In this document: positions 1-64,000 of the stretch, piece after piece
Position numbering within the stretch: position 1 is the stretch's first letter
Layout of the letters: each line of letters opens with the position of its first letter
Source of the DNA: Collinsella sp.
Lineage (GTDB): Bacteria > Actinomycetota > Coriobacteriia > Coriobacteriales > Coriobacteriaceae
Reading direction: 5' to 3'
Assembly: GCA_047247485.1 (NCBI GenBank)
Contig: JBKTTM010000006.1
Coordinates: forward strand, 197,246-261,245
Length of the DNA: 64,000 nucleotides
Translations under genes and position numbers: made by a program
The notes under the pieces: model-generated
Told to the model about the DNA's origin: nothing
The model's database searches: none
What the model saw: the letters and a program-made list of their open reading frames with translations, nothing else

Positions 1-1152
1 GGCACGGTGTTTAAGGTGGGCGACAAGTACCATGCGCTCTACACTGGTTGCAATCGCGATAAGGTCCGCGCACGTTTGATGAAGCAGGTTCTTCTTCACG
101 CAACGAGCGACGACGCCGTCAAGTGGGAGAAGAACATCGCCGAGACGCTGCTTCCGCCCCAGGAGGGTTACGATGACCGCAACTGGCGCGATCCCTTTGT
201 GCTTTGGGATGAGGAGAACGAGGAGTACATGCTCATCCTCGGCACGCGTGTGGGCGAGGACAAGCGTCTGATGACCGGCCGCCTGGTCAAGTTCACCTCC
301 AAGGATCTGACCAACTGGGAGTTCCAGGGCGACTGGTGGAACCCGGGCCTGTACACCATGTTTGAGATGCCTGATCTCTTTAAGATGGGCGACTGGTGGT
401 ACCTCGTCTTTTCCGAGTACAGCGACGGCAACAAGACCCGTTACCGCATGTCCAAGTCCATCAACGGTCCTTGGATTACCCCCGCTGACGACTCCTTCGA
501 CGGCCGCGCGTACTACGCCGCTCGCACCGCATTCGATGGCGAGCGTCGCGTTCTCTTTGGTTGGGTTCCTACGCGTGACGAGGGCGGCGACCCCAGCTCT
601 TACCTATGGGGTGGCACCTTTATGCCCCTCGAGATCGTTCAGCGTGCCGACGGAACGCTCGGCACCAAGCTCCCCGACAGCATGCTTGGCGCCTTTGGCG
701 AGGGCAAGGCTGTCGAGACCTTTGAGCTTTCCTGCGAGTCGGGCAAGGTCGAGCAGGTGCTCGCCGCGGATGCCGGCTCCACCTACTTGCTCGATGCCGA
801 CATTGAGCTCGGCGGTAACGCTGCCGGCTTCTCGGTCAAGTTCGCTGAGGACGCCGAGACCGGTCTTGCCTATGAGTTCCGCGCCAACCTGCGCGAGGGC
901 AAGCTCGAGTTCACGCCGGCTCCCCAGTACCCGTGGTTCCAGGTCAACAACATGGGCCTCGAGCGTCCGTTGTTCTTTAAGGGCGAGGGCACTCACCATG
1001 TGCGTCTGGTCGTCGACGACGACATCGCGACCATCTTTGTCGATGATGTTGCGCTCAACGCTCGCTTCTGCAACAAGCAGGGCCAGGGTGTGGCGCTTAC
1101 CGTCACCGACGGTGCGCTCAAGTGCGCAAACGCAACGATCGCGTCTCTGTAG
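1..1152 (+). CDS. Glycoside hydrolase family 32 (beta-fructofuranosidase/levanase-like), 5' end outside the window
   Basis: WRDPF (RDP) motif, FEMPDLF acid/base motif, YYAA motif, C-terminal beta-sandwich-like region; the N-terminal NDPN motif is not in the window. Confidence 0.85.
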   Translation, partial: GTVFKVGDKYHALYTGCNRDKVRARLMKQVLLHATSDDAVKWEKNIAETLLPPQEGYDDRNWRDPFVLWDEENEEYMLILGTRVGEDKRLMTGRLVKFTSKDLTNWEFQGDWWNPGLYTMFEMPDLFKMGDWWYLVFSEYSDGNKTRYRMSKSINGPWITPADDSFDGRAYYAARTAFDGERRVLFGWVPTRDEGGDPSSYLWGGTFMPLEIVQRADGTLGTKLPDSMLGAFGEGKAVETFELSCESGKVEQVLAADAGSTYLLDADIELGGNAAGFSVKFAEDAETGLAYEFRANLREGKLEFTPAPQYPWFQVNNMGLERPLFFKGEGTHHVRLVVDDDIATIFVDDVALNARFCNKQGQGVALTVTDGALKCANATIASL

Positions 1153-1197
1153 CGGCAACGAACCGTTTTATGATTTAGAAAAGGAATGGAGAGGAAC

Positions 1198-2649
1198 ATG
1201 GACTACAAGGCAGTGTCCCAGCAAGTCGTCGACAACGTCGGCGGACTGGAGAACATCGAGGGCGCCACGCATTGCGTGACCCGTCTGCGTCTGGTGCTCA
1301 AGGATACGAGCAAATACAACAAGGCCGAGCTCGAGAACATCGATGGCGTCAAGGGCGTGCTGTACAACAGCGGCCAGCTCATGATCATCTTCGGTACCGG
1401 TACCGTCAACAAGGTTTACGATGAGTTTATGGCTCTGACGGGCGTTAAGGAGATCAGTGCTTCCGAGGTCAAGGGCGCCGAGGCGGACAAGAAGGGCAAG
1501 TTCTTCTCGGTCCTCAAGGTATTCTCGGACATCTTTATCCCCATCATTCCCGCCTTCGTCGGCGCTGCAATCATCATCGGCCTTAAGTCGTTGATCGTTG
1601 CCAACGGCCTCTTTGGCATGGAGGGCAGCCTCGCCGATCACAGCGAGTTCCTCAAGAACCTCGCAAGCTTCTTTGCCATTATCGCCACCACGTTCGACTA
1701 CCTGCCTGTCCTGGTTATGTACAGCGCAGTCAAGCGTTTTGGCGGTAACCCGATCCTGGGCATCCTCGTCGGTATCGTCATGGTTCACCCGAGCCTTATG
1801 AACCGCAACACGTTCGTTATGGACCCGACGGGTGCTGAGTACTGGAACTTTGGTCCGCTCTCCATTCCCATGGTTGCTTTCCAGGGCGGCGTGTTCCCTG
1901 CAATTCTGACCGCCTGGTTTATGGCCAAGGTCGAAAAGATTGCCCAGAAGTACATCCCCGAGGTCGTTTCGTTCGTCTTTGTCCCGACCGTTACCCTGAT
2001 TCTTGCTAACGTCGCCCTGTTCACCGTGTTCGGCCCGCTCGGTAACCTGATCGGTGACGTCCTCGCCGGCGTAATCGATATCCTGTACAACAGGATGGGC
2101 GTCTTTGGTGCCTTTGTCTTCGCCGCGTTCCTGCAGCCGCTCGTCGTTACCGGTACGCATCAGTTCATCCAGGGTATCGAGGCAAACCTTGTTGCCACGA
2201 CTGGCTTCAACTACATCCAGGCCATCTGGTCGGTTTCCATCATCGCCCAGGGCGGCGGCGCCATCGGTATGTACCTCATTCACAAGAAGCACTCCAAAGA
2301 GCGCAACATCTGCATGTCGTCCTTTATCCCGACGCTGGTCGGAATCTCCGAGCCCGCTATCTTTGCTGCAAACATGCGCTATTCGATCATTCCGTTCATC
2401 TGCGCATGCATCGGTGCAGGCTGCGGCGGTGCCTTCGTCAAGCTCTTTGAGGTGCGCGCTATCGGTCAGGGTCTGACCGGCGTGCTTGGCCTGCTCATCG
2501 TCACGCCCGAGACCCTCGTGTGGTATGTGGCTGGCAATCTCATCGCCTTTATCGTGCCGATCGTCTTGATCTTTGCCTACAACAAGGCAAAGGGCGTGCC
2601 GACCACCGATGAAGAGGGCGCTGGCGCTGGCTTCGATGTCAGCTTCTAG
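1198..2649 (+). CDS. scrA: PTS sucrose/beta-glucoside family transporter EIIBC
   Basis: HCVTRLR EIIB phospho-Cys motif, hydrophobic EIIC with GISEPAIF; GGAGAGGA RBS before ATG 1198; flanked by GH32 genes. Confidence 0.88.
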   Translation: MDYKAVSQQVVDNVGGLENIEGATHCVTRLRLVLKDTSKYNKAELENIDGVKGVLYNSGQLMIIFGTGTVNKVYDEFMALTGVKEISASEVKGAEADKKGKFFSVLKVFSDIFIPIIPAFVGAAIIIGLKSLIVANGLFGMEGSLADHSEFLKNLASFFAIIATTFDYLPVLVMYSAVKRFGGNPILGILVGIVMVHPSLMNRNTFVMDPTGAEYWNFGPLSIPMVAFQGGVFPAILTAWFMAKVEKIAQKYIPEVVSFVFVPTVTLILANVALFTVFGPLGNLIGDVLAGVIDILYNRMGVFGAFVFAAFLQPLVVTGTHQFIQGIEANLVATTGFNYIQAIWSVSIIAQGGGAIGMYLIHKKHSKERNICMSSFIPTLVGISEPAIFAANMRYSIIPFICACIGAGCGGAFVKLFEVRAIGQGLTGVLGLLIVTPETLVWYVAGNLIAFIVPIVLIFAYNKAKGVPTTDEEGAGAGFDVSF

Positions 2650-2688
2650 TTGAGCCATTCAGTGCAATGTGCGGATAAGTCCATTTGA

Positions 2689-2726
2689 GGAAGGGCGTTC
2701 GGCTCGTGTGAGTCGGGCGTCCTTCC
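2689..2726 (+). terminator. Intergenic stem-loop between the PTS and scrB genes
   Basis: GGAAGGGCGTTCGGCTC...GAGTCGGGCGTCCTTCC hairpin with no clear U-tract; may act as a stabiliser or attenuator. Confidence 0.4.
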
Positions 2727-2744
2727 CTATAGACGAGAAAGTCA

Positions 2745-4193
2745 ATGGCGATGTTAAATCAAAAAAACAAGGTGATGCGTGCGGACTATGAGCAGTGGCG
2801 AGCTGGACAGGATGAGACGGCGGGTCGCATCGCGTCCGACCCCGATAGGCTCCTGTTCCATGTGGAGCCTGAGCTTGGTTGGCTCAACGACCCCAACGGT
2901 TTGGTTCAGATTGGTGATACGTATCACATCTATCATCAATACGATCCGTTCGATGCTGCGCATGGCGGTCCAGTGCTTTGGAACCATCTGACGACAAAGG
3001 ATTTTGTGACGTACGAGAATCACGGCCCCGTGCTGTTCCCCGATTCCGATTTGGATTCGAGCGGAGCGTATTCTGGTTCTGCCTTTGTACGCGATGGCAA
3101 GATTCACTACTTCTATACCGGCAACGTCAAGCATTTTGACCGCGATGATTACGACTACGTGTTGACGGGCCGTGAGCAAAACCAGATTCATATGGTTGCC
3201 GAGAATCCCGACGAATTGGGCGAGAAGCGCATAGCTGTTGGACCGGTCGATTACCCCGACGATATCGGTACGCACGTGCGCGACCCCAAGATCCTTGAAC
3301 ATGGCGGTATCTACTACATGGTTCTGGGCGCTCGTACGAAAGACGACCGCGGCTGCGTGCTTGTCTATACCTCGCGCGAACTAGAGGACTGGAGCTATGC
3401 GACGCGCATTGAGTTGGGCGAGAAGTTTGGCTTTATGTGGGAGTGCCCCGATCTGTTTGAGCTCGATGGCGAGCTTATTCTCGTTTGCTGTCCGCAGGGT
3501 GTGCCTGCCGATGGTCGGCGTTACCGCAATCCGCATCAGTGCGTGTGGTTCCCCATCGAGGCCGATTGGGAGGCGCCGAGCTTTAAAATCGTCGGGCAGG
3601 GCATGCCCCCGATGGTCGATGCCGGTTTTGATTTCTATGCTCCGCAGTCCTTTGAGGATGCTGCAGGCCGGCGTTTGATGATCGGATGGTCGGGTTGCCC
3701 CGATGCGACGGCAGAAAACCCGACGGTGGCGCGCGGGTGGCAGTGCGCGTTGACGGTGCCGCGAGAGCTGAGCATGCGCGATGGTAAGCTCTGCCAGCAG
3801 CCGGCGCACGAGATTGAGAGGATGCGCGGCGACTGCGTTCGCGCGACAGGCGGTGAAACCGTTGAGGAGCCGGGCCGCCTGTTTGATCTTGTGGTTTCCT
3901 GTGAGGGCGCCAAGATGGTCGAGCTCGAGATTCGCAAGGGTGTCTTTGTGCGCTATGCAGACGGGATGCTTACCCTCGACATGGGTGACGAAGGCTATGG
4001 GCGCGACCAGAGGTCGATCAAGCTCGGTGAGCTTCGCGATCTGCGCGTGCTTTCGGACACTACGATGGTCGAGATTTTTGGCAACGGCGGCGAGGCGGCA
4101 CTTACGAGCCGTACCTATTCGCCGGCGGTTCCGGCGATGGGGTTGCATGCCGAGGGTGCGGCGTCGATGGATTTCTACCGCCTCGCGCATTAA
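2745..4193 (+). CDS. scrB: Sucrose-6-phosphate hydrolase (GH32)
   Basis: WLNDPNG, YSGSA, RDP, WECPD and FDFYAPQ motifs; follows the PTS gene. Confidence 0.9.
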   Translation: MAMLNQKNKVMRADYEQWRAGQDETAGRIASDPDRLLFHVEPELGWLNDPNGLVQIGDTYHIYHQYDPFDAAHGGPVLWNHLTTKDFVTYENHGPVLFPDSDLDSSGAYSGSAFVRDGKIHYFYTGNVKHFDRDDYDYVLTGREQNQIHMVAENPDELGEKRIAVGPVDYPDDIGTHVRDPKILEHGGIYYMVLGARTKDDRGCVLVYTSRELEDWSYATRIELGEKFGFMWECPDLFELDGELILVCCPQGVPADGRRYRNPHQCVWFPIEADWEAPSFKIVGQGMPPMVDAGFDFYAPQSFEDAAGRRLMIGWSGCPDATAENPTVARGWQCALTVPRELSMRDGKLCQQPAHEIERMRGDCVRATGGETVEEPGRLFDLVVSCEGAKMVELEIRKGVFVRYADGMLTLDMGDEGYGRDQRSIKLGELRDLRVLSDTTMVEIFGNGGEAALTSRTYSPAVPAMGLHAEGAASMDFYRLAH

Positions 4194-4469
4194 CCGTGTG
4201 TGGAGCACGATTGGACTTGCTGGGCGGAATGTGTCGCAGTTGCCGCAGCGAACTACCGTTTATCGCGTATAGCTACCGTTTGCGGGATAAGTAACACTCA
4301 TTTATAAACCGTGTAAAATCTCAGGTAAGCACGGAGTTTTCCAGGGAGACGCTGTCCTTTGTTGTGTGCAAGGGGCGGCGTCTCTTTGGCGCTTAGATGC
4401 TGTTGCACAACTGTGCGGTGGCCTGTGCTGGGTATTGGAAAGTCGACGTTGAGATGGGTCGTGATGATA

Positions 4470-5324
4470 ATGGGCAAGTACGTAATCGTGGTTGAGTCTG
4501 GGTCGGATGTGACGCCGGAACTCTGCGAACGCTACGGCATCGTGCGCGTGCCTATGCATGTCACGATTGGTGACGAGACCGTCGAGGACGGCTCAATCGA
4601 TCCGCTCGAGATTTATTCGCGCTGCAACGAGTTTGGCGTAATGCCCAAGACCAGTGGCTGTGCGCCGGCAGATTTTGCGCACGTATATGACCGTATCCAT
4701 GCCGAGCAGCCCGATGCGACCATTCTGCATCTTGCGTACTCCGAAGTCACGACTTGCTCGCATCAGTCCTCTAAGATTGCGGCTAAGGGCCGCGACTACG
4801 TATTCTCCATGGATACGCGTTTTGTCTCGGTGGGCCAGTCGCTCGTTGCCGTTGAGACCGCCAAATACATCGAGGCTCACCCCGATGCCACCGTCGACGA
4901 GATCTTTGCATTTACGAACTCCGTCATGGACCGCGTGCTGCTGGGCTTTGTTCCTACCGACCTAGCCTTCCTTAAGGCGGGCGGTCGTCTGTCCAACGTG
5001 GCATTCCTTGGCGCCCACCTGCTCAAGATTAAGCCCTGCATTGAGGTGACGGGCGGTAAGTTTGTGGCGACCAAGAAGTTCCGCGGCTCTATGCTCAAGT
5101 GCGCCCGTGCCTTTATTGACCACATGGTTGCTAAGGGCGAGATTGACTACTCGCACATTGGCCTGGCGTATTCGGTAGGCCTTTCCGAGGAGCTGCGCGA
5201 CGACATGGAAGTCTATGCGCACGACCTGGGCTTTAAGGACGTTACCTGGACTCAGGTCGGCGGCGTGATCTCGAGCCATTGCGGCCCGACCGCCTTCGGC
5301 GCGGTGCTCACACTCAAGGCGTAA
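4470..5324 (+). CDS. DegV family fatty-acid-binding protein
   Basis: PKTS, LKAGGRL, LKIKPCI and ISSHCGP motifs typical of DegV/FakB. Confidence 0.9.
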   Translation: MGKYVIVVESGSDVTPELCERYGIVRVPMHVTIGDETVEDGSIDPLEIYSRCNEFGVMPKTSGCAPADFAHVYDRIHAEQPDATILHLAYSEVTTCSHQSSKIAAKGRDYVFSMDTRFVSVGQSLVAVETAKYIEAHPDATVDEIFAFTNSVMDRVLLGFVPTDLAFLKAGGRLSNVAFLGAHLLKIKPCIEVTGGKFVATKKFRGSMLKCARAFIDHMVAKGEIDYSHIGLAYSVGLSEELRDDMEVYAHDLGFKDVTWTQVGGVISSHCGPTAFGAVLTLKA

Positions 5325-5354
5325 CGCCTGGCGTCTATCGATTTCTATTGTCTC

Positions 5355-5392
5355 GGCGGCGGGCGGGTTGCGACAACCTTCCCGCCGCTTTT
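5355..5392 (+). terminator. Rho-independent terminator after degV
   Basis: GC-rich hairpin GGCGGCGGG...CCCGCCGC followed by TTTT. Confidence 0.65.
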
Positions 5393-5510
5393 GCATGGGG
5401 CCAAATAGGACAATCCAATTGACCGCTAAACCGTTTCGCCATCAAGCATATAGGCTAGAATGACTCTGGCATTTATGTAGCTAAAACCAATGAGAGGCAA
5501 GGTAGCGGGA

Positions 5511-6329
5511 ATGGCTGAGATGACGCTCGAGGGTGTGGACGCTCGTCCCGAGGACTCTGCGTTTGCCCTGGGCCGCGTGCATTCGATTGAGACGATGGGA
5601 ACGGTCGATGGACCCGGCATCCGCTTTGTAGTGTTTGTTCAGGGCTGTCCCATGCGCTGTGCGTATTGCCACAACCCCGATACCTGGTCGGTTAACGGCG
5701 GCACGATGGTGACCGTTGAGCACCTGATGGACGAATTCCAGAGCAACCATGAGTTTTACCGCAGCGGTGGTATTACGGTATCCGGCGGCGAGCCGCTCTT
5801 GCAGCCCGCGTTTTTAGCCGACCTGTTCCGCGCCATGCACAATAACCCCGATGGTCGCGTGCATACCTGCTTGGATAGCTGCGGCTATGCGTTCGATCCC
5901 GCGCATCCCGAGAAGTTCGATGCCGTACTCAACGAGACCGACATGGTGCTGCTCGACATTAAACACGCCGATCCCGTCGAGCATAAAAAGCTGACCGGTT
6001 GCGATCCCGCACGTATTCTGGCGTTTGGTGATGAGCTTGCCCGTCGCAAGATTAAGGTTGTTATTCGCCATGTGGTGGTGCCCGGCATTACCGACACGGT
6101 GGAAGAGTGCGAGGCACTCGGTCGCCTGATTGCCCCGTGGCATAACGTGGTGGGCTTGGAAATGCTGCCGTATCACACGATGGGCGTCGTCAAGTACGAG
6201 CAACTGGGCATTCCCTATAAGCTCGAGGGCGTGCCCCAGATGGATACCGCGCGCATGCCCGAGCTGCGCAACGCCGTCATGACGGGCATGAAAAAGCGCC
6301 GCGCGGAACTCAAAAACGCCATCGGCTAG
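5511..6329 (+). CDS. pflA: Pyruvate formate-lyase activating enzyme (radical SAM)
   Basis: HSIETMGTVDGPGIR, CPMRCAYCHNPDTW, SGGEPLLQ and LPYH motifs; exact start uncertain. Confidence 0.92.
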   Translation: MAEMTLEGVDARPEDSAFALGRVHSIETMGTVDGPGIRFVVFVQGCPMRCAYCHNPDTWSVNGGTMVTVEHLMDEFQSNHEFYRSGGITVSGGEPLLQPAFLADLFRAMHNNPDGRVHTCLDSCGYAFDPAHPEKFDAVLNETDMVLLDIKHADPVEHKKLTGCDPARILAFGDELARRKIKVVIRHVVVPGITDTVEECEALGRLIAPWHNVVGLEMLPYHTMGVVKYEQLGIPYKLEGVPQMDTARMPELRNAVMTGMKKRRAELKNAIG

Positions 6330-6410
6330 CGAGCCATTTTCAGGCACTCATTGGGGACAGACTTAAATGAGTGCCCCTGGGCACCAAGTTGATTGCCAAA
6401 GAGCCCCGTC

Positions 6411-6479
6411 AAGTTGCGGTGGAATAGTTCTTGTTTTTCGGCTTATGCCGCCCAAACAGGAACTATTCCACCGCAACTG
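6411..6479. repeat. 69-bp palindromic repeat, family B, copy 1
   Basis: AAGTTGCGGTGGAATAGTTC...GAACTATTCCACCGCAACTG; also at 28524 and 34883. Confidence 0.85.
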
Positions 6480-6636
6480 CGTTTTGGGCGGAGATGCGCA
6501 ACAGAATCGTGCCATTTGGATAAATACGCTTGTGGTTTCTTTAAAGACGCCTTAAACGCCGCTGAATATCTTTGGAAAGAAATGCCTGCTCGGTATTATG
6601 CTGCTCGTATATGAACGGTAGCAGTCAGGAGACCAC

Positions 6637-7755
6637 GTGCGAAACAACGCATCGCGGGACGAGTATGTGCCGCAGCATGGCAGCAGATATGGGACGAAGG
6701 GCACGCCTTCGCGTGGCCTCGCTGACGCTCGCATCCGCGTGACGAAGATTGCCGCCATTGGGATGCTAACGTTGGCGGTTATTATCCTCGGAATTACCGC
6801 CAAAACCTACGCGTCGGAGCGAATGGCACATTCAGATGCGTCAACGGTACAGACGCAAAACAAAAAGGTCTCTGAATCTAAAGCCACCGCAAGTCAAACC
6901 CTGTCGACAGCGAGCCTCAAGACGAGGCTTTCGAAGGCGGACTTTAACGATATTCCCTCAGGCGATACCGTGCAGACCTTCTCACTGGTTGATGACCAGA
7001 TCCCCGCCCTGGAGGATGAGAGCCTCGCCGCGCTCCAAGATGCCCTTGATCAGGCCAAGGAATTGGGCGATGTGGGCGTGGTGTTCTACGACCTGTCAAG
7101 TGGCAAGGGCGTGACGTATAACGCCGATGTCGAGGTTTACGGTGCGAGTAGTTATAAGGCGCTCTATGTGCTCTACGTCTGTGAATCCCTGGTCGAGACA
7201 GGGCAAGTATCGCTCGATGATACTCTGGGCACCTATGGCGGCTACAGTATGGGCTGGCTGACGGTTCGCGAACTCATCGAGGCCTCGGTCGTTAATTCGG
7301 ACAACGATTCGTTTATTGCGTTACGCGCGACGTTTGACCGTGTCGGTTACGAGGATTGGATTGTCGGTCTTGGCATCGATTACGATACCGCACTCGATCC
7401 GATGAGTGATTTTCCCACTTATTGCCCGCGCACCTCGGCCAAGTTGTGGTGCGAGATGAGCGAGTATCTGAGCCATGATACCGAGACGTCACAATGGCTG
7501 TCGGGCCTTCTGGCCTCTACGGCCCGATCGTTTATTCGTGACGGCATTGCGGACGACCAAGCCTTGGTGCGCAACAAGGCAGGCTGGATTAGCGAGGATG
7601 GTTGCTATTCGACATGCGATGCGGGCCTTATCGACATCGATGGCCGTACCTATGTCATGAGCATCATGACATCGATGCCGTGGAGCGACCGCTCGAGCGA
7701 GGTTACGGCTGCGATTGCAAAGGCCCTGTTTGATACGCGAGCTGCGCTGGCCTAG
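6637..7755 (+). CDS. Membrane-anchored serine hydrolase, class A beta-lactamase-like fold
   Basis: SSYK (SxxK), SDN and NKAG motifs; N-terminal TM segment. Confidence 0.8.
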   Translation: MRNNASRDEYVPQHGSRYGTKGTPSRGLADARIRVTKIAAIGMLTLAVIILGITAKTYASERMAHSDASTVQTQNKKVSESKATASQTLSTASLKTRLSKADFNDIPSGDTVQTFSLVDDQIPALEDESLAALQDALDQAKELGDVGVVFYDLSSGKGVTYNADVEVYGASSYKALYVLYVCESLVETGQVSLDDTLGTYGGYSMGWLTVRELIEASVVNSDNDSFIALRATFDRVGYEDWIVGLGIDYDTALDPMSDFPTYCPRTSAKLWCEMSEYLSHDTETSQWLSGLLASTARSFIRDGIADDQALVRNKAGWISEDGCYSTCDAGLIDIDGRTYVMSIMTSMPWSDRSSEVTAAIAKALFDTRAALA

Positions 7756-7833
7756 CGTGTTCGTTTGACGAGGTCAAACAAAATGCTGGTACCATACCGT
7801 GGTTGAGAATTTCGAATAGGTTTGGGGAATGGC

Positions 7834-8574
7834 ATGGCTACCATCGCGATTATCGGTGCACTCGAAAAAGAGATCATGCAGATTAAGGAAGAGTTGAGCG
7901 ACGTTTGCGAGGCACAGGAGGCAGGCTTGACCGTTGTGAGCGGTGAGTTCGACGGTCTGACGCTTGTCGCCACAACGGCGGGCATGGGCACGGTGAATGC
8001 CGCTGCCGCAACACAGCACCTCATTAGCAAGTATGCTCCGCAGGCAGTTGTGCTTTCGGGTATCGCGGGCGGTTTGAACCCCAAGCTCCATATCGACGAC
8101 GTGGTCATCGGCAAACGCCTGCGCTATCTGGATACCGATACCGCGCTTATCGCCGAGTCTGCACCGGGGCTCGAGGAGTTTGGCTCGGCGCCTGCGCTGG
8201 TCGATATTGCTGCCGATGTGCTTGCTGAGCATGGGTTTGTTGATGCTTCGACAAATGCAGCCGCTTCGAACAAGGGCGCCAAGCAGTTCCTGGTCGGTAC
8301 GATTGCCACGGGTAACCGCTTTGTGACGGGTACCGCCATGCGCAACGACGCTATCGAGGCGACGCATGCCGATTGTGTCGGCATGGAGGGCGCGGCAATT
8401 GCCCATGTCGCAACTAAAAATGGTGTCGATTGCCTGGTGCTGCGCGCTATCAGCGATAATTGTGACGAGGCGTACGATGCGATTTGCGACCGCGAGTTCG
8501 ACCTGTTCGAGTATGCCCGTACCGCGAGTGGCATTACGCTCGATATCGTTCGCCGTATCGCTGCTATCTATTAG
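7834..8574 (+). CDS. mtnN: 5'-methylthioadenosine/S-adenosylhomocysteine nucleosidase
   Basis: IAIIGA, GMGTVNAA, GIAGG, MEGAAIA and RAISD motifs. Confidence 0.88.
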   Translation: MATIAIIGALEKEIMQIKEELSDVCEAQEAGLTVVSGEFDGLTLVATTAGMGTVNAAAATQHLISKYAPQAVVLSGIAGGLNPKLHIDDVVIGKRLRYLDTDTALIAESAPGLEEFGSAPALVDIAADVLAEHGFVDASTNAAASNKGAKQFLVGTIATGNRFVTGTAMRNDAIEATHADCVGMEGAAIAHVATKNGVDCLVLRAISDNCDEAYDAICDREFDLFEYARTASGITLDIVRRIAAIY

Positions 8575-8612
8575 CGCGCTCTTTTGTAAGAACCTACGAC
8601 CAAGGAGTGTCC

Positions 8613-9203
8613 ATGGCCGATTCCATTAACTACCAGCTTGCCAAGTTTGTCGCCAGCTATGGCAAGGTTTCGCAGATTCCCGAGTCCACCTGCCCCGAGG
8701 TGAGCTTCGTCGGCCGCTCCAACGTGGGCAAGTCGTCGATCATGAACAAGCTTTTTGGCCGCAAGAATCTCGTCAAGGTTTCGAGCACGCCGGGCAAGAC
8801 GAGCAACATCAACTTCTTTGAGGCTGACGACGTGCACTTCGTCGACCTGCCGGGCTATGGTTTCGCCCGTCGTTCCAAGGCCGAGCGCGACCGTTGGGCA
8901 GAACTTATCGGCGACTTCTTCGACTCGGAGCGCAGCTTTAACCTGGTCGTGTCGCTGGTGGATATTCGTCACGACCCGAGCAAGCTCGACCATGACATGA
9001 TCGACTACCTGCAGGGCAACGAGTTCAACTTTATCGTCTGCCTCACCAAGGCCGACAAGCTCAGCCGCACCCAGCAGGCCCGCCAGGCAGCAGCCATCAA
9101 AAAGCAGCTCAACGTCCCGGCCGAAAACGTAATCATCACAAGCTCCCAAACCGGCACCGGCATCGACGAACTCAAAAAGCGCATCGCCGAGGCCTGCCTC
9201 TAG
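8613..9203 (+). CDS. engB: Ribosome biogenesis GTPase YihA/YsxC
   Basis: GRSNVGKS, STPGKT, DLPGYG and TKADK motifs; AAGGAG RBS. Confidence 0.95.
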   Translation: MADSINYQLAKFVASYGKVSQIPESTCPEVSFVGRSNVGKSSIMNKLFGRKNLVKVSSTPGKTSNINFFEADDVHFVDLPGYGFARRSKAERDRWAELIGDFFDSERSFNLVVSLVDIRHDPSKLDHDMIDYLQGNEFNFIVCLTKADKLSRTQQARQAAAIKKQLNVPAENVIITSSQTGTGIDELKKRIAEACL

Positions 9204-9238
9204 GGCATGCCGCACTGTCAAACAACTTTTGTCTATCT

Positions 9239-9285
9239 ATATCACCCCAGTGATAGTTATTGGTAAACTATCACTGGGGTGATAT
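9239..9285. promoter_or_regulatory. Twin palindromic operator-like sites (TATCAC-N4-GTGATA x2)
   Basis: Perfect 20-bp inverted repeat 9239-9258/9266-9285 in which each arm is itself palindromic; directly upstream of the DUF3990-like/XRE pair. Confidence 0.75.
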
Positions 9286-9303
9286 TTTTGTTTGGAGGTC
9301 GAT

Positions 9304-9987
9304 ATGGAGCTTTGGCACGGGTCGGAGGTTGTTGTCGAGCATCCGTCGTTGGATAAATGCAGACAATTCAATGACTATGGGTGTGGGTTTTATTGCACGC
9401 CACATGAAGAAATGGCGATGGAATGGGCATGCCGGACCGAGTCGGATGGCATTGCAAATCGATATGAACTTGATTTAGATGGCCTTTCGGTCTTGGATTT
9501 AGAGTCTGGGGAGTTTTCAATCCTCAATTGGCTTTCGATTTTGGCCGACAACCGGGAGTTTAATGTCTCGACGCCGCTAGCACGCGACGGACTTCGATTT
9601 CTGCTTGATAACTGTTTGATTGATATTTCTTCTTACGACGTTATTCGGGGCTATCGTGCCGACGACTCGTATTTTTCTTTTGCAAGGCAGTTTGTTAATG
9701 GCATGATTTCGCTCCGACAACTTCAGCGCATTATGCGCCTGGGCGATCTAGGCATTCAATATGCTCTTATGAGTGAGCGCGCATTCTCGGCGATTAGATT
9801 CTGCGATTGGAAGCCGGCTTCGGGATCTGAGTTTTATCCCAAGCGTTTTGAGCGAGAGCAGAACGCTCGGCGCAAGTACTTGGACACGGTAAATGGATTT
9901 GATTCTGAAGGTATCGACATCAAGGATTTAATGGCGGGGAGGGTTGATTTGGATGATCCAAGAGTTAACGAGTTGTGGTCCGAGTAG
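9304..9987 (+). CDS. DUF3990-like protein, possible ADP-ribosyltransferase fold
   Basis: LWHGS, DYGCGFYCT, YDVIRGYRADD and LGIQY patterns; GGAGG RBS before ATG 9304. Confidence 0.7.
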   Translation: MELWHGSEVVVEHPSLDKCRQFNDYGCGFYCTPHEEMAMEWACRTESDGIANRYELDLDGLSVLDLESGEFSILNWLSILADNREFNVSTPLARDGLRFLLDNCLIDISSYDVIRGYRADDSYFSFARQFVNGMISLRQLQRIMRLGDLGIQYALMSERAFSAIRFCDWKPASGSEFYPKRFEREQNARRKYLDTVNGFDSEGIDIKDLMAGRVDLDDPRVNELWSE

Positions 9988-10651
9988 GACGTACCCCGTC
10001 TACTACCTCGAGGACGCAATGAACAACCTTGGCGACTGCTTTGACTATGCCGTGAACGACTATGGAGCGGAAGGATCCGAGATCGCTGAGCTCTTTTGCC
10101 TGAGCGGCGTAGCTCGCGAGTTTGAGCGCGGCAACGCATGGGTCGTATCGGGAAAATCAGGTGTTGAGCTGTTCGCACTTATCGCCGAAAGGTCGGGCTA
10201 TCAATCAAGGCCGATGCCAAATCGAACCTACCGATTCGAAAAGACACCGGAATATTGGGCAGGCTGGATATTGGCATACCTTCAGTGGCGCCTAGGAGAG
10301 TCTTTCGAAGATTTGCTGCATGTCGTTCCATTTGATGTGCTACGCAGTCTGTACTACCCCTGGCACGAAGCCTCGGAGGAACGTGTGGTTCGCCTCGTCT
10401 GCGATATGGCGAAGAAAGCGTCCAGGCAAACAAAACTTGCGTTAGCAAGAAAGAAGCTTAAGAAAACCCAACAAGACCTGGCATACGAATCAGGCGTATC
10501 GCTCCGCTCAATCCAAATGTACGAACAGCGCCAACGAAACATCAACGAAGCCTCGGTAACAACCGTAAGAGCTATAGCAAAAGCCCTCCACTGTAACATC
10601 GAAGACCTCCTAGAACCAGTCTTCGAATACAAAGAAACAAGCGCCGCCTAA
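9953..10651 (+). CDS. Protein with C-terminal XRE-family HTH (candidate antitoxin/regulator)
   Basis: LALARKKLKKTQQDLAYESGVSLRSIQMYEQRQRNI...IAKALHCNIEDLL; overlaps the upstream gene; start uncertain (9944 or 9953). Confidence 0.8.
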   Translation: MIQELTSCGPSRTYPVYYLEDAMNNLGDCFDYAVNDYGAEGSEIAELFCLSGVAREFERGNAWVVSGKSGVELFALIAERSGYQSRPMPNRTYRFEKTPEYWAGWILAYLQWRLGESFEDLLHVVPFDVLRSLYYPWHEASEERVVRLVCDMAKKASRQTKLALARKKLKKTQQDLAYESGVSLRSIQMYEQRQRNINEASVTTVRAIAKALHCNIEDLLEPVFEYKETSAA

Positions 10652-10774
10652 AGGGGATTCTGGCCACTGATTGCTCAACTTGTGGTTCACCAAGGGCAAT
10701 TTGAGCAGCGAAGCCGGCTGTCTCGTTGGAGCGTGCAGGCCTTGTTGATATTTAAATCCGCTTTCATATTGAAA

Positions 10775-10811
10775 TGCCCCGCCAAGCTAAAGTGCTCGGC
10801 GGGGCAATTTT
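10775..10811. terminator. Probable terminator between convergent genes
   Basis: TGCCCCGCC...GGCGGGGCA hairpin followed by ATTTT. Confidence 0.6.
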
Positions 10812-10888
10812 CGATTGACGATGCTGCCAGGGGTTGAGTTTTAATATATCGCGAGTAAGAGGCGTCTGAATTTAGTAATCAAAGAAAA

Positions 10889-11902
10889 TTATTCAATTCG
10901 AGCGCTTAGCCAGTACTCTCCATTCGAAGCTACGATTGCATACGTAATTCCATTTTTGACAGTTGGCGTATCTACGCAGGCAGCACCAACTTCCTTGGCG
11001 TCTGAAAACGAAAGTGTTGGATCGATTGCTTGTATAGTTGCCAATGCTGTCGCCGCGGCATAGTCGGAGTTTTCGAAGTACATGACTATGTTTTTGAAGC
11101 AGTTTTCGGATCCAAGATAGCTGAGTAGCACCGGGTTACTCGAGTCCGAAAAGAAGCCTCCAATACCGGCAATCTTTGAACCGTTTTTGATCTGAAGTTC
11201 GAGCCCCATGCCGCTATCGTCTAGTTCGTAATCCGCATTCATGCTGCTGCAATTGGGGATATCGGAGAATTCCTCGTTAAGTCGATCAATAAAGCCTTTT
11301 GGGGAAATTGAAAACTTTCCGTCGCCAAGAAAAGATGTGATTTCCTTCTCGTTGCGGGTGTCAACGACCTCTCCGCATTTTTCGCATTCTCGTATTTCCT
11401 TTGAGGTGGCGTCCACGTAGTCAACTTCGGTAGTCCACGAGCCCGGTTGATGCCCAAGGGGTTCCCCCTCGGTTTTACCGCAGCGTTGACAGGTCTTCGG
11501 AACCGTGCACGTTGCTTCTTCCCATTCGTGTCCAAGCGGTTCCCCCTCGGTTTTGCCGCAACTTTTACATGTGCGAGGGCTTGTACAGGTTGCATTGGCC
11601 CATAGCTTGTGAGTGCAAAACAACTGAGGAAACATCATGGGCAAACTGAAGATGATGAAAACTGCCACGGCAGCTGCGATTGCCGCTCGTTTTTTATTGC
11701 CTAATTTATGAATGGCCCGCGTTAGAAGTGAGTCGTTTTCTTCATTTTTGCGTGCGCCGTCATCTTCGTTTGATGGCGGAATTTCAGAGGAGGGGGTGTC
11801 GCTAGCACCATCAGAAAACTGCTCGGCTTTGAAATCTGGCTTCCGTCCGTCGGACTCACTGAGTGCCTTTTCCTCGTCGGGCTCCTTCATCTCGTCATTC
11901 AT
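10889..11902 (-). CDS. Hypothetical single-pass membrane protein with Cys-rich repeats
   Basis: Acidic N-terminus, one TM helix, tandem ATCTxPxTCxxCGKTEGEPLGH repeats; lower GC than host genes. Confidence 0.75.
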   Translation of the reverse strand: MNDEMKEPDEEKALSESDGRKPDFKAEQFSDGASDTPSSEIPPSNEDDGARKNEENDSLLTRAIHKLGNKKRAAIAAAVAVFIIFSLPMMFPQLFCTHKLWANATCTSPRTCKSCGKTEGEPLGHEWEEATCTVPKTCQRCGKTEGEPLGHQPGSWTTEVDYVDATSKEIRECEKCGEVVDTRNEKEITSFLGDGKFSISPKGFIDRLNEEFSDIPNCSSMNADYELDDSGMGLELQIKNGSKIAGIGGFFSDSSNPVLLSYLGSENCFKNIVMYFENSDYAAATALATIQAIDPTLSFSDAKEVGAACVDTPTVKNGITYAIVASNGEYWLSARIE

Positions 11903-11987
11903 GTTTATCGAGGCTCCTTCCTAGCTATGAATCTGCAATGGGCATTTTTGATAAGCGGAATGGCTGGTGACATAAATATGTCCCAGT

Positions 11988-12266
11988 TTGGGATATATCA
12001 AAATGGATTATAGCGTAAACGGCATTAACGTTGATGCTAACAGGACATGCGGAAAATGCCTTTCCCAGATTCGTCGGGAGCAAGGTATCACTCAGGTTGA
12101 ACTCGCAAAGAAACTGGGGGTACCTCAGTCGTTCATCTCAAAGGTCGAGACCGGGGAACGCAGCCTTAGGGTTTATGAGCAGTTTGTCTATGCGGATGCA
12201 CTCGGAATTACTGTTGAGACGCTAGTACGTAAACTTGGGGCTGTTTTGAGTAGCGAAGATAATTAG
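11988..12266 (+). CDS. XRE-family HTH transcriptional regulator
   Basis: IRREQGITQVELAKKLGVPQSFISKVETGER; start uncertain. Confidence 0.8.
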   Translation: MGYIKMDYSVNGINVDANRTCGKCLSQIRREQGITQVELAKKLGVPQSFISKVETGERSLRVYEQFVYADALGITVETLVRKLGAVLSSEDN

Positions 12267-12539
12267 ATGACGCCACGCATCGATCATCAATTAGAAATTA
12301 AAACAGAGCTATAGGGCGAATGAGATGCTGGGAAGTGCGCCTTTATCAAATAGAAGCTAAAAAATCAGCCCGGCGACTTTCCAGAGCGTAGGTCCCTGTG
12401 GCCGCCGCCAGTGAAGTTAACGTAGGGGAGGCCAGAGGCTTTGCCCCCAAATCTTTCCGTATCGTGAAGGCTCCTTGTCCGTTACTCCGAAGGAACGCAA
12501 TATTAAAAGTGAATGCGACTATCCTGTCGAGGCTGCGCA

Positions 12540-12656
12540 GGTCCCCTTGGGGCTTCCCCTGAAAACAATCCGCAGATCGAATTGCCCCGTCGCGCGAAGC
12601 GCACGACGGGGCAATTCATGATCGAGGACGTTTTCAGGGGAAGCCCCAAGGGGACC
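12540..12656. repeat. Long rod-like inverted repeat downstream of thrB
   Basis: 27-bp outer arms GGTCCCCTTGGGGCTTCCCCTGAAAAC plus inner arms GAATTGCCCCGTCG/CGACGGGGCAATTC. Confidence 0.8.
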
Positions 12657-12679
12657 GGTGAGAGCAATGAGGCAGGGCG

Positions 12680-13561
12680 CTACAGGTATTCGATCTGGGC
12701 GCCTTCCGTGTCGCACGTCAGAATGTGCGTGTCGCACTTGGGGAACTGCTCACGCAGCTTGACCTGCAGGAACTTTGCCACGATGGTGTCGTCAGTCACG
12801 GCCATGAGGGTCGAGCCGGAGCCACTGATCCAGATGGTCTTGGCGCCTCCGTTAAGGCAGGTGTCGCGCACGGCGTTGTAGTCGGGGATGAGGCGGCGGC
12901 GATAGGGCTCCTGGATGCGGTCGTCATTGGCGGCGGCAATCAGGTCAAGGTCGCCGGTCTCCAGGCCGCGCGTCATGCCGGCGATGCGGCCCATTTGCCA
13001 TACGGCGGTGGAGAGTGGAATCTCCTGCGGCACAACCTTGCGCGCTTCGCTCGTATGCACCTCGTAGGGCGGAATCACGGTAATAAAACGCAAGCGATCG
13101 CTCACCTCGTAGCGCAGGCACTGGGGGAGCGAATCGGTCGGCGTAAAGGAGCAGACGGCGCCGCCCAGGATAGCAGGGGCGACGTTATCGGGATGGCCCT
13201 CGACCTCGGTGGCAATGCGGACAAGCTCAGCGCGGTCGACGGTGTGGCCTGTCAGTGCGGCGGCGGCCATAATGCCGGCGACGACGCAGGTGGAGCTGGA
13301 ACCCAGGCCACGGGCGACGGGCACGTCGGTCTGAATGTCGATAGCAACGGGAAAAGCCGGCTCGCCCCACGCGGCCAGAGCATCGACAAAGCTCACATAG
13401 ACCAGGTTATTCTCGTTTTGGAACTCCTCGGGGCAGCCCGTGATGGTGAGCTTGTCGGCGCGCTCGAAGGTGAAGTGCGAGTAGAGGCTAACGGCCATGC
13501 CGAGGGTGTCGTAGCCGATGCCTAGGTTGGCGCTGGTTGCTGGGACGGTGATTTTGATCAT
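12680..13561 (-). CDS. thrB: Homoserine kinase
   Basis: PATSANLG, PVARGLGSSS, EGHPDN and ISGSG motifs; AGGAGG RBS. Confidence 0.95.
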   Translation of the reverse strand: MIKITVPATSANLGIGYDTLGMAVSLYSHFTFERADKLTITGCPEEFQNENNLVYVSFVDALAAWGEPAFPVAIDIQTDVPVARGLGSSSTCVVAGIMAAAALTGHTVDRAELVRIATEVEGHPDNVAPAILGGAVCSFTPTDSLPQCLRYEVSDRLRFITVIPPYEVHTSEARKVVPQEIPLSTAVWQMGRIAGMTRGLETGDLDLIAAANDDRIQEPYRRRLIPDYNAVRDTCLNGGAKTIWISGSGSTLMAVTDDTIVAKFLQVKLREQFPKCDTHILTCDTEGAQIEYL

Positions 13562-13575
13562 GTGAGTCCTCCTGG

Positions 13576-13687
13576 GCGGGTCTGGCCGTTTAGTTCGCTG
13601 CTCGGGCAGTCCTGGCTCGCTCGGAAAGCACATTAAGTGCTTTCCGGCTCGTGCGGAACTCGCGACGAACTAAACGGCCAGACCCGC
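13576..13687. repeat. Long rod-like inverted repeat between thrC and thrB
   Basis: GCGGGTCTGGCCGTTTAGTTCG...CGAACTAAACGGCCAGACCCGC with inner GGAAAGCAC-ATTAA-GTGCTTTCC. Confidence 0.8.
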
Positions 13688-13763
13688 TCGCACGCTCGTC
13701 ATCATCCCGAAAGCTAAATAAAAAGAAGGTGCGCCGGCTTTCGCCGGCGCCTTATAAAGGGTT

Positions 13764-15281
13764 TTAGTTGGTAGCCATCTTTTTTGCTGCGGACTCGACG
13801 TAGCTTGCCATCTCATCGACGTCGCAGACGTCTTCGAAGCGGACGGGCTTGGACTCGAGCTCGGCGAGCTGGGTCGGGGCGACCGTGTTGGTGGCCTGCT
13901 CGAGTACACGCATAGCCTCAAAATCATCCTCGGGAACGTCGAGGCCCAGGGCGTCGCAGCAGGCGCGCGGGAACTTGTAGGGGCTGGCGGTCGAAAGCAG
14001 CACGCGGGCCTTGGCGCCCTCGGCGGGAGCGACCTGCTCAAAGACGTGATAACCACAAGCGGTGTGCGGGTCGATTACGTAGCCGTTCGCATCCCAGCAG
14101 CTCTTGATGGCAGTGCGGACCTCGTCCTCGCTGGCCCAGCCGCAGCCAAAGACGCTCTGAATCTTGGCCAGCAGCTCGGCGGGCACCTCGTAGCGACCCG
14201 TCTGCGCCAGCTGCTCCATAAGGCCGGCAACGAGCTCGCAGTCGCCATCGGACAGGAAGTAGAGCATGCGCTCCAGGTTGGAGCTGATAAGGATGTCCAT
14301 CGACGGCGAGATGGTTGTGAAGAACGGGCGGTTGCGGTCGTAAACGCCGGTGGTCAGGAAGTCGGCAAGCACGTTGTTCTTGTCGCTCGCCACGACGAGC
14401 TTGGCGACGGGCAGACCCATGCGCTTGGCATAGTAGCCGGCCAGGATATCGCCAAAGTTGCCGGTCGGTACGCAGAACTCCACGGCGTCGCCGGCCTCGA
14501 TGGCGCCGGCGCGCAACAGCTGCGCATAGGCGGCAAAGTAGTAGACGACCTGCGGTACCAGACGGCCGACATTGATGGAGTTGGCGCTCGAAAGCACCGT
14601 GCCGGCGGCCTCCAGGCGCTCGGCAAGCTCCTTATCGGCAAAGATGCGCTTAACGGCGCTCTGGGCGTCGTCAAAGTTGCCGCGGATGCCGCAGACGGCG
14701 ACGTTGTCGCCCTCCTGCGTGGACATCTGCAGATTCTGCACGCGGCTGACCTTGCCCTCGGGATAAAAGACGGTGATGCCCGTGCCCGGAGCGTCGGCAA
14801 AACCAGCGAGCGCGGCCTTGCCCGTGTCGCCCGACGTGGCGGTGACGATCATGATGCGCTCGGCGCCGCCGTCCTTGGCGGAAGTGCGGGCCATCAGACG
14901 GGGGAGCATCTGCAGAGCGACGTCCTTGAAGGCGCTCGTGGGGCCGCCAAAGAGCTCCATCACATAGGTCTGAGGGGCGTCGGCGCCCGGCGCGGCGTCG
15001 AGTTTGACGAGCGGCGTGACCTCTTCACTCGCAAACGTGCCGCGGTATGCCTCGTCGACACACGCCGAAATTTCTTCGGCCGTGTAATCATTCAGTAACA
15101 TTCCCAACACATCTTGAGCGATTTCAAAGTACGATTTATCTGCAAGCGAGCTGATATCGACCTGCTGGGTGCCGAGCTCGTCCGAGACAAACAAACCCCC
15201 GTCGGGAGCGATGCCGGTGCGGATTGCCACCTTACTTGAGCACGATAAAGTGCGTCCTCGTGTACTATGATAAGTTCCCAT
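13764..15281 (-). CDS. thrC: Threonine synthase
   Basis: GIAPDGGL, GPTSAFKD (PLP Lys), ATSGDTG, SANSIN, VPTGNFG and STASPYKF motifs. Confidence 0.95.
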   Translation of the reverse strand: MGTYHSTRGRTLSCSSKVAIRTGIAPDGGLFVSDELGTQQVDISSLADKSYFEIAQDVLGMLLNDYTAEEISACVDEAYRGTFASEEVTPLVKLDAAPGADAPQTYVMELFGGPTSAFKDVALQMLPRLMARTSAKDGGAERIMIVTATSGDTGKAALAGFADAPGTGITVFYPEGKVSRVQNLQMSTQEGDNVAVCGIRGNFDDAQSAVKRIFADKELAERLEAAGTVLSSANSINVGRLVPQVVYYFAAYAQLLRAGAIEAGDAVEFCVPTGNFGDILAGYYAKRMGLPVAKLVVASDKNNVLADFLTTGVYDRNRPFFTTISPSMDILISSNLERMLYFLSDGDCELVAGLMEQLAQTGRYEVPAELLAKIQSVFGCGWASEDEVRTAIKSCWDANGYVIDPHTACGYHVFEQVAPAEGAKARVLLSTASPYKFPRACCDALGLDVPEDDFEAMRVLEQATNTVAPTQLAELESKPVRFEDVCDVDEMASYVESAAKKMATN

Positions 15282-15384
15282 ATAACACTGCTCCTCGGAT
15301 GCCTTGGTCCCAATCGGTGAAACCATGGTATCAGAGCGCGCAAAACAGGTTTGCAGAGGCTTTTAGAAAGGTAACCTCAAGCCC

Positions 15385-16773
15385 ATGATTAAGATTGCCA
15401 AGTTTGGCGGCTCGTCGGTCGCCGACGCCGAACACTTTAAGAAGATCAAGGCCATCGTCGATGCCGACCCTGCCCGCCGTTTTGTGGTGGTTTCTGCCTG
15501 CGGTCGCCGCTTTAAGGGCGACACCAAGGTGACCGACCTGCTCTACCTGGTTAACGCGCACGTTAAGTATCACGTGTCGTGCGAGGAACTACTCGAGGAC
15601 ATCGGCCAGCGCTATTTTGATATCGCTGACGAGCTGGAGCTCACCTATCCCATCCGCGAGGAGTTCGCGGCCTTTGCCGAGCGCGCCCGCTCGGGCGGCT
15701 ACTCTACCGAGGAGCTCGTGAGCCGCGGCGAGTACTTCACCGCTCGCCTGATGGCCGAGTACCTGGGCTTGCCGTTCCTGGACGCCGCGACGGTTGTGGC
15801 GTTCCATCACGACGGTACGCTCAGCATGAATCGCACCTCCGAGCTGGTGCAGGAGTACGGCCAGCAGGGCGGCTTTGTTATGCCCGGTTTCTACGGCGCG
15901 ACGCGAGAGGGCCAGATCAAGCTGCTCGACCGTGGCGGCGGCGATATCTCGGGCTCGATCCTGGCCAAGTGCCTGGGCGCCGATCTGTACGAGAACTGGA
16001 CCGACGTTTCGGGTTTCTATTCTGCCGATCCGCGTATTGTTCCCGAGGCTCAGCCCATTGCGCGCGTTACCTACGAGGAGCTGCGCGAGCTTTCGTACAT
16101 GGGCGCAAGCGTCCTGCACGAGGAGGCCGTGTTCCCCGTGCGCGAGGCAGGCATTCCGCTGGTCATCAAGAACACTAATGCGCCGCAGGACCCCGGCACC
16201 ATCATTAGCGAGACGGCTGATGAGGGCGAGGCAGAGCCCATCATTACCGGCGTGACCGGCAAGCGCGGTTTTGTCGCCATCAACGTGGCCCGCGACCGCA
16301 CCAAGCCCCGTGTTGGCTTTATGCGCCGTGCGCTTTCGGTCTTCGAGCGCTATGACGTTTCCGTCGAGCATATGCCCACCGGCGTCGACCGCTTTGGCGC
16401 CGTGGTGCAGGAGCAGGACGTTCACGATTCGCTGTACTCACTCGTGGGCGACATCCAGCAGGAGGTCGAGCCGCTCGAGATCGAGGTTGTCGAGGGCTTG
16501 GCACTTATCGCTACCGTTGGCCGCAACCTGCGCGGTCGTGCCGGCATCTCTGGTCACCTGTTTGGCATGCTTGGCCAGGCCGGCGTGAGCGTGCGCATGA
16601 TTTCGCAGAGCTGCGACGAGATCAACATCATTATCGGCGTCGAGGAGAAGGACTTCGACCTGGCGATTCAGACCATTTACCGTGCCTTCTCCGATGAGAA
16701 CGGCATTGTGAAGGTTTCCGACTTGGAGGCTCCCGCGCCGGTCGATCCCGCTCTGGCTGCGCTCCACAAGTAG
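15385..16773 (+). CDS. lysC: Aspartate kinase
   Basis: KFGGSSV, RGGGD and WTDVSG motifs plus C-terminal ACT domains. Confidence 0.9.
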   Translation: MIKIAKFGGSSVADAEHFKKIKAIVDADPARRFVVVSACGRRFKGDTKVTDLLYLVNAHVKYHVSCEELLEDIGQRYFDIADELELTYPIREEFAAFAERARSGGYSTEELVSRGEYFTARLMAEYLGLPFLDAATVVAFHHDGTLSMNRTSELVQEYGQQGGFVMPGFYGATREGQIKLLDRGGGDISGSILAKCLGADLYENWTDVSGFYSADPRIVPEAQPIARVTYEELRELSYMGASVLHEEAVFPVREAGIPLVIKNTNAPQDPGTIISETADEGEAEPIITGVTGKRGFVAINVARDRTKPRVGFMRRALSVFERYDVSVEHMPTGVDRFGAVVQEQDVHDSLYSLVGDIQQEVEPLEIEVVEGLALIATVGRNLRGRAGISGHLFGMLGQAGVSVRMISQSCDEINIIIGVEEKDFDLAIQTIYRAFSDENGIVKVSDLEAPAPVDPALAALHK

Positions 16774-16947
16774 TTTCCATCCCGTTAGATTTTTGGGACA
16801 AGTGCCAAAAATCTAGCGCGGGGCGTTTCGTTTCGGTTTCGTTTCGACGGGGCGGGTTTCGTGTCCGCCCCGTTCTTGTATACACTGGCAACAATAATCG
16901 GCCTGCTCGGCGTGCGGGCAAAAGCCACAACCTTTAAAGGGGGAAGC

Positions 16948-17973
16948 ATGAAACAGTACACGGTTGCTATTTTGGGCGCGACGGGAGCCGTGGGCACCCA
17001 GATGCTCGAGTGCCTCAACGAGCAGGAGTTCCCGGTTGGCAAGCTCAAGCTGCTAGCAAGTGCACGCTCCGCGGGCAAGACCGTTGAGTTCCGCGGCGAG
17101 CAGATCGTGATTGAAGAGGCTTGCCCCGAGGCCTTTGAGGGCTGCGACATCGTACTCGGTGCTGCCGGCGACGATATCGCCAAGGAGCTGCTGCCCGAGG
17201 CCGTCAAGCGCGGCGCCGTCGTAGTCGACAACAGCCATGCCTTTCGCATGGATCCCGAGGTGCCGCTGGTCGTGCCCGAGATCAATGCCGACGATATCAA
17301 GTGGCATCACGGCCTTATCGCCAACCCCAACTGCGCGACCATCATCGGCCTGGTTCCCACGTGGCCGCTGCATCAGTTCGCCGGTGTGAAGCGCATGATC
17401 GTCTCGACGTATCAGGCGGCTTCGGGTGCCGGCGCTCCCGGCATGGCCGAGCTCGAGGCTCAGCTGGCCGCCCTGGGCCGTGGCGAGGAGATTCCCGAGC
17501 CGCGCGCGTTTGCCGCCCAGCTGGCGAGTAACCTGATTCCGCAGATCGGCGGTGTCAAGGAGGAAGGCTTTACCTCCGAGGAGATGAAGCTGCAAAACGA
17601 GGGCCGCAAGATTATGCACCTGCCCGAGCTGCGCGTGAACTGCACCTGCGTGCGCGTGCCCGTGCTGCGTTCGCACTCCGAGAGCATTACGCTCGAGTTT
17701 GAGCGCGATATTACGGTCGAGGAGGCCCGTGCTGCGCTGGCTGCCGCTCCCGGCGTCAAGCTGGTTGACGATATGGCTGCCGAGAATGCGCACGACCGCT
17801 TCCCCATGCCGATGGATACGTCCGACCAGGATCTGATTTGGGTCGGCCGCGTGCGTCGCGACATCTCGAACCCCGAGGCCGCGCGCGGTATCACCTTCTG
17901 GTGCTGCGGCGACCAAATCCGTAAGGGCGCGGCAACCAACGCCGTCCAGATTGCCAAGCTGCTCTGCGAGTAG
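16948..17973 (+). CDS. asd: Aspartate-semialdehyde dehydrogenase
   Basis: GATGAVG, NPNC, YQAASGAG, CVRVPV and KGAATN motifs. Confidence 0.95.
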   Translation: MKQYTVAILGATGAVGTQMLECLNEQEFPVGKLKLLASARSAGKTVEFRGEQIVIEEACPEAFEGCDIVLGAAGDDIAKELLPEAVKRGAVVVDNSHAFRMDPEVPLVVPEINADDIKWHHGLIANPNCATIIGLVPTWPLHQFAGVKRMIVSTYQAASGAGAPGMAELEAQLAALGRGEEIPEPRAFAAQLASNLIPQIGGVKEEGFTSEEMKLQNEGRKIMHLPELRVNCTCVRVPVLRSHSESITLEFERDITVEEARAALAAAPGVKLVDDMAAENAHDRFPMPMDTSDQDLIWVGRVRRDISNPEAARGITFWCCGDQIRKGAATNAVQIAKLLCE

Positions 17974-17985
17974 TGTGACCTGTCC

Positions 17986-18114
17986 GGCGGGGCCGGGCTT
18001 AGTTTTCAGAACGTCCTCGACCATGTGTGGCGCCTTGTCCTGCTCCTTCGGAGCCGCGGACAAGGCGCCACACTGGTCTGCGGAGTGTTCTGAAAACTAA
18101 GCCCGGTCCCCGCC
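17986..18114. repeat. Long rod-like inverted repeat downstream of asd
   Basis: GGCGGGGCCGGGCTTAGTTTTCAGAAC...GTTCTGAAAACTAAGCCCGGTCCCCGCC with inner GTGTGGCGCCTTGTCC/GGACAAGGCGCCACAC. Confidence 0.8.
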
Positions 18115-18325
18115 TGCGGTGACGCTGCTGCAAGCGGTCTGCGATGGGGCCGTTGTTGGTTGGGGCCGCTGGGCTGATGTGGGGGGGCACGTGGCTGTTG
18201 CGGGCCCTGGTTCCGGCGGCGGCCTCGGCGCTTCGCGCCTGCCGCCTTGGGGGACTGTGGGGCGCGGCCGGCAGCGGCGGCGCGTTGCGCCTGCTGCCTG
18301 CGGGGACTTTGGGGTGGGGCCGAAT

Positions 18326-18507
18326 CGAAGGTGAATGGTTTTCCGAGAAGTGAACGACCTATTTTGGACCCTTGAAGCATCGGCATATTTTGGCCGCCAT
18401 TTCCTGCGGTTTTATCGCATGAATCCTGCTGTTTTGCAGTCAAAAAATGCGGATGCTTCGGGGCCCTAGTTTTACTCGTTCACTTCTCGGAAAACCATTC
18501 ACCTTCG
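18326..18507. repeat. MITE-like element with 32-bp terminal inverted repeats
   Basis: CGAAGGTGAATGGTTTTCCGAGAAGTGAACGA (18326-18357) and its exact reverse complement (18476-18507). Confidence 0.75.
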
Positions 18508-18666
18508 TTTTTGCCGGACATCGTTTTGGGCGTTGTGACTCGGTATCGGCCGATATTGAGAGGAAAAACTCCCTCCCTTGGACAATCGAGCCCGCCCAGA
18601 CGTATCTGTGGGGGTTGTCTGCACAATTCGCGGTATTATGGTGCGGAGTTTTGAAAGGAGCCGCTG

Positions 18667-19245
18667 GTGGTCACGACGACGTTTGCTTCGCCTTTGGGCG
18701 AAATCTTGCTTGCCGCTGATGGCCGCGGTTTGACGGGGCTTTGGTTTGAGGGTCAGGAGCACTTTGGCTCTACGCTGCTCAAAGAGGATGCGGAGTATGT
18801 CGTAGGTGCCGATGCGGTTTCTGGTACCGGTGGGATGTCTTCGGTGAGTCCGGCAAATGGCGCGGCATCTTCGGTGCTTGAGCGTTCTTGGGCTTGGCTG
18901 AATGCTTATTTTGCGGGGCAGGAGCCTCGGTTTACGCCGCCGTTGCATATGATTGGCACGGCGTTTCAGCGTGAGGTTTGGTTTGAGCTGCTTTCTATCC
19001 CGCGTGGCGAGGTCGCTACGTATGGTGAGATCGCCCAGCGTGTTGCGGCTCGACATCGTGTACCGGGAAACGAAGCACCCGTTGTGTCTCCCCGTGCCGT
19101 GGGGGCCGCGGTCGCGCGTAATCCCATTTCGATTATCGTGCCGTGCCATCGCGTGGTTGCCGCCGACGGCTCGCTTAACGGATATGCCGGCGGGCTCGAT
19201 CGCAAGGAGTGGCTGCTTCGGCTTGAGGGCGCGTACGAGGAGTAA
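18667..19245 (+). CDS. ogt: Methylated-DNA--protein-cysteine methyltransferase
   Basis: GTAFQREVW, RAVGAA and PCHRVV active-site motifs. Confidence 0.92.
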   Translation: MVTTTFASPLGEILLAADGRGLTGLWFEGQEHFGSTLLKEDAEYVVGADAVSGTGGMSSVSPANGAASSVLERSWAWLNAYFAGQEPRFTPPLHMIGTAFQREVWFELLSIPRGEVATYGEIAQRVAARHRVPGNEAPVVSPRAVGAAVARNPISIIVPCHRVVAADGSLNGYAGGLDRKEWLLRLEGAYEE

Positions 19246-19473
19246 CGCTCGAACACTTTGCATAACTAGGACGCCGTGAAAGAACGAGTCGCCGTCTTTT
19301 CGCGACCGGCATGCGTCCAAGCGCTCGGCATCTGCGCCTTAAGTTTGGTTAAGCCAAATCCTGCGTATTTGAAAACGCGCAGGTTGAGCAGCTAAGGCTG
19401 CGCTAAGACGGCTGGCGGTGCGCTATCATCGGCGGTATCGAAACCTGTAGAGCCGTGCGCCAAAGGAACAACC

Positions 19474-20157
19474 ATGAAGCTGATGCTTGCCGAGGACGAA
19501 CCCGGCCTCTCCCGCGCCCTTACCGCGATTCTTCAACATAGCGACTACGAGGTCGACACTGCCCTCGACGGTCTGACGGCGCTCGAATATCTGCTCGCCA
19601 ACGACTATGACGCCGCAATCCTGGACATCATGATGCCCGGCATGGATGGCATCGAGGTGCTCAAGCGCACACGCACCGCCGGTAAGCGACTGCCCATCAT
19701 CATGCTCACGGCAAAAAGCGAGGTGTCCGATAAGGTCGAGGGCCTGGATGCCGGCGCCAACGACTATCTGACTAAGCCGTTTGCCGCCAAGGAGCTGCTC
19801 GCGCGCATCCGTGCCATGACACGTGCCGCGACGGCAATTGACGCCACGACGCTCAGCGTGGGCAACGTGCGCCTCGACACGGCGGCTTGCACGCTTGTGG
19901 GTCCCTTGGGTGAGGAACACCTAGCCAATCGTGAGTTTCAGCTTATGGAACTCTTTATGCACAACGCCGGGACGCGCATGCCCACCGAGCGTCTGATGCT
20001 CGAGGTTTGGGGCGAGGACGCGCCCGAAGGTGCCAACGTGGTGTGGGTCTACATCTCATACCTGCGTAAAAAGCTGACGGCGCTCGGTGCCGACGTGGCC
20101 ATTCGCGCATCGCGCAACCAGGGCTATTCGCTCGAGGTTGTCAAGGAAGGCGAATAA
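19474..20157 (+). CDS. OmpR-family response regulator
   Basis: AEDE, LDIMMP and KPF receiver motifs; winged-helix VYISYLRKKL...GY. Confidence 0.93.
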   Translation: MKLMLAEDEPGLSRALTAILQHSDYEVDTALDGLTALEYLLANDYDAAILDIMMPGMDGIEVLKRTRTAGKRLPIIMLTAKSEVSDKVEGLDAGANDYLTKPFAAKELLARIRAMTRAATAIDATTLSVGNVRLDTAACTLVGPLGEEHLANREFQLMELFMHNAGTRMPTERLMLEVWGEDAPEGANVVWVYISYLRKKLTALGADVAIRASRNQGYSLEVVKEGE

Positions 20158-20159
20158 GC

Positions 20160-21527
20160 GTGAGCGCGAGCGCGTGGTGGAAGCGCGCGACGGCAAAGCT
20201 CGGCATGGGCGCGGACTCGGGCAATCCGGGGCGCGCCGATGCTGCCAGTGCAATGGGCCGCCGCCTGCGTCGCAAGTTCATCTTGGTTGCCATGGGTGCC
20301 GTGACCGTGGTGCTCGCGCTTATCATCGCCGGCATCAACATCGTCAATTATTCGCATGTCTGTAAAATGGCCGACGCTCGCCTGGACTATATCCTGGCGG
20401 GCAAGGACGGTATCGATTGGGGGGACGAGCCTAAAGCCGATCCCGCTAATGGCAAGGATGCCGGCGATAGTCAGGCGGGCGTTCGCATCAGGCACTTCGA
20501 AGGCATGACGGCGGAGTCTCCCTTCGACACGCGCTACTTTACGGTGTCGATTGCCGGCGGGCAGGTGACCGATGTCAACACGGCCCGCATTGCCGCGGTG
20601 GGTGCCAAGCGTGCCGCCTGCATCGCTGCAGGACTATATTCCAAGGGCTGGACCTCGGGCTTTTCTGGTAACTACCGCTATACGGTTACGGTTCAGGGCG
20701 ACGAGACAACCTATGTGTTCGTGGACTGCTCGCGCGAGCTTGCAAGCTTTCATTCGTTTTTGAGCGCGAGCGTGGCAATCAGTTGCATTGGCTGGCTGGC
20801 GGTGCTGGCAATTGTGGCGGGTGCTTCGGGTGCGGTGATTCGACCGATGGTCGAGAGCTACAGCAAGCAAAAGCGCTTTATTACCGACGCGAGCCACGAG
20901 ATCAAGACGCCGCTGGCTGTGATTGACGCCGCCAACGAGGTACAAGAGATCGAGAGCGGCGAGAGCGAGTGGACGCAGAGCATTCACGAGCAGGTCGCGC
21001 GGCTGACGGCGCTGACGGAGCGTCTGGTGTTTCTGGCGCGTATGGACGAGGGCTCGGCGGGCTTTACCATGACATCGATCGATCTTTCGGAGGCCGTGGA
21101 CAAGGCTGCGGCGCCGTTTAAGTCGGTGGCGGTTTCGCGTGGCAAGCGCCTGTCGACGTCGATTGCGAGTGGCGTGCGGGCCCATGCCGATGCCACGGCA
21201 GTGGCGCAGGCTGTTGAGCTGCTGCTGGACAACGCCACACGCTACGCAAGCGAGGGCAGCGTGATCGAGCTGAGCCTGCGCGCCGTTTCGCGCGGTGCAG
21301 GCAAAGGCTCGGCCGAGCTTGTCGTATCGAATGCTGTTGATGAGCTGCCCGAGGGCGACCTGGACCGGCTGTTCGACCGCTTCTACCGTGCAGACGTCTC
21401 GCGTAGCTCCAAGACGGGCGGCTCGGGCGTGGGTCTATCCGTCGTGCGCGCCATCGCCGAGGCCCATGGCGGCTCCGCTACCGTGTCCGGCCACGACCAT
21501 CAGATCGCCTTCACCGTCCGCCTCTAA
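20160..21527 (+). CDS. Sensor histidine kinase
   Basis: Two TM segments, DASHEIKTPL H-box, LLDNA N-box, FDRFYR and GSGVGL. Confidence 0.93.
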   Translation: MSASAWWKRATAKLGMGADSGNPGRADAASAMGRRLRRKFILVAMGAVTVVLALIIAGINIVNYSHVCKMADARLDYILAGKDGIDWGDEPKADPANGKDAGDSQAGVRIRHFEGMTAESPFDTRYFTVSIAGGQVTDVNTARIAAVGAKRAACIAAGLYSKGWTSGFSGNYRYTVTVQGDETTYVFVDCSRELASFHSFLSASVAISCIGWLAVLAIVAGASGAVIRPMVESYSKQKRFITDASHEIKTPLAVIDAANEVQEIESGESEWTQSIHEQVARLTALTERLVFLARMDEGSAGFTMTSIDLSEAVDKAAAPFKSVAVSRGKRLSTSIASGVRAHADATAVAQAVELLLDNATRYASEGSVIELSLRAVSRGAGKGSAELVVSNAVDELPEGDLDRLFDRFYRADVSRSSKTGGSGVGLSVVRAIAEAHGGSATVSGHDHQIAFTVRL

Positions 21528-21573
21528 AACCTACCAAAAAGGGACAGGTTTATTTTGGCAGGTTTTATCTGGG
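21526..21573 (+). repeat. REP-like palindrome, family A (GGGACAGG loop)
   Basis: AAAACCTACCAAAAA-GGGACAGGTTTA-TTTTGGCAGGTTTT-ATCTGGG; at least 6 close copies in the window. Confidence 0.85.
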
Positions 21574-21604
21574 GAAGGTCGACGTGGAAGGCTGTGGACT
21601 GAGG

Positions 21605-21707
21605 GTGCGTCCCGGCGTGACGCTGCGGAGTGGGACGCACTTTCCTCTTGGGGTGCCGAGCGGAAAGTGCGTCCCGGTTTGAGGCCTCAGAACGGGACGC
21701 ACTTTCC
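21605..21707. repeat. Tandem double-hairpin repeat
   Basis: (GGAAA)GTGCGTCCC...GGGACGCACTTTCC unit present twice, about 62 bp apart. Confidence 0.7.
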
Positions 21708-21814
21708 CCTAGGGGATATAAGATGCGACGGGCCGCGTCAGGATAATTACCGGACGGCCTAGGTGGCGGCTGGTTGACTGGCTTAAAACCTAGCGCGTGA
21801 AATGACGCTCCATG

Positions 21815-22453
21815 CTATTCGGCGCGCTTGATAGGATGACGAACCACAGTCTTAAGTTTCTCCGGTGCACATTTGAGAGGATCGGAGAGATAGATTTCGT
21901 GATGGAAACGGGTGTCTGAGAAGTCGGGGACATAGCCCTGCTCGGTCGTGTATTCATTCATAGCGTTTACGGTCGCCGGTTCGTTGTCGTAGGGCCCGGT
22001 GTGCATGCATTGAACGCAGAGACCCTCGTCAACTTTAAGCAGCTCGACGGCAGAAAAGTCCAGTTTCTTTTTGGTCGTGGCTTCCGCGACTGCCCAGTCA
22101 AAGTCATCTAGGGTGACGAAATCGGGCAGGCGGATGCACGAGATAAAGTTGAAATCGTCCTTGCGTACATAATCGATGTCGCCGCTCGGGGAGTCTTGCC
22201 ACCAGAATCCCTCGAGCGGCGGTACTACAAAGTCGAAATAGCCCTCGATACTCCTTGAGCCTTTCTTCGACATCTTGACGGTATAGGCGATGCCATAAAG
22301 CAGTGGCAGGGCGTTTTGATACTCGCCACCTTCGGTATTTGGGTCGCCCTTTCCGCGAACGGCAACGTAGCTCATAGGCGGGACAGTTACGATACTCGGC
22401 TTGCTTGCAGGTTTGTAGAGCTCCTTGCATTCCTTCTTAAAGTCGAACGCCAT
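21815..22453 (-). CDS. GyrI-like small-molecule-binding domain protein
   Basis: FVVPPLEGFWW, CVQCMHTGPYD and HHEIYLSDP motifs. Confidence 0.85.
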   Translation of the reverse strand: MAFDFKKECKELYKPASKPSIVTVPPMSYVAVRGKGDPNTEGGEYQNALPLLYGIAYTVKMSKKGSRSIEGYFDFVVPPLEGFWWQDSPSGDIDYVRKDDFNFISCIRLPDFVTLDDFDWAVAEATTKKKLDFSAVELLKVDEGLCVQCMHTGPYDNEPATVNAMNEYTTEQGYVPDFSDTRFHHEIYLSDPLKCAPEKLKTVVRHPIKRAE

Positions 22454-22630
22454 GTTGGCCGCCTTTCTGCGTATTGGCCTGCTTAGATAGCGGAATCATA
22501 TCATAGAAACGAACAGTTGTTCGAATGATTTTGCTGACAGATAGAGACGCGTGCGTTGTGTTTGACGGTCGGCCTGACCCCGTTGATGTTTTCTCTGCCT
22601 CCCCGGCGCCTCATCTATGGCTGTCGTTTC

Positions 22631-22674
22631 CCCATATAAAACCTGCCAAAATGAACCTGTCCCTTTTTGGTCGG
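22631..22674 (-). repeat. REP-like palindrome, family A (reverse orientation)
   Basis: TAAAACCTGCCAAAATGAACCTGTCCCTTTTTGG is the reverse complement of the family A consensus. Confidence 0.8.
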
Positions 22675-22724
22675 CGTGAAATGGGTAATACTAAAGAGTT
22701 ATCCGACCAGATGGGAACCGATCG

Positions 22725-23419
<695 letters not shown>

Positions 23420-23426
<7 letters not shown>

Positions 23427-26197
23427 CGCCCATGGACCAGGACCGCCAAAACAGCCAACGCCGCGACGCGCGGAACATGGAGCACGAGCAGGATTTTACG
23501 ACCTATCGCACCGCCCAAAGTTCAAACGATATGGTGCCGACGGTGTTTCGCCGTGGCATCTACCGCACAATCCGCGGCAGTCTTAAGCGCTTCTTATCTA
23601 TCGTGGTCATCACCGCGCTTGGCGTGAGCGTGATGTGCGGTCTTAAGGCAGGCTGCGAAGATTTGCGCGATTCGGTCGACGCCTATTTTGACCAGCAGAA
23701 TGTCTATGACATTAACGTGCAGTCGACCTATGGCCTTACGCGCGACGATCTTGCGGCTATCCAAGAGGTCGACGGCGTCGAGACAGCCGAGGGTATCTAC
23801 ACCGAGACCGCCTACACCGCCGTGGGCACAACGCGCGAACGCGTGGTCGTGCAGAGTCTTTCCAAGGAGAATATCGATCAACCGGTGCTGGTGAGCGGCG
23901 ATTTGCCCGAGAGCGCCGGTGAGGTCGCGGTGACTTCGAAGTTCCTGAAGGCTTCGGGCAAAAAGCTCGGCGATACGGTGAGTTTTGCCGCCAATGACGC
24001 GAGCTCGTCGAACCAAAGTGCCAAGGACCAGTTTGCCGCGGGCGATTACACCATTACGGCCGAGGTCCTCGATCCCACCGACGTGAGCTCCGACTCGACA
24101 GTCAACGCCTTTCGCGCTGCTTCGGCTGCGGACTATAAGTTCTATGTGAACGAGGACGCCGCGACATCTTCTTCCTATTCCGCAGTCCACGTGATCGTCG
24201 AGGGAGCCAAGAGCCTCAACTCCTATTCGGATGCCTACACGGCAAAGATCAATGAGGTCAAGGGCAATATCGAGAAGATCCGCGAGGAGCGTGAGAAGGC
24301 GCGCGCTCAGGAGCTGACGGTCGACACGCCGGCAAGCTTGGATGCGGCCGAGCGCCAGGCGAATATGCTCTTTGGGATTGAACAAGGCAACATCGATCGT
24401 ATGGCCGAGGGCAGTGAGGAGCGCGTCCAGGCTCAGGCCGAGTTGGACCAGCGCCGCGCCGCCGCCGACCAGCAGTTTGCCGATGCCCGCGCCGAGCTTT
24501 CCGACCTGGGCGAATGCACCTGGTACATCCAGGACCGCGGCAATATCGCAAGCTACTCGAGCGTCGAGAGCGATAGTTCCTCAATCGAGGCCATCGCCAC
24601 GGTGTTCCCGTTCATCTTCTTTATCGTCGCCGTGCTCATCAGCCTTACCACCGCCACGCGTATGGTTGAGGAGGAGCGCACGCTCATCGGCCTGTATAAG
24701 GCGCTCGGTTATTCGCGCGGGCGCATCCTGTCCAAATACGTGGACTATGCGCTGTGGGCTTGTCTGATCGGCGGCGTGCTCGGCAACATCATCGGCTTTG
24801 TGGGCCTGCCGCTGTTCTTGTTTACGGTGTTCGACGACATGTACTCGCTGCCTCAGATGCTGCTTTCGTACGACATCGTGTCCTCGATCGTGTCGGTTGC
24901 GCTGTTTGCCGTGGGCGTGGTGGGCGCCACGATTGTCGCCTGCCGCCACGAGATGGCCGAGACCCCAGCCTCACTCATGCGCCCCAAGGCTCCGCGCGCC
25001 GGCTCGCGTATCTTGCTCGAGCGCATCGGCTTTATCTGGCACCGCATGGGCTTTTTGAACAAGGTGGCAGCGCGTAACCTGTTCCGCTACAAAAAGCGTG
25101 CCTTTATGACCATCTTCGGTATCGCCGGCTGCACGGCGCTCGTGATCTGCGGCATGGGCATCCGCGATACGTCGGTGGCGCTTTCGCCCAAACAGTACGG
25201 GCATATCACGCGCTACGACCTGCTGGCGGTCGCCAATCCCGACGATTTTTCGCAGACGTGCGCGGCATTGGATGAGCGCAGCGCGGCCAATGATTCCAAC
25301 GTGACCGTGACTTCGACGCTGCCGATTATGACCGACAACGTTACCTTTACATTCGGCGGAAAGAGCGAGACCGTGCAGCTGATCGTGGTGCCCGATGACC
25401 GCACGGGTGACTTGGGCGATTACGTGCGCCTGGAGGATGAGTCCAAAGAACTGCTGTCTTTGCGTGACGGAGACGTGTATCTGAGCAAAAGTTCACAGCT
25501 GGTGCTGGGGATTCAGCCGGGCGATACGGCTCACGTCCAGGATTCGTCGCTCAATGTTGCCAAGGTCAAAGTCAGCGACATTTCGCTTAACTATCTGGGC
25601 AACACGCTTTACATGACGCAGGGCACCTATGAACGTGCGTTCGGTCGAAGCGCGCGTCTTAACGGCATCTTTGCACTGCTCAAGGGTTCGTCGGCCGACC
25701 AGATTGCGTTTAGCAAGAAGATTAAGAGCGATGGTTGGCTCACCATCTCGAGCACGGCCGAACATTGGCAGAACTACGAGGCGAACTTTACGATTATCAA
25801 TTCTGTCGTGGTGCTCGTGACCTTTATGGCAGCGTGCCTATCGTTTGTGGTGGTGTTTACGCTGTCCAACACGAATATCTCCGAGCGCGAGCGCGAGCTG
25901 GCGACCATTAAGGTGCTGGGCTTCCGTCGCGGCGAGGTGCACCACTACGTCAACAAGGAGACGTTGATCCTCACGGCGATTGGCGCCGCACTGGGCGTAC
26001 CGCTAGGCGGCTTGCTGGCCGAGAGTTTTACGTACATCCTGCAGATGCCGTCGCTGTACTTTGACGTTGAGGTCGAGCCGCTAAGCTACGTGCTCGCCGT
26101 AGTGCTTTCCTTCGGCTTTACGTTTATCGTCAACCTCGCCACCAACCGAACGCTCAACAAGATCGACATGGTCGGCGCCCTCAAGAGCGCCGAGTAA
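23420..26197 (+). CDS. ABC transporter permease (duplicated FtsX-like domains)
   Basis: TRMVEEERTLIGLYKALGY and ERERELATIKVLGF FtsX motifs, two TM clusters; true start may be later (e.g. 23531). Confidence 0.88.
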
Positions 26198-26241
26198 CCT
26201 GCCAAAAAGGGACAGGTTTATTTTGGCAGGTTTTATCTGGG
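26196..26241 (+). repeat. REP-like palindrome, family A
   Basis: AACCTGCCAAAAAGGGACAGGTTTATTTTGGCAGGTTTTATCTGGG overlapping the permease stop codon. Confidence 0.85.
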
Positions 26242-26313
26242 CAAACGCCGGACAACCATTAGGTGGTCCGGCGTTTGCCCCGTTTTGCTGGGGATATTTG
26301 TCGCTCAGTGCCC

Positions 26314-26634
26314 TTACTGGCCAATCCAGTGCTGCGCATAGCTCTTAATGTCCTCGGTAAAACCGTCAAGGTCGTCAAGGGTAATCACGCTGTCGATAAG
26401 CAAATTGGCTATCTCGCGGTGCATTGTGCTGCGGCGAATGTCGTTTGCAATTACGCCTGAGGACAGCTTGTTTCTATTGAGGCTCTCTTCTAGTGCCCAA
26501 AATCTACTGGACGCTTCGCTGTCGCCATTCAGTATCTCAACGTACTGGCCGATGAGCTTTTCCATATAACGTTCTTGCCATTGAGGAAGCATTTTCTTAA
26601 ACAGCTTCCAGTCGCTTTCGGCTACGTCGCGCAT
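26314..26634 (-). CDS. Small hypothetical protein
   Basis: 106-aa ORF MRDVAESDWKLFKKMLPQWQERY...; GGAGGA RBS; lower GC. Confidence 0.6.
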   Translation of the reverse strand: MRDVAESDWKLFKKMLPQWQERYMEKLIGQYVEILNGDSEASSRFWALEESLNRNKLSSGVIANDIRRSTMHREIANLLIDSVITLDDLDGFTEDIKSYAQHWIGQ

Positions 26635-26752
26635 ATGTCCTCCGCTCGTCAAACGGGCTTTTCATTTGCCTTCCATTCTATTTGGTTTTCGCTCGCAAGC
26701 GTGGATGAGAGGCTCTCTTTAGCCTTCGAGATAGGGCTTGAATGGGTCGTAT

Positions 26753-26802
26753 GCCACAAAATGGGCCTATCTACTATGTTTAATTGGATACCCTCAACCA
26801 TG
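26753..26802. repeat. Left arm of the host palindromic element interrupted by IS110
   Basis: 26753-26783 matches the reverse complement of 28441-28471 at 27/31 positions; CAACCATG pairs with CATGGTTG (28422-28429). Confidence 0.8.
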
Positions 26803-26842
26803 CCGGGAAAACAAAAAACAAAACCGACGCTCCTATAAGTTG

Positions 26843-28081
26843 TCAAGAGGCAGTTTGCGGGAGCGCTCTCTCCAATTCGCACAGGAGCTCGTAATACCTC
26901 CTCTCCAGTTTCGTCGACCGCCGTTTCCCCCGTTCCAAGTGCCCGAGTGTGGCTGCGGACAGGCCGAGCTCCGCGGCGGCTTTCTTCTGAGTCACCCGCA
27001 TCGCCTTGCGCATCTTCGCGAGCTCGGGGCCTTCCGGCGCGGCGCCGTCGGGGTTCGGGTCCATGAGCACGTGGTACACCTCCCGCGCTATGTAGCGCTT
27101 CAGGCAGCGGACCGCCTCCCGCCGGGACTTCCCCTCGGAGGTCCGCCTCGCCACGTACCTCCTCGTCCTCTCGTCGTACGCCATGCGCTTGATCGCGATC
27201 TCGTAGAGCGCCCAGTTCGCCTGCCGGTTGCCGCCGCGGTTGAGCCTGTGCCGGTCCGTCTTCCCGCTCGACGCGGGGATCGGGGAGGCGCCGCACATCA
27301 TCGAGAACGCCGCCTCGCCCTTCAGCCTGCCGGGGTTGTCGCCGGCGGCCACGACCAGGGCGGCGGCGGTCGTGGTGCCGCAGCCCTCGACGCCGAGCAG
27401 CGCGGGCGCGTTCGCCTCCAGCAGCGCGCGGATGCGCTCGTCGAGGGACTCGACCTGGCTGCGGGCCTCCTTCCAGACCGCCGCGACGGACCGCAGCGAG
27501 GCCAGCACGCTCTCCTCGAGCGCGTCGCCCGCCTTCCTCCCGCGCGCGAGCAGCGGCATGAGGTCCTTCGGCCGCTCGCGGCCCCTGAACCGCTCCCTCA
27601 GGGCGCTCGGGGCCGTCGTGAGCATCGACTTCGCGCAGGCCACGCAGGACGTGGACGTCGCGACGGCCAGCCTGCGCGCGACGTAGAGCTGGCGCACCGC
27701 CTCGACCCAGCCGTCCTGCGACTTCGGCACGGAGCAGCCCTTCCCGGACGCCGCCTTGCGCGCCGCGCGCTCGGCGTCCAGCGGGTCGCTCTTCCCCTCG
27801 CCGGGCCTCACCTTGTCCCTCTTGGGCCTGAGCACCTCGACGACGTTGTACCCGAGCTCCACGAGCCTCCTCGTCAGCCCGGCCCCGTACGATGCCGTGC
27901 CCTCGACGCCGACGACCATGCAGCTCCCCGGGTCGCCTATCGCCTCCGCCAGCCTGTCGTAGCCCTCGGGGTCGGCCCCGAAGCTCCCGCTCCAGATCTT
28001 CCTCCCGAGGCCGTCGAGCAGGCACAGAACATGCACGTCCTTGTGCGTGTCGACGCCCGCGATGACCGTTTCGCCTTCCAT
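26843..28081 (-). CDS. IS110-family recombinase/transposase with C-terminal XRE-type HTH
   Basis: GVDTHK (D), VGVEGTASYG (E), KSDPLDA (DD), PIPASSG catalytic Ser, RLNRGGNRQAN; tail ELAKMRKAMRVTQKKAAAELGLSAATLGHLERG; GGGGAG RBS. Confidence 0.93.
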   Translation of the reverse strand: MEGETVIAGVDTHKDVHVLCLLDGLGRKIWSGSFGADPEGYDRLAEAIGDPGSCMVVGVEGTASYGAGLTRRLVELGYNVVEVLRPKRDKVRPGEGKSDPLDAERAARKAASGKGCSVPKSQDGWVEAVRQLYVARRLAVATSTSCVACAKSMLTTAPSALRERFRGRERPKDLMPLLARGRKAGDALEESVLASLRSVAAVWKEARSQVESLDERIRALLEANAPALLGVEGCGTTTAAALVVAAGDNPGRLKGEAAFSMMCGASPIPASSGKTDRHRLNRGGNRQANWALYEIAIKRMAYDERTRRYVARRTSEGKSRREAVRCLKRYIAREVYHVLMDPNPDGAAPEGPELAKMRKAMRVTQKKAAAELGLSAATLGHLERGKRRSTKLERRYYELLCELERALPQTAS

Positions 28082-28099
28082 TTTCGCTCCCCTCGGTCT

Positions 28100-28370
28100 G
28101 CCGCCTGCTCCGCGCCCGGGTCTCCCAGACATTGCACTGACGGGAGCGCTACAATCCAATTGGCTTGTCCGATTGTCCGCGCTCATGCTCCTATTAGGTC
28201 ATGGCAGGACTCCGGGACGCGGATGCCGGGGCGAGACAGGTCGGATTTGAGGACGGCCGAAGAGGCGTCAGCAGGTCAGTGGGTCATCGTCCCGGCATTC
28301 AGCATCAGGGTAGCGCTGCGACGCGGAAATCGCGCGCCGTTGCCGCGCCCCGCAGTGCCCGCTTCCCCCG
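28100..28370 (-). ncRNA. Predicted IS110 bridge RNA (5' stem, target-binding loop about 28223-28298, donor-binding loop about 28125-28204)
   Basis: Two stem-internal loop-stem domains whose loop segments match the IS ends and the flanking target; RNA ends not determined. Confidence 0.78.
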
Positions 28371-28421
28371 AGAACAATTATCAGTGCAGGTAGAAGGCCT
28401 GTCGATTTTCGAAAAGGCGGT

Positions 28422-28471
28422 CATGGTTGGCCCCATCGAGTTAAACGTAGTAGATGGCCCCATTTCGTGGC
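28422..28471. repeat. Right arm of the host palindromic element interrupted by IS110
   Basis: Inverted complement of 26753-26802. Confidence 0.8.
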
Positions 28472-28523
28472 GGACCATCAAACGAACGCCGATGCTTGTG
28501 CTGTAGCCGCTCCGATCATACGT

Positions 28524-28592
28524 AAGTTGCGGTGGAATAGTTCCTAGATTCAGCCATTTGCGGGCTAAGCAGGAACTATTTCACCGCAACTG
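28524..28592. repeat. 69-bp palindromic repeat, family B, copy 2
   Basis: AAGTTGCGGTGGAATAGTTCC...GGAACTATTTCACCGCAACTG. Confidence 0.85.
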
Positions 28593-28652
28593 AATTTCAG
28601 GCCAGGCACCCGCAGCAAGAAGACGAATAACCTCGGCGAGTATGTAAACGCA

Positions 28653-28749
28653 GGGCCCTCCGACCCCGCCCGACGATTTCGATTGGCGACCTTTGACGGA
28701 GTCAAGGGAGGAGCCAAATCGAAATACGTCGGGCGGGGTCGGAGGGCCC
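28653..28749. repeat. Long rod-like inverted repeat downstream of pfkA
   Basis: GGGCCCTCCGACCCCGCCCGACG...CGTCGGGCGGGGTCGGAGGGCCC with further inner pairing. Confidence 0.8.
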
Positions 28750-28772
28750 GATGGGATGAATTTCGGCTGAGG

Positions 28773-29852
28773 CTATTCGTCGCCGAAGCTGATGCCCAAC
28801 GCCTTGGCCTCGCGCACCAGATCGCTCTGGGGGTCGACAAACTTGAGCTTGCCGGCGACCTCCTCGAGCGGCATGTGGCACATCTTGCCGTCGCGCAGGG
28901 CGATCATGTAGCCAAACTCGCCGCGCAGGCAGCCAAGCGCGGCTTCGACGCCGCACTGGGTCGCAAAGATGCGGTCCTGAGCATCGGGTTGGCCGCCGCG
29001 CTGCGTGTGGCCGGGGATGGCGACGCGGGTCTCGCGACCGGTCTTGGCCTCGATCTCCTTGGCGATGTCGTACACGATTGACGGGCTCGTGCGCTCGGCG
29101 AGCTTCTTCTTGTACTCCTTCTTGGACAGCGCCGCGTCCTCCTTGGAGATAGCGCCCTCGGCGACGGCCACGATGGTAAAGCGGCTGCCGGTCTCCATGC
29201 GATGCTCGATGGTCTTGATGACGTTATCCATGTCGTAGGGGATCTCGGGAATCAAGATGACATCCGCGCCGCCCGCGACGCCGGCGTACAGCGGGATCCA
29301 GCCAACCTTGTGGCCCATGATCTCGATAACGAATACGCGCCCATGGCTCGAAGCGGTGGTGTGAATGTCGTCGATGCATTTGGTGGCGACGTCGATGGCG
29401 CTCGTAAAGCCAAACGTCATCTCGGTGCCCCAGGTGTCGTTATCGATGGTCTTGGGCAGAGCGATAACGTTGAGGCCCTCTTCGCGCAGGCGGTTGGCGG
29501 TCTTGGTGGAGCCGTTGCCGCCCAGCATAAACAGGCAGTCGAGCTGCAGCTTGTGATAGGTGTGGACCATCGCCGGCACCTTCTCGACGCCGTCGGCCTC
29601 GGGAGTGTCCAGACGCTTGAACGGCGTGCGGCTCGTGCCAAGGATGGTGCCGCCGCGGGTGAGGATGCCGCTAAAATCGGCGGGCGTCATGACGCGGAAC
29701 CTGCTGTAGATAAGGCCTTGGTAGCCGTCCTCAAAACCGTAGATCTCGATAGGTTCTTCGCTATTGGTCATGAGCGTTTTGACGATGCCGCGCATGGTGG
29801 CGTTGAGCGCTTGGCAGTCGCCGCCACTAGTAAGAAGACCAATCCTAAGCAT
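28773..29852 (-). CDS. pfkA: 6-phosphofructokinase
   Basis: LTSGGD, GGTILGTSR, PKTIDND, EIMGH and GHTQRGG motifs. Confidence 0.93.
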   Translation of the reverse strand: MLRIGLLTSGGDCQALNATMRGIVKTLMTNSEEPIEIYGFEDGYQGLIYSRFRVMTPADFSGILTRGGTILGTSRTPFKRLDTPEADGVEKVPAMVHTYHKLQLDCLFMLGGNGSTKTANRLREEGLNVIALPKTIDNDTWGTEMTFGFTSAIDVATKCIDDIHTTASSHGRVFVIEIMGHKVGWIPLYAGVAGGADVILIPEIPYDMDNVIKTIEHRMETGSRFTIVAVAEGAISKEDAALSKKEYKKKLAERTSPSIVYDIAKEIEAKTGRETRVAIPGHTQRGGQPDAQDRIFATQCGVEAALGCLRGEFGYMIALRDGKMCHMPLEEVAGKLKFVDPQSDLVREAKALGISFGDE

Positions 29853-29992
29853 GATGAATCCTTCCGGGCAAGTTATAACATGCGCATAAGTTTACCCCCG
29901 CACACTGTTGATGCGGAGGTAAAACGTGTTAGCTCAGATGTATAGAAATGTAAGTAACGTCAGGCGAGCGTAAGGTCGATGGGCCTGGCTCC

Positions 29993-31078
29993 TTAAAGCG
30001 CGAAGGCGTCGACGTCGCCCCAGTGACGGCGCAGCGTGATGGCAGCAGCGGGCTCGGTATTGTCAAAGACGACCGACCATTGCGTGTTGCTGGTGTTGTC
30101 TTCCGGATTGGGCTCTTGCGCCGCAGCGCGTAGGGCTTTCCAAGCGACTGCCTCGTCTTGGGCGCCGGCATGGGCGTCGAGGACATCGGCGATGGCGACG
30201 GCGCGCTCTTTACCATGGCCCAGCTCGCCATTCTTTTGGTTGGGCAGCACTTCGTCACCATAGCAGGCGTAGAAGTTCGTAACCTGGCGTACGGGAGTCG
30301 CTTTGAAAGCGCGGTCCGGATCGTGCGGATCCCACTCTACTACGCGCGCGTCACCGGCGGCGTCGTTGATAAAGAAGTGATAATCGCGTCCGGCCATGGC
30401 GTGCATGTCGTAGGCGGAAAGCAGGTCTACGGCCTCCTGCGTGGTAGCCGCGCGGTCGAGCACAAGGCGGATGGCGAGCGAAGTGTTGATGACGGGGCGT
30501 TGCGTGTCCTGGTCACAGGGCTTGGAATCCAGGGTGAGTACGGCAATGGACACGCCGCATTCGTTAACACCGTCGAGCTGGGCAAACGGGCCCATGAGTG
30601 CGGCGGCACGTCTGGCGACGGAGTCAAGCGGAGTGTTATCGCCCAGGTTGTTAAGGGCGGCAAACCCGATGGAGGCATGGCCGCCACGTGGGTGATTGCG
30701 CACCAGCAGCGCCGAGGTGTCGTCCTTAAAGTCGTAATTGCGACCGGTGCGCACGCGGCCTTCGGCATCTACGGCGACAAAAGCGCTGCAGGCAAACTGC
30801 GGCGCTTGGACATGTGCCGGCACACCGGGCAGCACCTGCGCCACTATGGCATCGATGTAGGCCTGGTCGTCGCGCACGCCAGCGGCGATGATGCGGTCGA
30901 GGTCGTAGTCGTAAGCGATGTCGATTGCGTACAGGTCATAGCCATCCGCGTAGCCGGTCAAGCGTTTGAGCGACGCGACGGACTTGATTTGCTTGCGGTA
31001 AACGATGCCAGCGGCAGCGGCAAGGCCGACGGCGGTTCCTGCAACACCGCAGGCGATGGCAATGTTACGTGGCTTCAT
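29993..31078 (-). CDS. Ntn-hydrolase (choloylglycine hydrolase / linear amide C-N hydrolase family)
   Basis: Internal CSAF nucleophile context, GRNYD, LDGVNECGVSIA, VTNF and NTQWSVVFD; N-terminal hydrophobic anchor. Confidence 0.75.
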   Translation of the reverse strand: MKPRNIAIACGVAGTAVGLAAAAGIVYRKQIKSVASLKRLTGYADGYDLYAIDIAYDYDLDRIIAAGVRDDQAYIDAIVAQVLPGVPAHVQAPQFACSAFVAVDAEGRVRTGRNYDFKDDTSALLVRNHPRGGHASIGFAALNNLGDNTPLDSVARRAAALMGPFAQLDGVNECGVSIAVLTLDSKPCDQDTQRPVINTSLAIRLVLDRAATTQEAVDLLSAYDMHAMAGRDYHFFINDAAGDARVVEWDPHDPDRAFKATPVRQVTNFYACYGDEVLPNQKNGELGHGKERAVAIADVLDAHAGAQDEAVAWKALRAAAQEPNPEDNTSNTQWSVVFDNTEPAAAITLRRHWGDVDAFAL

Positions 31079-31239
31079 GACGGCTCCTCTCGTCCTGTTA
31101 GCGCAATTGTCGCAAAAGGAGCGCGGGCATGATGGCTCAACTTGGTGAGCGGCGCGGAATTAAGCACGGAATGAAGAGTGCGGCGCTGGCGTGGCGGGGT
31201 ATGCTGGAGGGGACCATCAACCCAGCGAAAGGGGAGAGC

Positions 31240-32625
31240 ATGACGGATCAGGAAACGCCCGAGCGCGTGCACGTGACGGCTGACGATATCGAGGCCGCCA
31301 ACGACCTTGTCGACTTTATCGAGGCATGCCCCAGCATGTTCCATACGGCGGCGACCATTATGGCCGAGCTCGACGAGGCGGGCTTTACCTACCTGCCCGA
31401 GAACGCGGCATGGGATATCGAGCCGGGCGGTCGTTACTACACGCAGCGCAATACCTCGAGCGTTGTTGCCTTTAAAGTGGGCGAGGACCTGGCCGCGACG
31501 TGGGGCGAGGACGGCGTTGCCGGTGACTATCATTTTCAGCTCACGGCGTCGCATAGCGATTCGCCGACGTTTAAGGTCAAGGCCGTGCCCGAGCTCGATG
31601 GCGCGGGCGAGACGCTGCGTCTGAACACCGAGGCCTACGGCGGCATGATCGACTACACCTGGTTCGACCGTCCGCTGGCACTCGCGGGCCGCGTACTGGT
31701 ACGCGAGGGCGACCGTATCGAGAGCCGCCTGCTCGCTACAGAGCGCGAGGTCGCCATTATCCCGAGTCTCGCCATCCACATGAACCGCGGCGTTAACGAG
31801 GGCTTTGCTCCCAACCGAGCCGTTGACCTGTGTCCGCTCATCAGCGCCGGCGAGCTTAAGCAGGGTGACTTCGATGCCCTGATCGCCGAAGAGCTGGATG
31901 TTGAGCCCGAGCAGATCCTGGGTCGCGACCTGTTCCTGGTCAATCGTCAGGATGCACGCATCTGGGGCTGGGCCGACGAGTTTATCTCGACGCCCAAGCT
32001 CGACGACCTGGCCTGCGCCTACACCTCGCTACAGGCATTTTTGGGTTCCGAGAACGCGCACGATGTCTCGCTCTTCTGCTGCTTTGATAACGAGGAGGTT
32101 GGCTCCGAGACCAAGCAGGGCGCCATGTCGACCTTCTTGGCCGACGCGCTGCGCCGCATCAACGGATCGCTGGGCTTTGACGACGAGTCGTACCATCGCG
32201 CCCTTGCCGCCTCGATGCTCGTGAGCTGCGACAACGCGCATGCCGTGCATCCCAACCATGCCGAGAAGTGCGATGCGCGCAACCAGGTTGTGCTCAACGG
32301 CGGCGTCGTCATCAAGGAAGCTGCCAACCAGCACTACTGCACCGATGCCTTTAGCCGCGCGGTGTTCCAGGCCATCTGCGATGACGCCGACGTGCCCACG
32401 CAGGCCTTCGCCAACAAGAGCGATATGGCGGGCGGCTCCACGCTCGGCAACCTGTCGAACATGCAGGCGAGCATGCACGCCGTGGACGTGGGCCTGCCGC
32501 AGCTGGCCATGCACTCAAGCTACGAGACCGGCGGCGTACGCGACGTGATGTACGCCATCCGCGCCCTCACCGCCTTCTACGAGCGCGACCTCCATATCAA
32601 CGGCGCCGAAAGCGTGGAACTCTAA
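31240..32625 (+). CDS. M18 family aminopeptidase
   Basis: SHSDSP, YGG, WFDR, LDD, FDNEEVGS, DNAHAVHPN and AMHS motifs. Confidence 0.92.
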   Translation: MTDQETPERVHVTADDIEAANDLVDFIEACPSMFHTAATIMAELDEAGFTYLPENAAWDIEPGGRYYTQRNTSSVVAFKVGEDLAATWGEDGVAGDYHFQLTASHSDSPTFKVKAVPELDGAGETLRLNTEAYGGMIDYTWFDRPLALAGRVLVREGDRIESRLLATEREVAIIPSLAIHMNRGVNEGFAPNRAVDLCPLISAGELKQGDFDALIAEELDVEPEQILGRDLFLVNRQDARIWGWADEFISTPKLDDLACAYTSLQAFLGSENAHDVSLFCCFDNEEVGSETKQGAMSTFLADALRRINGSLGFDDESYHRALAASMLVSCDNAHAVHPNHAEKCDARNQVVLNGGVVIKEAANQHYCTDAFSRAVFQAICDDADVPTQAFANKSDMAGGSTLGNLSNMQASMHAVDVGLPQLAMHSSYETGGVRDVMYAIRALTAFYERDLHINGAESVEL

Positions 32626-32669
32626 AACCTGCCAAAAAGGGATGTTAATTTTGGCAGGTTTTATCTGGG
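32624..32669 (+). repeat. REP-like palindrome, family A
   Basis: AAAACCTGCCAAAAAGGGATGTTAATTTTGGCAGGTTTTATCTGGG overlapping the peptidase stop codon. Confidence 0.8.
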
Positions 32670-32729
32670 CAAATGCCGCAACGCCAACGGCTGGACAGAA
32701 TTGTTATAACACCGCAGGTTGAGCAAACG

Positions 32730-32848
32730 TCAGCGAGCGATGTCCAGAGCGAACAAGTTGGCATGAAAAAGGCAAGGCATAGACCTTCTGGTCATGCCTC
32801 GCCTTTTGAATGACAAATTGTCGCTCTGGGCGGCGCGCAGCGTCGACC
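32730..32848. repeat. Long imperfect rod-like inverted repeat
   Basis: CCAGAGCGA...AAAAGGC-AAGGCAT / ATGCCT-CGCCTTTT...TCGCTCTGG nested pairing. Confidence 0.6.
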
Positions 32849-32877
32849 GGTCCGCCGTTCGTTAGAACGGCGGAACC

Positions 32878-33813
32878 CTAATGTTCAATCCAACAGCGCA
32901 GGGTCTCGCCGGCTTGCAGGTGACGCAGGTTTTCCGCGGCAATGTCGACCACATTGTTGAGCGTAGCCTCCAAGTGGAACCAGCCCGAGATATGCGGCGT
33001 AATGAGCATGTTAGGCGCATCCCACAGGGGGCTTGTCTCAGGCAGCGGCTCGGGGTCGGTGACGTCGACCGCGGCGCCGGCGAGATGTCCCGACTCCAGA
33101 GCGGCAACTAAATCGTCGGCAACCGCAAGATCGCCGCGGCCGCCGTTGGCAAAGAAGGCACCCGGCCTCATCGCGGCGAAGAACTCGGCGTTCGCCAGGC
33201 CGCGGGTCTCGGGCGTGCTGGGCATAAAGGATGCGACGACGTCCGCCTCGGCCAGGCGCTCAGGCAGGGCATCCATGCCGTCCATGTCCTCAAACACAAT
33301 GGGGTAGACGAGCGGATGGCGCTTGATGCCGCGGACGTGCGCACCCATACTGCGGCAGAGCGTGGCAAAGTGGCCGCCGATATCGCCCGCGCCCAGCACC
33401 AGCACGTTGGCGTTATTGAGCGAGGTAACCGGGCCCAAATCCTCCCAGCGATGCTCGCGCTGCAAGTCCTGGTAGCCGGGCAGGCGCTTCATCATGGAAA
33501 GGACCATGGCAAACATGTGCTCGCTTACGGCCTGGCCGTAGGCGCCCACCGAGCAAGACAATTTGGCGTCGACCGGCACGGTGCCGGCGGCCAAGTAATC
33601 GTCATAGCCAGCGGTCTGCAATTGCAACAGCTGGAGATGTTCGCATGCCGTGAGCATGTCAGGGTCGATGTTGCCCAAGATCACGTCGGCATCGGCGACC
33701 TGCTCGCGCGTGGCGGCGTCGGAGCTCGTGTAGATAAAGTCCTCGCCCGGAGCGCTCGACTCAAGAATTGCGCGATGGCGGTCATTGACGGGCAGCAAAA
33801 CCAGGATGTTCAC
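32878..33813 (-). CDS. D-2-hydroxyacid dehydrogenase
   Basis: GAGDIG Rossmann motif, NGGRG, DVTDPEP and ITPH; GTG start after GGAGAGGA. Confidence 0.9.
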   Translation of the reverse strand: MNILVLLPVNDRHRAILESSAPGEDFIYTSSDAATREQVADADVILGNIDPDMLTACEHLQLLQLQTAGYDDYLAAGTVPVDAKLSCSVGAYGQAVSEHMFAMVLSMMKRLPGYQDLQREHRWEDLGPVTSLNNANVLVLGAGDIGGHFATLCRSMGAHVRGIKRHPLVYPIVFEDMDGMDALPERLAEADVVASFMPSTPETRGLANAEFFAAMRPGAFFANGGRGDLAVADDLVAALESGHLAGAAVDVTDPEPLPETSPLWDAPNMLITPHISGWFHLEATLNNVVDIAAENLRHLQAGETLRCWIEH

Positions 33814-33832
33814 AAGCAGTCCTCTCCGCTCG

Positions 33833-33876
33833 ACCTGCCAAAAGGGGACAGGTTTATTTTGGCAGGTTTTATCAGG
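33833..33876 (+). repeat. REP-like palindrome, family A
   Basis: ACCTGCCAAAAGGGGACAGGTTTATTTTGGCAGGTTTTATC. Confidence 0.85.
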
Positions 33877-33943
33877 CAAAACGTTCAAATAAAAACGCCG
33901 GATGCAAGACGAGCGTGCCCGTCAGCATCCGGCGCATTCACGG

Positions 33944-34831
33944 CTACCAGCTCAGCAGCTCGTAGCCGTCCTCGGTCACCACGAGCTGTACCTCGCACTG
34001 GGCCGAATCGCTGCCGTCCTTGGTGCGCACGCACCAGCCGTCACCCTTGCTAATCTTGATGTCGGGCGATCCGGCATTGACCATGGGCTCGATGGTAAAG
34101 ACCATGCCCGGAGCCATGATGGTGTCCACATCGGGTGCCTCGGTGGTAAAGCCCACAAACGGGTCCTCGTGGAACTCCTTACCGATGCCGTGTCCGCCGT
34201 ACTCGCGCACCACGCTAAAGCCGGCGTCCTCGACCGTCTTTTGTACGGCCTCGGCCATAACGGACAGCGGCAGCCATGGCTTGACGGCTGCCAGACCCGC
34301 CTCCACGCTGGCGCGGGTGACGTCGACCAGGCGCTGGCGCTCGGCCGAGACCTCGCCGATGCAGAACATGCGGCTCGAGTCGCTAAAGTAGCCGTCTAGG
34401 ATCGTGGAGCAGTCCACGTTGATGATGTCGCCCTCGTGCAGCACGTCCGTATCGCAGGGGATGCCGTGGCAGACCACGTCATTGATCGAGGTGCACACGC
34501 TCTTGGGGTAGCCCTCGTAGTTGAGGTCGGCCGGCGTGCCACCGTGCTCGACGGTGTAGTCGTAGATCATCTGGTCGATCTGGTTGGTGGTCATGCCCGC
34601 GGCGATGTGCTCGCCTACGTAGTCGAGCACGCCCACGTTGATGGCAGCGGAGCGCTTGATGCCCTCGATGTCGGCGGGCGTCTTGTAGAGCGTGCGGGGC
34701 AGGACCTCCCAGCCCTCTTCCCACAAGCGCTCGAGGCGCTCATCAAAAGCGCTATGGCATTTCTTGTATTTCTTGCCGCTGCCGCACCAGCAAGCGTCGT
34801 TGCGGCCAGGCACGGGTCCTTTGTCATACAT
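33944..34831 (-). CDS. map: Methionine aminopeptidase with N-terminal SEC-C zinc motif
   Basis: GRNDACWCGSGKKYKKCH; CTSINDVVCHGIP, GHGIG..FHE and FTIEPM. Confidence 0.93.
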   Translation of the reverse strand: MYDKGPVPGRNDACWCGSGKKYKKCHSAFDERLERLWEEGWEVLPRTLYKTPADIEGIKRSAAINVGVLDYVGEHIAAGMTTNQIDQMIYDYTVEHGGTPADLNYEGYPKSVCTSINDVVCHGIPCDTDVLHEGDIINVDCSTILDGYFSDSSRMFCIGEVSAERQRLVDVTRASVEAGLAAVKPWLPLSVMAEAVQKTVEDAGFSVVREYGGHGIGKEFHEDPFVGFTTEAPDVDTIMAPGMVFTIEPMVNAGSPDIKISKGDGWCVRTKDGSDSAQCEVQLVVTEDGYELLSW

Positions 34832-34882
34832 GGCTAACTTCCTTTCATTCGCAGCTAGTATAGCCCACCCACGCGTCCATAA

Positions 34883-34951
34883 AAGTTGCGGTGATATAGT
34901 TCCGATTTAAGCGGTTTAACAGCACAAATAGGAACTATATCACCGCAACTG
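34883..34951. repeat. 69-bp palindromic repeat, family B, copy 3
   Basis: AAGTTGCGGTGATATAGTTCC...GGAACTATATCACCGCAACTG. Confidence 0.85.
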
Positions 34952-34991
34952 ATGGAGCGGGATGGCGGGTGCTAGCTGCTGCGTGGTTTTG

Positions 34992-35774
34992 CTAGTAGCT
35001 CACCTGGCAGGGAATGCCGAGGGCTTGGACGCGCGCGGCAATGGCGTCGAGCACCTCGGGCGCTGCTTTGGCAAGGCCGGCGACCGGTGTCTCGCGCGCC
35101 ACCGTGTAGATGGTCGCCTCCTGCGGGCGAATGCGCTCGAGCGCCGCGAGCCAAGGGCCGACGTACTCCTCGCCGGTGTTGTCGATGAGCTTGCCCTGAT
35201 ACTCGCCGGTCAAAAAGATCGTCTGGATAATGACATGACCGTCAAAGCTTGCGAACTTCTCAATCTGGTGCTCCACATCGTAGGGGCCAAAGGGCTGGTC
35301 GAGCAGCTGGATAAATGCCGGGTCGACCGTATCGAGCTTGAGGATGTTGTCGTCGACCATCATGAGCGCATCGTGTACCTGGGGACGGTCGGCGCGCGTG
35401 CCGTTGGAGAGCACGGCGATCTTGGAGTTTGGGGCAAGCTCGTCGCGCAGCGCGACGGCGCCGGCGATGGCCTGCGGAAACTCCGGTGCGGCGGTGGGCT
35501 CGCCGTTGCCGGCAAACGTGATTACATCGGGGAGCTCGCCCTCGGCTGCCATCTCGCGCAGCTTTGCCTCGAGCGCGTCGAGTACCACGGCAGCTGTGTT
35601 GTACGGCTCGTGGCAGGGGCGCTCGGCGTTGAGACCGTTCTCGCAGTAGATGCAGTCGAACGTGCAGATTTTGCCGCTGGCCGGCATCATGTTGACGCCG
35701 AGCGAGAGACCAAGGCGACGGCTACGAACGGGCCCAAAGATGGGGCTGGCATTCAAAAACGTAGACATAGGCAT
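34992..35774 (-). CDS. Radical SAM protein of unknown function
   Basis: FGPVRSRRLGLSLG, CTFDCIYC (CxxxCxxC) and GNGEPT. Confidence 0.85.
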   Translation of the reverse strand: MPMSTFLNASPIFGPVRSRRLGLSLGVNMMPASGKICTFDCIYCENGLNAERPCHEPYNTAAVVLDALEAKLREMAAEGELPDVITFAGNGEPTAAPEFPQAIAGAVALRDELAPNSKIAVLSNGTRADRPQVHDALMMVDDNILKLDTVDPAFIQLLDQPFGPYDVEHQIEKFASFDGHVIIQTIFLTGEYQGKLIDNTGEEYVGPWLAALERIRPQEATIYTVARETPVAGLAKAAPEVLDAIAARVQALGIPCQVSY

Positions 35775-35993
35775 ATGCTCCTCAAGACAATTAACCTTAA
35801 GCATAGCATTGGCTCCAACGTATGGTCCGGGCTTGTGCTTTGCAGGTTTCGTTTTTTAACTCTGCCTTCGATGCCGCGTCATGAAAGGTATCGGGTCGGG
35901 TACAGTTAATCTGTTAACAAGGCGTAAGGAAATGCGGGTCCATCCAACCGTACCGATGTACAACTGGATGGGCGTTGATGATGGGGGCACAAC

Positions 35994-36791
35994 ATGGATT
36001 TTACGGTCGAGAATGCGGGCGCCACGATCGCCTGCCGCGAGTATGCCGGCCCGGTTGTATCGTCCGATACACCCGCCTTGGTGTGCGTGCACGGCGCCTG
36101 CGTCGACGGTGTCTTTTTTGACGCCATCGCCCGCGAGCTCGCCTGTGACTGTCGCGTCATTGCCTACGACCGCCGCGGTTGCGGCGAGAGCGGCGACGCT
36201 GCAGACGGACGCTACGACCTCGCCGCCCAGGCCGCCGACCTGCAGGCCGTTATCGAGCATATTGGCGCTCCGGCAAACGTGCTCGCGCACAGTGCCGGTA
36301 CGTTGGTGGCCCTGGAGCTTCTCCGTGCAAACCCCGACATAATCTCGCGTGCGATTCTGCATGAACCCGCCGTGACGGATGAGGGCGCCGGCCTGGGCGC
36401 GGCCCCGGTTTTGCTCGAGATGATCGCCGCGGGAAAGGTCTCCAGGGCATTACGGGCCTTCCTGGGCGCCATCGGCGATTCGGATCCTGAGGCCCCCAAG
36501 TTAACCGAGGCAGAGGCCAAGCACGCCCTGCGCAACGGCCGCAGTTTCATGGCGAACGAATACGGGATTACTATGACCTGCATTCCCGATTGGGATAGTG
36601 TTCGTGCGTCAAAAACGGTGGCCGCCGTGCTCCTGGGTGAGCTCTCGATTGGTACGCCCCGCGAGGCGGGAACGAGGATAGCGGCTGAGCTTTTGGACTG
36701 TCCACTCGTAATGGTTCCCGGCGCGCACAACGGCCTGCGCGATCGCCCGGCAGCGGCTGCTCAGACTGTCCGTGGTATCCTGGGGCTCTAA
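35994..36791 (+). CDS. Alpha/beta-fold hydrolase
   Basis: VHG, YDRRGCGES, AHSAG nucleophile elbow, C-terminal GAH. Confidence 0.85.
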   Translation: MDFTVENAGATIACREYAGPVVSSDTPALVCVHGACVDGVFFDAIARELACDCRVIAYDRRGCGESGDAADGRYDLAAQAADLQAVIEHIGAPANVLAHSAGTLVALELLRANPDIISRAILHEPAVTDEGAGLGAAPVLLEMIAAGKVSRALRAFLGAIGDSDPEAPKLTEAEAKHALRNGRSFMANEYGITMTCIPDWDSVRASKTVAAVLLGELSIGTPREAGTRIAAELLDCPLVMVPGAHNGLRDRPAAAAQTVRGILGL

Positions 36792-37002
36792 CACCAGCAA
36801 TAGCCAAAACAGGCTTCACCCGCAAACGTTTCGGCTGTGTTAACAAATGTGCTCAAAACCTTACGTTTGCGGCTCCAATTGCGCCGTCTGCCAACTCATA
36901 AAAATGTAACGGCATTCACGTGCTTACCTGCATCGGCAAGGTGTTACCCTTATAACATTTGGAACCCACCGCTACTATGCGAAGCTATCGAAAGGGCCCC
37001 AT

Positions 37003-38883
37003 ATGCTCAATAATCACGAGGCCAATCTAACCGACGAGGAGGCTGCCGCCGAGGTCGCCCGCGTCGCGAAGACCTACCCCGTGGTGCGTTTGCTGTCGGC
37101 CGATCAGATTAAGAGCGAGCCTAACTGCTTGCTCGCCGGCGATCGCTGCCCTTGTCTGCGTCAGTCGAGTCTTGAGGCCTTGGCAGATTCGGGTGAGGTG
37201 TCGGAGCAACTGCTCAACGATGGTGTTGAGTACCGTGCCCGTCTGCGCCCTCTAAAGGTCGAGGGCGAGCCTCACGTCTTGCTGATGGTGCGTCCGATTG
37301 ATGAGCAAGAGGCCACAGAAGAGGACCTTGTCTACACCGACGTGCTGACGGGCGTGCGCAATCGCCGATATTACGAGGAAAAGCTCCGTGGCGCCCGCGT
37401 GAATGCCGGCGTTGCGATGATTGACCTTGATGATTTTAGGGCCTTCAACGATACGTGTGGCCGTCATGCCGGCGACCTTGCGCTCGGTGCTGTGGCGACA
37501 GCCATACGCAGCGGTATTCGTTCGACTGACGAGCTTGTGCGCTATGGCTGCGACAAGTTTGTGGCCGTCATGCCCGATATTCCCTCCGATGACTTCGCCC
37601 GTCGCCTGCGTCAGGTATCCGATGCCGTTCATTCCACGATTATTCCGGGCCATGAGTACGTGAGCTTGACGGCATGTGTTGGTGGCGTTCGCATTCATGG
37701 CGAGACGGTCGATGAGGGCGTTGACCGCGCTGTCCAGTTATTGAGCCGCGCTAAGGCAAAAGCCGGTACGGTCGTGACCGACGCCGATTCCATCGGGGCC
37801 TTCCAAAGCGAAAAGCCTTTGGTGCTTATTGTCGATGACTCCGAGATGAACCGAGCCATTCTCAGCGAGATGCTCAAGGACGAGTATTGCATCCTCGAGG
37901 CCGACCACGGTCGTGCGGCGCTCGACATGGTCGACCGCTATGGCGATGAGTTGTCGCTCGTGCTGCTGGATATTGTCATGCCGGGCGTAAGCGGCTTTGA
38001 GGTGCTGGCCGATCTGTCGCGCCGATCGGTTAGTGACAATCTGCCCGTCATCATGATTTCGAGCGAAGATTCCGATGATATGGTTCTGCGCGCGTACGAG
38101 CTGGGCGCCTCGGACTATATCAACCGCCCGTTTGACTCCCGTGTCGTGCGCCGCCGTGTAAGCAACACCATCCGCCTATACGCCAAGCAGCGCCGCCTGA
38201 CGAACCTGCTGTCCCAGCAGTACAACGAGCGCGTCAAGAACAGTCGCATGCTCATCGACATCATGGCCGGCGTCATGGAGCTTCGCAACGGCGAGAGCGG
38301 CAGGCACGTTACGAACATCGAGAAGCTGACCGAGCTGCTGCTTGGCTGTCTGGTCCAGCGTAGCGGCACGATCTCCCTCGACAATGAGGAACGCTCCACG
38401 ATCGCCCTGGCTTCGGCGCTGCACGATATCGGCAAGATGTCGATTGACGATGCGATTCTCAACAAGCCCGGACGCCTTACGCCCGAGGAGTTCGAGATTA
38501 TGAAGACGCATACCACGATCGGCGCCGACATGCTGCGTGAGCTGGGTAGCCATCACGCCGGCAATGCGCTTATGGAATATGCGTACCAGATTGCGCGTTG
38601 GCACCACGAGCGCTGGGACGGCAAGGGTTATCCCGATGGCCTTAAGGGCGACGAAATTCCCGTTGCCGCACAGGTGGTTTCGGTGGCCGACGTGTACGAT
38701 GCCCTGACGAGCGTGCGCGTGTACAAGGACGCTATCCCGCACGAGGAAGCGATCAAGATGATTCTGGACGGTAAGTGCGGCACCTTTAACCCGTTGCTGC
38801 TCGACTGTTTGCTCGAGGTGCAAGACCAAATTGCCGAGACGTTGGCACGCCCCGCCGATGTCGTCGCGTTTCCTACGATTTAG
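37003..38883 (+). CDS. Degenerate GGDEF - receiver - HD-GYP signalling protein (putative c-di-GMP phosphodiesterase)
   Basis: DVLTGVRNRR, IDLDDFRAFNDTCG and RYGCDKF; VDD...LLDIVMP receiver; HDIGK and HHERWDGKGYP. Confidence 0.87.
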   Translation: MLNNHEANLTDEEAAAEVARVAKTYPVVRLLSADQIKSEPNCLLAGDRCPCLRQSSLEALADSGEVSEQLLNDGVEYRARLRPLKVEGEPHVLLMVRPIDEQEATEEDLVYTDVLTGVRNRRYYEEKLRGARVNAGVAMIDLDDFRAFNDTCGRHAGDLALGAVATAIRSGIRSTDELVRYGCDKFVAVMPDIPSDDFARRLRQVSDAVHSTIIPGHEYVSLTACVGGVRIHGETVDEGVDRAVQLLSRAKAKAGTVVTDADSIGAFQSEKPLVLIVDDSEMNRAILSEMLKDEYCILEADHGRAALDMVDRYGDELSLVLLDIVMPGVSGFEVLADLSRRSVSDNLPVIMISSEDSDDMVLRAYELGASDYINRPFDSRVVRRRVSNTIRLYAKQRRLTNLLSQQYNERVKNSRMLIDIMAGVMELRNGESGRHVTNIEKLTELLLGCLVQRSGTISLDNEERSTIALASALHDIGKMSIDDAILNKPGRLTPEEFEIMKTHTTIGADMLRELGSHHAGNALMEYAYQIARWHHERWDGKGYPDGLKGDEIPVAAQVVSVADVYDALTSVRVYKDAIPHEEAIKMILDGKCGTFNPLLLDCLLEVQDQIAETLARPADVVAFPTI

Positions 38884-38907
38884 TTTGACCAAAGGAGTTT
38901 TTAATCC

Positions 38908-39264
38908 ATGATTTCCATGCGTGAGGCGTATGAGAAGATTGGCGCCAATTATGATGACGCGTGTGCTCGGCTGATGGGCGGGGAAATGCTTGCCCGCTTT
39001 GCCCTCAAGTTTTTAGATGACGAGAGCATGGACAAGTTGGAGGCTGCCATGGCGGCAGGAGACGCCGAGGAAGCGTTTATGGCAGCGCACACGCTCAAGG
39101 GCGTGAGCCAGAACCTGGGATTCGATAATCTGTACGAGCCGGCGGTCGTGGTAACCGAGGCGCTGCGCGGCGCCGATGCTGTTGACGGCGCTCGCGAGGG
39201 AATGCATGCGTTGCAGCAGCAATATGCGGCTACGATGTCGGCCCTGCGCGAGGCGGCCGAATAA
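38908..39264 (+). CDS. Stand-alone Hpt domain protein
   Basis: AAHTLKGVSQNLG Hpt motif; AAAGGAG RBS. Confidence 0.87.
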   Translation: MISMREAYEKIGANYDDACARLMGGEMLARFALKFLDDESMDKLEAAMAAGDAEEAFMAAHTLKGVSQNLGFDNLYEPAVVVTEALRGADAVDGAREGMHALQQQYAATMSALREAAE

Positions 39265-39369
39265 GAGCTTGCGGGCCTTGGGCTGCGTGCAGGCAGCATA
39301 TAGGTAAAATGGTGCCCCGTCGGACCATGTGGCCGGCGGGGCACCCTTATTTGTTGTGGGGTTCGCGAG

Positions 39370-40179
39370 CTAGCGCGCCTGCTTAACCTTTGCCGCCGCC
39401 TCGACAAACGACTTCCACAGGTTAAAGTCGGTCTCGAGCGTCTTCCACGTGTACTCAGGATGCCATTGCACGCCCAGGCAGAATGGCTGGCCTTCGACCT
39501 CGATGCACTCGGGAACGCCGTCGGTTGCCTTGGCGACCAAGCGCGTGCTTTTACCCAGACGGTCGACGCAGCAGTGATGTGCCGAGTTGGTCTGGATCAG
39601 CCTGTGCCCGCCAACCGCGCGCTCCAGCAGCGAGCCCGGCACGACCTCGACGGGGTGCACGGGATCGTTGAGCACGTGGGTATGGCGCCACTGCGTGCGG
39701 CCCTCGCGCGCACCCAGGCTCGGCACGTCCATGCACAGGGTGCCGCCGGTGGCGACGTTGAGCAGCTGCGTGCCGCGGCAGGTGGTAAAGAGCGGCTTTT
39801 TGGCGCGGAGCACCTCGCCGACCAGCTTAAACTCAAAGCTATCGCGGATCTCGCAGCAGAGGGTGGGGTCGTAGGGTCGATCATCGCCCCAACGTTTGGG
39901 ATTGACATCGGGGCCGCCGGGAATGGCGATGCCGTCGGCGATATCGACGTAATGACGGATAACCTCAATATCTTCGGTAATGGACATCTGCAGCGGCAGG
40001 CCGCCGGCGGCAAGGATGGCATCGACAAAGACGCTCGCGATCTCCTCGTTGGGGGAGAGCGTCTCGCTCAAAAACGGCTTCGCCTCTTCCCAGCGCGGCG
40101 CCACCAGGATGAGCGGACGGTCGGCGGGGGCGACGTCGACATGCGGGGTGTAGGACGATGAAGTGCGAGTTCCGATCAT
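39370..40179 (-). CDS. Gamma-glutamyl-gamma-aminobutyrate hydrolase family protein (peptidase C26)
   Basis: PGGPDV, CRGTQLLNVA, NSAHH and GVQWHPE. Confidence 0.88.
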   Translation of the reverse strand: MIGTRTSSSYTPHVDVAPADRPLILVAPRWEEAKPFLSETLSPNEEIASVFVDAILAAGGLPLQMSITEDIEVIRHYVDIADGIAIPGGPDVNPKRWGDDRPYDPTLCCEIRDSFEFKLVGEVLRAKKPLFTTCRGTQLLNVATGGTLCMDVPSLGAREGRTQWRHTHVLNDPVHPVEVVPGSLLERAVGGHRLIQTNSAHHCCVDRLGKSTRLVAKATDGVPECIEVEGQPFCLGVQWHPEYTWKTLETDFNLWKSFVEAAAKVKQAR

Positions 40180-40231
40180 AGGTGTAGCCTTCGAGTTTGG
40201 ATGGTCAGGGCGAACGAAGATGGCAATTGGG

Positions 40232-40996
40232 TTAGTGGCCCTTAATGGAGTTGAGGAAGTCCTGAGCGCGCTTGGTCTGGGGGTGGTCGAAGAACTCGTC
40301 GGGTGTGCCGGTTTCCACGATCTGGCCGTCGGCCATAAACACGACGCGGTCGGCCACGCGGCGGGCGAAGTTCATCTCGTGCGTGATGACGATCATCGTC
40401 ATGCCCTGCTGGGCCAGACGGACCATGACCTCGAGCACCTCGTTGATCATTTCGGGGTCAAGGGCGCTCGTGGGCTCGTCAAAAAGCATGGCCTTGGGTT
40501 GCATGGCAAGCGAACGTGCGATGGCTACACGCTGTTGCTGGCCGCCCGAGAGCTGTGCGGGCACCTTATCGGCCTGCTCGGCAACGCCCACGCGGCCCAG
40601 CAGGTCCATGGCGCGCTCACGAGCTTCCTCCTTGGAGACGCCCAGCACATCGACCGGTCCCAGCATGACGTTCTGCAGTACGGTCATATGTGCAAACAGG
40701 TTGAACTGCTGAAATACCATGCCCAGCTCGGCACGCATGCGGGCAAGATCCTTGCCTTCCTGCGGCAGGGGCTCACCCTCGATGAGGATCTCGCCCGAGT
40801 CGATGGTTTCCAGGCGGTTGATGGTGCGGCACATGGTCGACTTGCCCGAGCCCGAGGGACCGATCACAACGACGACCTCGCCGCGGTCGACCGAGAGATT
40901 GATGTCGTTGAGGACGTGTAGATCGCCATAGTGCTTATCGACGTGCCTGAGCTCGATCAGCGGCTGATTGCCGGTGGAAGAGGTGCTCTGTGCCAT
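40232..40996 (-). CDS. gluA: Polar amino-acid (glutamate-type) ABC transporter ATP-binding protein
   Basis: GPSGSGKST, LSGGQQQRV and FDEPTSALDPE. Confidence 0.85.
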   Translation of the reverse strand: MAQSTSSTGNQPLIELRHVDKHYGDLHVLNDINLSVDRGEVVVVIGPSGSGKSTMCRTINRLETIDSGEILIEGEPLPQEGKDLARMRAELGMVFQQFNLFAHMTVLQNVMLGPVDVLGVSKEEARERAMDLLGRVGVAEQADKVPAQLSGGQQQRVAIARSLAMQPKAMLFDEPTSALDPEMINEVLEVMVRLAQQGMTMIVITHEMNFARRVADRVVFMADGQIVETGTPDEFFDHPQTKRAQDFLNSIKGH

Positions 40997-41032
40997 GGTG
41001 CTCGGCTCCTTATGACTCGAAATGGTAAAGCG

Positions 41033-41866
41033 TTAGCGGATGATGGTCGCGCCGGTCTTGTGCGAAACGCAGACAGCGGCCTTGTTAATCGCGACGTTGA
41101 TGAGGATGTAGATGACCGCGATCACCAGGTAGACCGATACGAGGGCGTCGTAGTTGGTAATGAGCACGCGGGCATTTTGCATGAGGTCGGGGTAGCTCAC
41201 CACGTAGGCGACGGTGGTGTCTTTGACCACGACCACAAGCTGCGAAATCAAGGACGGAATGATAAACCGAATAGCCTGCGGCAACACGATTTTAAAGGTG
41301 ATTTTGGCCTTGGAGAGACCGAGCGCCTGGGCTGCCTCGACCTGACCGCGCGGCACGGCATTGACGCCGGCGCGGAAAATCTCGGCAAGTACGCCGGCTG
41401 CGGCGAGCGCGACGGGGAGCGTGAGCATCCAAAACGACGGCAGCGCGATTTTGTACTGGGGCAGCACCAAAAAGAAGAAATAGATGAACAGCAGGCTCGG
41501 TACGCCGCGGAAGAAATCGGTGAGCACGCGGCAGACCAACTGCAGCGGCTTAATGTCGCTGGTGCGGCCGAGCATAAGGGCTAAGCCCAGTACCAGCGCG
41601 ATGGCGCCAGCGGTGAGTGCGACTTTAACGGTGCCCTCAAAGCCGGCAAGCAGGAACTTCCAGGTGGTGAGGTGCGTAAAGAAATACCAATAGTGGACCG
41701 AAAGCTGACCGGTCACATAAAAGCGCTGCAGTACCAGGACGGCGAGTGCGGCCACGGCAACAAGCGAGATGGCGGTGCCGATGCGAATCTTGGCGCGCAT
41801 CTTGGGGCCGGGAGCCTCGTAGAGCGCATCGCGCATGGTAAGCGCAGGGGAGGAGTGCTTGCTCAT
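41033..41866 (-). CDS. Polar amino-acid ABC transporter permease
   Basis: EIFRAGVNAVPRGQVEAAQALG EAA loop; KDT motif. Confidence 0.88.
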   Translation of the reverse strand: MSKHSSPALTMRDALYEAPGPKMRAKIRIGTAISLVAVAALAVLVLQRFYVTGQLSVHYWYFFTHLTTWKFLLAGFEGTVKVALTAGAIALVLGLALMLGRTSDIKPLQLVCRVLTDFFRGVPSLLFIYFFFLVLPQYKIALPSFWMLTLPVALAAAGVLAEIFRAGVNAVPRGQVEAAQALGLSKAKITFKIVLPQAIRFIIPSLISQLVVVVKDTTVAYVVSYPDLMQNARVLITNYDALVSVYLVIAVIYILINVAINKAAVCVSHKTGATIIR

Positions 41867-42522
41867 CGGAGGATCCTCACCTTCCTATCGATGTAGTTGC
41901 CAATGTGGCTCACCACAAAGGCCGTGCCCAGGTAGCCGAGCGCCGAGATAAAGAACGCGGCGACGCCGCCGAGCGAGCGCGTGTTGATGTAGCTCACCAC
42001 GCCGGTGAGCTCCTGCGGCTTAAGCGGCACCTGGCTGCCGAGCGCGGTGGTGAGCATGACGGCGATAAAGAGGTTGGTCATGGGCAGCACGCTCGAGCGC
42101 AGTGCCTGCGGAATCACGATCTTGGCGAGGATACGGCTAAAGCTCATGCCCAGCGAGCGGGCGGCTTCCACCTGGCCGACGCCGACGGTGTTGATGCCGC
42201 TCATAAAGTTCTCGGAGCCAAAGGCCGAGCCCAAAAGGACCGTGGCGACGATAACGCAGGTGCGGTAGGGCAGGACGACCTTGAGCGGCGGCAGCGCATA
42301 GACGACGATGATGAGCAGCGCGATGCCGGGGATGTTACGGAAGACCTGGACATATAGGTCGCCAAAGACGCGCAGCGGCTTGAGCGGCGACACGCGCATC
42401 ACGGTGACGGCGACGGCCAGCACCATGGCGATGGCAAACGACTCAAGCGTCATGCCCCAGGTTGCTAGCAGCGCGTCGATATAGTTCTGGCCATAGAGCG
42501 ACCAGAGCTCGAAGAGACTCAT
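41863..42522 (-). CDS. Polar amino-acid ABC transporter permease
   Basis: FRNIP, GQVEAARSLG and IPQA. Confidence 0.88.
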   Translation of the reverse strand: MSLFELWSLYGQNYIDALLATWGMTLESFAIAMVLAVAVTVMRVSPLKPLRVFGDLYVQVFRNIPGIALLIIVVYALPPLKVVLPYRTCVIVATVLLGSAFGSENFMSGINTVGVGQVEAARSLGMSFSRILAKIVIPQALRSSVLPMTNLFIAVMLTTALGSQVPLKPQELTGVVSYINTRSLGGVAAFFISALGYLGTAFVVSHIGNYIDRKVRILR

Positions 42523-42660
42523 GCGGACCTCCCGCCGATAAGGAAAGGGGCTCCCGTGTGTACGGAAGCCCCGACAACTCTGTGAGGAAACAGTTTAGCG
42601 CAATAAAGCGCATCGTGCGTTTCCGTATGGTTTCGTTGCGGCCGTTACCAGGCTCGTTGC

Positions 42661-43656
42661 CTAGGCGCCGATCTCGGGCAGCTCGGGAACATTGGTGTCG
42701 CCCGTGCGGTCGCCGATGCAGATCTGCCACAGTTCGGTCCAGGTGCCGTCGTCCTCGATCTTCTTAAGGAAGTCGTTGACAAAGGCGACACCGTCGGAAT
42801 CGAGCGGCAGGCCGATGCCATAGGGCTCCTTGCTGCCGAAGGGCTTGCCGGCGATCTTATACTTACCGGGCTCGCGGACCAGGGCGCTCTGCTGCATATT
42901 GTTATCGATGACATAGGCGTCAACGCGACCCTGCTGGAGTGCCTGACGGGCTTCCTCGTCGGTCTTGAACTCCTGCTGGCTGGCCTTGGGAGCGAACTCC
43001 TCCAGGATGGCGGGGCCGTTGGAGCCGGACTGGACGGCGACGTTCTTGTCGGCCAGGTCGTCGACGCTCTTAATGTCGTCGTTATCGGCGAGCACCAGGA
43101 TGGCCTGCTGGGTGTAGTAGTAGGGACCGGCAAAGGAGACAAGCTTCTTGCGCTCGTCGGTGATGGTGTAGGTGGCAAAGACGGCGTCGACCTGGCCATT
43201 TTGCAGGACGGACTCGCGCGTGTCCGAGGTCACCTGGGTGATCTCGACCTTGTTCTCGCCCAGAATGTAGTTGGACAGGAGCTGTGCGATACCGGCATCG
43301 AAGCCGCGGGTCTGACCGTCTTTCTCGTTGAGGAGGGAGAAAAGCGTAGAGGTCTGAACGCCGCCGATCTTAAAGACGCCGGCGTCCTTGACGGCCGTGG
43401 CCCAGGTGCTGGCGGCGATGGCATCGTCGTCGGCTTTGGGGCCGTTGTCGACGAGCTTGTCGAATGCCTTAGCGTCGAGCGTGGTGGAAACTTCGGTATC
43501 CTCGGAGCTCTTGGAAGAGCCGGCGGCGGAACCCTTGTCGGCCTCGGCGCTGGTGTCGGAGCAGCCGGCAAGACCAAGGCCGGCGACGGTTGCGAAGGTG
43601 GCGGCAACGAAGCCGCGGCGGTCGAGAACGACCTGCTGGGAGAGGTTCTTGCTCAT
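42661..43656 (-). CDS. Amino-acid ABC transporter substrate-binding lipoprotein with Tat-type signal
   Basis: RRGF twin-arginine motif and LAGC lipobox; YTITDERKKLVSFAGPYY and EPYGIG. Confidence 0.88.
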   Translation of the reverse strand: MSKNLSQQVVLDRRGFVAATFATVAGLGLAGCSDTSAEADKGSAAGSSKSSEDTEVSTTLDAKAFDKLVDNGPKADDDAIAASTWATAVKDAGVFKIGGVQTSTLFSLLNEKDGQTRGFDAGIAQLLSNYILGENKVEITQVTSDTRESVLQNGQVDAVFATYTITDERKKLVSFAGPYYYTQQAILVLADNDDIKSVDDLADKNVAVQSGSNGPAILEEFAPKASQQEFKTDEEARQALQQGRVDAYVIDNNMQQSALVREPGKYKIAGKPFGSKEPYGIGLPLDSDGVAFVNDFLKKIEDDGTWTELWQICIGDRTGDTNVPELPEIGA

Positions 43657-43771
43657 AGGAGAACACCTTTCTCAATAAAATCCCTAGTGGTTGAGTAGAG
43701 TTATACCCCATCCCGCTCAAATGGGTCAACACGAAATAACTCAGAAACATACTTGTCTTATAGGTTATTCT

Positions 43772-43817
43772 ACCTACCAAAAAGGGACAGGTCTTTTTTT
43801 GGTAGGTTTTATCTGGG
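43772..43817 (+). repeat. REP-like palindrome, family A
   Basis: ACCTACCAAAAAGGGACAGGTCTTTTTTTGGTAGGTTTTATCTGGG; a variant lies at 43963-44003. Confidence 0.8.
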
Positions 43818-44035
43818 AAACGTCGGTTATTGCTGCTGAGACGGCGTTTCGCGGACGGGGTGGTCGCTCGCGGCGGTCGCTATAATGGCGGCAGCGCGAC
43901 GCATATATAAGTATGGAGATCGCGTATGAACGGCTATTCGTTTTTCGCGCCGACCGTGACCTAAAACCACCAAAAAAGGGGACAGGCACCTTTGTGGTGG
44001 TTTGGGCTGGTACGGCGGCCGGTCTCGTTGTTTTG

Positions 44036-44170
44036 TCTCAATCTGTAACATCTAGACGAGGAAATGGGTTCTTACTGTTACAGATCGAGATCTTATCCTT
44101 AGGGGGATTCGAATGTCTCAATCTGTAACAGTTAGACGGGAATTCGGGCCCTAGATGTTACAGATTGAGA
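44036..44170. repeat. Tandem double-hairpin repeat with 80-bp period
   Basis: TCTCAATCTGTAACA at 44036 and 44116, each followed 40 bp later by TGTTACAGAT(C/T)GAGA. Confidence 0.8.
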
Positions 44171-44189
44171 TAATCGCGTCGCGAAAATA

Positions 44190-44226
44190 AAAACCTCCGC
44201 AGGGATGCTTCCCTTGCGGAGGTTTT
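44190..44226 (-). terminator. Rho-independent terminator after dxs
   Basis: AAAACCTCCGCAGGG...CCCTTGCGGAGGTTTT directly after the stop codon, with a T-run on the minus strand. Confidence 0.7.
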
Positions 44227-44227
44227 C

Positions 44228-46009
44228 TTACTCGTTGAGTAGTCTCACGGCTTCGGCGGCCATGTTCTCGACCGTCATGCCATTCTGCGCGAGCAGTTCG
44301 TTGGGGTCGTAGCGGTCGGGGAAGCCCTTGGCGATGCCGAAGGTGCGCGTGCGCAACTGCGTGCATGCCAGATAACATGCCACGCGCTCGCCCCAGCCGC
44401 CGTCCAAGATGCCGTCCTCGAGGGTGACGACGACGCGATGCTCGGCGGCAAGGCTGTCGAGGAACTCGCGGTCAAGCTCGGCTGCGAAGCGCGGATTGAC
44501 GAGCGTGGCCTCGATACCGTACTCGGCAGCCAAGCGGTTTGCCACGCGCTCGCCCAGCTCAAAGAAATCGCCGAGCGCGAGCACGGCAACGTCGTGACCC
44601 TGACGCACCACGTTGTAGCGAACGGCGCTGTAGTCGGTGTCCTCAGCGGGCGCCAAATCGGGGCGGCTTACCAGGCCGATGCCCGGTACACGGATCGCCA
44701 CGGGATGCTCGCGATGGTCGAGCGACCAGCTCAGCATGGACAGGTATTCCTCCATGCAGGCCGGCGCTAGGTAGTGCATGTTGGGAAGACCGCCCAGCAT
44801 GGAAATATCAAAGAACGAGAGGTGCGTCTCGGACGTGGTGCCAAAGATTGACGCACCAAACACCAGGATGGTTGCAGGGGCGTCGTTGAGGCACAGGTCG
44901 TGCCACAGCTCGTCGTAGGCGCGCTGCAAAAACGTGCCGTACACACCAAAGACTGGTTTGGCGCCCGAGCGCGCAAGCGCGGTGGCAAAGGTCACGGCGT
45001 GCTCCTCGGCAATGCCCACGTCGACAAACTGCTTGCCGGCGGCAGCGCGAAGCTCGGGTGTAAAGCCCATGATGTAGGGCGTGGCGGCCGTGATGCCCAC
45101 GACCTGCGGATCGCGCTCGATGGCGGCGCTGAGCGCCTCGCCCGTAATGTCGGCATAGGTGCGCGGCGCAGGCTCGCTCGGATGGCCCGGGCAGAGCTTG
45201 CGGCCGGTCGCCATGTCAAAGGGGCCTACGTGATGCCAGCGCTCGGGGTCGTTTTGGGCTGGCTCAAAGCCCTTGCCCTTGGCAGTGGAGACGTGCAGCA
45301 CGATGGGGTGGTCGATGTCGCGCAGCTCCTGCAGCGCGTCGACGAGGGCCAACACATCGTTACCGGCGTCCAGATAGCGGTAGTCGAGCCCCATCGCGCG
45401 GAAAATGTTGCGCTCACAGGTACCGTTGCTGGCGCGCAGCTCGGCCAGATTGCGATAGAGGCCACCGTGGTTTTCGGCAATGGACTGGTCGTTATCGTTG
45501 ACGATGATGATCAGGTTGCTGTCGAGCTCGGCGGCATTGTTAAAGCCCTCAAACGCCAGGCCGCCCGAAAGCGAACCGTCGCCAATAACGGTAATGACGT
45601 TATACGTGTCACCCGCCAGGTCGCGCGCGTGGGCAAGGCCGCAGCCCAAGCTCACCGAGGTCGAGGTATGCCCCATGGCAAACAGGTCGTGCTCGGACTC
45701 GTCGGGATTGGCAAAGCCAGAAGCCTCACCATAACGCTCCGGATCGATATAGGTGTACGCGCGCCCAGTCAGCGCCTTGTGGGCGTAGGTCTGGTGCGAC
45801 ACGTCAAAGACAATTTTGTCGGTGGGGGAGTTAAACACGCGATGGAGCGCGACCGTGAGCTCAACGACGCCCAGGTTGGGGGCAACGTGTCCGCCGACAG
45901 CGGCGGAGCTTTCGAGGATGGCGTGGCGAATCTCGTCGCAGAGCTGCGGGAGCTCGGCGCGATTAAGAGCCTTGACGTCCTCGGGCGTTGTCGTTTGCGT
46001 AAGCAACAT
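44228..46009 (-). CDS. dxs: 1-deoxy-D-xylulose-5-phosphate synthase
   Basis: GGHVAPNLG, FDVSHQTYAHK, GHTSTS, GDGS...NDN TPP motif, DVGIAEEHA and FLQRAYD. Confidence 0.9.
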   Translation of the reverse strand: MLLTQTTTPEDVKALNRAELPQLCDEIRHAILESSAAVGGHVAPNLGVVELTVALHRVFNSPTDKIVFDVSHQTYAHKALTGRAYTYIDPERYGEASGFANPDESEHDLFAMGHTSTSVSLGCGLAHARDLAGDTYNVITVIGDGSLSGGLAFEGFNNAAELDSNLIIIVNDNDQSIAENHGGLYRNLAELRASNGTCERNIFRAMGLDYRYLDAGNDVLALVDALQELRDIDHPIVLHVSTAKGKGFEPAQNDPERWHHVGPFDMATGRKLCPGHPSEPAPRTYADITGEALSAAIERDPQVVGITAATPYIMGFTPELRAAAGKQFVDVGIAEEHAVTFATALARSGAKPVFGVYGTFLQRAYDELWHDLCLNDAPATILVFGASIFGTTSETHLSFFDISMLGGLPNMHYLAPACMEEYLSMLSWSLDHREHPVAIRVPGIGLVSRPDLAPAEDTDYSAVRYNVVRQGHDVAVLALGDFFELGERVANRLAAEYGIEATLVNPRFAAELDREFLDSLAAEHRVVVTLEDGILDGGWGERVACYLACTQLRTRTFGIAKGFPDRYDPNELLAQNGMTVENMAAEAVRLLNE

Positions 46010-46237
46010 CGTTGTGGGTTACTCCATGCGAATCGAGCGCCGGCGCTCCCTCGGCCGGCACAATTGCACAAAACAGTCTCGCACATTTTGGCGTTTGATA
46101 TGTGACGGCGGCGCGGTAATTCGCCAACTGGCGGGGCAAAACGTTTTGTCCGATGCCATACTAGTAAATTCGATGATGATTTTATTCAATGCGTGCAGTC
46201 CGTGGTTTGCCGCCGTGAGCCGCTGGAAGGAGGCAGC

Positions 46238-46795
46238 ATGTCCAGTGCCGTTCGTGCCGAGAAAATCGCGCGCGAGGTCGACGATGCCGCCCGCCAGCTG
46301 GCCCAGGCAGGCCGCTTGGACCTGACGCACGAGTTTATCCAGCATGGTGACGTGACGGTCTATGCACATGTGACTTCGGTAGCGCGGGCGAGCCTGTCCT
46401 TTGCCGAGCGCTTGGGCCGTGCTGGCATTTCGGTCGACCGTGCCTCGCTGCTGCGCGGAGCCCTGTTACACGATTACTTTCTCTACGATTGGCACGACCC
46501 CGACCCGAGCCATCGACTGCACGGATTTCGGCATCCGTTTTTTGCCCTGGCACGTGCGGAGGAAGATTTTGAGCTGACGTCGCGCGAGCGGAATATTATC
46601 GTGCGGCATATGTTTCCGCTGGTGCCGGTGCCGCCGACGTGTCGTGAGGCTTGGATTGTATGCCTGGCAGATAAATGGTGCGCGCTGCGCGAGACGGTCG
46701 CCGGCCGTCTGCCGCGCAAAGACGACGCGAACGATTTGAGCGAGGGCTCGAGCGACGGCTCGAGCAAAGATTCGAGTGAAAAGAGGAGAGGGTAG
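46238..46795 (+). CDS. HD-domain phosphohydrolase
   Basis: QHG..TVYAH, GALLHDYFLYDW, HGFRHP, HMFPL and ADK. Confidence 0.88.
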   Translation: MSSAVRAEKIAREVDDAARQLAQAGRLDLTHEFIQHGDVTVYAHVTSVARASLSFAERLGRAGISVDRASLLRGALLHDYFLYDWHDPDPSHRLHGFRHPFFALARAEEDFELTSRERNIIVRHMFPLVPVPPTCREAWIVCLADKWCALRETVAGRLPRKDDANDLSEGSSDGSSKDSSEKRRG

Positions 46796-46798
46796 ACG

Positions 46799-47988
<1,190 letters not shown>

Positions 47989-48072
47989 TAGGGCAATCTT
48001 TCGCCTGACGGGCGCGCCTCTCTCGGGGCGCGCCCGTTCTCGTCTACAATATCGTGCAGACGAAGGAGAGGC

Positions 48073-48936
48073 ATGCCCATGATCAAGATGTTTGCGAGTG
48101 ACTTAGACGGAACGCTGTTGAATGCCCTGCACGAGGCAGACGGGACCATTCGCCGTGCCATTCGCGAGCTGACCGAGGCCGGCCTGCATGTGGTTCCCGC
48201 GACCGGACGCTCGACGCTGCCGATCGGCGAGCATGGCTTCACAGGTCTGGCACTCGACGCCTGCTGCTCCAACGGATCCATCGTGCGTGACAGCCATGGT
48301 GAGGTGCTCAAGACCTGGACCATCGACCCGCAGGTTACCGAGGAGCTGCTCAAGGCGTTCCCGGACATTTGCTTCGACTGCTCCACGCCCGACGGCATGT
48401 TCTCGAGCGGCTCGTTCGAGATGCACCAGGCGGGTTTTAAGAAGGACAGCCCCATCAAGCGCATCGTGATGCGTGGCATGCGTGCACGTGGCGGGTATCA
48501 CGAGGAACAGTATTTCGACCAGTCGATCGGTGACATCCTGCGCCACGATGTGTGCAAGATCAACTGCCGCGTGACCTCGCCCGAGCTGGAGCGCGACCTT
48601 AAAGCGTATCTTGCCGAGCGCTCGGACCGCGTGGTCAACGCGCCGTTTGATCCGGTGATGTTCGAGATCACGGACGTGGAGTGCAACAAGGGCGAGAGTG
48701 TGGCCTGGCTGGCGGGTTACTACGGTATTGCCGAGGACGAGGTCGCGGTTTACGGCGACGGCGGTAACGACATTGCCATGCTCAAGCGTTTCCGCCACAG
48801 CTACGCCACCAAAAACGCAAGCGATGCAGCTAAGGCCGCCGCGAGCGCGACTATCGGCAGTTGCATGGTCCACGCCGTCCCCAAACACATGCTCGCCACC
48901 ATGCGCAAGCAAAACTCCCGCACCGTCATCGAATAA
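48073..48936 (+). CDS. Cof-type HAD-IIB hydrolase
   Basis: DLDGTLL, ATGR, NKG and GDGGND. Confidence 0.9.
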   Translation: MPMIKMFASDLDGTLLNALHEADGTIRRAIRELTEAGLHVVPATGRSTLPIGEHGFTGLALDACCSNGSIVRDSHGEVLKTWTIDPQVTEELLKAFPDICFDCSTPDGMFSSGSFEMHQAGFKKDSPIKRIVMRGMRARGGYHEEQYFDQSIGDILRHDVCKINCRVTSPELERDLKAYLAERSDRVVNAPFDPVMFEITDVECNKGESVAWLAGYYGIAEDEVAVYGDGGNDIAMLKRFRHSYATKNASDAAKAAASATIGSCMVHAVPKHMLATMRKQNSRTVIE

Positions 48937-48991
48937 TGTGACAAAGGGACTGTCTCTTCGTCACATCCAAAATATTGCCTTTACGTGTTGA

Positions 48992-49006
48992 TGCACACGG
49001 TGTGCA
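48992..49006. promoter_or_regulatory. Palindromic operator candidate for the adjacent TetR regulator
   Basis: TGCACAC-G-GTGTGCA overlapping a TTGATG...TAATACT promoter-like region, about 50 bp upstream of the TetR start. Confidence 0.6.
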
Positions 49007-49057
49007 ATAATACTCGCACTGTGCAATAGCGCACAGGCTGAGTAACAAGGAGGACGC

Positions 49058-49768
49058 TTGTCCCAGCTCGAGAAATGCGATCGCCGGTCCCTTCGCTCGC
49101 AGCGTGCCCTTCGCCAGGCACTTGCCAGCGAGCTTGCCGAAAGCGGCGACCTTTCGCGCATTAACGTCGCGTCGCTCACCGAGCGTGCCGGTCTTACGCG
49201 CCGTACGTTCTATTCGCACTACCGCGATATTCCCGACTTTATCAACCAGATTGAGGACGGCCTGTTGGCTGAGATTCGTGAGCGCGTGGAGCTCATCACC
49301 GCAGCTCAGCTGCCCGATCTTTACCGTAATATCGACGAGCTCGAACCGGCGCCCGGCTCAGTTGAGCTGCTGCGCTATCTTGCGGCAAATCGCGATCTTA
49401 TTGGTGCCCTACTGGGCCCTGGCGGCGACCCCGCCTTCATTAAAAAGATCATCGACACCGCGCGTGAGGCTGTGGTGCCGCGTGCGCAGACGGGCATTTT
49501 GGGCCTGGCGCTGGGCACGTTCTTTGACTACTACGTCACCTACGTCGTGAGTGCCGAGGTCGGCATGATTCAGCGCTGGTTTGAGCGTGGGCTCACCGAA
49601 TCGCCCGAGGCCATGGCGCGCATTATGACGGTGCTCGCTTTTGTGCGCCCTGGTGACCTGTATGGCCAACCCATCGATATCAACGTGCCGGAATACGGCA
49701 TGAAGCTATTGAACCTGCAGCTCGAGGACGCGGCCGACACCGCCGCAACCGTCGAGTCCAACAACTAA
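49058..49768 (+). CDS. TetR/AcrR family transcriptional regulator
   Basis: INVASLTERAGLTRRTFYSHYRD HTH; TTG start after AAGGAGG. Confidence 0.9.
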   Translation: MSQLEKCDRRSLRSQRALRQALASELAESGDLSRINVASLTERAGLTRRTFYSHYRDIPDFINQIEDGLLAEIRERVELITAAQLPDLYRNIDELEPAPGSVELLRYLAANRDLIGALLGPGGDPAFIKKIIDTAREAVVPRAQTGILGLALGTFFDYYVTYVVSAEVGMIQRWFERGLTESPEAMARIMTVLAFVRPGDLYGQPIDINVPEYGMKLLNLQLEDAADTAATVESNN

Positions 49769-49779
49769 GAGGAGAGACA

Positions 49780-52700
49780 ATGAGCAAACTCGTCGAGGGC
49801 ATCAAAGACCGCATGGTCGCTGCTGCACGCGAGGCCGCGCCCGCCGTGGTGGACGCCGCGCAGAAGGCCGCGACCGCGGCTGCCGAGAAAGTTGCCGAGG
49901 CAGTTGCCGATGCCAAGAACGCGGCAGGGGAGACGTCCGTCGCTAGCGAGCCCGCCACCGCCACCGAGCCCGTAGCCGCCGGCCAGGCCCCCGAAGGCGC
50001 GATCTTCAACCCCGAGAACGCCCGCGGCAACCTGCACCTGGGCATCGACGTGGGCTCCACCACCGTTAAACTTGCCGTCCTCAACGACGACAACCAGATC
50101 GTCTACGCCAAGTACCAGCGCCACCACACCGACGTCCGCGCCTGCGCCCGCGACCTGTTCGAGGGCGCTGCGACCGTGCTGCCGACGGCCCAGATGACCT
50201 GCGCCATTACCGGCTCGGGCGGCCTGCTGCTGTCCCAGTGGCTCGACCTGGAGTTTGTCCAGGAGGTCATCGCCAGCAAGCGCGCTGTCGAGACCCTCAT
50301 CCCGGCCACCGATGTCGCCATCGAGCTGGGCGGCGAGGACGCCAAGATCATCTACTTCGACAACGGCATCGAGCAGCGCATGAACGGCACCTGTGCCGGC
50401 GGTACGGGCGCGTTCATCGACCAGATGGCAACCCTGCTGCACACCGACGCCAGCGGCCTTAACGAACTCGCGGCCAACGCCACCACCATCTATCCCATCG
50501 CCAGCCGCTGCGGCGTTTTTGCCAAGACCGACGTCCAGCCGCTGCTCAACGAGGGCGCCCGCCCCGAGGACGTGGCGGCCTCCATCTTCCAAGCCGTCGT
50601 GACCCAGACCATCTCGGGCCTGGCGTGCGGCCGTCCCATTCGCGGCAACGTCGCCTTCCTGGGCGGCCCGCTGCAGTATCTCTCTGAGCTGCGCCACCGC
50701 TTCTACCTCACGCTCAACCTGGACGAAGAGCACCGCATTGTGCCCCAAAACGCTCACCTATTTGTGGCGAGCGGCGCCGCCATGGCGCACGAGTCCAACA
50801 AGCTCAGCACGTTCCCGCAGCTCATCGAGGCCATCGACAGCTTGGGTGACACGCAGGGTGCCGAGGTCGAGCGCCTGGATCCGCTCTTTGCCACCGACGA
50901 GGATTTTGCCGAGTTCAAGACTCGCCACGACACCGAGGTCGTCCCCAAGGGTAAGCTCGACGGCTACACCGGCCGCGTGTTCATCGGTATCGACGCCGGT
51001 TCCACCACCATGAAGGCCGCGCTCGTGGGCGAGGACGGCCAGCTGTTGCACACCTGGTACGGCAACAACAACGGTGACATCCTGGGCACGGCCAAGGTCA
51101 TCATGGCCGATTTCTACAACCACATCCCCGCCGGCTGCACCATCGGCCACGTGACCACCACGGGCTACGGCGAGACACTGCTCATCGAGGCCCTCAAGGC
51201 CGATTCCGGCGAGATCGAGACCGTCGCGCACCTGCGCGGCGCCAAGGCATTCCTGCCCGGCGTCGAGTTTATCCTGGACATTGGCGGCCAGGACATGAAG
51301 TGTCTGCGCGTCAAGGACGGCGTCATCGAGCACATCATGCTCAACGAGGCTTGCTCGTCGGGCTGCGGCAGCTTTATCGAGAGTTTCGCCGTGTCTATGA
51401 ACATGGACGTGCGCGCGTTCGCCGATGCCGCCATCCATGCTAAGGCTCCCGTCGACCTGGGCAGCCGCTGCACGGTCTTTATGAACTCGCGCGTCAAGCA
51501 GGCGCAAAAGGAAGGCGCCACGGTGGGCGACATCGCGGCCGGCCTGTCCTATTCCGTCATCAAGAACGCCCTGTTCAAGGTCATTAAGCTGCGCGACCCC
51601 AAGGAGATCGGCAGCCAGGTGATCGTCCAGGGCGGCACCTTTATGTCCGATGCTACGCTGCGTGCGTTTGAGCAGCTCACCGGCGTTCATGCCGTACGTC
51701 CCGACATCGCCGGCTGCATGGGCGCCTACGGTGCGGCCCTGCTCGCCCGCGATCGCGCCGGCGCCGACGGCACTTCGACCATCCTCTCGGCCGAGGACAT
51801 CGCGCACCTTACCGTGACGCAAAAGCATGTCCGTTGCGGCCGTTGCTCTAACAACTGCCAGCTTACCGTCAACGATTTTGGCGGCGGCAGGCGCTTCATT
51901 ACCGGTAACCGCTGCGAGAAGGGCGCCGGCCACAAAAAGCAGAAGACTGAGGCCCCCAACCTTTTCAAAAAGAAAAACGAGCTGCTCTTTAACCGCGAGA
52001 TCCTGAGTCCCGACGAGGCCCCGCGCGGCACCGTGGGTATCCCGCGCGCACTCAACATGTACGAAAACTACCCCTTCTGGCACGCGTTCTTTACGCGCCT
52101 GGGCTTTAGCGTGCAGCTGTCCGACCAGTCGAGCAAAAAGACCTACCAGGCGGGCATCGAGTCCATGCCGTCCGAGAGCGTGTGCTACCCGGCAAAGATG
52201 AGCCACGGCCATGTGATGAACCTCATCGACCGCGATGTCGACTTCATCTGGATGCCGTGCGTGCGCTGGGAGCGCAAGGAGGATCCGACGGCTGGCAACT
52301 GTTACAACTGCCCCATCGTCATGAGCTACCCCACAGCGCTGGCGCTCAACATCGACGAGATTCGCGAACAGAACATCGAGTTCCTGTATCCGTTTGTGCC
52401 GTATCACGATAAGACCGAGCTTAAGCGCCGTCTGTACCAGGTGCTCGCCGTCGACCGTGTGGCCGATGCGCAAGCCGGTCGCGGTCGCGTGCGCGGTCCC
52501 AAGATCACGCGCTCCGAGGTCGATGCCGCCGTCAACGCTGCTTTTGAGGCCGATGCGCGTTTCCACGAGGATATCCAGACCATGGGCGAGGAGGCTCTTA
52601 AGTGGGTCGAGGACCATGGCGGTCACGGCATCGTGCTCGCCGGTCGTCCCTACCATAACGACCCCGAGATCAACCACGCCCTGCCCGAACTTATCTCGAG

Positions 52701-54561
52701 CTTTGGCTTTGCGGTCTTTACCGAGGATTCGCTTGCGCATCTGGTAAAGCCCGAGCGTCCGATTCGCGTCGTCGACCAGTGGATGTACCACAGCCGCCTG
52801 TACGCCGTCGCCCGTTTTGTGACGATGCGCAACGACCTGGACCTGATCCAGCTCAATTCCTTCGGCTGCGGCCTGGACGCTCTGACCACCGATCAGGTGC
52901 AGGAGATTCTGGAAGCCAGCGGCAAGATCTACACCGTGCTTAAGATCGACGAGGTGTCTAACCTGGGTGCCGCGCGCATCCGCATCCGCTCGCTCATGGC
53001 AGCGCTCAAGGACCAGGAGGCCGAGCGCCTGGCCGATGCCACGGCCGCGGGCGAGGCCTACGAGCAAGGCGATGCCGCGCCGGTGGCGCCCTCCACGGAT
53101 GCCCCCGCGTTCGCGAGCCGCAAGTACACGTTCGAGGCGCAGCGTGAGAGTGCTTCGACCGCGTGGCCCAAGGTGCCCTTTACCGAGCAGATGCGCGAGG
53201 AGGGCTACACCATCCTGTGCCCGCAGATGGCGCCGATCCACTTTGACCTGGTCAAAGAGGTGTTCCGCGGTGCCGGCTACAACTTGGAGCTGCTGCCCTC
53301 GACCGACCACGATGCCGTCGAGGCTGGCCTGCGATACGTGAACAATGACATTTGCTATCCGTCGATCCTGGTGACGGGCCAGATTATGGAGGCCATCGAG
53401 AGCGGTCGGTACGACCTGTCCAAGACGGCCGTGGTTATCAGCCAGACCGGCGGCGGCTGCCGTGCCACCAACTACATCGCACTCATCCGCAAGGCCCTGC
53501 GCGAGAGCGGCCACCCCGAGATCCCGGTGATCTCGCTTTCGGCCGTGGCGCTCGGTGAGGACAACCCCGGCTTTAAGATTACGCCGGCACTGCTTAAGCA
53601 GGCAGTCTACGCAGTGCTCTTTGGTGACGTCATGATGCAGATGCTCTATCGTTGCCGCCCGTACGAGGCCACGCCCGGTGCCGCCAACGCACTCTACGAG
53701 GAGTACATGGCGCGCGCCCGCAAGCTGGCGCCTAAGTTCAACAGGCACAACTACACCAAGTTGTGCCGCGAGGCCATCCGCGCGTTCGACACCATGCCGC
53801 TTGTGGGCGAGGGTACCAAGCCGCGCGTGGGCGTGGTTGGCGAGATCCTGGTCAAGTTCCATCCCACGGCCAACAACCACGTGGTCGATGTCATTGAGCG
53901 CGAGGGCTGCGAGGCTGTGGTGCCGGGTCTGCTCGACTTCTTCCTGTACTCCATGAGCAACGCCGAGCTACAGAAGGACGAGCTGGGAAGCTCTGCTACC
54001 ACGCGCGCTGGTATGCAGGCGCTCATCAAGCTGGTGGACTGGATGCGTACGCCGGTGGAGGAGATGCTCGAAAAGTCCAGCCGCTTTGAGGCGCCCGAGC
54101 GCATCGACACTATGGCCGACAAGGCTCGCACGGTGCTCTCGGTGTGCAACAACATGGGCGAAGGCTGGCTGCTCACGGCCGAGATGCTCGACCTGATTGA
54201 CCATGGTGCACCCAACATTATCTGCACGCAGCCCTTCGCGTGCCTGCCCAACCACGTGGTGGGTAAGGCCGTGATCAAGGAACTGCGCCGTCAGCACCCC
54301 GAGAGCAACATCGTCGCAGTGGACTACGACCCCGGCGCGTCCGAGGTCAACCAGCTCAACCGCATTAAGCTCATGATCAGCGTGGCCAAGGAAAACATGC
54401 GCGCCGGTAAGGGCTTTAAGCTCGAGAAGGTGGCGCCGCTCGCGATGGACGAGGTCACCGGCCAGATGCGTGCCCACGATGGCTGCGTGAGCTGCGGCTC
54501 GGTCGACGAGAGTGCCGTGGCGTCGGTCGCTGAGCGCCTGGGACGCGGCATTAAGAAGTAA
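49780..54561 (+). CDS. Fused 2-hydroxyacyl-CoA dehydratase activase-type protein (two ASKHA ATPase domains plus dehydratase-like domains)
   Basis: GIDVGSTT/MNGTCAGGTG and GIDAGSTT/NEACSSGCG ATPase modules, CYPAK, SFGCGLD and QPFACLPNH. Confidence 0.88.
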   Translation: MSKLVEGIKDRMVAAAREAAPAVVDAAQKAATAAAEKVAEAVADAKNAAGETSVASEPATATEPVAAGQAPEGAIFNPENARGNLHLGIDVGSTTVKLAVLNDDNQIVYAKYQRHHTDVRACARDLFEGAATVLPTAQMTCAITGSGGLLLSQWLDLEFVQEVIASKRAVETLIPATDVAIELGGEDAKIIYFDNGIEQRMNGTCAGGTGAFIDQMATLLHTDASGLNELAANATTIYPIASRCGVFAKTDVQPLLNEGARPEDVAASIFQAVVTQTISGLACGRPIRGNVAFLGGPLQYLSELRHRFYLTLNLDEEHRIVPQNAHLFVASGAAMAHESNKLSTFPQLIEAIDSLGDTQGAEVERLDPLFATDEDFAEFKTRHDTEVVPKGKLDGYTGRVFIGIDAGSTTMKAALVGEDGQLLHTWYGNNNGDILGTAKVIMADFYNHIPAGCTIGHVTTTGYGETLLIEALKADSGEIETVAHLRGAKAFLPGVEFILDIGGQDMKCLRVKDGVIEHIMLNEACSSGCGSFIESFAVSMNMDVRAFADAAIHAKAPVDLGSRCTVFMNSRVKQAQKEGATVGDIAAGLSYSVIKNALFKVIKLRDPKEIGSQVIVQGGTFMSDATLRAFEQLTGVHAVRPDIAGCMGAYGAALLARDRAGADGTSTILSAEDIAHLTVTQKHVRCGRCSNNCQLTVNDFGGGRRFITGNRCEKGAGHKKQKTEAPNLFKKKNELLFNREILSPDEAPRGTVGIPRALNMYENYPFWHAFFTRLGFSVQLSDQSSKKTYQAGIESMPSESVCYPAKMSHGHVMNLIDRDVDFIWMPCVRWERKEDPTAGNCYNCPIVMSYPTALALNIDEIREQNIEFLYPFVPYHDKTELKRRLYQVLAVDRVADAQAGRGRVRGPKITRSEVDAAVNAAFEADARFHEDIQTMGEEALKWVEDHGGHGIVLAGRPYHNDPEINHALPELISSFGFAVFTEDSLAHLVKPERPIRVVDQWMYHSRLYAVARFVTMRNDLDLIQLNSFGCGLDALTTDQVQEILEASGKIYTVLKIDEVSNLGAARIRIRSLMAALKDQEAERLADATAAGEAYEQGDAAPVAPSTDAPAFASRKYTFEAQRESASTAWPKVPFTEQMREEGYTILCPQMAPIHFDLVKEVFRGAGYNLELLPSTDHDAVEAGLRYVNNDICYPSILVTGQIMEAIESGRYDLSKTAVVISQTGGGCRATNYIALIRKALRESGHPEIPVISLSAVALGEDNPGFKITPALLKQAVYAVLFGDVMMQMLYRCRPYEATPGAANALYEEYMARARKLAPKFNRHNYTKLCREAIRAFDTMPLVGEGTKPRVGVVGEILVKFHPTANNHVVDVIEREGCEAVVPGLLDFFLYSMSNAELQKDELGSSATTRAGMQALIKLVDWMRTPVEEMLEKSSRFEAPERIDTMADKARTVLSVCNNMGEGWLLTAEMLDLIDHGAPNIICTQPFACLPNHVVGKAVIKELRRQHPESNIVAVDYDPGASEVNQLNRIKLMISVAKENMRAGKGFKLEKVAPLAMDEVTGQMRAHDGCVSCGSVDESAVASVAERLGRGIKK

Positions 54562-54589
54562 CTGGCCTGCTATGGGCTGGATATGAGAC

Positions 54590-54627
54590 AAACGGGTGGT
54601 GGCCGTACCGGCTACCACCCGTTTTTG
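54590..54627 (+). terminator. Rho-independent terminator
   Basis: AAACGGGTGGT...ACCACCCGTTTTT. Confidence 0.7.
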
Positions 54628-54679
54628 CTTGGACATATGTTGCGTAAATCGTTTTGTTGCAGCCTTCTGTGCACTCGAA

Positions 54680-54809
54680 TTTCGGAAGTGCGGGGAAAAA
54701 CGCGAACCTCCTGAGCACACCGCCTTTTTAGACTCTCGCGACCTGCGGTTTTGTTGTAAAAAAAGCCGGTCTGGTCGGCGAAACCCGATTTTTCCCCGCA
54801 CTTCCGAAA
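54680..54809. repeat. MITE-like element with 21-bp terminal inverted repeats
   Basis: TTTCGGAAGTGCGGGGAAAAA / TTTTTCCCCGCACTTCCGAAA with central ACCTGCGGTTTT. Confidence 0.72.
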
Positions 54810-54978
54810 ACAGCGGTTCAGCAGCGCCAAAAAATGCCCTCAAAATCGAGAGTTAATGAACAGGTGTAGCCGTTCGCCGCAAATTACCGTCCGTTTATAG
54901 AACCCACCCCCAGCGCGCGTCCTCCTTACGGTTGAATAAATACACATCTATGGAATTACGTAAGAGAGGACTGTTCTT

Positions 54979-55938
54979 ATGAGCTACAAGACCGTTTGCG
55001 TTGCCGGCGGCGGCGTGCTGGGAAGCCAGATTGCCTTTCAGGCAGCCTACTGCGGCTTTGATGTAACGATTTGGCTGCGCAGCGAGGGCAGCATCGGCCG
55101 TACCCAGCCCAAGATCGATCATGTGCGCGAGGAGTACATCGCTGCTATCGAGGGCATGGCGGACGGCACGGGCGAGTGGTGCGCCGGTATCGCCGATAGC
55201 GGCAAGCCCTTCGACAAGGAGGCGGCACTCGCCGCCGTCGAGCGTGCCTACTCCACGCTCAAGCTGGAGCTCGATCTTGCCAAGGCAGTGGCCGACGCCG
55301 ACCTGGTCATCGAGTCCATGGCCGAGGACACCCAGGCAAAGATCGACTTCTACAAGAAGCTTGCCCCGGTTCTCCCGCAAAAGACCGTCGTCGTAACGAA
55401 CTCCTCTACGCTGCTGCCGAGCACCTTTGCCAAGTACACCGGCCGCCCCGAGAAGTACCTGTCGCTGCACTTTGCCAACTCCATCTGGAAGAACAACATG
55501 ACCGAGGTCATGGCGCAGGACCAAACCGACAAGCGCTACTTCGACGAGCTCGTCGACTTCGCTAACGACATTCGCATGCTTGCCCTGCCCGTCAACAAGG
55601 AAAAGAACGGCTACCTGCTCAATTCCATGCTGGTGCCATGGCTGCTTTCGGGCCTCGACCTGTATGTCTCGGGCGTGAGCGATCCCAAGAGCATCGACCT
55701 CGCATGGACGCGTGGCACCGGCGCACCCAAAGGTCCGTTCCGCGTATTCGATACGGTTGGTATCCAGACGGCTTACAACATCGTTATGCAGTACCAGAAG
55801 GTGCCGGGCCTGGTGAGCCCGTTGCTCAAAAAGATGATGATGCCCTACAACTTTAAGGCCATGGCATCCGTCCTCAAGCAGATGCTCGACGAAGGTAAGC
55901 TGGGCGAAAGTTCGGGCGAGGGCTTCTTCAAGTACTAA
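54979..55938 (+). CDS. 3-hydroxyacyl-CoA dehydrogenase family protein
   Basis: GGGVLG Rossmann motif, VIES, TNSSTL, LHFAN, GYLLN and GKLG...GEGFF. Confidence 0.9.
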   Translation: MSYKTVCVAGGGVLGSQIAFQAAYCGFDVTIWLRSEGSIGRTQPKIDHVREEYIAAIEGMADGTGEWCAGIADSGKPFDKEAALAAVERAYSTLKLELDLAKAVADADLVIESMAEDTQAKIDFYKKLAPVLPQKTVVVTNSSTLLPSTFAKYTGRPEKYLSLHFANSIWKNNMTEVMAQDQTDKRYFDELVDFANDIRMLALPVNKEKNGYLLNSMLVPWLLSGLDLYVSGVSDPKSIDLAWTRGTGAPKGPFRVFDTVGIQTAYNIVMQYQKVPGLVSPLLKKMMMPYNFKAMASVLKQMLDEGKLGESSGEGFFKY

Positions 55939-56019
55939 CAATGATTCCTCGGGGACGGAGGAAAACGGATCATTTTTGGTCGCCAGCAGTGAGAAGATGG
56001 ACCCAGAAATAGAAAGGAG

Positions 56020-56496
56020 TGGCAATGGGCCGGCTCGGGCTTTGAGGACAAGTTACTGCAGGCCCAGGGCGATTTTTCGCTCAACGCGGGCCAGCACAGC
56101 GTGACGTATCTGCCGAGTTCCGATACGGCAACGACCAGTCGCTACCAGGTGCTGCTGTACGACAACAACTTTGGTGCGGCCGAAAGCTATCCCAAGTTCG
56201 ACTGGGGCCAGCTGGGCGCCGCGGTGGTGACCGACTACAACAAGGGCACGCATTCGTTTGGGCGCATCTTTACGGTGGACGAGACGGCGCGCACCTACGA
56301 GCTCGAAGACCAGATCGCCGTGCCGTTTTCGGGCTATGTGAGCAGTGCGCAGCACGTTGGCGATTCAAATAGCATGCTCGTGGCATCGGGCCAGGCCAAG
56401 ACCTTTACCGAGTACGACCGCTACGGTCTACCCATCGCCACCTACGAGATGGAAGCCGAGAAGTACATCTATCGCGTGTACAAGTACGACCTGTAG
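56020..56496 (+). pseudogene. Probable C-terminal fragment of an aryl-sulfate sulfotransferase-like gene
   Basis: In-frame WAGSGFEDKLL...AGQHSV...LLYDNN...FSGYVSSAQ...YRVYKYDL; no room for the N-terminal part and no in-frame RBS-ATG. Confidence 0.6.
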
Positions 56497-56510
56497 GGCC
56501 GCGCTCTGCA

Positions 56511-57650
56511 TCACTTCACGTCAAATTCCACGCGATCGAGCTCGGGCACATTGAGGTCGATGAGCTTGCGGGCGACGTGGCGGTCGCGTGCCCCGAGCGC
56601 CTCGCTTGTCGTCACATGGGCGACAACCTCGCGCTCGACGATGCCCTCCTCGTCGCCTTCGGTGGCCGAGGTCTCGACGGCGACGGTGTAGTCCTTAAAG
56701 CCTGGCAGCACCGCCGCAAGCTCGCGCGTGGTTTCGGTGACGCCGTAGCCGTCCTGCACGCCGGCCTGCGCCGAGCCAATGGAACCCGCCGTCATAACGA
56801 TGCAGGGGATGGCAAAGATTACCGTGCCCACGATGATGCGGCGGCGCACCTTGCGCGATAGCTCGTCGACCTCGGCATTTTCCTCGGTAGTCACAATACC
56901 GTCGCCGTTGAGGTCGCGCTTGAGCGGCACGCGCAAAAGAAGCAGAACGGCTTCGGCCGCGAGTGCGATAAAGACCACGTTGATGCCAAACTCGTAAAGC
57001 GCCGAGAGAAACAGTGACCCGCTTGCGATGGCGATGCCATAGCCCGCCGCGCACAGGGGCGGCATGAGCGCGGTCGCCACAGCCACCCCGGCGATGAGCG
57101 TGGCGGGTTCCTGGTCGCGCGAGTTGCCCAGGCCACCCGCAAAGCCGCCCGCGAGCGCGACGGCAAGGTCCCACACAGTCGGTGTCGAATTGTCGATGAT
57201 GGCGGCCGTGGTGGTGCCAAGGGGCGAGAGCTTAAAGTACAACGTGGACGTGACCAGGCAAAAGACCATCTGCAGCGCGAGGCCGGCGACGGCCTCAAGG
57301 GTGATCTCGCGGTCGAGCGTGGCGATGCCGTATGCCATGGCAAGGACCGAGCCCATGAGCGGGCAGATGAGCATGGCGCCTACAATGGCGATATCCGAGT
57401 CGATATCGAGGCCGATGCTCGCGATCAACATGGCAATGATCAAGATGCATAAGTGTGAGCCAGTCAGGCGCGCCCCGTTTACAAAGCGCTTGCGAATCAC
57501 GTGATAGGGCGCGCGTCCCTCGCGAATGTTGAATGCCCGCTTTAGAAAGCGGCTTGCGTTCTCCATGGCCTCGCTGTGGGCGGGGCGGATGCCATGGCGC
57601 CGATGATGGCGTTCGCGTAGTCGCTTGATCTGTTGTTTGTCGAGTTCCAT
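56511..57650 (-). CDS. DUF389-like membrane protein
   Basis: IASIGL, AIVGAMLICPLM and GVAVATALMPPLC. Confidence 0.85.
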   Translation of the reverse strand: MELDKQQIKRLRERHHRRHGIRPAHSEAMENASRFLKRAFNIREGRAPYHVIRKRFVNGARLTGSHLCILIIAMLIASIGLDIDSDIAIVGAMLICPLMGSVLAMAYGIATLDREITLEAVAGLALQMVFCLVTSTLYFKLSPLGTTTAAIIDNSTPTVWDLAVALAGGFAGGLGNSRDQEPATLIAGVAVATALMPPLCAAGYGIAIASGSLFLSALYEFGINVVFIALAAEAVLLLLRVPLKRDLNGDGIVTTEENAEVDELSRKVRRRIIVGTVIFAIPCIVMTAGSIGSAQAGVQDGYGVTETTRELAAVLPGFKDYTVAVETSATEGDEEGIVEREVVAHVTTSEALGARDRHVARKLIDLNVPELDRVEFDVK

Positions 57651-57957
57651 GTCCACCTCGTTCCAGCGCGGTCCGCGCAACGCGCCCGTTGTCCTAACTC
57701 TACACCGTGGCGGGCAGGGCGTCTGTTGGATGTGGGATTCGATAGGGCAGATGACGCGGGAGCAAATGCAAATCACAGGCTCAATTCGATCCCGCAAGAA
57801 TATGATGCGCCAGCTCCTACATATGTGACGAAATTGTGAAGCACGAGAGCGTAAATTTCAAACAATACGCTGGTCGCCAATGTTGCGCAACAGAATTCAA
57901 AAATCGACAGCTACCGTTTGATACGTATGGATACATCCGTGTCAAAGGGAGAAAGCC

Positions 57958-60900
57958 ATGGCAAACTACAGTCCACAACACTTTGAGCCTCGGGCCAAGA
58001 CTGTCAACGTCAAGGGCGTTGCTAACCGCGCCGTCGCAACCGTTTTGACGGCGGGCCTCATCGCTCAGCCGCTCATGTCGCCGCTGGCGGCAATCGCCGC
58101 ACCGTCAACCGGTAACGGCGATTCTGTTCAGGGGGGGGGTAGTTCTGTAGAGAATACCGTTACCGCCGGTAACCAAGCGGTCGTAAAGACGGCTGCCCAG
58201 CTGGCCGAGGAGTCGGCAAAGCAGCTCAAGGACGCTCAGGCCGCCTACGATGCCGCCCAGAAGAAGGCCGACGCGGCGGGCCAGTCTCAAAAGCAGGCGC
58301 AGCAGCAAAAGAATCAGGCCTCGCAGGCCGTGACCGATAACGCCGCCGAGCAGAACGAGGCCGAGGTAGCCGCGCTTCAGGAGAAGATTGACGAGCTTAA
58401 AGCGGCCGTCGAAAAGACCGAGCAGCAGCAGAAGAAGCTGGGCGACCTGAACGATCAGCTCGAACAGGCCAACAAGAGTGTCGAGGATAAGACGCAGACG
58501 CTCAAGGACGCCAAGGCAAAGCAGGATGAGGCCAAGAAGGCCCTCGATGATGCCCAGGCCAAGCTCGAGGCCATGGGTATGGACGAGTACGCGGCCGCCA
58601 AGAAGGCCGTCGAGGACGCGCAGGCAAAGCTCGATGACGCCAATAAGGCCGTTACTACTGCACAGGACAATCTGGACCAGGCCAAGGCTGCCGAGGCCAG
58701 CGCCCAGCAGGAAAAGCAGAATACCGAGGCAGCTTTGACGACTGCCCAGGCCAAGAAGCAGGAGACTGCCGCTGCTCTCGCAGTCGCAACCACCGCGCGC
58801 GATAACGCCCAGCAGAAGTTCAACCAGGCGCAGGCCGCGCTCGATGCTGCCGTCTCGGGTACGGGTGTTGACCTGAGCGCGCTTGAGGCCGCCAAGATCG
58901 CTGCTGCTGGTGAGCTCAAGACCGCGCAGGACGCGCTCGAAGCCGCGACGACTGCAGACGCCACCGCACAGGCGAACCTGCAGGCTGCGCAGACTACCGT
59001 CACCGCCGCGCAGGAGAAGGCCAACGCCGCCAACGCTGCTGTGGCATCTGCCCAGTCTGCATACGATGCGGCAAACAAGGAGTACAAGGACGCGGCCAGT
59101 AAGCGTGACGCCGCGAAGACGGCATACGAGCAGGCCCAGCAGACCGAGGCCGACAAGAAGGCTGAGTACGACCGACTCGTCGAGATTCGTCAGCAGAAGA
59201 GCAACGAGTTCGATCAGGCTCGTGCTGAAGTAACCGACGCGCACAATGCATACGACGCCGCAAACGCCGAGGTCGAGAAGCTTAACCAGCAGATTGCCGA
59301 CCTCAAGTCGAACATGACCGTAGACCAGAATGTCATCAACCAGGGTATGTTCGGCTTCATGAACTACATCATCGGCGGCAGCCAGTTCACGGCCACGCAG
59401 AAAAAGAATGCCCAGGAAGCCGCATCGATGCTGACCGGTGCCGCTGACAAGGCCGAATGGTATGACAAGTACGTCGATCAGGACATGTCTCGCGACACCA
59501 ATCCGCTTTCCTTGGAGCAGATGCGCAACGCCCTGACCTACCTCGATACCCAGAACAACCTCCGCAAGGCGAACGGTCAGTCGGAGCTCAGCGTCAGCCT
59601 CCGCATGACTGCGGCAGCCGCACTTAATACATCATATTCATCGAACATCTGGGGACACTCGAACTGCTATTTCGATCAAGGTGAGAACCTTGCGGGCGGC
59701 GGCGGAGCATACACCGGAGGCGAAACCGAGGATACCCTCGGCTGGCCATATACCGGTCTCTACACCCAGGAGAAAGAGGCATTCGATAAGTACGTTGCAC
59801 AGTATGGCGACGAACTCGGCAGCCACCGATATGATTCCTACTATATCTACCAGCACTACAACAGCATCTACCATGAGTGCGGACACTATCTCAATATCAT
59901 CGATGCCGGTGCGAAGGCTATCGGCATCGCAACTGGTAGCGGTAAGAACACCGATTCCGAGGTAACCATTTTCGACTATAGTGGAAGCACGGGGCAGAAG
60001 GACTTCACTGTCTCCGAGTTCAAGAAGCTCGTCACCGACTATATCGATTCTGCTTACAATGCAGGCGGCACTCAGGAGCAGAAGGAGCAGCTGAAGCAGC
60101 TACAGAATAAGCTGGCGGAGGCGCAGAAGAACTTCGGGATTGCCGGAACGGCTTATTCTGACGCATTGGATAAGCAAGAAAGCTCTCGCGACGCCTATAC
60201 CGCGGCCGACACGAACATGAACACCGCCAAGGGCGAGTATGAGAAGGCTAAGTCCGGTACCGCCGCCGCGAAGACGGCATACGACGCCGCGAAGGACGCA
60301 CTCGGCGGAATCGACATCGAGTCCCTCAAGCAGAACCTCGATGCCGCCAAGGCCGAGGCCGCTACTGCCCAGGCGGCTCTCGATAAGGCAAACGCCACGC
60401 TTGCTGACAGTAAGACGAAGGCAGCCGAGGCCGCTGCTCACAAGGCGAAGGCTCGCAGCGCCCGCGATGCCGCCAAGGTAAAGTCCGAACAGGCCAATGA
60501 GGCGTATGACAACGCTACCGCTTCGGTCAAGGACCTTGCCGCCAAGTGCGATGCCGCCAAGACGGATCTTGCGAACAAGCAGGGCACGCTTAACGATGCC
60601 AAGAAGGCCGACGACACTGCCCAGGCTGGCGTTGACAAGGCTCAGGCCGCAGATGTGCACGCCGCGACCGCTCTTTCGGGCGCCAAGCAGGCAGTTGCCG
60701 CCAAGACGCAGACCCTGTCCGACGCACAGGCGAAGGCCAAGGCTGCCGAGGGCGAACTGGCCGGCGCAAACAAGGCCTTCGAGCGCTTCGCTGGAGCCCA
60801 GAAGGCGGTCGACGACGCCAAGGCCGCCTATGACGCCGCCGTCGCCGGTGTCGCCGATGCCCAGAAGCAGCTCGAGGCCGCCAACGAAGCCGTCGTCGAT

Positions 60901-61413
60901 GCGAACTTCGAGATCGTCAAGGCCAAGGCCGAGCTTGCCAACGACGAGGCGCTCAAGGCCGATCTTGAGGCTGTCGACCACAAGGCATCCCTTGCCGCGG
61001 GCACGACGGGCAACGAGAAGCTGGTCAAGCTGAACGCTGCCTACGCTCGCTATAAGGCCGCCGTCGATGCCGCCGCTGGCCTCAAGGCTGCTCTGAGCGA
61101 TGCCGATGCCAAGCTGTCCGATGCCAACGACGCCTATGCCGCCGCGCTTGCCGAGCTCGGAGATGCCAAGGATGCCCTGGCTGCCGCTCAGGCCGAGTAC
61201 GACAAGTATCATCCCAAGGCTGAGCCGCAGGCCAAGCCTCAGGTTGCGCAGGCTGCTGCAAAGGCCCCCGTTGCCAAGAAACAGGCTGCGCCTGCCGCGC
61301 TCGCCCAGACTGGCGACAATTCCGCGCTTGCGGGCGAGGTGTTCGTCATCGGCGGTGTGACGCTCGTGGCAGCGGGCGTGACGCTGGGCGATCGTCGTCG
61401 CAAGCAGATGTAG
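57958..61413 (+). CDS. Large sortase-anchored surface protein: signal peptide, Ala/Gln/Lys coiled coil, central CAP (SCP) domain, coiled coil, LAQTG sorting signal
   Basis: QNNLRKANG..L, GENLA and GHYLNII CAP motifs; C-terminal LAQTG, hydrophobic helix and RRRK tail. Confidence 0.85.
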   Translation: MANYSPQHFEPRAKTVNVKGVANRAVATVLTAGLIAQPLMSPLAAIAAPSTGNGDSVQGGGSSVENTVTAGNQAVVKTAAQLAEESAKQLKDAQAAYDAAQKKADAAGQSQKQAQQQKNQASQAVTDNAAEQNEAEVAALQEKIDELKAAVEKTEQQQKKLGDLNDQLEQANKSVEDKTQTLKDAKAKQDEAKKALDDAQAKLEAMGMDEYAAAKKAVEDAQAKLDDANKAVTTAQDNLDQAKAAEASAQQEKQNTEAALTTAQAKKQETAAALAVATTARDNAQQKFNQAQAALDAAVSGTGVDLSALEAAKIAAAGELKTAQDALEAATTADATAQANLQAAQTTVTAAQEKANAANAAVASAQSAYDAANKEYKDAASKRDAAKTAYEQAQQTEADKKAEYDRLVEIRQQKSNEFDQARAEVTDAHNAYDAANAEVEKLNQQIADLKSNMTVDQNVINQGMFGFMNYIIGGSQFTATQKKNAQEAASMLTGAADKAEWYDKYVDQDMSRDTNPLSLEQMRNALTYLDTQNNLRKANGQSELSVSLRMTAAAALNTSYSSNIWGHSNCYFDQGENLAGGGGAYTGGETEDTLGWPYTGLYTQEKEAFDKYVAQYGDELGSHRYDSYYIYQHYNSIYHECGHYLNIIDAGAKAIGIATGSGKNTDSEVTIFDYSGSTGQKDFTVSEFKKLVTDYIDSAYNAGGTQEQKEQLKQLQNKLAEAQKNFGIAGTAYSDALDKQESSRDAYTAADTNMNTAKGEYEKAKSGTAAAKTAYDAAKDALGGIDIESLKQNLDAAKAEAATAQAALDKANATLADSKTKAAEAAAHKAKARSARDAAKVKSEQANEAYDNATASVKDLAAKCDAAKTDLANKQGTLNDAKKADDTAQAGVDKAQAADVHAATALSGAKQAVAAKTQTLSDAQAKAKAAEGELAGANKAFERFAGAQKAVDDAKAAYDAAVAGVADAQKQLEAANEAVVDANFEIVKAKAELANDEALKADLEAVDHKASLAAGTTGNEKLVKLNAAYARYKAAVDAAAGLKAALSDADAKLSDANDAYAAALAELGDAKDALAAAQAEYDKYHPKAEPQAKPQVAQAAAKAPVAKKQAAPAALAQTGDNSALAGEVFVIGGVTLVAAGVTLGDRRRKQM
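58131..58139 (+). repeat. G9 homopolymer in the 5' part of the surface-protein gene
   Basis: CAG GGG GGG GGT. Confidence 0.9.
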
Positions 61414-61480
61414 CGTTTCGAGCGTAGATTCTGCAACGAACTTCGGTTCATAGCAGGAACGCTTCGATAGCTTAACCGAT

Positions 61481-61573
61481 AAGGCCGGCGCGCTGTTAAA
61501 CGCAGCGCGCCGGCCTTTCTTTGTTTCGATATCAAAAAGCCCGGTCGGTAGCCGCGAAAGCTACCGACCGGGC
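61481..61573. terminator. Two terminator hairpins between convergent genes
   Basis: AAGGCCGGCGCGCTG...CAGCGCGCCGGCCTTT (+) and AAAAA-GCCCGGTCGGTAGC...GCTACCGACCGGGC (-). Confidence 0.75.
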
Positions 61574-61614
61574 AAATCGTAGGCAATATGGTTGCTGTCG
61601 AGCAGCTGCTCGAC

Positions 61615-63318
61615 TTAGCCCAGCAGGCTCATGCCAACGGAGACAAACGCCAGGATAACGCCGACGATGGACTCACCGCCCAGCAGACCGCTGGCAACGA
61701 CCAGGCCCTGCTCCTGGAAGGCGGCATCCTTGGCGGCCTTCTCCTCGTCCGAAAGGCCGGCGGCGGCGTCGCGGTGTGCGGCCCACTTGTCGTAAGCGAG
61801 CTTAACGCAGGAGCCCAAGAAGGCCGTGAGCGACATATAGAACGGCAGGTACACGCCCAGGCCAATCATCATGGCTGGAATGCCGAGCCAGTACATGATG
61901 ATGCCGGCGATAAAGCCGCCCGCAAACCACGGCACGCTCGGGATGCCCGAGACCATGGTGGCGACCACGCTTGCCTGCGCGGCCACAAAGCTCTTGTCGG
62001 GGCCGAAGGCGTCCGGACCATAGGCGGTTACGAGCGCGACCATGACGGCGGCAGCGACCAGGGCGCCCACGATGCCGCCGATGGCCTGGCCGACCCACTG
62101 TGCGCGCGGGTTGGTGCCCAGCACGGCGCCGGCCTTAAAGTCGTTCATGACGTCGCCCGCAAGGCCGCACGCCACGGCCACGATGCCGGCGATAAAGAAC
62201 AGCTTGACCTGCGCGAGCTGCGCGAAGGCTGCCACGATGAGCATGACGATGAGGCCAAAGATCTCCATGGGGTCGATGCCCGTCTGGCCGCAGCTCTGTG
62301 CGCTCATGATGGTGGTGACAAAGGTGAACAGCGTGACGATGACGGCCGGAACGGGACCGAGGTCGAGCGCGATGGCAACGATCACGGCGATGGCGGCGGT
62401 GCCCAGGCCGATGATGCCGGCGTCGAGCTTAAGCGAGCCCGAGATGAGCGACTGCTCGTCGGTGTCGGTGGAGCTGTCGGCGGCGAGGCCGCGGACGATA
62501 CCGGCGACCTGTGGCAGGATGTCCTTGAGGACGACGGCGACGCCAAAGCCCATCATGAGGCCCATACCCAGGGACTTGACGATACCCTGTGCGGTCACAA
62601 TATCGAACAGGCCGGCAGCGGTGCCGCCAACGATGATGCCAAAGTTGCCCAGCAGCGCGCCGGCAAACCAGAAGGCGACGGGGGCGAAGCCCACGAGGAA
62701 GCCGATGGACAGCAACATGGGCGAGTTGTAGATGGCAAAGGTCACGCCAGGGATATTGAGCGTGCACAGCATGCTGGGCACCACGCCCAGAGCGTCGCGA
62801 AGCACGCTGTAGATGCCTGCGATGGCCATGGAGCCAAAGAGCTGCTTGCCGGTCTTGCCGCCGGCCTCGGTGGCGCGCAGGGTCTGAGCTGCGGCGTTGC
62901 CGGTGGGGAACTCCAGCGCGGCGTCCACGATAAAGTGACGGTGGATGAGCGCTGTCGCCAGAAGGCCCAAGATGGTGCCGGCGAGCGCCACGATAAACAT
63001 GTCGAGCCAGCTGATTTGGTCGGCATAGCCCAGCATCCAGGCGCCCGGGATGGTAAACGCCAGGCCGCCGGCGACCATGGCGCCCGCGGACATGATGGTG
63101 TGGGTAACGTTGGCCTCGTTGAGGCTGGCGTTGCCCATGAGCTTCAGGAAGAACAGCGAAATGACGGCAGCGAAAATGATCGGCCAGGGGAGTGCGCCCA
63201 TCTTGAGGGCGGTGTAGGCCGAGCTTGCCGTGATGATCACGCAGCCAAGGACGCCGATGACGACGCCGCGCAGCGTGAGTTGCCCGCGCATCGAAGCGCG
63301 GTTCGAGGGATTGCTCAT
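61615..63318 (-). CDS. OPT-family oligopeptide transporter
   Basis: QLTLRG, YTALKMG, LEFPTG, GDVMNDFKAG and ASGLLGGES; highly hydrophobic. Confidence 0.87.
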   Translation of the reverse strand: MSNPSNRASMRGQLTLRGVVIGVLGCVIITASSAYTALKMGALPWPIIFAAVISLFFLKLMGNASLNEANVTHTIMSAGAMVAGGLAFTIPGAWMLGYADQISWLDMFIVALAGTILGLLATALIHRHFIVDAALEFPTGNAAAQTLRATEAGGKTGKQLFGSMAIAGIYSVLRDALGVVPSMLCTLNIPGVTFAIYNSPMLLSIGFLVGFAPVAFWFAGALLGNFGIIVGGTAAGLFDIVTAQGIVKSLGMGLMMGFGVAVVLKDILPQVAGIVRGLAADSSTDTDEQSLISGSLKLDAGIIGLGTAAIAVIVAIALDLGPVPAVIVTLFTFVTTIMSAQSCGQTGIDPMEIFGLIVMLIVAAFAQLAQVKLFFIAGIVAVACGLAGDVMNDFKAGAVLGTNPRAQWVGQAIGGIVGALVAAAVMVALVTAYGPDAFGPDKSFVAAQASVVATMVSGIPSVPWFAGGFIAGIIMYWLGIPAMMIGLGVYLPFYMSLTAFLGSCVKLAYDKWAAHRDAAAGLSDEEKAAKDAAFQEQGLVVASGLLGGESIVGVILAFVSVGMSLLG

Positions 63319-63510
63319 ATAGAACTCCTTTGCGTATATCCGCTTCCCCCGGGAGCGCCGCTACGGATACGGCGCGGGAAGTCGGGTTACCAAGGGCCGC
63401 CGCGTGAGCTCGCAAACGACCGCGCACCAGTATAACCGCAAGCTAGTCATTTCGGGATGACTGGTTTAGGTAGGCGATATACTGCTGGGCAGACGAAAGG
63501 AGCGCCGACG

Positions 63511-64000
63511 ATGCTTAATGGGTGCGCATATATATTGACGGTCGACGTGGGCAACACGTTCATTCGCTTTGGTCTGTTTGCCGAGGATTCGGCCGCGGCG
63601 CAGGAATTCCCGCTTGCGACGTGCGAGATCACCACGCCGTCGAGCATCACAGCAGACGAGGCGCGCATGCGTCTCGCTCAAGTCATGGCCGCGCTAGCGG
63701 CCGATGCGGGCATGCCGGGCACACTTGTGCCCACGGCTGCCGTGCTAAGCTGCGTGGTGCCGGCGCTCGAGCGCCCGTGGAAGACGGCGCTTTCCCGCAT
63801 CTGCACGGGGCGCGTGCTCACGGTGGGGCCGGGCCTCAAGACCGGCATGCCCGTCCACTACGACGACCCGGCCGAGATCGGCCCCGACCGCATCGCCGAC
63901 GCCGTGGCGGCCCGGGCCGTTTACGGCTCTCCGTGCATCGTGATCGACCTGGGCACTACGACCAATATCGAGGTCATCGATACGCACGGAACCTTTGTCG
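63511..64000 (+). CDS. coaX: Type III pantothenate kinase, 3' end outside the window
   Basis: Translated by hand from ATG 63511: ILTVDVGNT, SCVVP, EIGPDR and VIDLGT; AAAGGAG RBS. Confidence 0.88.
   Translation, partial: MLNGCAYILTVDVGNTFIRFGLFAEDSAAAQEFPLATCEITTPSSITADEARMRLAQVMAALAADAGMPGTLVPTAAVLSCVVPALERPWKTALSRICTGRVLTVGPGLKTGMPVHYDDPAEIGPDRIADAVAARAVYGSPCIVIDLGTTTNIEVIDTHGTFV

Follow-up and report, generated by a model that had tools for sequence, protein, structure and literature searches.

The IS110-group insertion sequence analyzed here, from Collinsella sp. (GTDB Coriobacteriaceae; contig JBKTTM010000006.1), encodes a recombinase that continues beyond its core domains into a C-terminal helix-turn-helix (HTH) tail, raising the question of whether this tail is a genuine fourth domain and, if so, what it contributes to the element. 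The locus lies in a stretch of 64,000 nucleotides, hereafter the window, and an earlier note based on the letters of that stretch had described the protein as an IS110 recombinase fused to an XRE-type HTH that may define a subclass.

The recombinase, the element and its guide RNA

The recombinase ORF spans positions 26843..28081 on the minus strand (412 aa plus a TGA stop) when read from the ATG that homologs use, at the MEGET-equivalent position, with GAGGGGAG upstream of it at 28087-28094. The length of 412 aa given in the earlier note holds from this start; an alternative in-frame first ATG at 28186, within the donor-binding loop of the RNA, yields an ORF of 447 aa (26843..28186). Pfam searches with the 447-aa form matched DEDD_Tnp_IS110 (PF01548; residues 43-190, E 2.1e-18, 67 bits, cut-off 29), Transposase_20 (PF02371; residues 262-345, E 6.3e-16) and HTH_3 (residues 389-423, E 6.5e-6, 26.5 bits, cut-off 23), corroborating the described fusion of an IS110 recombinase to an XRE-type HTH, and listed no match to the Resolvase family. 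In the 412-aa form, the RuvC-like DEDD domain (PF01548) comprises residues 8-155 (27617..28060, minus strand) and the core of the Tnp domain (PF02371) residues 227-310 (27152..27403, minus strand), and the AlphaFold2 model places the coiled-coil region in long helices at 125-155 and 187-224. Residues D11, E60, D99 and D102, together with S271 and S272 in the Tnp core, are invariant in an alignment of 38 sequences, and we infer that the four acidic residues correspond to D11/E60/D102/D105, the DEDD residues of IS621 (PMC11208158). The top Foldseek matches of the model are IS621 and ISCro4 (E ~1e-11, target-normalized TM-score 0.73-0.79). The NCBIfam IS110 model NF033542 is matched at 165.7 bits (cut-off 140) but spans residues 43-376 only, so that the HTH tail falls outside it. 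The product of this ORF is a complete IS110-group recombinase.

The genome holds 10 near-identical copies of the element, which vary at 3 positions only and of which 7 encode an identical intact ORF including the tail, while the other 3 are frameshifted at codon 333, upstream of the tail. The element proper, as delimited by comparing the 10 copies, measures 1558 bp between two core dinucleotides (26827..28384, minus strand). Its left junction (28385..28391, minus strand) joins the target half-site ACCTG (28387-28391) to the core CA (28385-28386), and its right junction (26820..26826, minus strand) joins the core CG (26825-26826) to the half-site GTTTT (26820-26824). All 10 insertions follow the target pattern ACCTG-CR-GTTT, which in the window copy reads ACCTG-CG-GTTTT, and two substitutions among the copies both fall in the target segments (ACCAG on the left of copy 10, GATTT on the right of copy 9). 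The genome also contains 13 exact target sites that are unoccupied; the existence of unoccupied ACCTGCGGTTT sites identifies ACCTG and GTTT(T) as target rather than element, and an alternative delimitation of the element as ACCTGCAC ... GGTTT (1571 bp) was discarded because these sites show its termini to be target. Comparison of the copies revealed no long terminal inverted repeats and site-specific insertion with a core dinucleotide at both junctions. The core is CA on the left and CG on the right in 10/10 copies, so that duplication is limited to the first core base. Contigs from other sequencing runs break at 26817-26820 and 28391-28398. Among the contigs of four runs compared with the locus, none spanned a circle junction or gave a clean empty-site joint at the window locus; the joints listed have short sides (20-33 nt) in repeat DNA and carry no weight here.

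The window copy sits in the center of a host palindromic repeat, whose right-side arm lies at 26752..26819 and left-side arm at 28392..28471. Five of the 10 copies occupy this repeat family and two a second one, in each case at the repeat center, and the remaining three lie outside repeats, where the insertion sites have no flank motif in common beyond the 11-12 nt target. A second Collinsella family uses another target, presents the core CA at both junctions and inserts just past small hairpins.

Upstream of the recombinase start, the sequence carries four predicted guide segments (28135..28277, minus strand) of an RNA which, judging from the covariation of its guides with the target and donor ends, is a putative bridge RNA. 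The left target guide GACCTGCTG (28269-28277) is identical to the target's left half and tracks it across two families (ACCTGC vs ACATTCCGC); it is followed by the right target guide CAAATCCG (28242-28249), the left donor guide TAATAGGAGCATGA (28183-28196) and the right donor guide GTCAGTG (28135-28141), all on the minus strand. In 8/8 families, and across four sequence variants, the right donor guide shows complementarity to the element's left end, and the closing stems show compensatory change in 14 of 18 predicted pairs. Folding the 310-nt left end as a single sequence was uninformative (z-score -1.73), and comparative analysis was used instead. Rfam searches of 26500-28700 returned no bridge-RNA family, only weak chance matches of miRNA and snoRNA models to a neighboring hairpin repeat. 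It is near certain that the element has been recently amplified, and likewise that it looks active and bridge-RNA-guided.

These properties align the Collinsella element with IS621 and ISCro4 (PDB 8wt6/8wt9 and 9t56), whose proteins have the same three-domain core at ~20% identity and likewise carry the DEDD and Ser residues. In all three, a non-coding RNA bearing guides for target and donor lies upstream of the gene, and the element inserts at specific sites, lacks terminal inverted repeats and favors palindromic repeats, as seen here in 7/10 copies. Unlike in those two elements, the cores differ between the two junctions in all 10 Collinsella copies. The proteins also differ at their C termini: IS621 (328 aa) and ISCro4 (341 aa) end at query residue 352-355, where the linker begins, and have no fourth domain, bearing out the premise of the earlier note that canonical IS110 proteins comprise RuvC, coiled-coil and Tnp domains only.

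The C-terminal tail and its distribution

Beyond ...LKRYIAREVYHVL, the linker and tail read exactly as the earlier note had quoted them. The linker DPNPDGAAPE (27032..27061, minus strand; residues 341-350) is rich in Pro and Gly and is the least conserved segment, with a mean pairwise identity of 0.18 compared to 0.32 for the HTH and 0.30 for the coiled coil. It leads into an XRE-type HTH domain of four helices (26864..27031, minus strand; residues 351-406), which AlphaFold2 places at 351-360, 365-372, 376-383 and 390-406, with none between 341 and 350. Mean pLDDT in 10-residue blocks ranges from 87 to 97 over residues 351-410, and the tail folded by itself reaches a mean of 91.4. Searched alone, the 68-aa tail scores 30.5 bits against HTH_3 (cut-off 23) and 30.0 bits against HTH_31 (cut-off 27), and among 11 tails from other taxa HTH_31 is matched by all 11 and HTH_3 by nine. 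A profile search with the tail retrieves XRE regulators with E down to 6e-8, and structural comparison with VIA-align yields Z up to 8.1 (rmsd 2.5 Å over 56 residues), essentially all listed rows being of the XRE or POU-specific type. Foldseek returns TM-scores of ~0.6-0.67 for the tail with a best E of only 1.2e-2, a weak value attributable to the small size of the domain. The tail is thus near certainly a bona fide XRE or lambda-repressor-like HTH, added as a fourth domain on a short flexible linker. Its neighbors by sequence and fold are all regulators (ClgR, ImmR, C.BclI, HipB and P22 C2), and it likewise resembles SinR; these XRE regulators are free-standing and mostly dimeric repressors, whereas the Collinsella HTH is a four-helix appendage of a recombinase. 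A prediction of tail-tail dimers with two copies of residues 345-412 scored 0.00 against a mark of 0.42 and weighs neither way.

Sequence-specific DNA binding characterizes the XRE/HTH_3 class and may extend to the tail, whose composition, with 14 Lys/Arg against 7 Glu by count from the sequence, suggests nucleic-acid binding. Across 38 sequences, R358 (38/38), E383 (37/38) and Y396 (36/38) are near-invariant, Q365 at the start of helix 2 is present in 23 and S380 in 31, and an aromatic residue is conserved at 399 in helix 4; the recognition helix (SAATLGH) consists of small residues, and its sequence varies between families. The R358/E383 pair, Q365, S380 and a basic loop that follows helix 3 are what we take to be features of DNA-binding XRE domains. 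Their retention argues against the alternative that the fold persists as a module for protein-protein or RNA contacts, for example by docking on the Tnp domain, another protomer or a host factor. That alternative would account for the conservation of Y396 and the aromatic residue at 399, which to our knowledge are not typical of XRE repressors, and for the full-length model, in which a pTM of 0.85 and a linker-block pLDDT of 79 may mean that the domain is docked rather than free; we deem it very improbable.

To establish how widely the fusion occurs, we inspected the best 146 of ~16,000 relatives. Of 118 full-length representatives of 50%-identity clusters, among the matches listed, 34 have a homologous tail, as do 33 of the 79 genome loci that are related, and the tail is kept across proteins that are 36-66% identical in the 38-sequence comparison. 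The earlier proposal of a subclass rather than a one-off therefore stands. All named carriers whose tail was checked in sequence belong to the Actinomycetota, and a tail profile built from some lineages detects the tail in others. An apparent tail in an E. coli plasmid match (H15) proved false, since the aligned part comes after a stop codon. The possibility that the tail is a chance read-through or an annotation artefact limited to the window copy, raised in the earlier note as the outcome that would overturn its reading, has nothing in its favor and next to no probability in view of the seven identical intact copies, the occurrence of tail homologs in many lineages, at identities as low as 36%, and their detection by profile across lineages. 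The tail is real and under constraint, and near certainly marks a conserved subfamily, found here only in the Actinomycetota.

Within the wider family, the tail has been gained or lost at least five times on the tree, with nine changes by parsimony. Tail-less sisters from the Acidimicrobiia, Dehalococcoidia, Alphaproteobacteria, Janthinobacterium and other groups have cores that are 42-49% identical, and their ORF stops 10-15 residues past the Tnp domain. We found no stand-alone HTH gene after the recombinase that could represent a split form, either among the 46 loci (of 79) that lack an in-frame tail or among the 29 tail-less loci listed. Carriers named in the sources are labeled only 'IS110 family transposase', 'Transposase' or 'transposase', rendering the subclass invisible in product names, and precomputed Pfam columns already list PF01381 beside PF01548 and PF02371. 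Full-text literature searches, the scope of which did not extend to subscription journals, ISfinder/TnPedia or preprint supplements, returned no description of an HTH-bearing IS110 recombinase, and word searches of PMC11208160, 10.1101/2024.06.21.599552 and 10.64898/2026.08.14.744561 found no description of an HTH or helix-turn-helix as a recombinase domain. The four-domain form has apparently not yet been described.

Promoter-like boxes at the element ends

The ends of the element carry promoter-like boxes, all on the minus strand. A -35-like TTGACA (26841..26846) contains the TGA stop codon of the recombinase and would lie 18 nt from a -10-like GATAAT (28377..28382), at the left end of the element, across the junction of a putative circle; circularization would hence assemble a putative TTGACA-N18-GATAAT promoter. 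With the discarded boundaries the spacing between the two boxes would be 29 nt, compared to 18 nt with the corrected ones. In the integrated copy, a TCGACA in the host repeat (28400..28405) serves as the -35 box of a hybrid promoter reading into the element (TCGACA-17-GATAAT, 10/12 matches), and two promoter-like sites were found where 0.2 were expected. The stop codon (26843-26845) is indeed close to the element end, as the earlier note had it, but does not overlap it: it lies 16 nt inside the crossover point, within the TTGACA box.

Related elements show an analogous arrangement of -35 and -10 boxes at their ends. Tail-less relatives have the right end TTGAC-N4-5-ATAGGAGCATCA, the same as the tailed element, and in about half of the 29 tail-less loci listed the stop TGA lies within TTGAC(A/C/G/T), followed by 4-5 nt and ATAGGAGC(A/T)TC. 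The sharing of this end with tail-less relatives indicates that the tail is not needed for recognizing the conserved donor end and that the HTH is an accessory module. Two candidate HTH sites near the ends were also considered. A subterminal imperfect inverted repeat (GATAATTGT vs TATAAGTTGT) is unsupported as such a site, since its arms are not equidistant from the core and fall on the -10 and -35 boxes. The distance of TYGACAA to the core differs between families (20 vs 17 nt), shifting with the -10 box, and a promoter role explains this motif better.

The position of these boxes, with the stop codon inside one of them, raises the possibility of autoregulation, in which the HTH would throttle transcription of the bridge RNA and recombinase by binding an operator in or close to either the junction promoter (TTGACA-N18-GATAAT) or the hybrid promoter. 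XRE domains are classically repressors, the neighbors of the tail are without exception regulators, its ready gain and loss are as expected of a dispensable regulator, and recognition helices that vary between families would fit as well. Inspection by eye, however, revealed no evident dyad-symmetric operator around the ends, tail-less relatives share the promoter and end architecture, and the recombinase-RNA complex on the donor junction would presumably already occlude the promoter spacer, so that no extra domain would be needed. On this evidence we regard autoregulation as rather unlikely.

Flanking DNA and the role of the tail

We favor over autoregulation a reading, tentative but quite possible, in which the HTH would act as an accessory grip on duplex DNA beside the RNA-paired site. 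According to PMC11208158, IS621 has no domain beyond the Tnp domain, residues of which wedge at both ends of a 14-bp window; if the Tnp domain of the Collinsella recombinase likewise wedges at each edge of the 14-bp RNA-paired window, an HTH tethered ~10 residues past the Tnp C terminus would be positioned next to the duplex that flanks this window on each of the four DNA arms. This placement is extrapolated from IS621 at ~20% identity. There, the HTH might add affinity and help to hold the bent arms in synapsis with low sequence specificity, leaving target choice to the bridge RNA; in insertion, donor and target DNA are bent to a U shape, as described in PMC13626964. The specificity that flanking DNA structure is reported to add in ISPpu10 and the excess of basic residues in the tail also speak for this role. 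The small residues of the recognition helix and the lack of a flank motif outside repeats point to low specificity, although the differences between recognition helices from family to family could instead reflect element-specific operators, against such a grip. Tail-less sisters that share the right end and the architecture of the RNA evidently manage to transpose, so any contribution of the tail would be dispensable.

Small serine recombinases, such as the gamma-delta and Tn3 resolvases and Hin, consist of a catalytic domain followed by a C-terminal HTH. They follow a like logic, in which the catalytic part leads through a short arm to a small HTH with a grip on DNA beyond the crossover, but their catalytic fold is unrelated, their HTH is of another class and they use no guide RNA; the comparison is one of possible mechanism, not of membership.

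A more specific contact, in which the HTH would read a defined motif in the target flank, such as the repeat arms, or in subterminal donor DNA and so combine protein and RNA specificity, finds some encouragement in the insertion sites. Seven of 10 copies lie in the centers of two palindromic repeat families, the second Collinsella family inserts just past small hairpins, and the two families differ in target, as recognition-helix residues do with family. That target recognition can include a structural layer has a precedent in the 'sequence-structure dual match' reported for the IS110 element ISPpu10: in the available text of the preprint (bioRxiv 10.64898/2026.03.19.712850), a target stem-loop beyond the RNA-DNA pairing aids recognition and the structure of flanking DNA adds specificity. 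Collinsella copies, like ISPpu10 targets, lie in or beside hairpin-forming repeats; in ISPpu10, however, the extra layer resides in the DNA target, read by Arg178, Arg191 and Arg195 of the recombinase, and the same text describes no extra protein domain. Moreover, the three copies outside repeats have no common flank motif, the repeats carry the 11-nt RNA-specified target, which is enough to explain the preference, tail-less IS110 elements also target palindromic repeats (PMC12288879) and the conserved donor end is common to tail-less relatives. We consider such a second address for insertion improbable.

Bridge recombinases are being intensively developed into programmable tools for rearranging genomes, and the mechanistic and structural work that we found covers three-domain proteins (IS621, IS622, ISCro4 and ISPpu10). 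A natural and widespread four-domain form asks whether a protein-DNA contact by the RNA-paired window changes affinity, directionality, fidelity or regulation. If the tail is merely an autorepressor, it would be a modest addition to insertion-sequence biology. It is conceivable, if somewhat doubtful, that the Actinomycetota have evolved bridge recombinases with a built-in protein-DNA contact by the RNA-specified site, in which the HTH grips or reads the flanking duplex and raises efficiency or fidelity in GC-rich DNA. Should a gripping or reading role be true, the tail would represent a natural instance of the strategy of fusing a DNA-binding domain to the recombinase, one that would be transplantable to editors of the IS621 or ISCro4 type.

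Recombinase with a C-terminal helix-turn-helix domain

The recombinase ORF of the IS110-group element lies on the minus strand of the window (26843..28186) and encodes 447 aa from its first ATG. Homologues begin at an internal ATG at 28081, preceded by GAGGGGAG, which defines a shorter form of 412 aa whose numbering is used below for single residues. Past ...LKRYIAREVYHVL, the frame runs on via DPNPDGAAPEGPE into a C-terminal tail. The three models that the earlier note had put forward as a check all matched the 447-aa form in Pfam: DEDD_Tnp_IS110 (E 2.1e-18), Transposase_20 (E 6.3e-16) and, over residues 389-423, HTH_3 (26.5 bits versus a cut-off of 23). The isolated tail scored 30.5 bits with HTH_3 and 30.0 bits with HTH_31, each above its own cut-off, and the NCBIfam 'IS110 family RNA-guided transposase' model stops at residue 376, N-terminal to the tail. 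The recombinase core matches both IS621 and ISCro4, whose proteins, of 328 and 341 aa, end at query residue 352-355 in the sequence alignment.

The AlphaFold2 model of the full-length protein, built on a 38-row alignment, reached a mean pLDDT of 92.3 and a pTM of 0.85, with tail helices at 351-360, 365-372, 376-383 and 390-406; modelled in isolation, the tail had a mean pLDDT of 91.4. Its Foldseek neighbours are the XRE-type DNA binders HipB, C.Kpn2I, C.BclI, C.AhdI, HigA and ClgR (TM 0.6-0.67); the small size of the domain keeps the E-values weak (best 1.2e-2). VIA-align returned essentially only XRE or POU-specific domains, ClgR scoring highest (Z 8.1, with 56 residues superposed at rmsd 2.5 A). 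A profile made from 11 tails matched 38 solved sequences at E <= 0.01 (best E 6e-8), nearly all of them XRE-type HTH proteins and one a sigma factor. Reading frame, Pfam matches, fold and structural neighbours thus confirm the fusion of an IS110 recombinase to a C-terminal XRE-type HTH domain proposed from the sequence. The accompanying premise that canonical IS110 proteins lack such a domain agrees with the bridge-RNA papers, which give the recombinases a length of 'around 300-460 aa' and either two Pfam or three structural domains. Full-text searches outside ISfinder, subscription journals and preprint supplements turned up no description of the fusion, and the terms HTH and helix-turn-helix are absent from PMC11208160, 10.1101/2024.06.21.599552 and 10.64898/2026.08.14.744561. 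Precomputed Pfam annotations do display the recombinase plus HTH architecture, and the fusion is therefore implicit in databases.

Distribution and conservation of the tail

The fusion is recurrent. A collection of 5.8 billion proteins contains many proteins of 404-431 aa, 50-67% identical, in which either PF01381 or an alignable tail is present. Those with a name come from Parafannyhessea, Gordonibacter, Adlercreutzia and Coriobacteriales, and their annotation reads no more than 'IS110 family transposase'. HMMER searches of 1.84 billion representatives returned 16,094 relatives at E <= 0.001. Among the best 146 non-self rows of these, a 20-sequence profile of the tail matched 34 of the 118 rows at least 330 aa long, and a C-terminal XRE-type Pfam match (E <= 0.01) was present in 28 of 114 such rows. 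The tail is likewise in frame in 33 of 79 related loci on one-genome-per-species contigs, from many Collinsella, Rubneribacter badeniensis, Pseudoclavibacter helvolus, Antricoccus, Candidatus Poriferisodalis, a Microbacteriaceae MAG and another Acidimicrobiia MAG. Cluster look-ups added Gordonia, Nocardia nova, Microbacterium lacticum and one partial entry labelled Enterococcus faecalis. Among 72,556 plasmids, 1,590 records match, 19 of them over the tail region; of two checked, Paenarthrobacter aurescens pTC2 is a true carrier (421 aa), and an E. coli plasmid, the sole non-actinobacterial case, proved false. In 301 evenly sampled Actinomycetota genomes, a relative at E <= 1e-30 occurs in 44, a tally that includes the window's own genome and five flagged unpublished, which were put to no further use; across 40 regions examined from 27 of the 44, the tail was present in four genomes, of which three belong to one genus. 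Together with the seven intact copies in this genome, these many related carriers rule out a chance read-through confined to a single copy.

In a 38-sequence alignment, mean pairwise identity is 0.44 for the RuvC segment, 0.30 for the coiled coil, 0.55 for Tnp, 0.18 for the linker and 0.32 for the HTH, where R358 is invariant (38/38) and E383 (37/38) and Y396 (36/38) nearly so. On a tree of core columns only (111 rows, leaving out 17 truncated or chimeric representatives and rows outside 330-450 aa), the tail is present in 26 of 29 rows of one clade (SH-aLRT 96), in seven of eight rows of a second cluster and in a few scattered rows. This distribution implies nine parsimony changes, at least five forced by well-supported branches, and fits either repeated loss or repeated module transfer; part of the apparent losses may be truncated gene calls.

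Element boundaries, guides and right end

The first boundaries considered, ACCTGCAC...GGTTT, were rejected, since unoccupied sites and terminal substitutions mark those segments as target. Exact unoccupied ACCTGCGGTTT sites number 13 in the genome versus about one expected by chance, one lies in the window at 54741-54751 (0.01 expected there), and both point substitutions among the ten element copies fall exactly within the terminal segments, which gives ACCTG-CG-GTTTT as the target. The element itself then covers 26827-28384 (minus), between a left junction ACCTG-CA|CTGATAAT (core 28385-28386) and a right junction ...ATAGGAGCGT|CG-GTTTT (core 26825-26826). In all ten copies the core dinucleotide is unequal, CA at the left and CG at the right, which limits the duplication to the first core base; unoccupied sites mostly carry CG. 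Two palindromic host-repeat families of roughly 150 bp, one starting GCCACGAAATGGGCC.ATCTACTACGTTTAA and the other TTCAAAACTATGCCGGATTACGGGG, carry the target at their centres and harbour seven of the ten copies; among the 13 unoccupied sites, several also fall within these repeats. The arms flanking this copy lie at 26752-26819 and 28392-28471.

Nearby, a separate hairpin repeat of about 70 bp occupies 28523-28593, its arms being 28525-28545 and 28571-28591. The genome contains some 30 related copies, and the repeat's weak Rfam matches to plant and animal miRNAs are false. Downstream of a phosphofructokinase-like ORF, at 28653-28749, GGGCCCTCCGACCCCGCCCGACG forms a perfect inverted repeat of 23 nt whose arms are 51 nt apart. 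An ORF of 112 aa lies a short way beyond the element (26314-26652, minus); neither Pfam nor NCBIfam gave a match to it at E <= 0.1.

The ten copies in this 2.59-Mb genome differ at only three positions, and seven encode an identical recombinase. Copies cp5, cp7 and cp10 (C6:2313498, C6:2069615 and C6:649064) share a +G at element position 1201 (GCGATC-G-AAGCGC; window about 27183-27184) that shifts the frame at codon 333. Frameshifted forms also occur in other assemblies (P0009, P0012). The presence of the +G at three different sites, together with these forms, suggests that a defective variant has spread, with intact copies presumably mobilising it in trans. Element G+C is 68-76% versus 48-59% in the immediate flanks, and the same-genus (n=6), same-family (n=2) and same-order (n=11) genomes of the 301-genome sample gave no match, from which we read the element as a recent acquisition.

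Another Collinsella family, whose protein is 51% identical, shares the element's ends (CA-CTGATAT and ATAGGAGCGT-CA) but has core CA at both ends and a different target, ACATTCCG-CA-G. Its left flanks (L049-L089) place it directly after short hairpins of varied sequence followed by (A)ACATTCCG, recalling the target stem-loop reported for ISPpu10. When the left ends of both families were aligned, one RNA segment, ACCTGC in this element and ACATTCCGC in the other, equalled the left half of each family's own target, and a second varied in step with the right half. Segments TAATAGGAGCATG and GTCAGTG are the same in both and match their common donor ends. In all eight families compared, drawn from three classes, the GTCAGTG-equivalent is the reverse complement of 6-10 nt of that family's left end, through four variants (CACTGA, CGTTGA, CACTCA and CATCAA), and RNAalifold predicts stems closing this donor loop with compensatory change in 14 of 18 pairs. 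Judged from sequence, the upstream RNA has the bridge-RNA arrangement described for IS621.

At the conserved right end, the stop codon falls within TTGAC(A/C/G/T), and ATAGGAGC(A/T)TC comes 4-5 nt after that box. The stop TGA lies inside TTGAC(A) in five of nine tail-bearing relatives examined; L032, L034 and L060 have TAG inside ATAGGAG, and L023 has TAG just upstream of TTGACG. ATAGGAGC recurs in the upstream RNA of eight aligned tail-bearing families; for a donor sequence, which could in principle be reprogrammed, conservation of this strength is unusual. Among 29 tail-less relatives examined, about half have a right end of essentially this form, from Dehalococcoidia, Alphaproteobacteria, Janthinobacterium and some Actinomycetota, and no stand-alone HTH gene followed the tail-less elements among the 79 loci (29 examined by sequence). 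The arrangement is thus common to IS110 elements of Actinomycetota, Dehalococcoidia and Proteobacteria (L028-L067 tail-less; L023-L062 tail-bearing). This sharing indicates that the tail was added in frame, as a module between the Tnp domain and a right end that stays the same, and that it is dispensable for recognising that end.

Proposed role of the tail

The stop TGA of the recombinase lies within a -35-like TTGACA (26841-26846, minus), which circle-like joining of the ends would place 18 nt from GATAAT at the left end (28377-28382, minus); in the integrated copy, a -35-like TCGACA from the host repeat stands 17 nt from the same GATAAT. Autoregulation of this predicted junction or hybrid promoter by the HTH is the main rival to the reading we favour, though a rather doubtful one. 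A role other than DNA binding appears the least probable reading.

We tentatively favour an accessory DNA grip. Published accounts describe Tnp residues of IS621 wedging on either edge of the 14-bp RNA-paired window, with the Tnp domain as the last of the protein (PMC11208158), donor and target DNA bent into a U shape during insertion (PMC13626964), and a contribution of flanking DNA structure to recognition in ISPpu10 (10.64898/2026.03.19.712850). It is these features, together with the basic tail (14 Lys/Arg versus 7 Glu), that argue for such a grip. Use of the HTH as a sequence-specific second address seems improbable: no flank motif was shared by the three non-repeat insertions, and this, together with a recognition helix of small residues, favours low specificity. 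As an accessory grip, the basic HTH, carried by a 10-residue linker past the Tnp domain, would sit beside the flanking duplex of each DNA arm and may hold it with low specificity.

What the first reader, a model, noticed from the sequence alone, without database searches (positions are those of the whole stretch)
28100..28387. Bridge RNA of an IS110 element with guide segments matching its own ends and its target
Seen (minus strand, upstream of the transposase): domain 1 has outer stem ATGCCGGG/CCCGGCAT, left loop CCACTGACCTGCT, inner stem GACG..CGTC and right loop CTCAAATCCGACCT. Domain 2 has outer stem CCATGAC/GTCTGG, left loop CTAATAGGAGCAT, inner stem GAGCGC..ACAATC/GATTGT..GCGCTC and right loop CCGTCAGTGCAAT. 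The reconstructed circle junction TTATAGGA-GC-ACTGA is matched by ATAGGAGCA (28186-28194) and complemented by TCAGTGC (28134-28140). The reconstructed empty site TCTACCT-GC-GTCGGTTTT is matched by ACCTGC (28271-28276) and complemented at 8/9 by AAATCCGAC (28240-28248). Known: IS110 elements such as IS621 encode bispecific RNAs with target- and donor-binding loops. Inference: this is an RNA-programmable recombinase with a GC core (IS621 uses CT). The right target guide does not appear to pair with the core, which differs from IS621.
Basis: partly seen in the sequence, partly recalled or inferred. Interest (0 to 1): 0.92.

Follow-up and report, generated by a model that had tools for sequence, protein, structure and literature searches.

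The report
IS110 bridge RNA, one-base shared core

Summary
The region is the two-loop bridge RNA of an IS110-family element (window 26826-28385, minus strand; 10 near-identical copies in this genome).

- Orthologous empty sites read ACCTGC|GGTTT at several independent loci.
- Target (..TGC|) and donor (..GTC|) share only the C at the crossover.

In IS621 numbering, the 3' half of the target loop is complementary to donor positions 7-9 plus the right target. The 3' half of the donor loop is complementary to target positions 7-9 plus the element's left end. Position 8 therefore behaves as a handshake base, not as a shared core base.

This pattern holds across relatives:
- 13 elements examined by hand;
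- 22 distinct RNAs recovered with covariance models, from several phyla. Donor position 8 is T in 17 of 17; target position 8 is T in 1 of 22.

Guides covary with their flanks. Expression, circle formation and activity are untested.

Verdict: a member of a known kind, with a modest variant in core logic.

The parts
26826..28385 (-). Inserted IS110-family element, 1560 nt. It runs ACTGATAATTG... (left end, at 28385) to ...TATAGGAGCGTC (right end, at 26826). One base is ambiguous: the C at 28386 or the C at 26826.
   Evidence: There are 10 copies in this genome, 99.9-100% identical. Filled and empty sites were compared at several loci.
28386..28394 (-). Left target, t1-t9 = TCTACCTGC. Only ACCTGC (t4-t9) matches the left target guide at this repeat-borne site.
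   Evidence: ACCTGC is present at 9 of 10 left junctions in this genome (the tenth reads ACCAGC) and at 12 of 12 left junctions read in relatives.
26820..26825 (-). Right target, GGTTTT.
   Evidence: GGTTT follows ...GCGTC in 9 of 10 copies in this genome (the tenth has GATTT) and in 18 of 18 right ends read in relatives.
28223..28298 (-). Target-binding domain of the bridge RNA: outer stem ATGCCGGG.CGA / TCG.CCCGGCAT, a closing GAC/GUC helix, the internal loop, and the inner hairpin GACGCC..GGCCGTC.
   Evidence: Covariance model R1 scores 69.2 bits. The outer-stem sequences differ between relatives while the pairing is kept.
28271..28279 (-). Left target guide, CUGACCUGC. It has the same sense as target t1-t9 and so would pair with the bottom strand.
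   Evidence: It matches 9 of 9 at the copy at C6:918779 and 8 at C6:181542. The guide covaries with the left target in relatives: 82 of 104 positions against a permutation mean of 31 and maximum of 61.
28240..28248 (-). 3' half of the target loop, AAAUCC + G + A + C. AAAUCC is the right target guide for GGTTTT, with one U:T mismatch or bulge. GAC is complementary to donor positions 9, 8 and 7 (C, T, G).
28125..28204 (-). Donor-binding domain: outer stem CCA.GAC / GUCUGG, the internal loop, and the inner stems GAGCGC / GCGCUC and ACAAUC / GAUUGU.
   Evidence: Model R2 scores 86.2 bits. RNAalifold finds compensatory changes in the outer and inner stems.
28187..28194 (-). Left donor guide core, AUAGGAGC. 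It has the same sense as the right-end bases ATAGGAGC, which stop 3 nt before the crossover.
   Evidence: The motif is conserved both in the RNA and in the right end of relatives.
28131..28140 (-). 3' half of the donor loop, UCAGU + G + C + A + AU. UCAGU is the right donor guide for ACTGA. GCA is complementary to TARGET positions 9, 8 and 7 (C, G, T).
26843..28081 (-). Recombinase gene, 412 aa: DEDD RuvC-like domain, Tnp domain with a conserved SSG serine, and a C-terminal extension.
   Evidence: Pfam PF01548 (E 1.6e-18) and PF02371 (E 5.7e-16). The protein aligns with the ISCro4 and IS621 recombinase chains. Invariant D11, E60, D99, D102 and S271/S272.
26915..27031 (-). C-terminal XRE-type helix-turn-helix, residues about 351-389.
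   Evidence: Pfam HTH_3 at 26.7 bits (cut-off 23) and HTH_31. It is also present in 4 of 5 of the closer relatives tested above or near the cut-off, and absent in 3 of 3 shorter relatives.
26841..26846 (-). TTGACA in the right end: the presumed -35 of a promoter that would be completed when the ends are joined.
   Evidence: 15 nt of right end follow it. Adding ACT from the left end gives an 18-nt spacer to GATAAT. A TTGAC-type hexamer is conserved in relatives.
28377..28405 (-). Promoter-like site at the integrated copy: TCGACA (in the flanking repeat), a 17-nt spacer, then GATAAT (in the left end, 28382-28377).
   Evidence: 10 of 12 matches; 2 sites were found against 0.1 expected in shuffles.
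28422..28471 (-). Left arm of the palindromic repeat that carries the target. Its partner arm is at 26753-26802.
   Evidence: I1: 50 nt, 78% complementary. The same repeat occurs without the element at C6:2260860-2261070 and in relatives.

Best explanation
What it is. Window 28121-28300 (minus strand) encodes the bridge RNA of an IS110-family insertion sequence that occupies 26826-28385.

Proposed pairing scheme, in the numbering published for IS621 (positions 1-9 left of the cut, 10 onward to the right):
- The target is ..ACCTGC|GGTTTT.
- The donor, once the ends are joined, would have ...TATAGGAGCGTC on the left of the cut and ACTGATAAT... on the right.
- The 5' halves of the two internal loops (CUGACCUGC and AUAGGAGC) have the sense of the left target and the left donor. 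They would pair with the bottom strands.
- The 3' halves pair with the top strands of the right target (GGTTTT) and the right donor (ACTGA).

Proposed mechanism.
- Top strands are cut after C9 and exchanged.
- After exchange, the target loop's G-A-C finds the incoming donor bases C9, T8 and G7. The donor loop's G-C-A finds the incoming target bases C9, G8 and T7.
- Each loop thus gains two base pairs, which drives insertion forward.
- Only C9 is common to donor and target. Position 8, a shared 'core' base in IS621, is here a third handshake-type position, together with position 7.

Shown by sequence: the boundaries, the complementarities, their covariation across relatives, and the uniform junction type.

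Inferred by homology with IS621: the cut position, strand order, transcription, protein-RNA binding and catalysis.
For: Boundaries.
- Empty orthologous sites read ACCTGC|GGTTT. This is seen at the window's own site in 3 relatives and at the site of copy C6:181542 in 4 relatives.
- Empty sites in this genome at C6:1830237, 704525, 2058563 and 2260950 are filled in relatives L044, L037, L080 and L041.
In contrast, 13 unoccupied ACCTGCGGTTT motifs exist in this genome against about 1.2 expected from composition.

Family.
- PF01548 and PF02371 are present.
- The protein aligns with the solved ISCro4 and IS621 recombinases, E 5e-6 and 2e-4.
- The DEDD residues and the serine are invariant in 9 aligned relatives.

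RNA architecture.
- It is conserved in 13 elements with different stem sequences.
- Covariance models of each domain find both, adjacent and upstream of the gene, in most of 62 sources.

Guide covariation in the 13 elements (20000 permutations each).
- Left guide against left target: 82 of 104 positions. Permutation mean 31, maximum 61, observed value reached 0 times.
- Right guide against right target: 53 of 60. Permutation mean 20.4, maximum 38, reached 0 times.

Positions 7/8/9 in the 13 elements.
- 3' half of the target loop against the donor: 12/12, 11/12, 12/12. Against its own target: 1/13, 2/13, 13/13.
- 3' half of the donor loop against the target: 11/13, 11/13, 13/13. Against its own donor: 2/12, 0/12, 12/12.

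Extended set: 22 distinct RNAs, 17 of them with a right end.
- Donor position 8 is T in 17 of 17. Target position 8 is T in 1 of 22.
- Donor loop against target: 20/22, 18/22, 21/22. Against donor: 4/17, 0/17, 17/17.
- Target loop against donor: 17/17, 16/17, 17/17. Against target: 4/22, 2/22, 21/22.

Promoter. With the corrected ends the spacer from the right-end TTGACA to the left-end GATAAT is 18 nt (15 + 3).

Literature. The published IS621 mechanism (top strands cut 3' of position 9, post-exchange pairing of the right guides with the incoming core and positions 6-7) was read in passages of PMC11208158 and PMC13626964.
Against: - No transcript, circle or activity was observed. No listed run is on record as RNA, and the laid contigs show no end-to-end joint.
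- Rfam has no match in the region.
- At the window's own site the left guide matches only 6 nt (ACCTGC), which alone is not beyond chance (525 of 3000 shuffles). The right guide carries one mismatch or bulge.
- The left donor guide does not pair with donor positions 7 and 9, so the bottom-strand side of the donor scheme is less clear than in IS621.
- The extended count kept only 22 of 42 distinct RNAs. The other 20, including the window's own copy at its repeat site, were dropped because my automatic left-end call did not agree with the left guide at t0-t6. Some of those may be elements that break the rule rather than parsing failures.
- Relatives are kin, so the permutation figures overstate independence.
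- The alignments used for the extended set were fitted to my own models.
Confidence: 0.85

Rival explanations
1. The element ends at ...TATAGGA, a GC dinucleotide core is duplicated on both sides, the target is TCTACCT-GC-GTCGGTTTT, and the circle junction is ATAGGA-GC-ACTGA.
For: ATAGGAGCA and GCACTGA would each match that junction contiguously.
Against: - The predicted empty site was found in 0 of 61 genus genomes, and this genome has no exact copy.
- Empty orthologous sites at several loci lack GTC.
- Relatives with quite different right targets all keep ...GC-N-TC at the right end, so these bases travel with the element.
- The -35 to -10 spacer would be 15 nt instead of 18.
Confidence: 0.03
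2. The core is still a dinucleotide, but donor (TC) and target (NC) tolerate a mismatch at its first base. Both strands are exchanged as in the original IS621 model. The resulting heteroduplex is then resolved by repair or replication, always in favour of the top strand.
For: - This gives the same junction sequences as the best explanation.
- IS621 products are expected to carry mismatches next to the core after bottom-strand exchange (PMC13626964 methods passage; PMC11208158 discussion passage).
Against: - All 22 left junctions read (10 in this genome, 12 in relatives) are of the top-strand type ..[TA]GC|ACTGA. None carries the donor's CGTC before ACTGA. Random segregation would give both types.
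- The loops are complementary to the non-cognate base at position 8 and not to the cognate one: 0 of 17 for the donor loop. This looks selected rather than merely tolerated.
- Two preprints report mainly top-strand transfer (10.1101/2025.10.25.684509, passages; 10.64898/2026.08.31.748434, abstract).
Confidence: 0.1
3. The structured upstream region is only a leader that regulates transposase translation or stability. On this view the matches to the element ends reflect shared end sequence rather than guide function.
For: - No expression or binding data were obtained here.
- The longest open reading frame (447 aa, from 28186) overlaps the donor domain.
- Small RNAs modulating recombinase expression have been discussed for another family member, as noted in PMC11208160 (passage).
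Against: - Loop segments change together with unrelated flanking chromosomal DNA in relatives, while the stems keep their pairing.
- Homologues of the recombinase have been shown to need such RNAs (PMC11208160 and PMC11187229, passages).
Confidence: 0.02

Closest known systems
IS621 bridge RNA / recombinase of Escherichia coli (PMC11208160; structures 8WT6-8WT9, PMC11208158)
   Same: - The recombinase has a DEDD domain and a serine Tnp domain.
- The left end is long and encodes a 5' hairpin followed by a target-binding and then a donor-binding internal loop.
- The 5' half of each loop has the sense of the left arm, and the 3' half is complementary to the right arm.
- The 3' halves carry bases complementary to the non-cognate DNA upstream of the cut (handshake).
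- Insertion is into palindromic repeats.
- A -35 sits in the right end and a -10 in the left end.
   Different: - The proteins are only distantly alike (phmmer E 2e-4).
- IS621 donor and target share CT at positions 8-9, and all four guides pair with it (passage). Here only C9 is shared, and position 8 is T in donors and mostly A or G in targets.
- The left donor guide stops 3 nt before the cut.
- There is an extra C-terminal helix-turn-helix.
ISCro4 / IS622 bridge recombinases used in human cells (PDB 9T56; bioRxiv 10.1101/2025.05.14.653916)
   Same: Best-scoring solved relative (E 5.3e-6). Same two-loop guide scheme with handshake guides.
   Different: Design rules in that preprint require identical cores and non-matching positions 6-7 (passages). 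The clade described here naturally uses non-identical position 8.
ISPpu10 of Pseudomonas putida (bioRxiv 10.64898/2026.03.19.712850, abstract only)
   Same: An IS110 element whose insertions fall in copies of one conserved intergenic sequence with a stem-loop. Here 7 of 10 copies sit at the centre of a palindromic repeat of about 150 nt.
   Different: Whether the repeat's structure contributes to recognition here is untested. Three of 10 copies lie in unique DNA that has better guide matches.
IS1111-type seekRNA elements (PMC11187229)
   Same: Same transposase superfamily, and an RNA-guided choice of target.
   Different: In IS1111 elements the RNA is downstream of the gene and the order of the strand-matching segments is reversed (passages). 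Here it is upstream, as in the IS110 type.
CazIS110-1 of Caloranaerobacter azorensis (bioRxiv 10.1101/2025.10.25.684509)
   Same: It is reported to excise and integrate mainly through the top strand (passages). That would explain why all junctions here are of the top-strand type.
   Different: No sequence comparison was made here. The core logic of that element was not examined; the word 'core' does not occur in its text.

Membership tests
IS110 family (IS110 group) insertion sequence | Recombinase with an N-terminal DEDD RuvC-like domain (PF01548) and a C-terminal Tnp domain (PF02371) carrying a catalytic serine. | tested here: met
   Both domains score above their curated cut-offs. D11, E60, D99, D102 and S271/S272-G273 are invariant in 9 relatives. 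The SG motif aligns with that of ISCro4.
IS110 family (IS110 group) insertion sequence | Long non-coding left end upstream of the gene, short right end, no long terminal inverted repeats, and site-specific insertion without a multi-base target duplication. | tested here: met
   The left end is 304 nt and the right end 17 nt after the stop codon. All 10 copies in this genome are at ..ACC[TA]GC|G[GA]TTT. Only one base is ambiguous between the junctions.
Bridge RNA (IS621 type) | An RNA with two stem / internal-loop / hairpin units, the first variable and the second conserved among relatives. | tested here: met
   Constrained folds of 13 elements. In the alignments the first loop is variable and the second carries the invariant ATAGGAGC. 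Models R1 and R2 recover both units next to each other in relatives.
Bridge RNA (IS621 type) | [quoted passage not shown] | tested here: met
   Permutation tests.
Bridge RNA (IS621 type) | Donor and target share a core dinucleotide that is paired by all four guide segments. | tested here: not met
   Only C9 is shared. Position 8 is the same in target and donor in 1 of 17 elements. The donor loop pairs its own donor's position 8 in 0 of 17, and the target loop pairs its own target's position 8 in 2 of 22.
Bridge RNA (IS621 type) | Handshake bases: the 3' loop halves are complementary to the non-cognate DNA just upstream of the core. | tested here: met
   At position 7, the target loop matches the donor in 17 of 17 and the donor loop matches the target in 20 of 22.
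Bridge RNA (IS621 type) | The RNA is transcribed, bound by the recombinase and required for recombination. | not testable with these tools
   No run on record as RNA holds the stretch. Only assembled contigs could be laid.
Bridge RNA (IS621 type) | A promoter is reconstituted across the joined ends. | tested here: inconclusive
   Sequence only. TTGACA, 15 nt of right end plus 3 nt of left end, then GATAAT. Right ends of relatives keep a TTGAC-type hexamer 12-16 nt before the cut. No circle was observed.

The most novel reading that the evidence does not exclude
A widespread clade of IS110-type bridge recombinases needs only one nucleotide (C9) in common between donor and target. The clade is seen here in records titled Collinsella, Arthrobacter, Streptomyces, Nonomuraea, Dehalococcoidia and others. 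Position 8, treated as an obligatorily shared core base in the IS621 paradigm, is programmed independently in these elements: T in the donor, any base in the target. It is read, like positions 6-7 of IS621, only after strand exchange by the other loop. If this is true and not yet described, the 'matching core' rule used to choose editable site pairs is a property of the IS621 branch and not of the mechanism. A subclade, which includes this element, also adds a C-terminal XRE-type DNA-binding domain whose role is unknown; it might recognise the repeat or the joined-end promoter.
Probability: 0.4. Interest if true: 0.65.

Novelty: new variant of a known kind. Interest (0 to 1): 0.48.

Why it matters
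Bridge RNAs of IS110 elements have been known since 2024 and are predicted for most family members, so finding one more is not news in itself.

What may matter is the corrected anatomy.
- In this element and its relatives, natural donor and target sites do not share a core dinucleotide.
- The bases that IS621 uses to read a shared core are here split: each loop reads the other partner's position 8.
- Current design rules for bridge editing demand identical cores in the two sites. A natural system that demands only one shared base would widen the choice of site pairs.
- It would also give a clean natural test of how handshake pairing sets direction.

The case is also a caution for boundary calling. 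A fortuitous GC inside the right end produced a plausible but wrong core.

Tried and rejected
- Rfam scan of 26500-28800 (E up to 1). The only hits were microRNA and snoRNA models far below their gathering scores, and none lies on the bridge RNA.
- Unconstrained folding of 28100-28387 pairs the guide segments with each other and with the left-end terminus, so it is not informative about architecture.
- A MAFFT plus RNAalifold run on the whole 13-sequence region misaligned the short subgroup and returned only 13 pairs. It was replaced by per-domain alignments and covariance models.
- My first anchor-based parser failed on 45 of 47 distant loci and was abandoned.
- Sequencing runs: 24 were listed, all kept as assembled contigs, and no holder is on record as RNA.
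- Four runs were laid, two of them labelled metagenomic RNA-Seq. They carry the element in pieces. Contigs stop near 26815-26820 and 28391-28394, and no end-to-end (circle) joint was seen. The two 'skip' joints in one metagenome have short sides and were not interpreted.
- Earlier findings of this scan were not open to the session.
- Literature searches for a one-base or non-identical core gave nothing. 'IS110' + 'handshake' + 'core' returned 7 papers, none making the point in the passages I read. A six-term search including 'non-identical', 'mismatched core' and 'single-nucleotide core' returned 0 papers. Supplementary tables of PMC11208160, which may list cores per element, were not read.
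- A search for a helix-turn-helix fused to IS110 transposases ('IS110', 'helix-turn-helix', 'DEDD', 'C-terminal') returned 3 unrelated papers.
- I first read the repeat-type site as differing from the left guide by a single G:T wobble. The table showed that it differs at three positions (t1-t3), and that idea was dropped.

Full report
THE OBSERVATION

- ATAGGAGCA lies at 28186-28194, TCAGTGC at 28134-28140, ACCTGC at 28271-28276 and AAATCCGAC at 28240-28248.
- The quoted stems are there. The outer stem of the first domain appears as an inverted repeat (28223-28234 / 28287-28298).
- When the four guide segments are kept single-stranded, the RNA folds into two units of outer stem, internal loop and hairpin.
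- Within this one window the matches are only moderately beyond chance. The summed longest matches are reached in 5 of 3000 shuffles, and two of the four matches are unremarkable on their own.

THE ELEMENT AND ITS TRUE ENDS

The protein carries PF01548 and PF02371. It aligns, distantly, with the solved ISCro4 and IS621 recombinases. The DEDD residues and an SSG serine motif are invariant among nine relatives.

The genome holds 10 copies, 99.9-100% identical. All have ..ACC[TA]GC before ACTGATAATTG and ...CTTATAGGA-GCGTC-G[GA]TTT at the other end.

Empty sites say otherwise.
- At the window's own locus, three related genomes read ...CTTCTACCTGC-GGTTTTATTTT.
- At the locus of copy C6:181542, which is unique DNA, four relatives read ...GACCTGC-GGTTTCATC.
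- Four sites that are empty in this genome are filled in relatives, and one site is the reverse case.
- ACCTGCGGTTT occurs unoccupied 13 times in this genome against about 1.2 expected from composition, mostly in the same palindromic repeat.

The inserted DNA is therefore 1560 nt, from ACTGA... to ...GGAGCGTC (26826-28385). The two junctions share only one C.

Seven of the 10 copies sit at the centre of a repeat of about 150 nt with 50-nt inverted arms.

READING THE LOOPS WITH THE CORRECTED ENDS

The published IS621 mechanism was read in passages.
- Top strands are cut 3' of position 9 and exchanged.
- The right guides stay on positions 10-14. They then pair with the incoming core (8-9) and, through 'handshake' bases, with positions 6-7 of the other DNA.
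- Pairing of the handshake bases with the cognate DNA before exchange blocks the reaction.

In the element studied here:
- The target is t1-9 ..CTGACCTGC (best sites) or ..TCTACCTGC (repeat sites), followed by GGTTTT.
- The donor is d1-9 AGGAGCGTC, followed by ACTGATAAT.
- The 3' half of the target loop, read as DNA sense, is GTC|GGATTT. This is donor 7-9 plus the right target.
- The 3' half of the donor loop, read the same way, is TGC|ACTGA. This is target 7-9 plus the right donor.
- Each loop matches its own DNA only at C9.
- The left target guide CUGACCUGC covers t1-9. The left donor guide AUAGGAGC covers the bases up to d6.

It is set for the donor's T8, not for the target's G8.

RELATIVES

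Protein searches in 401 genomes of the class found the same element in many genomes of the genus, and also more distant elements at 43-54% identity. After fetching more copies I tabulated 13 distinct elements.

All of them share the following:
- a left end beginning with a -10-like box;
- a first loop of variable sequence;
- a second loop with the invariant AUAGGAGC;
- a right end of the form TTGAC(A)-N-ATAGGAGC-N-TC.

The guides track their flanks. For example:
- CACAUUCCGC is paired with AACATTCCGC;
- AUCUACCUGC is paired with [AT]TCTACCTGC;
- ACAACCUGAC is paired with TCAACCTGAC;
- AGCGGUAGAC is paired with TACGGTAGAC.

Permutation of the pairings never reached the observed match counts (20000 permutations each).
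- Left guide: 82 of 104, maximum 61.
- Right guide: 53 of 60, maximum 38.

At positions 7, 8 and 9:
- the target loop matches the donor 12/12, 11/12, 12/12, and its own target 1/13, 2/13, 13/13;
- the donor loop matches the target 11/13, 11/13, 13/13, and its own donor 2/12, 0/12, 12/12.

Donor position 7 varies (G, A or T), and the target loop changes with it (GAC, GAU, GAA).

To widen the sample I did the following.
- I built covariance models of each domain.
- I searched 62 sources, among them 47 loci from other phyla obtained with a protein profile.
- This gave 49 adjacent pairs of the two domains, of which 42 were distinct RNAs with a left-end call.
- I kept 22 of these, those in which the left flank agreed with the left guide at t0-t6. 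The 20 dropped include the window's own copy, whose repeat site matches only t4-t9.

In the 22 kept RNAs, 17 of which have a right end:
- donor position 8 is T in 17 of 17;
- target position 8 is A 14 times, G 6 times, C once and T once;
- the donor loop matches target 7/8/9 at 20/22, 18/22, 21/22, and its own donor at 4/17, 0/17, 17/17;
- the target loop matches the donor at 17/17, 16/17, 17/17, and its own target at 4/22, 2/22, 21/22.

Caveats: the sequences are related, the alignments were fitted to my models, and the filter used the left guide.

HOW IT MOST LIKELY WORKS

Shown:
- the ends of the element;
- the single shared base;
- the complementarity of each 3' loop half to the product junction rather than to the substrate;
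- the covariation;
- the uniformity of the junctions. All 22 left junctions read are of the top-strand type.

Inferred from IS621:
- the RNA-protein complex pairs the 5' loop halves with the bottom strands and the 3' halves with the top strands;
- it cuts both top strands after C9 and swaps them;
- the two new pairs gained in each loop (positions 8 and 7) pull the reaction towards insertion;
- in the integrated state the same pairs already exist, which should disfavour excision, as reported for wild-type IS621 (passages of PMC13626964).

The uniform junction type fits reports that transfer is mainly of the top strand (passages; abstract).

The corrected ends place the right-end TTGACA 18 nt from the left-end GATAAT once the ends are joined. 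At the integrated window copy, the flanking repeat supplies TCGACA 17 nt upstream of the same GATAAT, so a resident copy might also be transcribed. None of this was seen as RNA.

COMPARISON AND NOVELTY

This is a member of the IS110 family and works like IS621. Bridge RNAs were predicted for 85.7% of catalogued IS110-group elements (PMC11208160 passage), so the kind is known.

One feature of the IS621 description was tested here and is not met: a core dinucleotide shared by donor and target and paired by all four guides (passage).

Later design rules also require identical cores (passages). My searches found no paper stating a one-base or non-identical core. I did not read the supplementary tables, and figures are not held, so prior description cannot be excluded.

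A second departure is a C-terminal XRE-type helix-turn-helix.
- In this element HTH_3 scores 26.7 bits against a cut-off of 23.
- The domain is also present in the closer relatives and absent in three shorter ones.

VERDICT

- The identification as a bridge RNA is right.
- The GC core and both reconstructed junctions are wrong.
- The corrected anatomy is a modest but potentially useful variant of a known system.

Noticed in passing
window 26753-26802 and 28422-28471; own genome C6:2260860-2261070: A palindromic repeat family of about 150 nt, with 50-nt inverted arms around a centre that reads ...TTTTCGAAAATCGNCA..CTACCTGC|GGTTTT.... It carries most targets of the element and also occurs unoccupied in this genome and in relatives.
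   Followed up: partly
window 28377-28405 (minus strand): The repeat flank contributes TCGACA 17 nt upstream of the element's GATAAT. This forms a promoter-like site (10 of 12) at the integrated copy, not only at joined ends.
   Followed up: no
window 26915-27031 (minus strand); L055, L061, L047, L049: The recombinase has a C-terminal XRE-type helix-turn-helix. The closer relatives (about 400-420 aa) share it, and the shorter relatives (about 350 aa) lack it. Its function is unknown.
   Followed up: partly
L055, L056, L059 (genus relatives): A second IS110 element in the same genus, 51-52% identical in protein. It has the same donor ends and donor loop as the window element but a different target loop (ACAUUCCGC / GUUUCCU), and it sits at ACATTCCGC|AGGACGC inside another long hairpin repeat.
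   Followed up: partly
L051 and L071; L072 and L074: Relatives inserted inside IS3-type transposase genes at conserved coding motifs. In L051 and L071 the site is ..CTGAAG-NNC|GAGTT.., which encodes LK-x-E-F. In L072 and L074 the site is next to an HSD..G.QY-like motif. L051's left guide no longer matches its own site at t8-t9.
   Followed up: no
L072 and L074, upstream of the recombinase gene: Two tandem target-loop-like hairpins precede the donor loop. The target-domain model hits L074 twice, at 45.2 and 24.5 bits.
   Followed up: no
L124, L140, L144, L115: Extra copies of the target and donor domains lie downstream of the recombinase gene in these distant loci. They may be tandem or neighbouring elements.
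   Followed up: no
It is not relevant to the true target.
   Followed up: no
window 28525-28591 and 28648-28756: Two further long hairpins lie just beyond the element's left flank: 21-nt arms at 95% complementarity, and a hairpin of about 100 nt. Both gave weak hits to microRNA models in Rfam, far below the gathering scores.
   Followed up: no
L042 (relative, 95% identical element): A single A-to-G change in the left donor guide (AUAGGGGC) while the right end is unchanged. This would give an rG:dT wobble with the bottom strand.
   Followed up: no
L043 (G320:C2) and G384:C1:1563072-1564104: Copies of the element with an in-frame TAG or split into two pieces. They are probably decayed copies.
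   Followed up: no
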